Program-made: the position numbers and the translations under genes
Shown here: piece by piece, positions 1 to 28,240 of the stretch
Layout: every line of letters begins with the position of its first letter
How positions within the stretch are numbered: the stretch's first letter is position 1
The notes under the pieces: generated by a model
The model's input: only the letters and a program-made list of their open reading frames with translations
Told to the model about the DNA's origin: nothing
The model's database searches: none
From: Candidatus Gastranaerophilales bacterium
Lineage (GTDB): Bacteria > Cyanobacteriota > Vampirovibrionia > Gastranaerophilales > JAILCC01
Length of the DNA: 28,240 nucleotides
Direction of reading: 5' to 3'
Assembly (NCBI GenBank): GCA_024408745.1
Contig: JAKSUS010000001.1
Coordinates: 1 to 28,240, forward strand

Positions 1-42
1 GTTATTTTGAAATTATAACAAAAAATAAAAAATATTCAAACA

Positions 43-76
43 TATTATTGACGTCAATAATAAAATATGATATATT
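43..76 (+). promoter_or_regulatory. Sigma70-type promoter overlapped by a 20-bp perfect palindrome (operator 1)
   Basis: TTGACG 48-53, 17-bp spacer, extended -10 TGnTATATT 68-76; palindrome TATTATTGACGTCAATAATA at 43-62. Confidence 0.75.
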
Positions 77-90
77 GTTAAGGTCATACC

Positions 91-102
91 CTTGACGTCA
101 AG
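91..102. promoter_or_regulatory. Second operator-like palindrome CTTGACGTCAAG
   Basis: Same TTGACGTCAA core as 48-57, 44 bp downstream, just before the SD of the Arc-like gene. Confidence 0.65.
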
Positions 103-114
103 AGAAAGGAAAAT

Positions 115-255
115 ATGACAAACGAACAAAAACGTTTTACATTGCGCCTTGATAAGCAATTATTTGAAACAATTACAAAGATTGCTAAAGATGAAAATAG
201 AGCAATCGGGCGACAAATAGAACAAATATTAAGACAATATGTAAAACAAAACTAA
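115..255 (+). CDS. Arc-like ribbon-helix-helix DNA-binding protein, 46 aa (not in ORF track)
   Basis: MTNEQKRFTLRLDKQLFETITKIAKDENRAIGRQIEQILRQYVKQN; FTLRL strand plus ENRS/A-like Arc pattern; SD GAAAGGA. Confidence 0.8.
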   Translation: MTNEQKRFTLRLDKQLFETITKIAKDENRAIGRQIEQILRQYVKQN

Positions 256-357
256 TTGAAATGCAAAAAACAGTACTTTGACAACTAAATAAAGGTAAGA
301 CGACCGGCGAACCAACAAAGGCGCACAAGGGAAGAATAAAATAAAGTTTTTATATAT

Positions 358-375
358 GCCGTCAGCTATGACGGC
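358..375. other. 7-bp GC-rich hairpin GCCGTCA-gcta-TGACGGC
   Basis: Perfect inverted repeat in the intergenic leader. Confidence 0.5.
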
Positions 376-410
376 TCCCATAAGGATTTTGTTTACAACT
401 ACTAATATAT

Positions 411-474
411 ATCCGCACAAGTCCACTTATTTCTATAATCTATATACTGAATTACCTATTGTGCGGATTTTTTT
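411..474 (+). terminator. Large-loop intrinsic terminator-like hairpin 1
   Basis: ATCCGCACAA 411-420 pairs with TTGTGCGGAT 459-468, 38-nt loop, then T-run. Confidence 0.6.
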
Positions 475-505
475 AAGTTTATCTACATTGTTTTAGTCAA
501 GGTTG

Positions 506-554
506 ACCGCGCACTCCTCGACATAGTGTTTTTCGTATTCGCGCGGTTTTTTTT
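506..554 (+). terminator. Large-loop intrinsic terminator-like hairpin 2
   Basis: ACCGCGC 506-512 pairs with GCGCGGT 541-547, 28-nt loop, 7 T. Confidence 0.6.
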
Positions 555-579
555 AAGTTTATCGTTATTTAACTTGTAC

Positions 580-603
580 GTCCGATTTAATCGGACTTTT
601 TTT
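580..603 (+). terminator. Intrinsic terminator-like hairpin 3
   Basis: GTCCGAT-tta-ATCGGAC then 7 T. Confidence 0.65.
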
Positions 604-630
604 AAAAAGAATTAGTAAAGGAGTAATAAT

Positions 631-990
631 ATGATTAAAAAATTTTTGAATTGGCTGAATAAGCCTAGATGTCTTGAGGTTTCTTACATTCTAAATTGTG
701 AAGAACCAACAAAAGATGAAATTGAAAACGTAGTCTTAACGCACGATTTTAACGCTCGCTTGCGTGAAATCAGAACTAAAAACTTTGATGAAACAAAAGA
801 AATTATTAAAAGCTACACGCAAAATAAATATCAAAAAGACGGGCTTTTAATTACTAATAGACAGCTTGAAGAAGAAACAAATGAAATGATTATTAAACTT
901 CTTCAATCAGGCGCTATTGATAATATGAACAGATTAAACACAGAAACAATTCAAACACTTGAAAAATATGCAAAAGGAGGTAAAAAGTGA
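631..990 (+). CDS. Hypothetical phage protein, 119 aa
   Basis: ORF with SD AAAGGAG; ends TGA overlapping next ATG. Confidence 0.8.
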   Translation: MIKKFLNWLNKPRCLEVSYILNCEEPTKDEIENVVLTHDFNARLREIRTKNFDETKEIIKSYTQNKYQKDGLLITNRQLEEETNEMIIKLLQSGAIDNMNRLNTETIQTLEKYAKGGKK

Positions 991-1130
991 TGAATTACAG
1001 AGAAATGATTGAATGGTGCGATATGCATCTTGCAAGTTCTAATGAGCTATACGATACCTATTGTATGGACGATGAAGAAAAAGAAGAATTTGAAGAAAAA
1101 CTAAATACAGGCTACGAAAGCGGTTATTAG
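990..1130 (+). CDS. Small acidic hypothetical protein, 46 aa (not in ORF track)
   Basis: MNYREMIEWCDMHLASS...GYESGY; SD AAGGAGG upstream. Confidence 0.7.
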   Translation: MNYREMIEWCDMHLASSNELYDTYCMDDEEKEEFEEKLNTGYESGY

Positions 1131-1144
1131 ATTGGGAGGAAATT

Positions 1145-1297
1145 ATGGAAAAGTTTTTAAGAGGAAAAACAAAAGGCGAACTTGTTAATCTTATTTTAGA
1201 TTTCACAACGAAAGATAAGTCTTTCACAAACAAAATTATTTGCTATTACAAGTCAACATTAAAAGACTTGAAAGAAGAATTAAAAAAAGCTCTGTAA
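1145..1297 (+). CDS. Small hypothetical protein, 50 aa (not in ORF track)
   Basis: MEKFLRGKTKGELVNLIL...EELKKAL; SD GGGAGGA. Confidence 0.7.
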   Translation: MEKFLRGKTKGELVNLILDFTTKDKSFTNKIICYYKSTLKDLKEELKKAL

Positions 1298-1339
1298 AAA
1301 GAGCTGTCAAAAAATTATAACAAAAGGATTATAACAAAA

Positions 1340-2353
1340 ATGAAAAGAAGTTACAAGATTTTAAATTACAAAGAGGGAATGAAAATTGATAAAAATTGTA
1401 TTATTCGCAATATGCCCTCCGAAGTTTATCATAGCTTACCTGCTTTATCAAATTCAGGTCTTAAAACTTTAATTGATTGTCCGGCAAAATATTATTATAA
1501 ATATTTATCGGGTGAGTATGAACCAAAAGAAAGACCGAGTTTTAAAATAGGCAAAGCGGTACATTGTTATTTGTTGGAGGGCAGAAAAAAGTTTGAACAA
1601 ACCTATTGGCATAATCCCTACAATGAATTAACCAAACCCGAATTAATAGACTTATTAAAAACTAAACACGGTTATGATGACTCGATTAAAAAATATTTAG
1701 TAGTCGATTTAATGCAAATTCTATTAGATGAAAACGGAATTACACCAAAAGAAATACATCTTAATAAATCCGAATTAAATCAAGTCGTATGCATGACTAA
1801 AACTGCTAAAAACGACACTAAAACAAAAAACGCATTAAGTCAGAAAGGCGAAAGCGAATTAAGTATATTTTGGAAAGACGAAAAAACAGGGGTAATGCTA
1901 AAATGCAGACCCGACTTTATGCCCTATGATTGCTTGAATGTTCCCGATTATAAAACAACAGAAAGTGCTAATCCTCGTAATTTTTATAAAAAGTTTATTG
2001 AGTATGGTTATCATATTCAAGCTGCAATGTATCGAATGGGAATTAAAGCAGTAACAGGTATTGAAGTTCAAAACTTCTTTTTCATTGCACAAGAAAAAGA
2101 ACCGCCGTACATTACGCAAATATATTTAAACTGTGATGAATTGCTTACGTATGGAGAAAAAGCAATATATAACGCAATTGAAAAATATAAAGAGTGTGAA
2201 GAAAAAGGACTTTGGGGCGGTTATTCAGACAAAATTATTGAATTAAGTTTAGATTTACCACCAGAGGATTTATTAGGAAGTTACGACAAAGAGCAAGGTA
2301 TTTGTTTTGCTCCTAAATGGATTGATAGCGAATTAATTAAATATGAGGTTTAA
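1340..2353 (+). CDS. RecE/exonuclease VIII-like PD-(D/E)XK nuclease (DUF3799-like)
   Basis: YH...LSNSGLK, KCRPD, DYKTT, YGYHIQAAMY motifs; followed by a RecT-like gene. Confidence 0.85.
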   Translation: MKRSYKILNYKEGMKIDKNCIIRNMPSEVYHSLPALSNSGLKTLIDCPAKYYYKYLSGEYEPKERPSFKIGKAVHCYLLEGRKKFEQTYWHNPYNELTKPELIDLLKTKHGYDDSIKKYLVVDLMQILLDENGITPKEIHLNKSELNQVVCMTKTAKNDTKTKNALSQKGESELSIFWKDEKTGVMLKCRPDFMPYDCLNVPDYKTTESANPRNFYKKFIEYGYHIQAAMYRMGIKAVTGIEVQNFFFIAQEKEPPYITQIYLNCDELLTYGEKAIYNAIEKYKECEEKGLWGGYSDKIIELSLDLPPEDLLGSYDKEQGICFAPKWIDSELIKYEV

Positions 2354-2354
2354 T

Positions 2355-2987
2355 ATGAATGAAATTGAGAAAACAGAGAAATTTGAGCAAACAACAACAC
2401 AAGTAAGCATTTATTCCGATACTAATTTGTACAATGAATTTTTTAAGATTGCAGAAGGCTTATCAAAAACAGAGCTTGTACCTGCAAGCTACAGAAACAA
2501 ACCCGAAAGTTGTTTACTTGCAATTGACTTAGCTAGGCAAATCGGATGCAAAAGCCCTTTTTATATAATGCAAAATCTATTTATGATACAAGGCAAGCCG
2601 TCTTGGAGCGGTCAATATTGTACAGCAGTAGTCAGAGCAAATTTTGATAATGTCCATATTGAATGGAAAGGCAAAGACGACCCCGATGGAGTAGGTTGCA
2701 GAGTAATTGCAACAGATAAAAACGGTAATGATTGTATTGGGACTTGGGTTACTATGAAAATGGCAAATGCCGAAGGGTGGCTAAATAAAACAGGGTCAAA
2801 ATGGCAAACAATGCCTCTTCAAATGCTCCAATACAGAGCGTTTACTTTTTTTGCAAGAATTAATTGCCCTGAAAAACTTTTAGGCTTAGCAGATGAATTT
2901 GATAAAGATTACACAGAACAAAAAACAAGAACATCAAAAGTTATAGAACTTGAGCAAAAATTAATGGAGGATAAAACAAATGAGTAA
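2355..2987 (+). CDS. RecT-like single-strand annealing protein
   Basis: LVPASYRNKPESCLLAIDLA, IMQNLFMIQGKPSWSGQ, W..MP.QML.YRA pattern; start chosen at ATG 2355 after GAGGT (ORF track starts 2343). Confidence 0.75.
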   Translation: MNEIEKTEKFEQTTTQVSIYSDTNLYNEFFKIAEGLSKTELVPASYRNKPESCLLAIDLARQIGCKSPFYIMQNLFMIQGKPSWSGQYCTAVVRANFDNVHIEWKGKDDPDGVGCRVIATDKNGNDCIGTWVTMKMANAEGWLNKTGSKWQTMPLQMLQYRAFTFFARINCPEKLLGLADEFDKDYTEQKTRTSKVIELEQKLMEDKTNE

Positions 2988-3180
2988 AATCGGTGTAGCT
3001 TGGAACAAATACAAAGATGACGGAACAAGTTATATTTCAATTAAATTAGATGATGAATTATTGCCGTTTACAATTACAAAAGAGCATATTATTACTCTTT
3101 TTGAAAACAAAACAACGGAATATACGACGGATAAATCACCGGCATATACTTTAACAATAAGTTTACCAAAAGAAAAATAA
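2980..3180 (+). CDS. Small DUF736-like / SSB-like protein
   Basis: KIGVAWNK...YISIKLD...KSPAYTL pattern; position after exo/recT. Confidence 0.55.
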   Translation: MSKIGVAWNKYKDDGTSYISIKLDDELLPFTITKEHIITLFENKTTEYTTDKSPAYTLTISLPKEK

Positions 3181-3211
3181 CTCTGATTAGTCGAAGTATC
3201 TAAATTAAACT

Positions 3212-3235
3212 GAGGGATTTTATCCCTCTTTTTTT
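3212..3235 (+). terminator. Intrinsic terminator
   Basis: GAGGGAT-ttt-ATCCCTC then 7 T. Confidence 0.7.
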
Positions 3236-3241
3236 ACAAAA

Positions 3242-4033
3242 ATGGGGAAGAAAATGAAAGAAAGTTTTGTATTTTATGGTTCATTTTTGAACGCAATTGA
3301 ACAATTTTCAGACAAAAGTCAACTCAAATTGTACAAAGTTTTGTTCAATTTTGCTCTAAAAGGTGAAGATTTTAGTTCAATTTTGAACAAAAAAGAGCTT
3401 GCAATTTTTGAATTGATTAAACCTCAAATACTCGCCAATGCTAAAAGATACGAGGATGGGTGTAAAGGTGGCAGACCACGAAAATTAAAAACCACTGGTT
3501 ATGAAAACAAAAAACCTAATGTAAATGAAAATGTAAATGAAAATGTAAATGAAAATGTAAATGAAAATGACGGGGTTTTTTCCGGAAGCAAAATTGTTTC
3601 TTCTTTTTTATCCGAATACGAAAAAATTTTTGTTACAGTTCCGATTGTTGATGAGCCAATGAAAAAGAAAATTGTTGAATTATCAGAGAATATTCCCGAT
3701 TTTATGACAGTATCAAAATCGGTTTTTCAAAAACTAAAAAATGTCGATTGGACATTTAAAAACGGTACAAAACCCAAATTAGACTGGCTTTTAAAAGAAA
3801 GCAATTTTATAAAACTGGCTAATCAAGAAGAAAAAAAAGTCATTGATTGGCAGGCTAAAGAGCTTGAATATCAGCAGTATAAAGAAAAACAAAAAAAAGA
3901 AGAAGAACAAAAACTTCAAAAGAAGTTAAGGCAAGAACAAGAAGAACGAGAAAAACGCTTAAATCCTACTCCGGAACAACAAGAGCGGATTAAACAAGCT
4001 CAAGAAAGGATGAAAACACTATGGCGATGTTAA
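3242..4033 (+). CDS. Phage replication initiator (DUF6291-like N-terminus)
   Basis: KESFVFYGSF...QLKLYK.LFNFALKG...IKPQILAN.KRYEDGCKGGRP, then NVNE repeats and a charged C-terminus. Confidence 0.75.
   Translation: MGKKMKESFVFYGSFLNAIEQFSDKSQLKLYKVLFNFALKGEDFSSILNKKELAIFELIKPQILANAKRYEDGCKGGRPRKLKTTGYENKKPNVNENVNENVNENVNENDGVFSGSKIVSSFLSEYEKIFVTVPIVDEPMKKKIVELSENIPDFMTVSKSVFQKLKNVDWTFKNGTKPKLDWLLKESNFIKLANQEEKKVIDWQAKELEYQQYKEKQKKEEEQKLQKKLRQEQEEREKRLNPTPEQQERIKQAQERMKTLWRC
3518..3570 (+). repeat. Four tandem 12-bp repeats AATGTAAATGAA plus a partial copy; candidate origin iterons
   Basis: Directly visible; encodes NVNE x4 inside the initiator gene. Confidence 0.8.
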
Positions 4034-4413
4034 AGCAAGAGTTTATTTCAAAAGTCATTTCTCGCTTTGGCTACTATACAGAGAAAGATAGCGAGGGGGC
4101 TTTAAGTGATACCTATTCTAAGTGTTTAACTAAAAAGATAAACTTTGACAAACTTTGGGAGCTTTTTTGTAACGAATACGCAGGAAAAACTCCTCCAACA
4201 GGAGTTGAACTTAAAGAATTGTCAAAAAGATGTTTGCTTGAATCGGTAGAACAACCCAAAAGTAACTGGCTACAAGTTAAAGTTTATGATCCGCGTTATA
4301 AAGTTGAACGCGCTACAGATTGCTTTCCAAAAGGAACAACAAGTGAACAAATCATTAAAACTTACGAAACAATGTTTAAATGTACAGGTTGGGAAATTAT
4401 AAGCATAAGTTAA
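4021..4413 (+). CDS. Hypothetical protein, possibly helicase loader/inhibitor-like
   Basis: Overlaps end of initiator; E..GKTPPT..EL resembles phage loader proteins (weak). Confidence 0.5.
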   Translation: MAMLKQEFISKVISRFGYYTEKDSEGALSDTYSKCLTKKINFDKLWELFCNEYAGKTPPTGVELKELSKRCLLESVEQPKSNWLQVKVYDPRYKVERATDCFPKGTTSEQIIKTYETMFKCTGWEIISIS

Positions 4414-4423
4414 GGGAGGAATT

Positions 4424-4630
4424 ATGGAATTTACAGGAAGCGAAATGAGAGTTATTAAGTATCTTGCGTATCCGACAAAGCAAATTGCCAAAAAAACAAA
4501 TTTTCAACCTTGTACAGTTAATACATATCTTGAAAGCATTTACACAAAACTTGAAGTAAATACAAGAGGTCTTGCAATTCTTAAACTGTTATCTATGCAA
4601 ATTGTAACACTTGATTATTTTGATTTCTGA
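4424..4630 (+). CDS. LuxR-type helix-turn-helix regulator
   Basis: FTGSEMRV...TKQIAKK...TVNTYLESIYTKLEVNTR matches the LuxR C-terminal HTH consensus. Confidence 0.8.
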   Translation: MEFTGSEMRVIKYLAYPTKQIAKKTNFQPCTVNTYLESIYTKLEVNTRGLAILKLLSMQIVTLDYFDF

Positions 4631-4659
4631 CTCCTTTCTACTAGAGTTCACAACATACT

Positions 4660-4687
4660 AGCGCAGGTCAAGGCTTGCGCTTTTTTT
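4660..4687 (+). terminator. Intrinsic terminator-like hairpin
   Basis: AGCGCAGG-tcaagg-CTTGCGCT then T-run. Confidence 0.65.
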
Positions 4688-4714
4688 AAAAGTTAATAAT
4701 CTGATGACATAAGC

Positions 4715-4757
4715 AACGGCGGTATTTTGTCCTTGTTACTTTTCCGCCGTTTTTTTT
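4715..4757 (+). terminator. Large-loop terminator-like hairpin
   Basis: AACGGCGG 4715-4722 pairs with CCGCCGTT 4744-4751, 21-nt loop, T-run. Confidence 0.6.
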
Positions 4758-4768
4758 GAGGTTTAAAA

Positions 4769-4993
4769 ATGGAAGATTTTTTTATTTATCAAACAAACTT
4801 AAGACGATGGACTAAAGGCGCCATTGAGTGTTATAAAATCGGCTGTAATTGTTCAAAATGTAATATTCCTGAAATGGAATATTTTAAAAAGAAAAATTGC
4901 AAAATGAAATATTACGTTATATGGCTTAATAGAGAGTTTGGCAAGCCTAAAAACGAGATAGGACTTAACTATATTATAGAGGATAGCAAATGA
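4769..4993 (+). CDS. Small Cys-rich hypothetical protein
   Basis: RRWT..AIECY..GCNC..C...C.MK pattern, possible metal binding. Confidence 0.75.
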   Translation: MEDFFIYQTNLRRWTKGAIECYKIGCNCSKCNIPEMEYFKKKNCKMKYYVIWLNREFGKPKNEIGLNYIIEDSK

Positions 4994-5349
4994 ATGAAAT
5001 ATTTTTTAAAGAAAAGTGTTTGTTTAATCCCGACACAACTAAAAGTTATATTTTAAACGATTACGATATACATAAAAATCAATTAACAGCAGGTGCTATA
5101 TTTCACTTACGACAATTTATTTTAGATAATTTTAAAATTGATGAAAGAGAGGTCAAAATGTGTCAAAAATATACTCAAATTATTAAATACTACAAAGTTC
5201 TTGAAGAACTTGAAAAATTTAAAGAGCAAGGTGTTTTCTTCATACAATATGGACACAAAGAAATCCAATTATCGGCAGAATTAACTGAAAAATTATTGCC
5301 TGTTGTTATAAAACATTATGAAAACAAAATTAAGGAACTTGAACAATGA
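4990..5349 (+). CDS. Hypothetical protein, 119 aa
   Basis: ORF coupled by ATGA overlaps; SD GAGGA. Confidence 0.75.
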   Translation: MNEIFFKEKCLFNPDTTKSYILNDYDIHKNQLTAGAIFHLRQFILDNFKIDEREVKMCQKYTQIIKYYKVLEELEKFKEQGVFFIQYGHKEIQLSAELTEKLLPVVIKHYENKIKELEQ

Positions 5350-5618
5350 AATTATGATACGGATTAGAGCTACACGAATATGAAACAATCGAGAGTGAAG
5401 ATAAGTATTATTGTTTAGAATTATCGCAAAAGAATAATATTATAGGCACTTACAATTTACCTGTTTATGAAGAAAGCGAACCTAGCGACTATGATGTCTT
5501 AGAACAGAAACTTGATAAAATAAATGAAATTGTATCATTTTTGAAATTGGCTGATAAAGATAATAAATTTAAACAATATACTGATAAGATTATTGAGGTG
5601 ATAAATGAGCTTAACTAA
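5346..5618 (+). CDS. Hypothetical protein, 90 aa, with in-frame TGA at codon 4 (read-through gene or pseudogene)
   Basis: ATG AAA TTA TGA TAC GGA...AAC TAA; 86 further sense codons fill the gap between two genes; no later in-frame ATG. Confidence 0.6.
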
Positions 5619-5790
5619 ATTCAACCATATAATTTATAACGCAATAAATGATGTAGCTAGAGAAGAAATTGATGACGACAGGACTTACTGGAATATAACA
5701 GATAAAAATGGAAAATTTATTGATTATGTTTCATGGAGAGAGCAAGCAGAAGCTATTTTAAAAGAAAGAGAAGAAAAATATGGAAAATAA
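5605..5790 (+). CDS. Hypothetical protein, 61 aa
   Basis: ORF with SD GAGGTG. Confidence 0.75.
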   Translation: MSLTKFNHIIYNAINDVAREEIDDDRTYWNITDKNGKFIDYVSWREQAEAILKEREEKYGK

Positions 5791-6283
5791 ATATTTTGAA
5801 GAAATAGAACAATTACAAAAACAAATTGATGAATTAAAAGAAAAAATTAAGGAACAAGAAAGCCAACCTGTTAAAAGGTGGAGAGCAAATTTAGGTGGAG
5901 ATTATTATTATGTGAATAATAATCTTTTAACAGCAAAAGACCAAGAAAAAGCTCACAATGTAAATAATGTTTTATATAAATTAGGAAATTATTTTCAGAC
6001 AGAACAAGAAGCACGAAATTATCGTGATAACATACTTACAAAACAAGAGCTTAAAGACTTGGCTCTTGAACTCAATGATGGAGTTGAGATTGATTGGGAA
6101 AACCGAGACCAAAGAAAATACTTCATTATATATGATAACCATATTAAAAATTTTATCATTGATTTTTGGCACGATAGTCAATACGTTGGTCAAGTCTATT
6201 GCTTAGACCAAAACTTCTTAGAAATAGCCAAAGAACGAATTGGCGAAGATAGGTTGATTAAATTGATAAAGAGTGGGGTGTAA
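5780..6283 (+). CDS. Hypothetical phage protein, 167 aa
   Basis: Coiled-coil start, KRWRA...YYYV...GNYFQTEQEA pattern common in phage accessory genes. Confidence 0.8.
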   Translation: MENKYFEEIEQLQKQIDELKEKIKEQESQPVKRWRANLGGDYYYVNNNLLTAKDQEKAHNVNNVLYKLGNYFQTEQEARNYRDNILTKQELKDLALELNDGVEIDWENRDQRKYFIIYDNHIKNFIIDFWHDSQYVGQVYCLDQNFLEIAKERIGEDRLIKLIKSGV

Positions 6284-6284
6284 T

Positions 6285-6725
6285 ATGCAAGATAGATTTA
6301 AGTATAGGATATTTTATAGCAATACAATGGTTTATCCCAATTCTTGGAATAACATTGAAAGCATTTATGAATGTTTAAAACAACAAATAATGTGGGATAG
6401 TGCAATAGATACAGATATTAAATTTGACCATATTGCTAATAACCTAGTGTTTATGCAATCCACAGGACTTAGAGATAAAAACGGTAAACTTATTTATGAG
6501 GGGGATATAGTAAAAATTGCAAATGTAAAAGAGCAACTAATTCAAACAAGATATGTTGTTTTTAAAGATTGTGCTTTTCAATTTAGTTTACCGAATAGTA
6601 TGCAAATTGATAAACCTTTATACTGCTGGGCAATAAATTATTTGGGTCATTATAAGCACATAGAACTTGAAGTAATCGGAAATATTTATGAAGATAAATG
6701 CTTATTGAAAGAAGGTAAGGAATGA
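6285..6725 (+). CDS. YopX family protein
   Basis: RFKYR...MQSTGLRDKNGKLIYEGDIV...EVIGNIYE; start placed at ATG 6285. Confidence 0.9.
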   Translation: MQDRFKYRIFYSNTMVYPNSWNNIESIYECLKQQIMWDSAIDTDIKFDHIANNLVFMQSTGLRDKNGKLIYEGDIVKIANVKEQLIQTRYVVFKDCAFQFSLPNSMQIDKPLYCWAINYLGHYKHIELEVIGNIYEDKCLLKEGKE

Positions 6726-6877
6726 AAGATGAAGATATAATTGAAATTTTGGTAGAAGCTATAAACCAAGGCACAAAAAAGTTTGATTACGAGGAAGCTC
6801 CTTTTTTACATGATGCCATGAGTAAATATTTTGAGTATTCAACAGGAATTAAATTGGAAAATATAGAAGATTATTAA
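6722..6877 (+). CDS. Small hypothetical protein, 51 aa (not in ORF track)
   Basis: MKDEDIIEILVEAINQG...ENIEDY; SD AAGGA. Confidence 0.7.
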   Translation: MKDEDIIEILVEAINQGTKKFDYEEAPFLHDAMSKYFEYSTGIKLENIEDY

Positions 6878-6889
6878 GGAGATTAACTA

Positions 6890-6910
6890 ATGGAAGACGG
6901 TAAGGAATGA
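6890..6910 (+). other. Six-codon minigene MEDGKE between two linker repeats
   Basis: Strong SD AAGGAG, ATG GAA GAC GGT AAG GAA TGA, stop overlaps next ATG. Confidence 0.5.
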
Positions 6911-7056
6911 AATTAAATATAAATAAAAATACAATTAAAAAAATGATTAGATTATTAGAAGATAGCCAAGATGCTGAGGTAACTGATTTTGACCATGCTT
7001 ATTATAATATTATTCAAGTAATAGAAATTTTAGAAAATTGGATTAAAGGAGATTAA
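6907..7056 (+). CDS. Small hypothetical protein, 49 aa (not in ORF track)
   Basis: MKLNINKNTIKKMIRLLEDS...NWIKGD; SD AAGGA. Confidence 0.7.
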   Translation: MKLNINKNTIKKMIRLLEDSQDAEVTDFDHAYYNIIQVIEILENWIKGD

Positions 7057-7059
7057 CTA

Positions 7060-7170
7060 ATGGGAAAAATAATAATTGATGAGTTAGTGCAAGACGATAT
7101 TTTAAGAGAAGAATTATATAAAAAGTTAATAAGCCATGTAATTAGTCCAAATGAGGTAGAAAATGAATAA
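7060..7170 (+). CDS. Small hypothetical protein, 36 aa (not in ORF track)
   Basis: MGKIIIDELVQDD...EVENE; SD AAAGGAG. Confidence 0.6.
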   Translation: MGKIIIDELVQDDILREELYKKLISHVISPNEVENE

Positions 7171-7309
7171 CTACGAACGAATTAAAAATAACAACATTGA
7201 GCAAATGGCAGATTTACTTTTTGCTTTTACATTTTATGAAGAAGAAGAAATTGGAGAAGACAATACTAAAATATTAAATTGACTTAAAGCTGAAAGCGAG
7301 GAAGTTTAG
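7163..7309 (+). CDS. Small phage protein, 48 aa, with in-frame TGA at codon 40
   Basis: MNNYERIKNNNIEQMADLL...KILN*LKAESEEV; SD GAGGT; TAG ends 11 nt before the methylase ATG. Confidence 0.6.
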
Positions 7310-7320
7310 GAAGGAAGTAG

Positions 7321-8583
7321 ATGAAACCATTAAGAGTATTAAGTTTATTTGACGGTATAAGTTGCGGTCAAGTGGCTTTTGAGAGAGCTGGTATTCCTAT
7401 TGAAGTTTATTATGCTTCTGAAATTGATAAATATGCAATTCAAATCACACAAAAGAACTATCCTAATACAATTCAATTAGGCGATGTAACAAAGATTGAT
7501 TTTACTCAATTCATAGGCAAGATAGATATTTTAATAGGCGGTAGTCCTTGTCAAGATTTATCAATAGCAGGCAAAAGAAAAGGTTTAAGCGGAGAAAGAA
7601 GCGGACTTTTTTATAAGTATGTCGAAGCACTTGAAACTATAAAACCTAAATACTTTTTGCTTGAAAATAATGTAGGTATGCCAAAAGAAGCATACGAAGA
7701 AATATCAAGACTTATGGGATGTTATCCGGTTGAAATAAATGGTGCTTTGGTATCTGCGCAAAACAGAAAAAGATATTATTGGACTAATATCGGGCCGCAC
7801 TCTTTAAATCTGTTTGGATTTGCAACTTGTCAAATACCACAACCCGAGAACAAAGGTATTTTACTTAAAGATGTTTTAGAAAGTGGATTTTCATATCAAA
7901 ATAAATCAGATTGTTTAACTGCAAGGTATCAAGGTGCTACATTTCCACACGATTACGAAAGAAATCAAAGAACAATGGTTGCAGAACCAATATGTGTAAA
8001 TTCTAAAAGTGGAAATGGAAACACTCAACCGTCTTTATCTGATAGAATTTACTCTGTGGAAGGGAAAAATACAGTTTTAACATCAGGATGGATGCCATAT
8101 ATTGCAGAACCTCTAAGAATACCCGAAGCAACAAAAAAAGGATATGTGGAGATTAATCAAGGGGAATGTGTTGATTTATCTCAACTTAATTCCAAAACTC
8201 GCAGAGGTAGAAATATGAAAGATAAATCAAACGCACTATTAACACAAAACGAATTTTATCAATATATCTCACCTGTGCAATTAGGTCATATATCAAATAC
8301 TAATTCACAAGCAAACAGAGTATATTCAGTTGTTGGTAAATCCGTAACATTAAAAGCAGAGTGTGGCGGTGGTGGAGCAAAAACAGGTCTTTATAAAATA
8401 GATTTGCCTGATGGTGAATATTATATAAGAAAACTAACACCTGTTGAATGTGAGAGATTACAAACACTACCTGACGGATATACAGAGGGAGTAAGTAATA
8501 CTCAAAGATACAAAGCAATAGGCAACGGTTGGACTGTTGATGTTATAGCACATATATTTAGTTTTTTAAAGGAGGAAAAATGA
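7321..8583 (+). CDS. C5-cytosine DNA methyltransferase (Dcm family)
   Basis: VLSLFDG, ASEID, GGSPCQDLS (catalytic PC), ENN, Q.R.R, RKLTPVECERLQ, AIGNG motifs in order. Confidence 0.95.
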   Translation: MKPLRVLSLFDGISCGQVAFERAGIPIEVYYASEIDKYAIQITQKNYPNTIQLGDVTKIDFTQFIGKIDILIGGSPCQDLSIAGKRKGLSGERSGLFYKYVEALETIKPKYFLLENNVGMPKEAYEEISRLMGCYPVEINGALVSAQNRKRYYWTNIGPHSLNLFGFATCQIPQPENKGILLKDVLESGFSYQNKSDCLTARYQGATFPHDYERNQRTMVAEPICVNSKSGNGNTQPSLSDRIYSVEGKNTVLTSGWMPYIAEPLRIPEATKKGYVEINQGECVDLSQLNSKTRRGRNMKDKSNALLTQNEFYQYISPVQLGHISNTNSQANRVYSVVGKSVTLKAECGGGGAKTGLYKIDLPDGEYYIRKLTPVECERLQTLPDGYTEGVSNTQRYKAIGNGWTVDVIAHIFSFLKEEK

Positions 8584-8771
8584 AACAAATATATATAGTT
8601 GTAGGGAAGGTTACAAGTGATAATATAGATCGAGTAATTTCAATAGAAGGAATTTTTAAATCAGAGAAAAATGCAGAAAAAAGATTTGATGAATTAGAGG
8701 AAATATATAGGTACAGTAAAGATGGTCTATGGTTTGATATGTACGATATACCAACTGATTTAATAGATTGA
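8580..8771 (+). CDS. Hypothetical protein, 63 aa
   Basis: ATGA overlap, SD AAGGAGG. Confidence 0.75.
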   Translation: MKQIYIVVGKVTSDNIDRVISIEGIFKSEKNAEKRFDELEEIYRYSKDGLWFDMYDIPTDLID

Positions 8772-8784
8772 GAAAGGATATAAA

Positions 8785-8979
8785 ATGAAGTGTTCAAGTT
8801 GTAAATATGCTCAAAGTTCATATAGCCAAGGCTCATCTTATTATGAAGATGACACACAAAGCCTATGTTTTTTAACTGATTATGGTGAACAAACCGATGT
8901 AAATGGGTTAGGTTGCAGATTAAATCAAAGAACTTTAGATTATCGATATCGAAAAATGCAAGAGTTTTATAGAAAGTGA
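8785..8979 (+). CDS. Small Cys-rich hypothetical protein
   Basis: MKCSSCKYA...C...GC; SD GAAAGGA. Confidence 0.7.
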   Translation: MKCSSCKYAQSSYSQGSSYYEDDTQSLCFLTDYGEQTDVNGLGCRLNQRTLDYRYRKMQEFYRK

Positions 8980-8988
8980 GGAGTAAAA

Positions 8989-9075
8989 ATGATAGATATT
9001 ATAATAAAAATAAGCGCAAGTATATGCATTATATCCATAGCAGTATTTTTTATATTAGGGTTTATATGGGGTTAG
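8989..9075 (+). CDS. 28-aa single-pass membrane peptide (not in ORF track)
   Basis: MIDIIIKISASICIISIAVFFILGFIWG; SD GAGGAG. Confidence 0.55.
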   Translation: MIDIIIKISASICIISIAVFFILGFIWG

Positions 9076-9083
9076 AAGGATAA

Positions 9084-9383
9084 ATGGAACTTGAAATTAA
9101 AAAAAGTCCGACAAATAGAGGCTTATGCTGTTACTTTGAATATAAAAATAAAAAATATTATGCTGATTTATGTGAATTACCTAGTTATCACACAATTTTT
9201 ACTTGTTTATCTATATGCACTGCTCAAGCAACAAGCGGTACAGAATGTATGATATTTGAAATTAAAAATGGGGAAATAGATTTTTCTGAAGATTTGTATT
9301 GCAGAACAGGGATTGAAGTTACACAAGAAAATATAAAAGAATGTATTGAGGATTTTATAAAGAGTTTAGAAAGTGAGGAATAA
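9084..9383 (+). CDS. Hypothetical protein, 99 aa
   Basis: ORF with SD GAAGGA. Confidence 0.75.
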   Translation: MELEIKKSPTNRGLCCYFEYKNKKYYADLCELPSYHTIFTCLSICTAQATSGTECMIFEIKNGEIDFSEDLYCRTGIEVTQENIKECIEDFIKSLESEE

Positions 9384-9389
9384 GAATAA

Positions 9390-9743
9390 ATGCTAACATT
9401 CAATCTTAAAAAAGAATGGTTTAATAAAATTAAATCAGGTGAAAAAACTCATGAATATAGAGAAGTTAAATCATATTGGACTAAGAGAATAATGAAATCA
9501 ATGTATCACGAATATATTACAGATGATGATTATTTTATCCGTATGTGTTACGGTTGTGGAAATTATTGGAATCCAATAGATGGTAAAATAGTTTTTTGTT
9601 GTGGTTATCCTCAAAAAAGCGATAAAGAAAAAAGACTAAATGCCGTAATTAAAAAAGTCTTAATTAGAAATGGTATGAATACTGATTTAAAAATAGCTAA
9701 AAAGGTATTTGACATTGAATTTGAACTTATAAAAGGAGAATAA
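9390..9743 (+). CDS. ASCH/PUA-like domain protein
   Basis: LKKEWFNKIKSGEKTHEYRE matches the ASCH GxKxxExR motif. Confidence 0.85.
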   Translation: MLTFNLKKEWFNKIKSGEKTHEYREVKSYWTKRIMKSMYHEYITDDDYFIRMCYGCGNYWNPIDGKIVFCCGYPQKSDKEKRLNAVIKKVLIRNGMNTDLKIAKKVFDIEFELIKGE

Positions 9744-10079
9744 ATGCTAACACTAGAACAATTTAAAAATTATATTGAAGAATTAGTTAAATTTGAAGAT
9801 AAATTCGATAAAGCAACAGAAATATTAATCGATGGAAATATAGGATTTTTAGACTTGCATTTTCCTGTCTGTTCAAAATACATTGAACTTCTATCAATGG
9901 CTATGAAAGATGAGGGAGAATGGATTGAGTGGTTTATGTTTGAATATGCAGATATAAATGATGATAAAAAAGTTGAAGCAGATAATATAGAATACAACAT
10001 AAAAACTATTGATGATTTATATTACTTGCTTACAAAGCAATATGACAAAATAACGAGGTGGAAGAATGGTAAACAATAA
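9744..10079 (+). CDS. Hypothetical phage protein, 111 aa
   Basis: ORF with SD AAAGGAG. Confidence 0.75.
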   Translation: MLTLEQFKNYIEELVKFEDKFDKATEILIDGNIGFLDLHFPVCSKYIELLSMAMKDEGEWIEWFMFEYADINDDKKVEADNIEYNIKTIDDLYYLLTKQYDKITRWKNGKQ

Positions 10080-10230
10080 TAAAAGTTTTATAACTTTACA
10101 ACCACATAAAGAAGAAGTTTTTTGTCCCAAAAAATTAATTAAATTGATTGAAAAATTATGTACAGAAGAAATGCAACAAAAGTTCAATCCGTTAGCAAAA
10201 AAGATTTTAGAGGTGATTGAGAATGATTAA
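10066..10230 (+). CDS. Small hypothetical protein, 54 aa (not in ORF track)
   Basis: MVNNNKSFITLQPHKEE...EVIEND; SD GAGGTG. Confidence 0.65.
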   Translation: MVNNNKSFITLQPHKEEVFCPKKLIKLIEKLCTEEMQQKFNPLAKKILEVIEND

Positions 10231-10684
10231 AGATGAGATTAAAAATTATACTGATAAAATGAATATCAAATTTGCAATAACGAATTACGTTAATATCGGT
10301 AAACTTGCTTATTCTATGGCTAGAATGATTAAAAAAGAGTTTAAAGAAAATAATTCAATTCAATTCGATAGTGAAGACATTAGATGTTTAATAATTGCTA
10401 TTGATAAAACTTTAAAGGCTCTTTATAAGAAGGTTGATTGTTGGAATTTTAAAAAACATCTTGAAAAAACTTATGATAAACTTACAATACCGGTTTTGGT
10501 TGACGAGTTAACAGAACGCAGAAAAATTGTAAATGTAATTCAAAATATTAGTGCTACATTATGCACTTTAAATGCTTTATCTGTATGGTTAGAGGTAAAA
10601 GAAAGCTACGATATTCAACAAAAGAATAAGTCTGATGATTTATTTAATGATAGTATTTTGGAAGCACTTATGGAGGCTTGGTAA
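10223..10684 (+). CDS. Hypothetical helical protein
   Basis: ORF; ATG 10223 follows GAGGTG. Confidence 0.75.
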   Translation: MIKDEIKNYTDKMNIKFAITNYVNIGKLAYSMARMIKKEFKENNSIQFDSEDIRCLIIAIDKTLKALYKKVDCWNFKKHLEKTYDKLTIPVLVDELTERRKIVNVIQNISATLCTLNALSVWLEVKESYDIQQKNKSDDLFNDSILEALMEAW

Positions 10685-10951
10685 ATGAATATAACAATAA
10701 AAGAATTATTTGAGATATTTAACTATGGAGTTGATTATGGATTATTACAAGCCGAAGAAGAAAGAGCAGGGGAAGAATGGGGCGACGCTTTTAATGGGTA
10801 TTGTGGAGATAAAAAGTATGCTATGCCCGTAAATCCTATTGAAAGACGGCATTTACATAGTGAAAAATGGTTTGAAGCTAAAAACAAAAGTGTGAATAAA
10901 TTTAAAGAATTATTAGTTAAAGTTGCTGAAATGAACAGTAAAGGAGCTTAA
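10685..10951 (+). CDS. Hypothetical protein, 88 aa
   Basis: ORF with SD GGAGG. Confidence 0.75.
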   Translation: MNITIKELFEIFNYGVDYGLLQAEEERAGEEWGDAFNGYCGDKKYAMPVNPIERRHLHSEKWFEAKNKSVNKFKELLVKVAEMNSKGA

Positions 10952-10963
10952 AGGCTCTTTTTT
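10941..10963 (+). terminator. Weak intrinsic terminator before xis-int
   Basis: AAGGAGC-ttaaag-GCTCTTT then T-run. Confidence 0.45.
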
Positions 10964-11010
10964 ATTACTTAACAAAACTTCATGAACATATATTAAAAAG
11001 GAGAAATACA

Positions 11011-11220
11011 ATGATAAATGTTGTTAATATTAAAGATTATAAGTTCGAGGACATTATGCTATCACCTAGCGATTTAAAAAAGATTTTTAGGGGTAAAACC
11101 GACGCAACTTTTTTAAATTGGGCGAAACGAGGATTATTAAAGAAATATAAAATAGGCGGTTGCGTATTTTATAAAGCTGATGATGTCAAAAAACTAATTG
11201 AACAATCAGCAGAGGAATAA
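11011..11220 (+). CDS. xis: Excisionase-like winged HTH protein
   Basis: LSPSDL.....TFLNWAKRGLL..YKIGG.VFY...DV pattern; immediately upstream of integrase. Confidence 0.75.
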   Translation: MINVVNIKDYKFEDIMLSPSDLKKIFRGKTDATFLNWAKRGLLKKYKIGGCVFYKADDVKKLIEQSAEE

Positions 11221-11223
11221 GTT

Positions 11224-12306
11224 ATGGGAAGTTTAAGAAAAAGAGAATGGAAAACCAAAAAAGGCATTTCCATTCGTTATGAATATTCGTATATGCTTTA
11301 TGGGAAGCAATATAAAAAGCTGTTCAAGAAAAAACCAATTCCCCAAGAACTCGTAGCACTCACACAAACAATAGGTGATAATCCTACATTTCAAGAGGCA
11401 TTGAATGATTATATTAATAGTTATTGCGCCCTGCATTGCAAGGCTTCAACTATTGAAACATACCAAAATTACTATGACGTAGGATTAAAACCGCTTTATT
11501 TTCTGCGAGTAAAAACTTATAAAAAAATTGACTTAACTAAGTTTATTATTCAATATAAAGAAAATCACGCACCAAAAACAACAAATAACTTGCTTGTTTT
11601 TCTCAAAGGTTTTTTTAATTGGCTTATTGATGAAAAAATAATTTCAGAAAGTCCGGCAAAGAAAATAAGACCGTTACCGATAGAAAAAGTCGAGGCTAAA
11701 TCACTTGACGAAGAAGATAGAAAGTTATTTGTTTATTGTTTAAAATATGTTCCCGATTGGGTGCAACTTTTCTTTTTAACCATGCTCAATATGGGTTTAA
11801 GAATAAGTGAATGTTTAGCCCTTGAATGGTCTGATATTGATTTTGATAATGCAAAAATGAATATTAATAAACAATATTATCGTTTTAGGGTTACAAGTAC
11901 GAAGAACTACGAAGTAAGAATAATCGACATTCCCGACCATTTGTTAGAGCGATTTAAGAGCGAAAATATAAAATCCAATCTTGTTTTTAATTCGCCTGAA
12001 GCCCCCGGACAATATGCAAGCGTTAATAATTTGCGTGAAAGGTGGTTCGAAAATATAAAAAGAAAAATGGAAGAAATATCAAATAAAGATTTTAGCTGGT
12101 TTACTCCTCACTGTTTACGGCACACTCACGCAACCTATTTACTTTCAAACGGAATTCCGTTATCATATGTAAGTAAACGGTTAGGACATCGTGATACAAA
12201 TACGACATTGAACATTTATAATCACGCTCTACCAAGCGATAATTTAAAAGCATTAAACTTATTAAAAAATTTAAATCAGAGCAAAATTAGAGCAAAAAAA
12301 ACTTAA
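11224..12306 (+). CDS. int: Tyrosine integrase
   Basis: GLRISE.LAL.WSDIDF, TKN, HCLRHT, LGH, YNH catalytic residues; short N-terminal arm-binding domain. Confidence 0.95.
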   Translation: MGSLRKREWKTKKGISIRYEYSYMLYGKQYKKLFKKKPIPQELVALTQTIGDNPTFQEALNDYINSYCALHCKASTIETYQNYYDVGLKPLYFLRVKTYKKIDLTKFIIQYKENHAPKTTNNLLVFLKGFFNWLIDEKIISESPAKKIRPLPIEKVEAKSLDEEDRKLFVYCLKYVPDWVQLFFLTMLNMGLRISECLALEWSDIDFDNAKMNINKQYYRFRVTSTKNYEVRIIDIPDHLLERFKSENIKSNLVFNSPEAPGQYASVNNLRERWFENIKRKMEEISNKDFSWFTPHCLRHTHATYLLSNGIPLSYVSKRLGHRDTNTTLNIYNHALPSDNLKALNLLKNLNQSKIRAKKT

Positions 12307-12503
12307 ATTCAATAATAATCGCAGAGATGTGTCCGAGTGGTTTAAGGTGCAGATTTGAAAGAGCGTATTTTTTAATCTTTTTATATTTTTTAAATAGCCC
12401 TTAAAAGTCAATAAAATAAAGGCTTTTTAAAGAATATAGAATTTTATAATTTTTAAATATTTTTAATGTTTTTAAAACAAATTAGAGCAAAATTAGAGCA
12501 AAA
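12276..12503. mobile_element. attP-like region with two pairs of 11-bp arm repeats
   Basis: TCAGAGCAAAA 12276 and TTAGAGCAAAA at 12287, 12482, 12493 flank a tRNA fragment. Confidence 0.75.
12323..12360 (+). other. 5' half of a class II (Ser-type) tRNA; probable att core, not a complete tRNA
   Basis: AGAGATG-TG-TCCG-AGTGGTTTA-AGGT-G-CAGAT-TT.. gives acceptor 5' strand, D arm and anticodon 5' stem; no T arm or CCA follows. Confidence 0.75.
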
Positions 12504-12535
12504 AAATTTTGCTTTTTTCTTGTATGGAGGAATTT

Positions 12536-12859
12536 ATGCGAAAATCTCATTTTTTATCAAACGGAGTCTACTTAGACACAACAACAGGGAATAAATATAT
12601 TCCACAATCACGATGTGAAATTTGCAAAACCACTTTTCCCTTGTCTGTCCATCATTTTTTAAATCAACAAAAATGTTTCAGAGATTTAGAAAATTCTAAA
12701 ATACATCATCCCAAAATGTGGACTAAAGATTTTATATTAAAAAATCAAAAACTTTTTTTTTTTTGTTTTCAATGTCATGCAGATGTCGAAAGATTATCAC
12801 CTGATAAATTCAAGCAAAAGTACGGTTTAAATTTATTCGATTTCAAGCACCCTAGCTAA
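12536..12859 (+). CDS. HNH-like / Cys-His nuclease-fold protein
   Basis: CEIC...VHH...C..CH; start ATG 12536 after GGAGG. Confidence 0.6.
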   Translation: MRKSHFLSNGVYLDTTTGNKYIPQSRCEICKTTFPLSVHHFLNQQKCFRDLENSKIHHPKMWTKDFILKNQKLFFFCFQCHADVERLSPDKFKQKYGLNLFDFKHPS

Positions 12860-13250
12860 TCTTAAACGGTGGCTGCTTTCTGTTTTTCCCTTTTGAATAC
12901 GATATATGCACCCATTTATCATACTCATTTATCAACTGGTCGTATTCAACTCCGGACTTTTTAACCAATTCAATAATTTGATTAATCGTTAATCCCGTAA
13001 TATGAAAATCAACCGCTTCACCTTTTAAGTGTTGCGAGTTGCTTTTCCCTTTAACAAGCGCATTAACTCTTTCGTTTCTATAACCCGATGTAATAATCAT
13101 CGGCTTTTTAATATAATCTCTTATCGGTTGTAAACAATAAACGATTAAATTCATAAGGTTATCTAAAATATAACTTTGCTGAGGGATATTATTAATCTTA
13201 TTTTTTACTGCAGTATCAGATTTAATTAATTCTGTCATACTAAAATTCAT
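12852..13250 (-). CDS. Endolysin, peptidase M15A family
   Basis: ITSGYR, SQH..GEAVD, WVHIS zinc-peptidase motifs; position after holin. Confidence 0.88.
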   Translation of the reverse strand: MNFSMTELIKSDTAVKNKINNIPQQSYILDNLMNLIVYCLQPIRDYIKKPMIITSGYRNERVNALVKGKSNSQHLKGEAVDFHITGLTINQIIELVKKSGVEYDQLINEYDKWVHISYSKGKNRKQPPFKIS

Positions 13251-13639
13251 TTAAACACCCCTTTAATAATTTCTTTCCAATTTGCGTAAACCGTGCTTGC
13301 TGTCTTTGAAATTTGCCTTGCATACCCATCACCATCAAAAGATTTAGTCTGTACTCCAATGAATTGTTTCAAATATTCAGCTAATCCATTCGGTGGTATT
13401 GCACTCGGCGGTAAATTTCCTTTATTCCAATTATTTGTGTTTTTCATCAAAAGATAATTTGTTAAGTTACTTTTTCCGCCTTTGCTATGAGGTATATAAT
13501 GGTCAAGTGTTACATTCTCTTTTGTTAATAAACTTCCCATGGGGTCAATCTTGACGGTCGGCAAATTCCCGTTTTTAAATTCTGTTTTTAATACTGACTT
13601 ATAACCAAAACTTGTACCGTCAATAATGCTTATTTGCAT
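13247..13639 (-). CDS. HNH endonuclease-like protein
   Basis: TLDHYIPHSKGG...NY....NN.NKGN HNH motif. Confidence 0.8.
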   Translation of the reverse strand: MQISIIDGTSFGYKSVLKTEFKNGNLPTVKIDPMGSLLTKENVTLDHYIPHSKGGKSNLTNYLLMKNTNNWNKGNLPPSAIPPNGLAEYLKQFIGVQTKSFDGDGYARQISKTASTVYANWKEIIKGVFK

Positions 13640-13848
13640 ATATCATCAATCCTTTTATGAGCTGATTTTGTACTATCCTCTACTCTAATCATACGTTCAA
13701 GGATATTGTTATACTTTCTCATATCAGCTTTTAATTCTTCAATTTGCTTTTGCATAAATGCTATTGTAGTTTTATTTATTCCGATAAAAATTCCTACAGA
13801 TATAAGCTGAATGATTAAAGTTAAAATTAATTCGGTTGATACATTCAT
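13630..13848 (-). CDS. Putative holin / XhlA-like membrane protein
   Basis: One N-terminal TM segment, coiled coil, SAHKRID tail. Confidence 0.6.
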   Translation of the reverse strand: MNVSTELILTLIIQLISVGIFIGINKTTIAFMQKQIEELKADMRKYNNILERMIRVEDSTKSAHKRIDDICK

Positions 13849-14306
13849 TTACCCCAACCCCCAAACATCTTTTGAAATAAATCAACTGCATTTGCCATAA
13901 CACCTGCCTTAAACTTGCTTACACCACTTGCAATAAGCAAGGCTTTAAATACTTTTGTTGAAAAGGCTCTATCATTTTTAACGTACTTATGATTGATACA
14001 AAGTACATCATGGATTAATGAAGCAATTAAAAACTCATTATCAGTATTAGAACCTATAATTCTCCAAAAAACTTTAGGAATACTTGCCCCATCGTAACAA
14101 AATCCACTCGGAATAACAAAAATATAAGGGTCATTTTCGTTTAAATCCGTTAGTTGAACTTCTAAATCTTCACGATTAACAAACGGAAGTTTTTTAATTT
14201 CCTGAACTTCTTTAACAGTGAAGTATGGCATAATATATCTTATTCCGACGTTTGGAGCTTTATTAAACTCGATTAAAACCTCGTCATCTTCAAACCATTT
14301 AATCAT
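13845..14306 (-). CDS. DUF1353 family protein
   Basis: IPSGF.YDGASIP..FW......ASLIHD.L...DR..S...F..L. Confidence 0.85.
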   Translation of the reverse strand: MIKWFEDDEVLIEFNKAPNVGIRYIMPYFTVKEVQEIKKLPFVNREDLEVQLTDLNENDPYIFVIPSGFCYDGASIPKVFWRIIGSNTDNEFLIASLIHDVLCINHKYVKNDRAFSTKVFKALLIASGVSKFKAGVMANAVDLFQKMFGGWGK

Positions 14307-14310
14307 TTAT

Positions 14311-14958
14311 TTATTCCTCATTAACCACAGGCAATTCTTTATTTAAAAACAAATAATCAATATCATCAGGAGTATAACCCAACAATGACCCTACAATATC
14401 AAACAATCTGCCATTACCAAACATAGCACCTCGATAAAATAAATTAGCTCCAAACTCTGCCCCTAGTGCCTTCATATCAACTCCAGTCATTTGAGTTGAA
14501 ATTAATTGTTTAAGGTCATCAAAATTTATTCCTTTTGCTTTAATTAAAGCTCTTTCAACATCAGCAGGAGTTAAAGTTAATTTATCATAGCCTTCAGGAT
14601 TATCAACTATTTCTAAATCTTCAACGATTTTAGTTCTTGTTTCCGTATGGTGTGCTTGAACAAGTATCGTGCTTTCTTCGCCAGTTTCGGGGTCGATAAT
14701 AGTTTCCTCAACCATTTTTGGATATGGTTCTTGTATAATAACGGTTTCCATAATCGGTTCACCTGTTTCAGGGTCGAACATAGGTTCGCCTGTTTCAGGG
14801 TCAATTTTTTGTCTTGTTATTTCTTTTTCAACATAATTCCACTCTAAAACTTCAACATCATACTCAACTTCTTTTTGAACTATAACAAGAATTTTTCCTT
14901 GCTCATTAGCTTCAATTGCTTTATTAGAGTATGTAATTTCATCAAATAATCTTTCCAT
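14311..14958 (-). CDS. Tail-associated protein, possible fibre chaperone, with DPETGE repeats
   Basis: Directly after tail fibre; C-terminus parallels 17491-17943. Confidence 0.55.
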   Translation of the reverse strand: MERLFDEITYSNKAIEANEQGKILVIVQKEVEYDVEVLEWNYVEKEITRQKIDPETGEPMFDPETGEPIMETVIIQEPYPKMVEETIIDPETGEESTILVQAHHTETRTKIVEDLEIVDNPEGYDKLTLTPADVERALIKAKGINFDDLKQLISTQMTGVDMKALGAEFGANLFYRGAMFGNGRLFDIVGSLLGYTPDDIDYLFLNKELPVVNEE

Positions 14959-17117
14959 TATCCCAATACCACCTTTCCTTTTGCAATATATTCACCACTT
15001 GCTGATGGCGTAAACCCTGTTGCGGTTTTTGCGCTATAAGGTACAGATAAAGCATAATTAGTATCTTTGAACGGCTTTGGTAAAGTTACAGCAGTACCGC
15101 TTGTACAAGAACCTGTTTGAGTACAATCTAAATTTGTATCATATTCCCAACTTGTAACACCGTTTTTATACCAATCAACAATAGTAACGTGTCCGTCTAA
15201 GTTTTCACCCATAGGAACGGTAAAATCAGTATCAGATAATGTATAATAATTAGCCCAGCCAAATTGTTCATACATATCTTGAACTCTATCACGATATATT
15301 GCATTAACTATCTTAGAACCTGTTTTAGATTGGTTATAAGGTATTTTTAAAGTTGGTTGGTAGACAAGATTGCCGTCAACATAGATTTTGAATGAGTTTA
15401 GGTCGATAGAACCGTTATAGGCTAATTGTGGGATATTATCTCCACTATACCCTATACGCAAACTTAAACTTGTATAGGCACTTGTTAAAGTATTTGTATA
15501 AGTCGTATAATCTATACCATTAGTTGAAATCATTAAATATGCGGAATTATTTTTAGCTCCACCTTTAATCCAATAATAGGTATCTGTTTGTAATGGATAA
15601 TTTGGAAGTATTCCATTAAAATAATGTGAGTTAGAACCTGCAAATATTTTACCATCTCTAATACCTATAGAGAATAAATTTTGTATAGAATTTTGCCCAG
15701 AAATCATATAGGAAGATTGTACAAATGAAGATGATGTAAGCTGTTTACCTAAATCTATTTCAAAATCTTTATTTGTTACATCTATACTCAAAATATCTAT
15801 ATAGTTATCACTACTAAACCCACTAGCAATACCACCATCAGTAATTGTAGGACTTCCAACAACCGTATAATCATCCTTCTTGATTTGGTCTATGCCTGTT
15901 TTATTACCGTTAAAAACCTCAACTCCATCAACTGTGATAGAGAATTGTTTAAGGTCGATAGAACCTGAGCCATAGGCCCCTGCATCTATGCCTAAATATC
16001 CTATTATTATACCATTTTGATTATATGTTTTAGGTGGATATGTACTTGCTTTTTTTGTGCCGTCAGTCCAATTTTTACCGTCATTAGACTTAGATACCCA
16101 ATAATAATTACCATCCCATTCAACTTTTAAAAATAACTCTGTATTTGCAGGGATATTAAGTAATATTGGAGTTATATCAGTATCATTTCCATCATTTACA
16201 TGATTCCAAAATGTTAGATTATTATCACTATTTATTATTAAAACACTATAATAAGCTGTAGTGCCTATTTTACAAATATACCTATTTGTATTTATTGTAC
16301 CTGTATTTACTTTCATAATTATTTTAAATGGTTTAGAGTTAAAAGCGGGCAAATCATAAGTCAAATAGTTGCTATTACTAAATCCACTAGCAATCCCATC
16401 ATCAGTAATCGTAGGACTGCCTACAACTGTAAACTTGGAACGGTCAAAAGTGCTTCTGTTCCAAGCATGTAAATCCGCAAGTCCTTTTGCTTCTGTTTGA
16501 GGATTTTCATAGTTTGTATATGCAGGCATTGCACTTGAATTTTCTGTTCATTTTGCAATTAAATCATGTTGATTTAATAAATTGCCTGTAATTCCACCCC
16601 ATTCTACTGAACCAGCAGCACCGTTTGAAACAACAAAATCAAAATGTGTACCATTTGAAAATGTCATACGATATGTTCTGTCCAATCCAACAGTAGAAAT
16701 AAGAGTTACACCTGTAACAGAAACACCTGTTGCACCTGTATCACCCGTTGCCCCTTTTAAGTTTTGAAAAGCAAAAGCAAAAGTCCTATCTGTACTTGTA
16801 CCACCTCGTGTAACAGTACAAGAGGGAACACCCACATTGTTATCAACCGTAGCGGTAATTTGTGAAATATCTGCTGATGTTCCATCTTGACCATTTGTAA
16901 CATTAAAGGTATCAGTTTCTTCATTGTCATAAGTAATTGTATATGTATCAACTAAACCACTTGTAGAAGTTTTTTCAATACTTACAATACCGTTTCCTTG
17001 AGGACCTCTTGCTCCTGTATTACCTGTATCACCTTTCGGTCCTTGTGGTCCCTGCGGTCCTTGCGGTCCTTGTGGACCAAAAACAGGATGAGTTTGTATA
17101 GTAACTGTTTCGCTCAT
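14958..17117 (-). CDS. Tail fibre / receptor-binding protein, 719 aa if TGA 16548-16550 is read (ORF track splits it into 189 aa and 523 aa)
   Basis: Collagen GXY repeats, WGGITG.L.NQ.DL motif, two LamG/ConA-like modules; both ORFs in frame, 18 nt apart, no SD before ATG 16529. Confidence 0.7.
16989..17078 (-). repeat. Ten collagen-like Gly-X-Y triplets
   Basis: [30 protein letters not shown]. Confidence 0.9.
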
Positions 17118-17489
17118 TTATTCCCCCTCAACATATTTGTAATCAACTGTAAATTTAGGAGCAGGACTATTGACAATAGCACCATCAACAATTTGTGTTT
17201 CGGGCAATACAGTATCTTCTGAACCATCACTAGCACAAATTTTTAAGCCATACTCCCATTCGCCAACTCTCAAACTATTACTTAAAGTTTCATCATAAAG
17301 AAATAAAGCCTCTCCCGTTGTTTGGTCGAATTGTGTAGCTTGTATTTCTTTTATAATTTTGTTTGTTTCAGGATTATATACAGATTGATAAACTAAATAT
17401 GATTTATCTTTTGGCAAACCTGTAAAGACTACATTTCCTGTATCACCTTGTCTTATATAAATGTCTTGTTCCGTTGCAAATATTGCCAT
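17118..17489 (-). CDS. BppU-like / tail structural protein
   Basis: IYIRQGDTG...Y pattern, beta-rich. Confidence 0.5.
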   Translation of the reverse strand: MAIFATEQDIYIRQGDTGNVVFTGLPKDKSYLVYQSVYNPETNKIIKEIQATQFDQTTGEALFLYDETLSNSLRVGEWEYGLKICASDGSEDTVLPETQIVDGAIVNSPAPKFTVDYKYVEGE

Positions 17490-17490
17490 T

Positions 17491-17943
17491 TTATTCTCCT
17501 AAAAATTCTTGTTGTGTAATTTCACCATTTGCAAATTTGAATAAATTATCAAGTTGCTCTGATGTAATTCCAATTTGACTGCCTAATTGGTCTAATAATG
17601 GGTTAGAACGTTCTAATTCTACGCATAATTCCCATTCAAGTTTTGCTTGTCTGTTTGTTTCTATAAGAGGTTGTATTGTTTCAAAATAGTCATATTGCAA
17701 CTGTTCAAGCATTAATACAAACACTCTTTTTGTACATTTTAAATGTGAAATTCGTTCAGCTTCTTTTTCTTCTTCCTCTTGTTCGTAGTTAGGATTTAAA
17801 ACTAAAACACCATTTTGAACAATAACTTTGTTTGGATGTTCTCTTAATTCATCTTGTGTAATTATGTCTGTTTCTAAACAGTCATTATCATATTTATAAT
17901 CTGCAAAACTATTTAAAACATTATTTTTAATTAAATAAAACAT
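17491..17943 (-). CDS. Tail fibre assembly-like protein
   Basis: EWE....ERSNPLL..L...GITSEQLD.LF C-terminus typical of fibre-adjacent proteins. Confidence 0.55.
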   Translation of the reverse strand: MFYLIKNNVLNSFADYKYDNDCLETDIITQDELREHPNKVIVQNGVLVLNPNYEQEEEEKEAERISHLKCTKRVFVLMLEQLQYDYFETIQPLIETNRQAKLEWELCVELERSNPLLDQLGSQIGITSEQLDNLFKFANGEITQQEFLGE

Positions 17944-17945
17944 AA

Positions 17946-18542
17946 TTAAACTCCTTTATAGGGTACAAAATACAACTGTTTAACATTTGTATCGCCCGGT
18001 TTTTTGCTCCAATACACTTTATCCCCCGGTGTGAGGGGAAATGTCATATCATAATTTACAACATTATCAGTAGTATCTCTAACTATTGATATTTCAGAAC
18101 CGTTAATATATAAATAGGCAATAGAATTAATATTACTTACAAAACTCATAAACAATAAACCGTATTCCGTAGCTTCATAAGGTGTATCTTGTAAAGGAAA
18201 ATTTGCGAGTGAAATTCGTCTTGAATAATCAGGACTGCAAAAATCAATTATATTAGCCTTATCAGTGCTTGTCATTTTACCTGATATGCTACCACCTGTA
18301 ACATTACTTAAATCTTTTGTTGCATAATCATTACCTAATAACGCTTTAATTTCATTACTTAAACTAGTTACATTCGCTAATGTCCGATCTGCTCTATTAT
18401 TAATGTTAGAATCAACATAGTCTTTATCTTCTTCTGCGACATCTTCGCAATAATTCATCATTAAAGTAAAATTTTCGTTATAGTCACTTGCTTTACTTTT
18501 TGTATTAGCAACGGCTATATGTAGTGTCGGTCTTGTTGCCAT
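17946..18542 (-). CDS. Tail fibre adapter / short fibre protein
   Basis: N-terminal A...N.NF tail-anchoring pattern; PDYSRRISL...YEA...G C-terminal domain. Confidence 0.55.
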   Translation of the reverse strand: MATRPTLHIAVANTKSKASDYNENFTLMMNYCEDVAEEDKDYVDSNINNRADRTLANVTSLSNEIKALLGNDYATKDLSNVTGGSISGKMTSTDKANIIDFCSPDYSRRISLANFPLQDTPYEATEYGLLFMSFVSNINSIAYLYINGSEISIVRDTTDNVVNYDMTFPLTPGDKVYWSKKPGDTNVKQLYFVPYKGV

Positions 18543-18581
18543 ATTTACACCTCCTAATTTATATTTTAAGGAAGTGTAAAT
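18543..18581 (-). promoter_or_regulatory. 13-bp hairpin occluding the SD of the 17946-18542 gene
   Basis: Minus strand ATTTACACTTCCT-13 nt-AGGAGGTGTAAAT-ATG; one G-U pair. Confidence 0.65.
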
Positions 18582-18602
18582 TTGGCTTTTATAAAATCAA
18601 AT

Positions 18603-20132
18603 TTATTGTTGGCTTGCTTCAATAATTGCAGGGGCTAATAATCTTTGTGCATAGGGTAAAAGTGCATTATTAATATTTTCTATATTTTGTGGAATTCCTA
18701 AACGGTTTATTTCTCTTACGACTTTTAGCGTGGGTATTTCTAATATATTTTTTGCCTTATCAACCAAACCACCCGGATTAAAACCTGTTTTAACAGATTC
18801 TATAATTTCATTAGCTGCATTAATATCATCAATATCATTTATGAACGGACTGTAACCATTATCAACCAATATTTTTTCTAAATCTGCAATATTTCTGCCT
18901 TTATTTCCGCTTGTAATTGTTGAGTTATAATTTCTTAGAGCACTTGAAGCGGTATCAATATTGTTTGAATTATTTAATATTCTTCGTATGCCCTCGTTTT
19001 TTTGGAAGTCCATTAAATCCGAATATACTTTGTTTGCTTCTCTTAATTCAGGTGATAAATTGCTTATCCTTTCAGCATTTGCGCCATAAATCTTCTCTAA
19101 AACATCATTTTTTAATGCTGAATCTGCTTTATTCCAATCTACCATATTTGAGATGTTTTTATTTATATCATACAATTCTTGCGGTGCTAGGTTTTCTTCA
19201 AACATTGAATTATTTAATAAATCTTCAATTTTGCCTTGTTCTTTTAATGTGGCATTTCTTGCAGGGTTTAAATTTGGATTTTTGCTTAATGAATAGTTAT
19301 TATAAACTTTATCCATATCAGCTAAAACATTTTCTTTGTTTATAATGGCGTTTTCGGGTAATTTTCCCAAAAGCTGACCTACTTTATTTCCTTTATCTGC
19401 TAATATATTATTATAATTATTCCTTATTCTTTCAGTTAAATCTGTAAGCGTACTTTGTACTGTTTTTTTATTCAAATCAAGAGCTTTGCTATTGGGTTTT
19501 ATTACTTGTCTTACGGTTTCCTCCGATAATCCGGGGAAAGCATTAGCTGCTAATTTATTGGTTAATTTTCCTACTCCCCTTACTAACGGCGGTAATGCAG
19601 CGTTAAGTGTTCCGCCGATTAATCCGCCTTGACCTGCGGAAGCTAAAGGATTTTCACCATTCTTTAATCCCTCAAGTCCGCCGATTAACGCTCCTTGCAA
19701 TAAACCATTTGCTAAGTTATTTACAAAAGGCAAACCACTAAAAATTTGAAAAGGACGAAATGAACCATATCCTACTAAATCAGTTGCAATTTTAGTTGCT
19801 TTTCCTAATTTAGTATTAGAATGTATTTTATCCTGTTCTCTTAATATTTTATCTGTTTCTTGCCATACATCACTTGGCTTTTTCTTTTGTACAAATGATA
19901 AAATAGGTGTAGTTATCGCATTTGCTACATTTCTTGTAGATCTTTCAAGTATTCCGCTTGGTGTTAAATCAATTGTTTCTTGAATACCGCCTTTTAATGG
20001 TTCATCAAAACTAACTTGATTGGCGTATGTCGGATATTTATCAACGAACTTTTGAGCAAGCTCTCTATTATCAATATCTTTATATTGCGGATATTTTGTT
20101 TTAATACGTTCAGAAAATTCATTATAATCCAT
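18603..20132 (-). CDS. Internal virion / DNA ejection protein
   Basis: MDY.EF...IK.KYPQY.D.D..ELA N-terminus, Gly/Ala-rich hydrophobic middle; podovirus gene order. Confidence 0.6.
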   Translation of the reverse strand: MDYNEFSERIKTKYPQYKDIDNRELAQKFVDKYPTYANQVSFDEPLKGGIQETIDLTPSGILERSTRNVANAITTPILSFVQKKKPSDVWQETDKILREQDKIHSNTKLGKATKIATDLVGYGSFRPFQIFSGLPFVNNLANGLLQGALIGGLEGLKNGENPLASAGQGGLIGGTLNAALPPLVRGVGKLTNKLAANAFPGLSEETVRQVIKPNSKALDLNKKTVQSTLTDLTERIRNNYNNILADKGNKVGQLLGKLPENAIINKENVLADMDKVYNNYSLSKNPNLNPARNATLKEQGKIEDLLNNSMFEENLAPQELYDINKNISNMVDWNKADSALKNDVLEKIYGANAERISNLSPELREANKVYSDLMDFQKNEGIRRILNNSNNIDTASSALRNYNSTITSGNKGRNIADLEKILVDNGYSPFINDIDDINAANEIIESVKTGFNPGGLVDKAKNILEIPTLKVVREINRLGIPQNIENINNALLPYAQRLLAPAIIEASQQ

Positions 20133-20141
20133 TTTTAACTC

Positions 20142-21515
20142 CTATAATATTCCCAGTGGGTCATTATCTTCTGTATTGTTTACATTTGTACCTTGCATAA
20201 GAACTCTATTTTTGCGCTCAATACTATTTTTCATATTTTGTAATTTTGACTTAACAATTTGCGCATTGTCAGTAGGCGCCGGTAAAAATCTTTCATATGC
20301 CTGTCTTTCTTGGTCAGACATTTGTGCACCTGTCAACCATTTACGATAAACAGCCGTAATATTATCAATTTGTGTTCTTGTTGGTACACCTTTAGGGTCT
20401 ATACGGTTTGCTATATCAGCGCCGACTTTACCCTTAAACCAAGTATAAGCCTGTGGATTTTCTTCAATTAATTGTAAACCTGCATCAATATCAGCCAAAG
20501 TAGAAGCATTTTCATTGATTTGTTTTAATAATGCTTTATCTTGTGTTGTTTTATTTGCTTTATTCTCCAAAGATTGTCTATATGCGTTTAGCTTTTGTTG
20601 TTCTATACCTAATTTGCTATAATCAAGTTGATTTTGTACTTCATCTTGTCTTTGTTGTCTTTTTAGTTGGTCCGCCCTGATTTGGTTCATTATCTCGTTT
20701 TGTTTTTGTTGTGCATCAAAATACATTTTTCTGTATTCAGCATTATCTTGTAATTGTTTTGCCTCCATTATTTGTTTAAATGTAGCACCGTCTATAATTC
20801 CACGAATATCGCTTGTGTCAATACCCATTTCATTTAAATATTTTCTATATGTGGTATCTTTCATTATGTTGTTTTGACGACCTACTCCACTAGTTAACCC
20901 ATACGTTATTGCTTCTAATCCACTTCCACCTGTTCCACCTACAACTCCTGCCATTAATAAGCCTCTACCCAAAGGACTGTCAATAAATCTTCTTAATGTG
21001 CCTAAACCCTCGCCAATGCGGTTTGCTAAACTTTTATTTTCAGGTTGCCAATTTTCAAAGCTAAAACCGTTAGTGTAATTATCTTTATATCCCTCTTCTA
21101 TATCGTTAAATATTCCGCCTTGTCTTTTGCCTGATGTTACAGAGCCGTTAATAACAGGATATTGATTAAACTCGCCAATTCTAGCGTTTTCTATATCTTC
21201 TCCTGTTTGAGGAATATTTATATTTAATTCTTTTTGTTTTTGTGCAATTTGTGGTATTCCAAAATTAAGGCCCTGCATTACTCCGTCTTTATATTGTTGA
21301 GGTGTCAAAGTTGTTTGTTTCGGTCCTGAAATTAAATTTTTAAAATAATCCTCGTTATCTAAAGAATTAAGATAATCATTTTGTGCTTGAGTATAGCCGT
21401 TATTATTATATTCAATAGCCGAACCGCTTGGATATACCCCAAAAAGCGCATTTCCTAATTTATCTAATGCATTATTTCCTCTGTTAATTAAAGACTGAAA
21501 AAATCCTTGTGTCAT
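20142..21515 (-). CDS. Internal virion / DNA ejection protein
   Basis: Gln-rich coiled coil, Gly-rich hydrophobic patch, DPLGIL tail; gene order. Confidence 0.6.
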   Translation of the reverse strand: MTQGFFQSLINRGNNALDKLGNALFGVYPSGSAIEYNNNGYTQAQNDYLNSLDNEDYFKNLISGPKQTTLTPQQYKDGVMQGLNFGIPQIAQKQKELNINIPQTGEDIENARIGEFNQYPVINGSVTSGKRQGGIFNDIEEGYKDNYTNGFSFENWQPENKSLANRIGEGLGTLRRFIDSPLGRGLLMAGVVGGTGGSGLEAITYGLTSGVGRQNNIMKDTTYRKYLNEMGIDTSDIRGIIDGATFKQIMEAKQLQDNAEYRKMYFDAQQKQNEIMNQIRADQLKRQQRQDEVQNQLDYSKLGIEQQKLNAYRQSLENKANKTTQDKALLKQINENASTLADIDAGLQLIEENPQAYTWFKGKVGADIANRIDPKGVPTRTQIDNITAVYRKWLTGAQMSDQERQAYERFLPAPTDNAQIVKSKLQNMKNSIERKNRVLMQGTNVNNTEDNDPLGIL

Positions 21516-21552
21516 TTTGTTTTACTCCGTTTTATATTAAAGCTGGTAATAT

Positions 21553-22128
21553 TTATGTTGCAGAAGCTCCGATGTTTCCCAATGCTTGAGCTGTTGCTGC
21601 ATATTTTGTAGCATTTGCTGCTTGTTGGGCTTTATATACTTCTGCGTTATAATTACTTACATTATTAGAAAGCTGATTAGATAACCCTTGCGTTCCTGTC
21701 ATCATGTCGTAAATTGTCGCATACGGTAACATTGCAGCTTGATAATTTTGAAGTTGTTGGTTTCTGTAATCTTGTTGTCTTTCATATTCATTGTTTGCTA
21801 AATCATTAGCAAAACCTCTCATTGCATCAGAAGCAGTTGAACCCCTTAATAAATTTCTGCTCAAAAGCGGGTTTATATAATTATTCTCAAGCATATTATT
21901 CATTTTGTTTGTATAATACGCATCGCCTTGTTTATATTCATCACTTTCATAGTTTGGGTTAAGGTAATTATTTAAAAAATTACCTGCGTTATTTTCTGTA
22001 ATCCCGACTAATTGTCTTTGAAAATCCGTTGGTGAATATGTAGAGCCTTTTTTACTCGTTGTTGCTTTGCCGAATAATCCAGTATCGGTTGTAGTTTTTG
22101 CATATTCAGGAGCTTTTTTACTTCCCAT
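21553..22128 (-). CDS. Internal virion / DNA pilot-like protein
   Basis: MGSKKAP start, Asn/Gln/Ala-rich; gene order. Confidence 0.55.
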   Translation of the reverse strand: MGSKKAPEYAKTTTDTGLFGKATTSKKGSTYSPTDFQRQLVGITENNAGNFLNNYLNPNYESDEYKQGDAYYTNKMNNMLENNYINPLLSRNLLRGSTASDAMRGFANDLANNEYERQQDYRNQQLQNYQAAMLPYATIYDMMTGTQGLSNQLSNNVSNYNAEVYKAQQAANATKYAATAQALGNIGASAT

Positions 22129-22131
22129 TAT

Positions 22132-22497
22132 TTAAGCCTTTCTAATATAAATATCATCTTTGTAATGTTCAAAACCTGCTTGTGCTAGTGCATACCTTGC
22201 ATGTTTAAAAGGAGTTTGAGAGTACATATTTTTTTTAAACGCATTACAAACGGTTTCTATTGCTATAATAACATTTTCTAAATTTGACCTTTTTGAAAAT
22301 CCATTTAAAAAATATTCTTTGTCTTTTTCTTCTATATATATCGCTCCAAGCGGAATATTTGAAACATTATCAGGATAAAAAACAAACAAATAATCACCGC
22401 ATTTAATAATATCTTCTAACTTTGGTAAATTAGAATGGTCGATATTATTATAAAGTTTTTCCAGTTCTTTTAAATCTCTTATGTGGTCAATTATCAT
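22132..22497 (-). CDS. Small protein, possibly GNAT-like fold
   Basis: Position between nozzle and ejection genes; AR.AL..AGF pattern (weak). Confidence 0.4.
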   Translation of the reverse strand: MIIDHIRDLKELEKLYNNIDHSNLPKLEDIIKCGDYLFVFYPDNVSNIPLGAIYIEEKDKEYFLNGFSKRSNLENVIIAIETVCNAFKKNMYSQTPFKHARYALAQAGFEHYKDDIYIRKA

Positions 22498-24060
22498 TTA
22501 TTTTCTTCCTGTTGTGTCTGTTTCTTGTGTAATTCCTTTTAATTCAAGTGCTGTTATAGAAAATTCATCATCTCTTTGTTCTGTTCTGAATGTAAATCTT
22601 ATATAATACCAATTTGAAATAAATTTACCTTTAATTTGCTGAATAATATTGTCATCTTCGCTTGACCAATATTGAACATCCCATATTTGATTATCGGGAG
22701 TGTCAGCGGTTTGAGGTGAGTCATCTCCCCAAATTGCACCTTGATAAAACTGATTTACTCGCCTTGTTTTAACTTTTTTACCGTCAATTTCGCAATCTAT
22801 ATTAAAAGAGTTATTGGCATCTTGTGTAACTGAAATTAATGGCTGTATTTCCATTTCTTTCATATTTGAAAAGGAACCTAAATTAATTATTTGTGTTGTG
22901 TATCTTGCGCCAATATATTCATTATCAAATACGCAACATTCTCCGGCTTTTTCTAAATAATATTTGTTTCCGATCACAGAATATAAATTATTATCGTACA
23001 CAAAATAACCGTTTAAATTATTTTGGCAAACTCTTTCGCTCCATTCCCCTATGAAATAATCATAAATTAAATTGTATTCATTCGTATTTATCCATATTTC
23101 AGAGCGATTGTTTCCAATATAGCTTGTCATTTGAAATTTGCGAACATTATTAAAATACTTTTGTATTTCAGGAGCAATAGGCTCACCTAAAACCTTTTGA
23201 CCGTAATTGTTTTGCATGTAGTAATAAATATTTTTTTGCGTGTTATCGTAAAAGAATAAATATTTATCGTGTTTACACCAGCTCTCATAATTCATACAAC
23301 CGCCCAAAGATGCATCTGCTCTTATTGCAGTTGTAACATCGGACATATTCCCGCTTAACATTGTGCTGTCATTTTCGGTAAACACGAGCAGGGCATCAAT
23401 ATATGGTACTACTGCGGTCACTTTTTTACCAAATAATTGATACCATGCTTTGTTGGTATCGGTTGGCGTTGTATAATCCCAATCGGTTATATCACCTTTT
23501 CTTGAACCAATTACAATGCCTTTTTCTGTGCCTATAACAAGTGAGCCGTCTTGCTCGCACATTGCAAGACCTGTTATATCATCACCCTCGTATTGTGGCT
23601 CTAATTTTGTAACTTCTGTTTCAGGGTAAAACTGTACTGAATAATATTCTTTTCCGTTTGTGAATACAAACACATCATAAGCACCATTTAACATGGTTAT
23701 TCCGTTTGCTTCGCCTGTTAAAGTTAAATTATCTTGTATCACTGTATAAGTTGATGAGTTTGGAGTTACTAATAATAATGCTCCTTTTGTTGCGCTTTCT
23801 GCGTAAAACAATAAATATTTTGTCCCCTCTTGTACAGTTTCAAATCCTTTGATTAACTTTGTATAGCTATTATATGTACCCCTTACAATATTTCCCAATG
23901 TTGCTTTAATTTGCACCCCTGCATCATAACTTGAAGCTACAAAATCAACATTTTGACAAGTTGTCGCCGATATTGTGCCGTTACTTGCTATACCATTTCT
24001 TGTTCTTATACCTTTAAATATATTAAATACTGTGCTTTGTGGTGTCGGAAAGTTAATCAT
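22498..24060 (-). CDS. Tail nozzle / stabilisation protein (P22 gp10 or T7 gp12-like)
   Basis: 520 aa beta-rich propeller-like sequence after the adaptor. Confidence 0.65.
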   Translation of the reverse strand: MINFPTPQSTVFNIFKGIRTRNGIASNGTISATTCQNVDFVASSYDAGVQIKATLGNIVRGTYNSYTKLIKGFETVQEGTKYLLFYAESATKGALLLVTPNSSTYTVIQDNLTLTGEANGITMLNGAYDVFVFTNGKEYYSVQFYPETEVTKLEPQYEGDDITGLAMCEQDGSLVIGTEKGIVIGSRKGDITDWDYTTPTDTNKAWYQLFGKKVTAVVPYIDALLVFTENDSTMLSGNMSDVTTAIRADASLGGCMNYESWCKHDKYLFFYDNTQKNIYYYMQNNYGQKVLGEPIAPEIQKYFNNVRKFQMTSYIGNNRSEIWINTNEYNLIYDYFIGEWSERVCQNNLNGYFVYDNNLYSVIGNKYYLEKAGECCVFDNEYIGARYTTQIINLGSFSNMKEMEIQPLISVTQDANNSFNIDCEIDGKKVKTRRVNQFYQGAIWGDDSPQTADTPDNQIWDVQYWSSEDDNIIQQIKGKFISNWYYIRFTFRTEQRDDEFSITALELKGITQETDTTGRK

Positions 24061-24069
24061 TTTTTATCC

Positions 24070-24729
24070 TTAAATATAAAATACTGTATCGCTTTCAACA
24101 GGTTGGCAACCTCTTAAAAATATGTTCCATTTTTGCTCGAATATATCAAATGTGGGCTTCCACCTTGGGTTAGATTGTTTTCTCATATTTGTTGCTAAAA
24201 CATAATATTCAAGCGCATCAAAATATAAATGTTGGAATTTTTCAGGCATTTTTAGAGTTGACCCAATCGAAATATAATAGCTGAGTGTTTCGTCGGTTAA
24301 TATTACGTTTTTAGTAGAATTATATTCAATAACTGCATTATAGCTTTTATCGGGTGTAGGATATATTTTTATTTTTTCAGGGTTATAAACAACCTCAAAT
24401 AATTGTGGTTTGCCTTTATTTTCATCTAATAATGCAATATCAGAATAATACTTTAATTTTTCAATTCTATTATCATTTTTAATTCTTATTTCAGTAATTC
24501 TGCCGTCAATAGGTTGATACAAATTCTGTCCTTTTGTAAATACAATATTTTTAGTATATTTCGCAAACGGGAAATCCTCTCTATTTGATAATTCAGAGTG
24601 GCAACCTTGCTGAATACGACGCATTCCGATAAATTCTTCACTCGTTTTATCTTCCATATCCTCGGGGTCTATCATACTCATTGGAATTGTAGCAGTATCT
24701 ATTAACGATTGGTCAAATGTTTTACCCAT
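24070..24729 (-). CDS. Head-tail adaptor protein
   Basis: GKP..F......I.IYPTPD..Y...EY and MPEKF..L patterns. Confidence 0.65.
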   Translation of the reverse strand: MGKTFDQSLIDTATIPMSMIDPEDMEDKTSEEFIGMRRIQQGCHSELSNREDFPFAKYTKNIVFTKGQNLYQPIDGRITEIRIKNDNRIEKLKYYSDIALLDENKGKPQLFEVVYNPEKIKIYPTPDKSYNAVIEYNSTKNVILTDETLSYYISIGSTLKMPEKFQHLYFDALEYYVLATNMRKQSNPRWKPTFDIFEQKWNIFLRGCQPVESDTVFYI

Positions 24730-25592
24730 TATTTCATACCTTTAATTGCTTTAATTACGTCATCTTTTTTTGTTGAAGAAAGTTTAATATTATTTTCTTT
24801 GCAATATGCAAGCATTTCTTTATAACTCATTTTTTCAATGTCTTTTTCTTCTTTTTTTTCTCTTAATTCAGTAAGCATTTTTACGCACAAACCGTTGTAA
24901 TTTAACTCTGTTTCACCGTTTAAAATTAAATGTTTCTTTTCAGGTGGCAAGATTGAACCAATAACCAAACCGCTTTCAATACTTTTATTGTTTTTACCCT
25001 CTGTCCATACTTCATATCGACAATTTTCGTTAAATGCGTGTATTTCAAGTAATGTTTTTTTTCTTGGTGCCGTTGCACCTAATAATTTTTCTTCATCTGT
25101 AATTGGCATTAATTCTTCTTTCATAGTTAAAAACTCCTTAATTTTCAAATGCGGAATGTCAAACACTCCGTTTTCTGAATATTTATACATATTTATATAT
25201 GGCTTTAATTCATTTACGCATTTTCTGTTGTAGTTTTGAAAATCTGCTTTTATATCTCTATTATTACTCATCTGATTATTGGCAACTAAAAGAACGGAAT
25301 CATATCTTTTATAAATCAAATAATCGAGGCATAAAATAAGCGAACTATTGCGATTAGGCAAATAATGACCGTCAATAACCCCTTTTTTATCTCTATCATA
25401 ATTTATGCTTATAACAGGACAACTATCGCAATTTAAACATTTATCAACAATATCATCAGCGCATAATCTTATGTTAGGCTTTAATTCGGCACAATAATTG
25501 TTGCATGCGATTTTAAATACATCCGTATTTTTTAAAAGTTCTTTTTCTTCTTCTGTAATATCTGCATAAGTTAATATTATTGCTTTAGCCAT
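24729..25592 (-). CDS. Glycosyltransferase-like (Maf/DUF115/GT29-like) domain fused to a C-terminal HeH/Rho-N-like domain
   Basis: IACNN...P.IRLCAD and SSLILCLDYLIYKRYDSVLLVA resemble that fold; tail IEKMSYKEML.YCKENNI......KDDVIKAI. Confidence 0.45.
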   Translation of the reverse strand: MAKAIILTYADITEEEKELLKNTDVFKIACNNYCAELKPNIRLCADDIVDKCLNCDSCPVISINYDRDKKGVIDGHYLPNRNSSLILCLDYLIYKRYDSVLLVANNQMSNNRDIKADFQNYNRKCVNELKPYINMYKYSENGVFDIPHLKIKEFLTMKEELMPITDEEKLLGATAPRKKTLLEIHAFNENCRYEVWTEGKNNKSIESGLVIGSILPPEKKHLILNGETELNYNGLCVKMLTELREKKEEKDIEKMSYKEMLAYCKENNIKLSSTKKDDVIKAIKGMK

Positions 25593-26224
25593 AAGTCCAT
25601 ATCCTTTTTGTCCGAGCTTGGAAAATGCAAAATAACAGGATTATTACATGCTCTTTCTCCATAATCCCTTTTATAACAATAATTCCATTTCTCGTTTACT
25701 AATTTTATTTTGTCGTGGAAGCACCAATTTATTATAGTTTCATCTGCACTAAACGGCTCTTGTTTACCTATTGCGCCTTTCCAATTATCTTTAATTTGTT
25801 TAAAATAGTTTTCTTTGTTCATAAGCGATATATTAAACATCATCATGCCGGAACACGTATAATAGGGAAGTCCTAACTGTTTAGCTTGAATATCTGAATA
25901 TAAATGCCCTCTTGTTGCTAAAATATAATTATTTTCAAAATCAACATTAAATAAAGGCTCTAAACTACCTAAACAAACAGTATCACAATCAAGATACAAT
26001 GCTTTTTTAAGTTTGGGAAAATACTTTGGAATTAATAACCGCAAAAAACAAGCCTTTGAAACATGTTTAAATCCGCATAACTCATAAGTAAATTCTTTTA
26101 ATTCATTATTAATATCTTTTCTAATTGTATGTATTTTTGCTTGCGGGTTGTGTTTTAAAATACTTTCTTTAGACTTGTTAAATAATTCTTTGTAATTTTC
26201 ATCAAAACAATAAATTACATCCAT
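25577..26224 (-). CDS. Glycosyltransferase family 8
   Basis: YCFDENY, RLLIP, LYLDCD (DxD), SGMM.FN, DE..IN, WNY, ILHF. Confidence 0.92.
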   Translation of the reverse strand: MDVIYCFDENYKELFNKSKESILKHNPQAKIHTIRKDINNELKEFTYELCGFKHVSKACFLRLLIPKYFPKLKKALYLDCDTVCLGSLEPLFNVDFENNYILATRGHLYSDIQAKQLGLPYYTCSGMMMFNISLMNKENYFKQIKDNWKGAIGKQEPFSADETIINWCFHDKIKLVNEKWNYCYKRDYGERACNNPVILHFPSSDKKDMDLWLKQ

Positions 26225-26238
26225 AAATTACCTTTTTT

Positions 26239-26269
26239 AAAAAAGGCGAGGGTAAAAATACCCCCACCT
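26239..26269 (-). terminator. Intrinsic terminator after the capsid gene
   Basis: Minus strand AGGTGGGGGTA-tttt-TACCCTCGCCT then T-run. Confidence 0.75.
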
Positions 26270-26278
26270 AATTAATTC

Positions 26279-27184
26279 TTATAGAAAAGAACCAGTAACT
26301 TTAGAAGTTACGATACAATCAGGGTTAGCAACTTGACCACCGTAAACTAATAAGCATCTTACGAAATCGCCAACTTGGTCTTTATCTCTAAGAGTTTCAG
26401 TTTTAGTGATTTGTTCTGCGTAAGTGATAGCATCAGAAGTTAAAGCTACCATAGTTTGAGAGAAAACTGCTGCACTACCTGTACCTGTTTTATCAGTAGC
26501 GATATTAGTATCAACGAATACATCAAATCCACCTAAAGTACCGATTTGACCTTTTCTTAATACTTCAGCACCAACTGCATTAGCAAAGAATTGAGAGCAT
26601 TGTTTGATAACACCTTCAATTTCAGGAGTTACAACTAATGCCGGTCTTTTGCCTGCATAGTCAACACCATTGATTAAAGCATTTTTTCTGCCTAATACAG
26701 AATACATTTTGCATACTTCAGCCCAAACATTGTCTTTTGTTAATTGAAGAGCTGAATCTGTGTGCAATTTAGTAGTAGCATTAGCAACTGCTAAACCGTG
26801 AATGTATTTATCTTTAGTTTGAGATGCAGCAACAGCGATTCTGTTAATGTATTGATTAACTAAATCAATGTTAGATTGAACTTTTTGAATATCATCAACC
26901 AAGAATGGAATGATTTTTTGTTGAGATATTTCAAGAGCTTGTTTGTCACCTGTTGGGTCTTGGTAAGTAATACCAGAAAAACCTGTTGCAGTTGGGTTGT
27001 AATCAGAAACTGTCAAAGAGCCTAAAGTATAGAAGTAAACTTTATCACCCTTAGATTTAATTTCGCCTTCGTACTTGTGATTAACGATATCCATATATTT
27101 ACCGTGATCATCAAGAGTTGCGTTTAATTTAGCACTCCATAATTCAGGAGTAAATCCACCATTTTTTACTGATATGTCTGTCAT
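26279..27184 (-). CDS. Major capsid protein (P22 gp5-like, HK97 fold)
   Basis: FTPELWSA.L...YEGEIK..GDKV...GQIG...GF.V...R.LLVYG; Ala-rich; follows scaffold; own terminator. Confidence 0.85.
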   Translation of the reverse strand: MTDISVKNGGFTPELWSAKLNATLDDHGKYMDIVNHKYEGEIKSKGDKVYFYTLGSLTVSDYNPTATGFSGITYQDPTGDKQALEISQQKIIPFLVDDIQKVQSNIDLVNQYINRIAVAASQTKDKYIHGLAVANATTKLHTDSALQLTKDNVWAEVCKMYSVLGRKNALINGVDYAGKRPALVVTPEIEGVIKQCSQFFANAVGAEVLRKGQIGTLGGFDVFVDTNIATDKTGTGSAAVFSQTMVALTSDAITYAEQITKTETLRDKDQVGDFVRCLLVYGGQVANPDCIVTSKVTGSFL

Positions 27185-27190
27185 TTTAAA

Positions 27191-28177
27191 TTATCCTTTC
27201 ATAATTACCGCATCCACTTTTTCCATACCGAATTTCTTAACTGCCTTTTGATACAAACTAGGATTAGCAATCATTTCATCTCGTGTAGGTATTCCAGATG
27301 CTTGTTTTTGTACTACTGTTTCGCCTGTCGGAACCGTCGCGTTTGCTTTGGTCTTTTCGGCTTCTTGTTTGACTAAATACTCTTTAACTCCTATTTCTTT
27401 AATCTTTTGAATAGCTTTTGTAGTCATATCCAAATCAACTCCGCCCGTTAAATCAAACATTTGTTTCACTATTGAATGAATTTCAGGAGAGTAATTTTCG
27501 CTATCTTGATAAAGTAAGGTTTTTAATTCGGGTATTTCATCAACTTTTTGAGCTAATGAGTTAGCTCGTTGCTCCCTGTCTAATCTAATGGCTTTGTCAA
27601 ATTCAGATTGCATTTTGTCGGTTAAATTGCGTTTTTCTATCGCAATTTGTTCAACAATATCCGCTCTGAAATAGTCTTTAACTTGTGCCATTTTTGCTTC
27701 ATATGCTCGTTTGTTTTGCGGGTTATAAAGTTGTTTTGCTTCATTTAATAAAGCTTCTACTGTGTTTCTTTCATCTCCGTTTAATTGACGAGCCAATGAG
27801 TCGTACGCCAGAAACTCTTTATTATCGACATCGAACCTATAGCGATTTTCAAAATCAGGGTTAATTTTTCCTTTGTCATCAACTAGTTGAGGTTGAAGTT
27901 GTTTTTTTAATTGTGCTAATTCTTGAGAAACTTTTGTAAAAGATGCTTGATTGTCTTTTGCTATTTTTTCCCAATCTTTCGTAGCTTCAACCGTAGGTGT
28001 CGCTTTTGGAGTTTCTTCTGTGATTTCAGTTCCGTCAATCACGGTATTATCAGGCTCATTAGTTACATTTTGCTCAATAGTCTGATTTTCAGGTTGAGTG
28101 TTTTCGCTTGTAACTTCTTGAGTAGTCTTTTCAACCGATGTTTCGGGAGTAGTTGAAATGTTTTGCGTTTCTTCCAT
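27191..28177 (-). CDS. Capsid scaffolding protein
   Basis: Acidic Thr/Glu-rich N-terminus, coiled coils, directly upstream of capsid gene. Confidence 0.7.
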   Translation of the reverse strand: MEETQNISTTPETSVEKTTQEVTSENTQPENQTIEQNVTNEPDNTVIDGTEITEETPKATPTVEATKDWEKIAKDNQASFTKVSQELAQLKKQLQPQLVDDKGKINPDFENRYRFDVDNKEFLAYDSLARQLNGDERNTVEALLNEAKQLYNPQNKRAYEAKMAQVKDYFRADIVEQIAIEKRNLTDKMQSEFDKAIRLDREQRANSLAQKVDEIPELKTLLYQDSENYSPEIHSIVKQMFDLTGGVDLDMTTKAIQKIKEIGVKEYLVKQEAEKTKANATVPTGETVVQKQASGIPTRDEMIANPSLYQKAVKKFGMEKVDAVIMKG

Positions 28178-28216
28178 AGATTTTTCCTTTGCTTTTTTGC
28201 GCTACAGAATAGCCGA

Positions 28217-28240
28217 TTAGTTTTGAACCCTTTCGGCTTG
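28217..28240 (-). CDS. 3' end of an upstream gene truncated by the window edge
   Basis: Minus strand CAA GCC GAA AGG GTT CAA AAC TAA; too short to identify. Confidence 0.3.
   Translation of the reverse strand, partial: QAERVQN

Follow-up and report, generated by a model that had tools for sequence, protein, structure and literature searches.

The 28,240-nt window, an entire contig of ~31% G+C, comes from a temperate phage, and a tail-fibre gene on its minus strand is interrupted after 189 codons by a single in-frame TGA. We take this, with a probability of about 0.6, to be a recent, lineage-specific opal nonsense allele of a fibre gene that is normally a single ORF, with read-through that is at most incidental. 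The TGA, recent on this account, sits in the linker between a virion-proximal part and a lectin-like receptor-binding part, and the phage that carries the broken fibre would be a temperate phage of a Gastranaerophilales-type gut bacterium. Its main product would be a 189-aa stub, with full-length fibre arising only in traces, through background decoding of UGA by tRNA-Trp(CCA); some reinitiation at an ATG at 16529 may perhaps also yield a free C-terminal part. The allele is probably polymorphic, and it may persist as UGA is the leakiest stop, rather than for any function of the break.

The fibre gene and its homologues

The whole frame extends over 719 codons on the minus strand (14958-17117), the in-frame TGA included, and ends with TAA at 14958. 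Its N-terminal piece (16548-17117, 189 aa) has a strong Shine-Dalgarno (SD) sequence, GAGGGGG, with a predicted anti-SD pairing of -10.6 kcal/mol, and it stops three residues past a 14-residue motif, WGxIxGxLxxQxDL. The opal codon (16548-16550, context AAA TGA A) stands at residue 190; six sense codons (T E N S S A, 16530-16547) separate it from the ATG (16527-16529) that has been taken as the start of a 523-aa C-terminal piece (14958-16529). The sequence-only reading had given the minus strand here as ...GAT TTA ATT GCA AAA TGA ACA GAA AAT TCA AGT GCA ATG CCT, with the 189-aa and 523-aa ORFs in frame and six sense codons apart, and it is correct in every detail. A 6-bp inverted repeat (ATTGCA ... 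TGCAAT, 16527-16560, minus strand) flanks the TGA and ends at the ATG; its fold is no better than those of shuffled sequences.

Sequence comparison shows that both ORFs belong to a single tail-fibre gene, each being one half of it. More than 2,000 relatives were found with the fused frame, many of them single proteins of 720-1017 aa that span 90-98% of the frame (best match E = 7e-144, 97% coverage). The single-ORF homologues across the junction that the idea of one fibre calls for were thus found, covering 94-98% of the fused frame. The closest full-length fibres are 36-45% identical over up to 98% of it (alignment A1), too distant for the ancestral codon at the TGA to be read. In 14 aligned homologues (720-1017 aa) the junction is unbroken, with no stop at the site, and the WGGIxGxLxxQxDL motif, the linker, its 'A-L-K-x-Y' element and a second conserved 14-residue module are continuous in all of them. 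The TGA aligns with a variable position of the homologues (D/E/N/G), and ATG 16529 with a hydrophobic residue (L/I) inside the conserved hALKxY-type linker; P0019, on L102, the closest linker relative, has ATT (Ile) at the matching codon. The six codons TENSSA are no intergenic spacer: they are homologous to the linker of the single-ORF relatives, and homology to L102/P0019 begins with them. Since homology to single-ORF proteins crosses the stop, these are not two neighbouring genes that share a frame by chance.

The pattern to be expected of two genes, with homologues consistently split and ending in TAA or TAG at this place, is not what the related loci have. In all 36 of them (viral and genome collections) the conserved 14-residue module lies in one ORF with its own start, behind at least 46 residues; in the C-terminal piece it is preceded by ~25, as against at least 46 in every homologue. 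The host's order (301 genomes searched) yielded 28 matches, in 21 genomes besides this one, and none of them has an internal stop; the window alone was flagged '1 TGA' among the fibre homologues in the genomes searched. The motif WGxIxGxLxxQxDL had been said usually to lie inside longer proteins, and so it does: it is at least 17 residues from the C-terminus in 26 homologues, against three residues from the stop here, and none of the short homologues of the N part only (best 120 matches, 104-330 aa) terminates just past it. That the homologues, 36 loci and 21 genomes are unbroken at the junction is the first reason for reading the TGA as a nonsense allele.

The second concerns the start of the downstream piece. 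ATG 16529 had been noted to have no ribosome site, and this is borne out by a predicted anti-SD pairing of 0.0 kcal/mol, which ranks 45th among 48 starts (median ~-6); the codon is an ordinary internal one. TTG 16364, the start of the recorded 468-aa protein P0001, is also without an SD (+0.6). The nonsense-allele reading thus draws on an ATG that aligns with Leu or Ile, does not pair with the anti-SD and is ATT in the Logan contig described below.

An AlphaFold2 model of the fused frame (mean pLDDT 73.5) predicts a Gly-X-Y run (residues ~14-43), small beta domains (~44-164), a low-confidence helical neck (~166-220), two laminin-G/lectin-like beta-sandwich domains (~230-585) and a conserved C-terminal domain (~590-719). 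The TGA, at residue 190, falls within this predicted neck, which has the N-terminal beta domains on one side and the laminin-G/lectin-like ones on the other. Foldseek matches include laminin LG4-5, neurexin LNS and a galectin tandem (E down to 8e-11), and PF13385 is present in fibre homologues. The N part, with ~10 Gly-X-Y triplets (Pfam Collagen E = 0.001, below the cut-off), matches PHROG tail-fibre families. Full-length homology and tail-module context, together with a predicted distal laminin-G/concanavalin-like beta-sandwich, place the protein among collagen-like/LG-domain phage tail fibres, and it is probably trimeric. The C part had been called the receptor-binding end, which the two modelled laminin-G/lectin-like domains and the conserved C-terminal domain make plausible. 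In phages of gut Melainabacteria (Gastranaerophilales), a host group for which no cultured phage is known, host recognition is the likely role of this LG-domain distal part.

Phage, host and the meaning of UGA

On one side of the fibre gene are late genes and on the other the DUF1353/lysis genes, an arrangement that its relatives share. The late genes on the minus strand are those for capsid, GT8, fibre, DUF1353 and M15 endolysin; an HNH-like ORF (Pfam matches below cut-off) lies in the same late region. The early genes on the plus strand comprise a PD-(D/E)XK nuclease, YopX, a C5 methylase and a weak RecT-like match (below the Pfam cut-off), and the integrase gene (11224-12306) also belongs to the early region. 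Directly past the integrase gene, at 12324-12351, 27 of 28 bases match the 5' part of a tRNA-Ser(GGA) gene that is intact on another contig (G000:C151:2781-2808) of the metagenome-assembled genome (MAG) that holds the window contig (1.26 Mb, 66% complete). This match identifies the contig as an excised attP form, from which it follows that the phage is probably replicating, and it makes the MAG a credible and likely host. No other sequence is common to the contig and the rest of the MAG. The contigs that bear fibre homologues are titled Gastranaerophilales or Melainabacteria.

No terminase or portal gene was recognised in the contig (Pfam, PHROG), so that the phage genome is incomplete, and the contig has no terminal repeat. 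No close phage relative was found in INPHARED, by DNA or by protein, and IMG/VR, queried with a single sequence, returned no relative. Two further observations concern the gene content. In the head/late module, two overlapping genes (24729-26224, minus strand) adjoin the capsid gene; one encodes a GT8 glycosyltransferase (Pfam 1.2e-26), the other an unknown protein. The C5 cytosine methylase (7321-8583, plus strand) has an identical protein recorded under GCA_024500545.1, unlike other contig proteins, which are recorded under GCA_024500515.1; the phage, whole or in part, may also occur in another MAG from that study.

In both phage and host, TGA works as a stop. It ends 11 of the 43 window ORFs, in some cases within ATGA start/stop overlaps (4990 and 8580). 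The prfB gene of the host MAG, which encodes RF2, is intact (475.7 bits), and ORFs in code 11 span 93% of the MAG; TGA is not in excess among same-frame ORF pairs, either in the host MAG or in the related phage loci (12 of 81 pairs, against 14% stop use). On the strength of that code-11 cover, the intact prfB and the lack of TGA excess, code 4 or 25 was rejected for the host. As a separate observation, TGA terminates 26% of the phage ORFs (11/43) as against 8% of long host ORFs (76/922).

Signals that might recode the fibre TGA were looked for on the RNA and among the tRNAs. The 121 nt from the stop fold no better than shuffled sequences (z = +0.58), giving no RNA structure past the TGA, and the window has no Rfam match. 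Selenocysteine at the TGA was rejected, with no hairpin 3' of it and no Rfam SECIS match. There are no tRNA genes in the window and no suppressor tRNA with a UCA anticodon in the MAG, which is 66% complete. A true stop, an intact prfB, no fold and no suppressor tRNA are further reasons for the nonsense-allele reading. Two more are the small gain in coding density with TGA read as sense, 2.1 points (from 0.915 to 0.936), and the finding that, of the stops in E. coli reporters, TGA is the most prone to error (PMC11126739).

One feature of the host's relatives is a lead only. The tRNA-Trp(CCA) of a same-genus genome (G015; L085:1500-1574, minus strand) has, according to Rfam and ARAGORN, a normal 5-bp anticodon stem and a U11-A24 pair in the D-stem, as in the Hirsh G24A UGA suppressor of E. 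coli (PMC13092985). Such a tRNA could raise UGA read-through in this genus. The '4-bp stem' mechanism of read-through described in the same paper is excluded for it by the 5-bp stem.

The sequence-only reading had proposed a 719-aa fibre made by read-through. The homologues uphold its single fibre gene of 719 codons; read-through as a designed mechanism finds no support. A programmed site should have a conserved stop, which is absent from the 14 homologues, 36 loci and 21 genomes, and a stimulatory context or structure, of which there is no sign, the three in-frame TGAs of the contig (two of them described below) being followed by A, T and C. Neither of the two uses that had been suggested for it, short and long fibres in a set ratio or a host-dependent switch, is borne out: the TGA is confined to this contig among the loci and genomes compared, RNA structure and suppressor tRNA are lacking, the RF2 gene of the host is intact, and the junction is polymorphic. 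Read-through can be claimed here only as incidental leakiness. A homotrimer would, moreover, require three read-through chains, so that a few percent of read-through per chain would give almost no complete trimers.

Other opal codons, the second haplotype and competing explanations

Two more in-frame TGAs lie on the plus strand of the window. The first (7280-7282) replaces a conserved Trp in a small gene of 48 codons (7163-7309). TGG stands at this site in L056, L057 and L058 (96% nt identity) and in the more distant L059; the gene (144 nt) is the sole part that those phages have in common with this one at high identity (96%), and is a small mobile gene. From this comparison, the codon is a TGG-to-TGA transition in this lineage, and its being TGG in four relatives implies that changes of the TGG-to-TGA type occur in the lineage, which also speaks for the nonsense-allele reading of the fibre TGA. 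The other (5355-5357) is codon 4 of an open 90-codon frame (5346-5618) that occupies a 255-bp gap between genes; it is reproduced exactly in an independent Logan contig (L055, run SRR17543911), for which the gene caller picked TGA=W. This frame has no homologues in 5.8 billion proteins, and PHROG and phage tblastn searches with both small TGA-containing genes returned nothing. Of the three sites, then, one is at a conserved Trp, the fibre TGA is at the variable D/E/N/G, and the 5355 site is without homologues.

The in-frame breaks of the contig are thus three TGA and no TAA or TAG, with P ~0.01 under neutral mutation, the share of TGA expected among random nonsense mutations being 22-24% from contig codon usage. 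The other same-frame ORF pairs in the contig, eight in all, have ordinary TAA or TAG junctions with SD sites. Plain nonsense should be lineage-specific, and the fibre break is, being unique to the window and paralleled at 7280 by a codon that is TGG in relatives; it should also draw on a random spectrum of disabling mutations, and only TGA breaks are seen. This bias is the one feature that simple neutral decay leaves unexplained. It fits the known leakiness of UGA, and suggests that a leaky UGA softens such opal mutations, a TGG-to-TGA change being partly self-correcting when tRNA-Trp misreads UGA.

The same bias also heads the points that weigh against a nonsense allele, since three TGA breaks in three (P ~0.01) hint at TGA-specific tolerance or use. 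It is odd, in addition, that a phage in the attP form, and so probably replicating, should be without a working fibre. It also counts against the nonsense allele that no relative is near enough to give the ancestral codon, and that coverage is low (~6x).

The first competitor, which we consider unlikely, is that read-through is used or maintained: a leaky UGA would give mostly stubs and a minority of full fibres in a ratio that is tolerated or selected, and with its three opal codons the phage would be at an early stage of using TGA as Trp. The three in-frame TGAs without a TAA or TAG break (P ~0.01), one of them at a conserved Trp, speak for it, as do the U11-A24 tRNA-Trp(CCA) of the same-genus genome, with TGA as the leakiest stop, the attP form that suggests an active phage, and the use of TGA as terminator in 26% of the phage ORFs but 8% of those of the host. 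It is opposed by the lack of any relative with a stop at the fibre site, by same-frame pairs with no TGA excess in related phage loci or host, and by the lack of structure and of a shared context (3' bases A, T and C); a homotrimer would also need all three of its chains to be read through.

Next, and improbable in its turn, is that the TGA is not the functional genotype: it would belong to a minority haplotype or a mixed consensus, and the propagating phage would have an intact fibre gene. Only one public run contains the phage (X1), at ~6x depth and in the form of Logan contigs (SRR17543911), and these break between 16565 and 16568, L103 ending at 16568. The Logan contig that runs over the TGA ends 15 nt from it; it is the same as the window for 1374 nt and has three differences, all confined to its last 64 nt. 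One of them (16502) changes Pro to Ser, and another (16527) changes ATG to ATT, the state of the closest relative L102; these two imply that a second haplotype exists at the junction, and the second implies that the putative start codon is not fixed. The third falls within about 16535-16565, and may or may not be in the TGA, so that it need not help this explanation. The exact reproduction of the 5355 TGA in a Logan contig counts against it, since opal codons in this phage are then not generally assembler artefacts.

We think it unlikely that UGA is decoded as Trp at a useful rate in the Gastranaerophilales host, in whose genus the U11-A24 tRNA-Trp(CCA) occurs; in that case its phages could carry in-frame opal codons as an incipient, tRNA-independent step of recoding to TGA=Trp that throttles a late receptor-binding protein.

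A functional split into two polypeptides is less probable again. Termination-reinitiation coupling is known in bacteria, and by reinitiation at the SD-less ATG 16529 a free C part could be made and then attach to the N part. The distance from the stop to the ATG is 18 nt, and the ATG would be a derived change beside the stop if ATT is ancestral. There are, besides, natural two-gene fibres at two loci, L006 (3325-6512) and L018 (4072-6503), where a repeat-rich proximal protein is followed by a 544-547-aa distal LG-domain protein. That distal protein, however, has its own N-terminus of 46-55 aa, as against ~25 linker residues here, and its gene overlaps, by ATGA, another kind of fibre gene upstream; the ATG of the window is not fixed within the sample, and no relative is split at this place.

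A phage-specific code 4 (TGA=Trp), brought about by a suppressor tRNA, or some other factor, that the unrecovered part of the phage genome would encode, is very improbable: in-frame TGAs of which one is in a late gene, as recoded gut phages also have (10.1101/2021.08.26.457843), suppressor tRNAs that were detected in only 35% of TGA-recoded genomes (same source), an incomplete contig without terminase and portal, and the TGA=W chosen for L055 can be cited for it, against a density gain of 2.1 points, where Borges et al. (bioRxiv 10.1101/2021.08.26.457843) require more than 10% of a recoded phage in contigs of 5-100 kb, 96 TGG codons in the contig to three in-frame TGAs, and a TGA that still terminates 11 of 43 ORFs, some with ATGA overlaps, with no suppressor tRNA in window or MAG.

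Comparison with known systems

For annotation, the 189-aa and 468/523-aa proteins are to be read as one interrupted tail-fibre gene. If the opal breaks were fixed and read through, they would be a natural example of the onset of recoding in a phage that infects a host with the standard code; should the population be mixed, the contig would be a snapshot of a defective variant.

In lambda PaPa, a frameshift reportedly splits the side tail fibre gene, stf, into orf401 and orf314, as is said to have been described by Hendrix and Duda in 1992. The likeness to the present case is considerable: relatives have the fibre as one ORF, which in one lineage a point lesion has broken into an N-terminal stub and a C-terminal ORF without start signals of its own, and the phage still replicates. 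The lesion here is an in-frame opal codon, unlike that of lambda PaPa, so that some full-length protein is possible by read-through, and the phage of the window is an uncultured one from the gut, known from one low-coverage assembly.

The A1 protein of phage Q-beta is made by programmed read-through of UGA by tRNA-Trp. In both cases UGA stands between a structural N part and a C-terminal extension linked to infection, and a near-cognate tRNA-Trp would decode it. In Q-beta, however, the coat gene ends at this stop, which is conserved, and neither product is dispensable, whereas the stop of the window is absent from all relatives examined and lies inside the conserved linker of a probably trimeric fibre.

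TGA-recoded gut phages (10.1101/2021.08.26.457843) also have late structural genes with in-frame TGA in a host of standard code, as here, where one of the TGAs is at a conserved Trp. The window departs from them in its three in-frame TGAs against 96 TGG, in the 2.1-point gain in density, in the quarter of its ORFs that TGA ends, and in the lack of a suppressor tRNA among the genes found.

The two-gene fibres of L006 and L018 indicate that an LG-domain distal part can be a separate polypeptide in this family; unlike the window, they have an upstream protein that is unrelated to its N part. The single-ORF fibres of phages and prophages associated with Gastranaerophilales (P0002, P0004, P0017 and others; loci L003-L054) have the same order of modules: a Gly-X-Y run, TSGLVDTY-type repeats, WGGIxGxLxxQxDL, the helical linker, the second conserved 14-residue module, two LG-like domains and the C-terminal domain. 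The linker of the window is five residues shorter than theirs and bears the TGA; these fibres are all uninterrupted.

Follow-up and report, generated by a model that had tools for sequence, protein, structure and literature searches.

A GT8 glycosyltransferase and a predicted sialyltransferase-like partner in the head module of a temperate podovirus: a candidate virion glycosylation module

Between the major capsid gene and the head-tail adaptor gene of a temperate podovirus, two overlapping genes encode a compact GT8 glycosyltransferase and a second protein, ORF2, whose predicted fold is that of sialyltransferase-like enzymes. Because this pairing recurs in the particle-building blocks of unrelated phages, the phage may well sugar-coat a protein of its own particle, and a glycosylation module acting on a virion protein is the best, if still tentative, reading of the two genes. 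The phage probably infects a member of the Gastranaerophilales (Melainabacteria) that lives in an animal gut or rumen, and a 28-nt att-like stretch of it matches a tRNA-Ser(GGA) gene of the host bin.

Results

Within the window (the whole stretch of DNA that was analyzed, 28,240 nt), the pair occupies exactly two minus-strand open reading frames, 25577–26224 (215 aa) and 24729–25592 (287 aa; ORF2). The module and its neighbors are arranged as follows:

27191–28177, minus strand: scaffold-like protein gene, 328 aa, assigned by its position upstream of the capsid gene
26279–27184, minus strand: major capsid protein (MCP) gene, 301 aa, upstream boundary of the module
26244–26269, minus strand: terminator-like or attenuator hairpin with T-run, directly after the capsid stop codon
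25577–26224, minus strand: compact GT8 glycosyltransferase, 215 aa, with a PF01501 match
25577–25592, minus strand: 16-nt overlap of GT8 and ORF2, read from the sequence
25113–25592, minus strand: ORF2 N-domain, residues 1–160, predicted Rossmann-like, of a highly diverged sialyltransferase-like / DUF115 (Maf, MptE, TPK) fold
24858–25100, minus strand: ORF2 middle domain, about residues 165–245, small alpha+beta domain
24732–24842, minus strand: ORF2 C-terminal helix-extended-helix (HeH; Rho_N/SAP-like) tail, after a charged linker
24070–24729, minus strand: head-tail adaptor gene, 219 aa, downstream boundary of the module

The capsid gene product matches phrog_267 (major head protein, E 5.7e-41) and Pfam PF25209 (Phage_capsid_4, E 3.8e-9), while the gene at 24070–24729 is identified as a head-tail adaptor by transitivity, since its homologues at two other loci carry PF24175 (SU10_adaptor; L009, E 4e-80; L001, E 1.9e-14). 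ORF2 is read in the -1 frame relative to GT8 across their overlap, and base 24729 is common to the ORF2 stop codon and the adaptor start codon. With the capsid gene upstream, the adaptor gene downstream and coding ends that overlap, the pair lies inside the head module, as a preliminary description of this DNA had it. The same description placed GT8 right after the capsid terminator, and the hairpin does separate the capsid stop codon from the GT8 start codon, which follows 20 nt past it. In a terminator scan this hairpin is GC-rich, with 11 pairs of which six are G-C, and it folds at -18.7 kcal/mol (z -3.5); hairpins at the same post-capsid position fold at -19 to -33 kcal/mol in all seven relatives folded, with differing sequences. 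A scan for the sigma-70 consensus found no promoter-like site on the coding strand of the 54-nt spacer between capsid gene and GT8, and no terminator follows ORF2, which runs with its 1-nt overlap into the adaptor gene. We infer that the pair is expressed late.

The 215-aa protein was described at the outset as a clear GT8, and it is one by profile and motif: it matches PF01501 at E 1.2e-26 with 94.2 bits, far above the cut-off of 24.3, a six-frame search agrees, and both aspartates of its DxD motif (YLDCD; D79 and D81; nt 25982–25990) are invariant in 36 relatives. Enzymes of the GT8 family are retaining hexosyltransferases with UDP-sugars as donors. The closest solved relatives are LgtC (E 1.6e-17) and GlyE (5gvv, E 4.2e-15), and in a profile alignment that also covers the N-terminal UDP-binding segment YLDCD aligns with the YLDID of LgtC. 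In LgtC the third metal ligand is a C-terminal histidine of an H-x-x-G-x-x-K-P-W type motif; H200 of the phage protein is invariant in the 36 relatives, and the HMMER alignment to LgtC ends before the H200 region. By length comparison the phage protein ends shortly after H200, about 100 residues short of the LgtC C-terminus, and neither GT8 nor ORF2 has a predicted membrane segment. Judged from its sequence, GT8 looks soluble and catalytically intact.

The AlphaFold model of ORF2 has a pLDDT of 90. By VIA-align its N-domain matches Maf (5mu5, Z 11.8, the aligned part being chain residues 272–528 only), MptE (8sd5, Z 10.7) and Cst-I (2p56, Z 9.5), and GT29 enzymes at Z 5.9–7.4, where unrelated Rossmann-like matches reach about Z 6. 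DUF115/MptE-like proteins are also among the structure matches of ORF2 in AFDB, BFVD and the ESM Atlas. This confident structure model places the N-domain in the sialyltransferase-like / DUF115 superfamily as a strongly diverged member. In sequence searches, PF01973 gave no match to ORF2 or to any of 34 family members at E ≤ 1, nor to 10 remote relatives of the N-domain, and ORF2 has no Pfam match to GT29 (PF00777) or GT42; its only Pfam hit is a weak C-terminal HeH motif (Rho_N, E 0.014). Profile-profile comparison leads to a 200-aa phage family, famB, which aligns with the N-domain (profile A3 against A4; hhalign 91.4%, E 8.8e-7). Two famB members cross-match the ORF2 profile, and 21 of the 33 famB members match PF01973 weakly (best E 1.9e-5), the first member scoring 17.2 bits, below the 34.6-bit cut-off. 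On these profile comparisons, the ORF2 N-domain is homologous to famB. The name "alpha-2,3/8-sialyltransferase" that famB carries is an automatic annotation, and the family is uncharacterized. Neither A3 nor A4 is significantly related to the GT29-like domains of distant GT8 fusions (hhalign P 0.16 and 0.055). The suggestion that the second gene is sugar-transferase-like therefore stands by predicted fold (sialyltransferase-like / Maf / DUF115) and by profile-profile link, although no Pfam or PHROG match shows it.

Within the N-domain, T8, R42, D46 and N106 are invariant and N31 is nearly so. T8, N31, D46 and N106 lie at or just past the C-terminal ends of predicted parallel strands, in the model a placement as in a ligand-binding cleft, and hhalign pairs D46 and N106 with the invariant D53 and D136 of famB. 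At the position of the famB glycine loop FGRSP, ORF2 has LTYA, and the conserved histidine motif HFD of famB is missing. Because relatives keep both elements, the activity of ORF2 is uncertain, and the protein may lack transferase function or depend on a different donor. The middle domain is found in all full-length family members and is missing from 150-aa stand-alone relatives; its conserved residues are G199, N202, S204, G208 and G226, and it gave no informative structural or language-model match. The tail is variable across the 34 members, with 11 of HeH type, 18 lysine-rich and five without one. That of ORF2 matches phrog_10541 (E 7e-7), those of its relatives match Rho_N down to E 1.6e-5 and SAP at 3.6e-4, and we propose that the HeH tail binds polyanions.

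Throughout this phage clade, every full-length ORF2 follows the capsid gene, either directly or after an intervening GT8, and precedes the adaptor gene. GT8 is optional, being missing within 10 kb at two loci that keep ORF2 (L013 and L016). Single-frame GT8::ORF2 fusions also occur (P0078, 491 aa; P0094, 502 aa), with both PF01501 and ORF2 similarity, and a DUF115-like gene, famB or ORF2, adjoins GT8 at all 15 IMG/VR loci whose GT8 reaches at least 45% identity. Together, the fusions and the neighbor count support a functional link between GT8 and ORF2. The more distant GT8s, at 30–32% identity, carry a fused GT29 domain that passes the Pfam cut-off; one is a triple GT2+GT8+GT29 fusion.

A synteny survey upheld the capsid-adjacent pairing as a recurrent feature of structural modules: the cassette is found in head-neck modules across three phage types unrelated to one another, including siphovirus-like and E217-like myovirus types, and in L110, a more distant capsid-family relative, famB occupies the same post-capsid slot. 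In the siphovirus-like type famB and the structural genes are on different strands, so that famB must have its own promoter, in the manner of a moron. The slot is moreover an insertion hotspot, since one type 2 phage has a GIY-YIG endonuclease there. ORF2 is missing from capsid relatives at 26–32% identity and is reduced to a 136-aa remnant in L035, and the stand-alone 150-aa homologues sit among housekeeping genes in host-lineage genomes.

As acceptors, the preliminary description proposed capsid or tail proteins, and it called the scaffold and fibers Ser/Thr-rich. The N-terminal ~70 residues of the scaffold-like protein are indeed Thr/Glu-rich; Ser+Thr make up 19–33% of the first 80 scaffold residues in all ORF2-bearing clade members and 3–16% in ORF2-less capsid relatives (L039–L060), with one exception at 26%. 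Scaffolds, however, normally leave the particle, and this protein is a speculative candidate for the glycan acceptor. The capsid protein has a conserved Thr/Ser/Gly loop (TDK-x-GTG-S/T-AA), one of which is found in all clade members, and has no obvious Ser/Thr-rich tail of the kind that serves as acceptor in mycobacteriophages.

The phage is temperate, with an integrase at 11224–12306, about 13 kb from the transferase pair, and it encodes a C5-cytosine methyltransferase at 7321–8583, about 17 kb from the pair. Neither the window nor the host bin has a Tet_JBP match at E ≤ 1 or a thymidylate-synthase-family match, Tet_JBP is likewise not found in the records of four relatives, including type 1 genomes estimated to be 95% and 99% complete, and the ORFs of the window include no other candidate hydroxymethyl-pyrimidine enzyme. 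The host bin has NeuB (E 5.7e-79), three CTP_transf_3 matches and seven flagellin matches; the probable host is flagellated and, to judge from its probable taxon, has an outer membrane.

Discussion

If the two enzymes act on a virion protein, as we tentatively hold, read-through of the post-capsid hairpin would lead to low, late expression of GT8 and ORF2 along with the adaptor gene. ORF2, the constant component, would recognize the acceptor and probably add the first sugar, and GT8, the optional second enzyme, would extend the glycan with a hexose from a UDP-sugar. Nucleotide sugars for both enzymes would come from the host, whose bin has genes for a nonulosonic acid synthase of NeuB type and for members of the CMP-sugar synthetase family. 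The likeliest acceptor would be a virion protein that receives its glycan in the cytoplasm, either ahead of assembly or while it proceeds. What we infer here is that ORF2 is an active enzyme, that the sugars are added in this order and, most of all, that the acceptor is a virion protein. Virion glycosylation, as it was put forward in the preliminary description, fits the intact GT8, the fold of ORF2, the linked pair, the head-operon wiring and the recurrence across phages, but the argument from location is weaker than it was made to be, since Che8-type transferase genes lie near the far genome end and the post-capsid slot is an insertion hotspot. Roles in immune evasion or mucus binding are pure conjecture, and virion glycosylation gives no obvious task to the HeH or lysine-rich tail.

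The main rival is that the pair remodels the host surface by modifying the LPS/LOS core, the capsule or glycosylated flagellin, in lysogens or late in infection, with receptor masking (superinfection exclusion) or altered antigenicity as the purpose; we consider it unlikely. Its model would be LOS-decorating pairs such as LgtC (GT8) with a sialyltransferase, and the kinship of the phage proteins points the same way, as the nearest solved GT8 is LgtC, a LOS alpha-1,4-galactosyltransferase, and sialyltransferase-like partners such as Cst-I are LOS enzymes. The phage is temperate by its integrase and its att-like tRNA-Ser(GGA) match, the probable host has flagellins, NeuB and, by its taxon, an outer membrane, and famB has its own promoter, antisense to the structural genes, in one phage type. 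Prophage sugar genes are known, moreover, to bring about capsule conversion in Acinetobacter (PMC12053666, PMC13228068). The wiring in the window is nevertheless that of a structural operon: the pair has no promoter-like site or terminator of its own, is coupled by overlap to the adaptor gene, and at about 13 kb from the integrase does not hold a conversion-type position, and the cassette recurs in head-neck modules of three unrelated types of phage. Lysine-rich tails could aid membrane association of ORF2, but the HeH variant is no membrane anchor, GT8 lacks the C-terminal region of LgtC, and the two proteins have neither the membrane segments nor the GtrA/GtrB-like partners of a gtrABC cassette or classic moron. 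The temperate life style and the LOS enzyme LgtC as nearest solved GT8 speak against virion glycosylation, and the solved relative GlyE, which elongates a protein O-glycan, speaks for it, as do the missing membrane segments of both proteins and the missing LgtC C-terminal region of GT8.

The capsid-adaptor position is also typical of head-completion genes, and ORF2 might be a morphogenetic or structural pseudo-enzyme in which an old sialyltransferase-like fold serves head completion, decoration or some DNA-associated function, with GT8 as an independent accessory insertion. Its missing glycine loop and histidine motif, both kept in famB, its retention throughout the clade, including loci that have no GT8 within 10 kb, its additional middle domain and its DNA-binding-type tail would all suit such a role. 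We regard it as improbable, however: the placement of T8, N31, D46 and N106 resembles that of a ligand-binding cleft, two of them (D46 and N106) have invariant counterparts in famB, the GT8::ORF2 fusions argue for joint chemistry, and stand-alone homologues among host-lineage housekeeping genes are unlike a virion part. L035 has only its 136-aa remnant, and because the capsid relatives at 26–32% identity lack ORF2, the gene does not belong to the core assembly set. HeH/SAP and lysine-rich tails, being typical nucleic-acid binders, would equally suit glycosylation of modified phage bases as a defense against restriction, with the tail holding ORF2 on the DNA. The phage has a C5-cytosine methyltransferase, and GT8-like enzymes put second sugars on glycosyl-5hmC in some phage pathways (preprint 10.1101/2023.12.21.572611). 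In those pathways, however, the transferase genes sit together with the genes for the methyltransferase and a TET-like dioxygenase, whereas here ~17 kb separate them from the methyltransferase gene and they are part of the head operon. Since no TET or hydroxymethylase gene was found (no Tet_JBP in the window, the bin or the records of four relatives; nothing resembling thymidylate synthase in window or bin), we judge DNA glycosylation to be very improbable.

A bolder form of virion glycosylation, which we think doubtful, would make ORF2-type proteins an undescribed family of capsid-directed protein glycosyltransferases, or acceptor-targeting subunits, derived from sialyltransferase-like enzymes by replacement of the canonical CMP-sugar loop. 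Acting with GT8 where it is present, they would give gut and rumen phages, those of Melainabacteria among them, head glycans composed of an acidic sugar and a hexose; the HeH or poly-lysine tail, one exchangeable for the other, would keep the enzyme on phage DNA at the head-filling site, and such "sialylation-like" virion decoration would be widespread across several morphotypes. If virion glycosylation is true, sugar-coated virions would be frequent in gut and rumen phages whose architectures differ greatly, and the enzymes that build them would derive from the chemistry of flagellin and LOS sialylation; this would bear on persistence in mucus, on recognition by animal immune systems and lectins and on phage-host receptor interactions, and a function could be assigned to many capsid-adjacent "hypothetical" genes. 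If instead the pair acts on host glycans, a lysogenic-conversion module would be hidden in a structural operon, which is itself unusual. Testable objects include a compact 215-aa GT8, a 200-aa sialyltransferase-like family and its diverged, possibly pseudo-enzymatic derivative.

Comparison with known systems

Full-text literature searches returned no description of a GT8/ORF2-type pair in phage structural modules. The sequence relatives of the phage GT8 are LgtC (the Neisseria LOS alpha-1,4-galactosyltransferase; 1ga8/1ss9) and GlyE (of the pneumococcal PsrP O-glycan; 5gvv), and because their acceptors are a glycolipid and a glycoprotein, respectively, this kinship does not decide between the readings. 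Phage 5hmC pathways (C5-MT with a TET-like 5mYOX and GT-A/GT-B enzymes) likewise use successive transferases, some of them GT8-like, and a C5-MT is also present here (10.1101/2023.12.21.572611); unlike those pathways, neither the window nor its near-complete relatives have a TET-like or hydroxymethylase gene, and the transferases lie away from the methyltransferase.

Virion glycosylation in bacteriophages has, to our knowledge, been proven only in some mycobacteriophages. In Che8, Corndog and Myrna, phage transferases reportedly modify the phages' own capsid and tail-tube proteins, and the glycans affect immune recognition of the particles (Freeman et al., 2023, PMID 37329881). These phages differ in their actinobacterial host, in carrying the glycans on C-terminal extensions of capsid and tail-tube proteins, which are not obvious in the capsid protein here, and in Che8-type transferase genes that lie near the far genome end and not in the head operon. 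Among viruses of eukaryotes, A111/114R of chlorovirus PBCV-1 is reportedly a soluble multi-transferase protein that builds a capsid glycan (PMC7826918), a parallel to the GT8::ORF2, GT8+GT29 and GT2+GT8+GT29 fusions; it differs in belonging to a eukaryotic giant virus, in making N-linked glycans and in using other transferase families.

famB resembles ORF2 in adjoining GT8 or, in L110, the capsid gene, in structural modules of gut and rumen phages; unlike ORF2 it has neither middle domain nor tail, and it keeps the conserved motifs FGRSP, HTPS, GIDL and HFD. The best structural match of ORF2 is Maf from Magnetospirillum magneticum (5mu5; PF01973). Maf is ~630 aa long with flanking N- and C-terminal domains, whereas ORF2, at 287 aa, has none of these, bears LTYA in place of the glycine-rich nucleotide loop and has its own middle domain and HeH tail. 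The acidic residues reported to be critical in M. magneticum Maf are E324 and D415, the second of which is replaced by Asn in one Maf homologue, and via the famB alignment D46 and N106 of ORF2 are candidate counterparts of this pair. Maf proteins are cytoplasmic nonulosonic-acid O-glycosyltransferases of flagellin, and in modifying a self-assembling structural protein before its assembly they parallel what we propose for the phage particle.

Gene Order and Operon Wiring

The preliminary description placed a family 8 glycosyltransferase gene and a second gene between the capsid and adaptor genes of this phage, and the open reading frames on the minus strand match it exactly. The gene upstream encodes the major capsid protein (phrog_267, E 6e-41) and is itself preceded by a scaffold-like gene; downstream of the second gene lies a 219-aa gene whose homologs have the SU10_adaptor family.

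26244-26269: GC-rich hairpin plus T-run (-18.7 kcal/mol), between the capsid stop and the GT8 start
25577-26224, minus strand: GT8, 215 aa, Pfam Glyco_transf_8
24729-25592, minus strand: ORF2, 287 aa

Post-capsid hairpins of differing sequence (-19 to -33 kcal/mol) were found in all seven relatives folded, whether GT8 or ORF2 comes next. ORF2 starts 16 nt before the end of GT8, its stop codon shares one base with the adaptor start codon, and a promoter scan found no promoter-like site on the coding strand of the capsid-GT8 spacer. A programmed -1 frameshift fusing GT8 and ORF2 was considered and rejected, as the overlap contains no recognizable slippery heptamer. No DNA-level similarity of the window to known phages was found. 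The late operon closes with an M15 peptidase-type endolysin gene adjoining a weak HNH endonuclease-like gene (12852-13250 and 13247-13639).

The GT8 protein matches Glyco_transf_8 at E 1.2e-26 and 94 bits, against a Pfam cut-off of 24.3, and the DxD motif (D79, D81) and H200 are invariant across 36 aligned relatives. Among solved structures, the family profile matches LgtC (E 1.6e-17) and the pneumococcal protein-glycan enzyme GlyE (E 4.2e-15). LgtC and the phage enzyme align over the N-terminal UDP-binding segment and the DxD motif, but the latter ends approximately 100 residues short of the LgtC C-terminus. No membrane segment is predicted in GT8.

ORF2 Is a Putative, Strongly Diverged Transferase

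Neither the N nor the middle domain of ORF2 has a match in Pfam, PHROG or language-model look-ups, and a weak C-terminal helix-extended-helix (HeH) motif of the Rho_N/SAP type is the sole signal from the sequence libraries. An AlphaFold model built from 34 homologs (pLDDT 90, pTM 0.80) has three parts:

Residues 1-160: Rossmann-like N-domain
Residues ~165-245: small alpha+beta middle domain
C-terminal: HeH tail

A Foldseek search of this model against the PDB returned nothing at E ≤ 1e-3, and only an exhaustive VIA-align search exposed its fold matches, led by the Maf flagellin glycosyltransferase (5mu5, Z 11.8), archaeal MptE pyrophosphokinase (Z 10.7) and the Campylobacter sialyltransferase Cst-I (Z 9.5), with thiamine pyrophosphokinases (Z 7-9) and GT29 sialyltransferases (Z 5.9-7.4) below them. 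DUF115/MptE-like proteins, many of them viral, are also among the matches in AFDB, BFVD and the ESM Atlas. By sequence the N-domain family is small: a profile search of 1.84 billion representatives retrieved 62 proteins, mostly stand-alone domains of 150-185 aa, none of which is tied to DUF115 by Pfam, and a profile HMM search of PDB sequences gave a chance-level match at most.

The connection to a known superfamily came through other phages. Relatives 55-65% identical to the window GT8 occur in quite different phages, namely a siphovirus-like type (SPP1-type portal, DnaT_2-type connector, tail terminator and tape measure) and an E217-like myovirus type. In the myovirus type, GT8 overlaps at its end with a gene whose 200-aa product matches PF01973 (MptE-like) weakly and belongs to a family here termed famB. 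This family comprises 113 clusters, several with precomputed PF01973 matches and one carrying the UniRef name 'alpha-2,3/8-sialyltransferase', and weak PF01973 matches were found in 21 of 33 aligned members. The 216-217-aa protein that follows GT8 in the siphovirus-like type was considered as an ORF2 relative and rejected as unrelated.

In hhalign comparisons, the ORF2 profile matched a single famB sequence (from locus L033) weakly, but the match became significant once the famB alignment was used, with a probability of 91.4% and E 8.8e-7 over 128 columns of the N-domain; two famB members also match the ORF2 profile directly. This link turns a likeness in fold into homology. The alignment pairs ORF2 N31 with famB N37, D46 with the invariant D53, the 'HSS' segment with 'HTPS', and the invariant N106 with the invariant D136. 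However, the famB glycine loop 'FGRSP' is replaced by 'LTYA' in ORF2, and the conserved famB 'HFD' has no counterpart there. Taken together, the alignment and these two motif differences place ORF2 as a strongly diverged member of the sialyltransferase-like/DUF115 superfamily and a putative transferase.

Conservation of the Pairing

In the full-length ORF2 loci fetched, the order is always capsid, optional GT8, ORF2, adaptor and the gene for a 520-aa protein. GT8 occupies the capsid-ORF2 slot in the window and several relatives, is fused to ORF2 in two proteins (P0094 and P0078), sits elsewhere, between portal and scaffold genes, in one relative, and is absent within 10 kb in other ORF2-bearing relatives. 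In IMG/VR, a DUF115-like neighbor accompanies GT8 at all 15 loci where its identity is 45% or more; this is either ORF2 or a famB that overlaps downstream or lies divergently upstream. From the famB side, GT8 is adjacent at 9 of 20 loci surveyed and not adjacent at 11; at one of these loci, the gene immediately before famB encodes a capsid protein of the same family as the window's. Surveys from the GT8, ORF2 and famB sides thus identify the sialyltransferase-like protein as the constant partner, with GT8 optional. Neither GT8 nor ORF2 lies within 5 kb of capsid relatives at 26-32% identity.

More distant GT8s of IMG/VR phages (30-32% identical; L076-L080) form single proteins with a GT29 sialyltransferase domain (33-46 bits, cut-off 23), including a triple GT2+GT8+GT29 fusion of 652 aa (L078 5236-7194); profile comparisons did not connect this GT29-like domain to famB or ORF2. 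A close relative retains a 136-aa ORF2 remnant between its capsid and adaptor genes (L035 6034-6444; E 2e-7 to the N-domain profile), indicating that ORF2 can decay while the surrounding module persists.

In one phage of the siphovirus-like type (L032 1404-2375, 2757-3344), a GIY-YIG homing endonuclease separates the capsid gene from the cassette, whose famB runs on the other strand and lies just 14 nt away from the start of GT8. Since both occur in the same slot, the post-capsid position looks like an insertion hotspot. A relative with the GT8-ORF2 fusion encodes, between its portal and scaffold genes, a 680-aa protein with an ART-PolyVal domain, the ADP-ribosyltransferase of polyvalent proteins (L001 5486-7528); this may be a head component that is ejected.

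Host and Sugar Donors

The window spans one entire contig of a 1.26-Mb genome bin (66% complete). Just beyond the integrase gene (11224-12306), a 28-nt stretch (12324-12351) is a 96% match to a tRNA gene on another contig of the bin:

G000:C151:2780-2866 (L085 1500-1586): tRNA-Ser(GGA) gene

The match fits integration into tRNA-Ser(GGA) and strengthens the case for the bin's organism as the host. For MgsA and GH57 of the bin, identity to the proteins of a rumen MAG named Gastranaerophilales is 70% and 59%, and Melainabacteria are the only named genomes matched by the ORF2 N-domain; together with the tRNA match, these results make a Gastranaerophilales bacterium the probable phage host. A NeuB-type synthase (E 5.7e-79) and three CMP-sugar synthetase family matches in the bin make host donors for both enzyme types plausible; the bin also yields seven flagellin matches. 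No PF01973 match was found within the assembled part of this 66% complete bin.

Stand-alone 150-aa homologs of the ORF2 N-domain are encoded on Gastranaerophilales chromosomes (L002 7998-8450; L083, G002:C48:2779-3240), in L002 between the MgsA and MntP manganese-exporter genes. Such a homolog was found in one of two same-genus genomes and in none of 38 more distant relatives searched. Two 'viral metagenome' runs (X5, X6) contain 6-7% of sampled words from window 22000-28240, and sequence related to the window is thus present in both.

Putative Function of the Cassette

Glycosylation of phage DNA by the transferases was considered seriously, as the phage encodes a C5 methyltransferase and ORF2 carries an HeH tail, and 5hmC-glycan pathways combine a C5 methyltransferase, a TET-like dioxygenase and transferases including GT8-like ones (preprint 10.1101/2023.12.21.572611).

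7321-8583, early region: C5-cytosine DNA methyltransferase, 420 aa (PF00145, E 1e-47)

However, no TET-like or hydroxymethylase gene was found in the window or bin, nor a TET-like gene in the records of four relatives, two of them near-complete; DNA glycosylation was therefore set aside as very improbable. The methyltransferase, with no TET-like partner, probably serves plain anti-restriction methylation.

Glycosylation of a virion protein by GT8 and ORF2 is the best-fitting reading, a putative function that we rate at slightly below an even chance. It is favored because the operon is wired into the adaptor gene, the cassette turns up in head-neck modules across three unrelated phage types, famB or ORF2 directly follows the capsid gene, the enzymes are soluble, Maf is the nearest fold with a protein-glycan GT8 among the relatives, and mycobacteriophages offer a reported precedent for phage virion glycosylation (Freeman et al. 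2023, PMID 37329881). Counting against virion glycosylation are the two famB motifs missing from ORF2, the hotspot-like character of the post-capsid slot, the temperate nature of the phage, nearest relatives that include the LOS enzymes LgtC and Cst-I, a capsid protein with no evident Ser/Thr-rich tail, and the unexplained HeH or lysine-rich tail. Remodeling of host glycans, the main rival, is in our estimate less likely than virion glycosylation.

Candidate acceptors for virion glycosylation are a conserved Thr/Ser/Gly loop of the capsid protein and the N-terminus of the scaffold-like protein. The N-terminal ~70 residues of the latter (27968-28177) are conserved, Thr/Glu-rich and of low complexity ('MEET-IST(T)'-type), with a mucin-like composition. 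This start is present in all ORF2-bearing clade members (homologs in L001, L006-L010 and L034-L037) and absent from most ORF2-less capsid relatives, a correlation that carries little weight because the ORF2-bearing members form a single clade.

A literature search returned no description of a GT8 and sialyltransferase-like pair in phage structural modules; the cassette is a putative phage-encoded glycosylation module.
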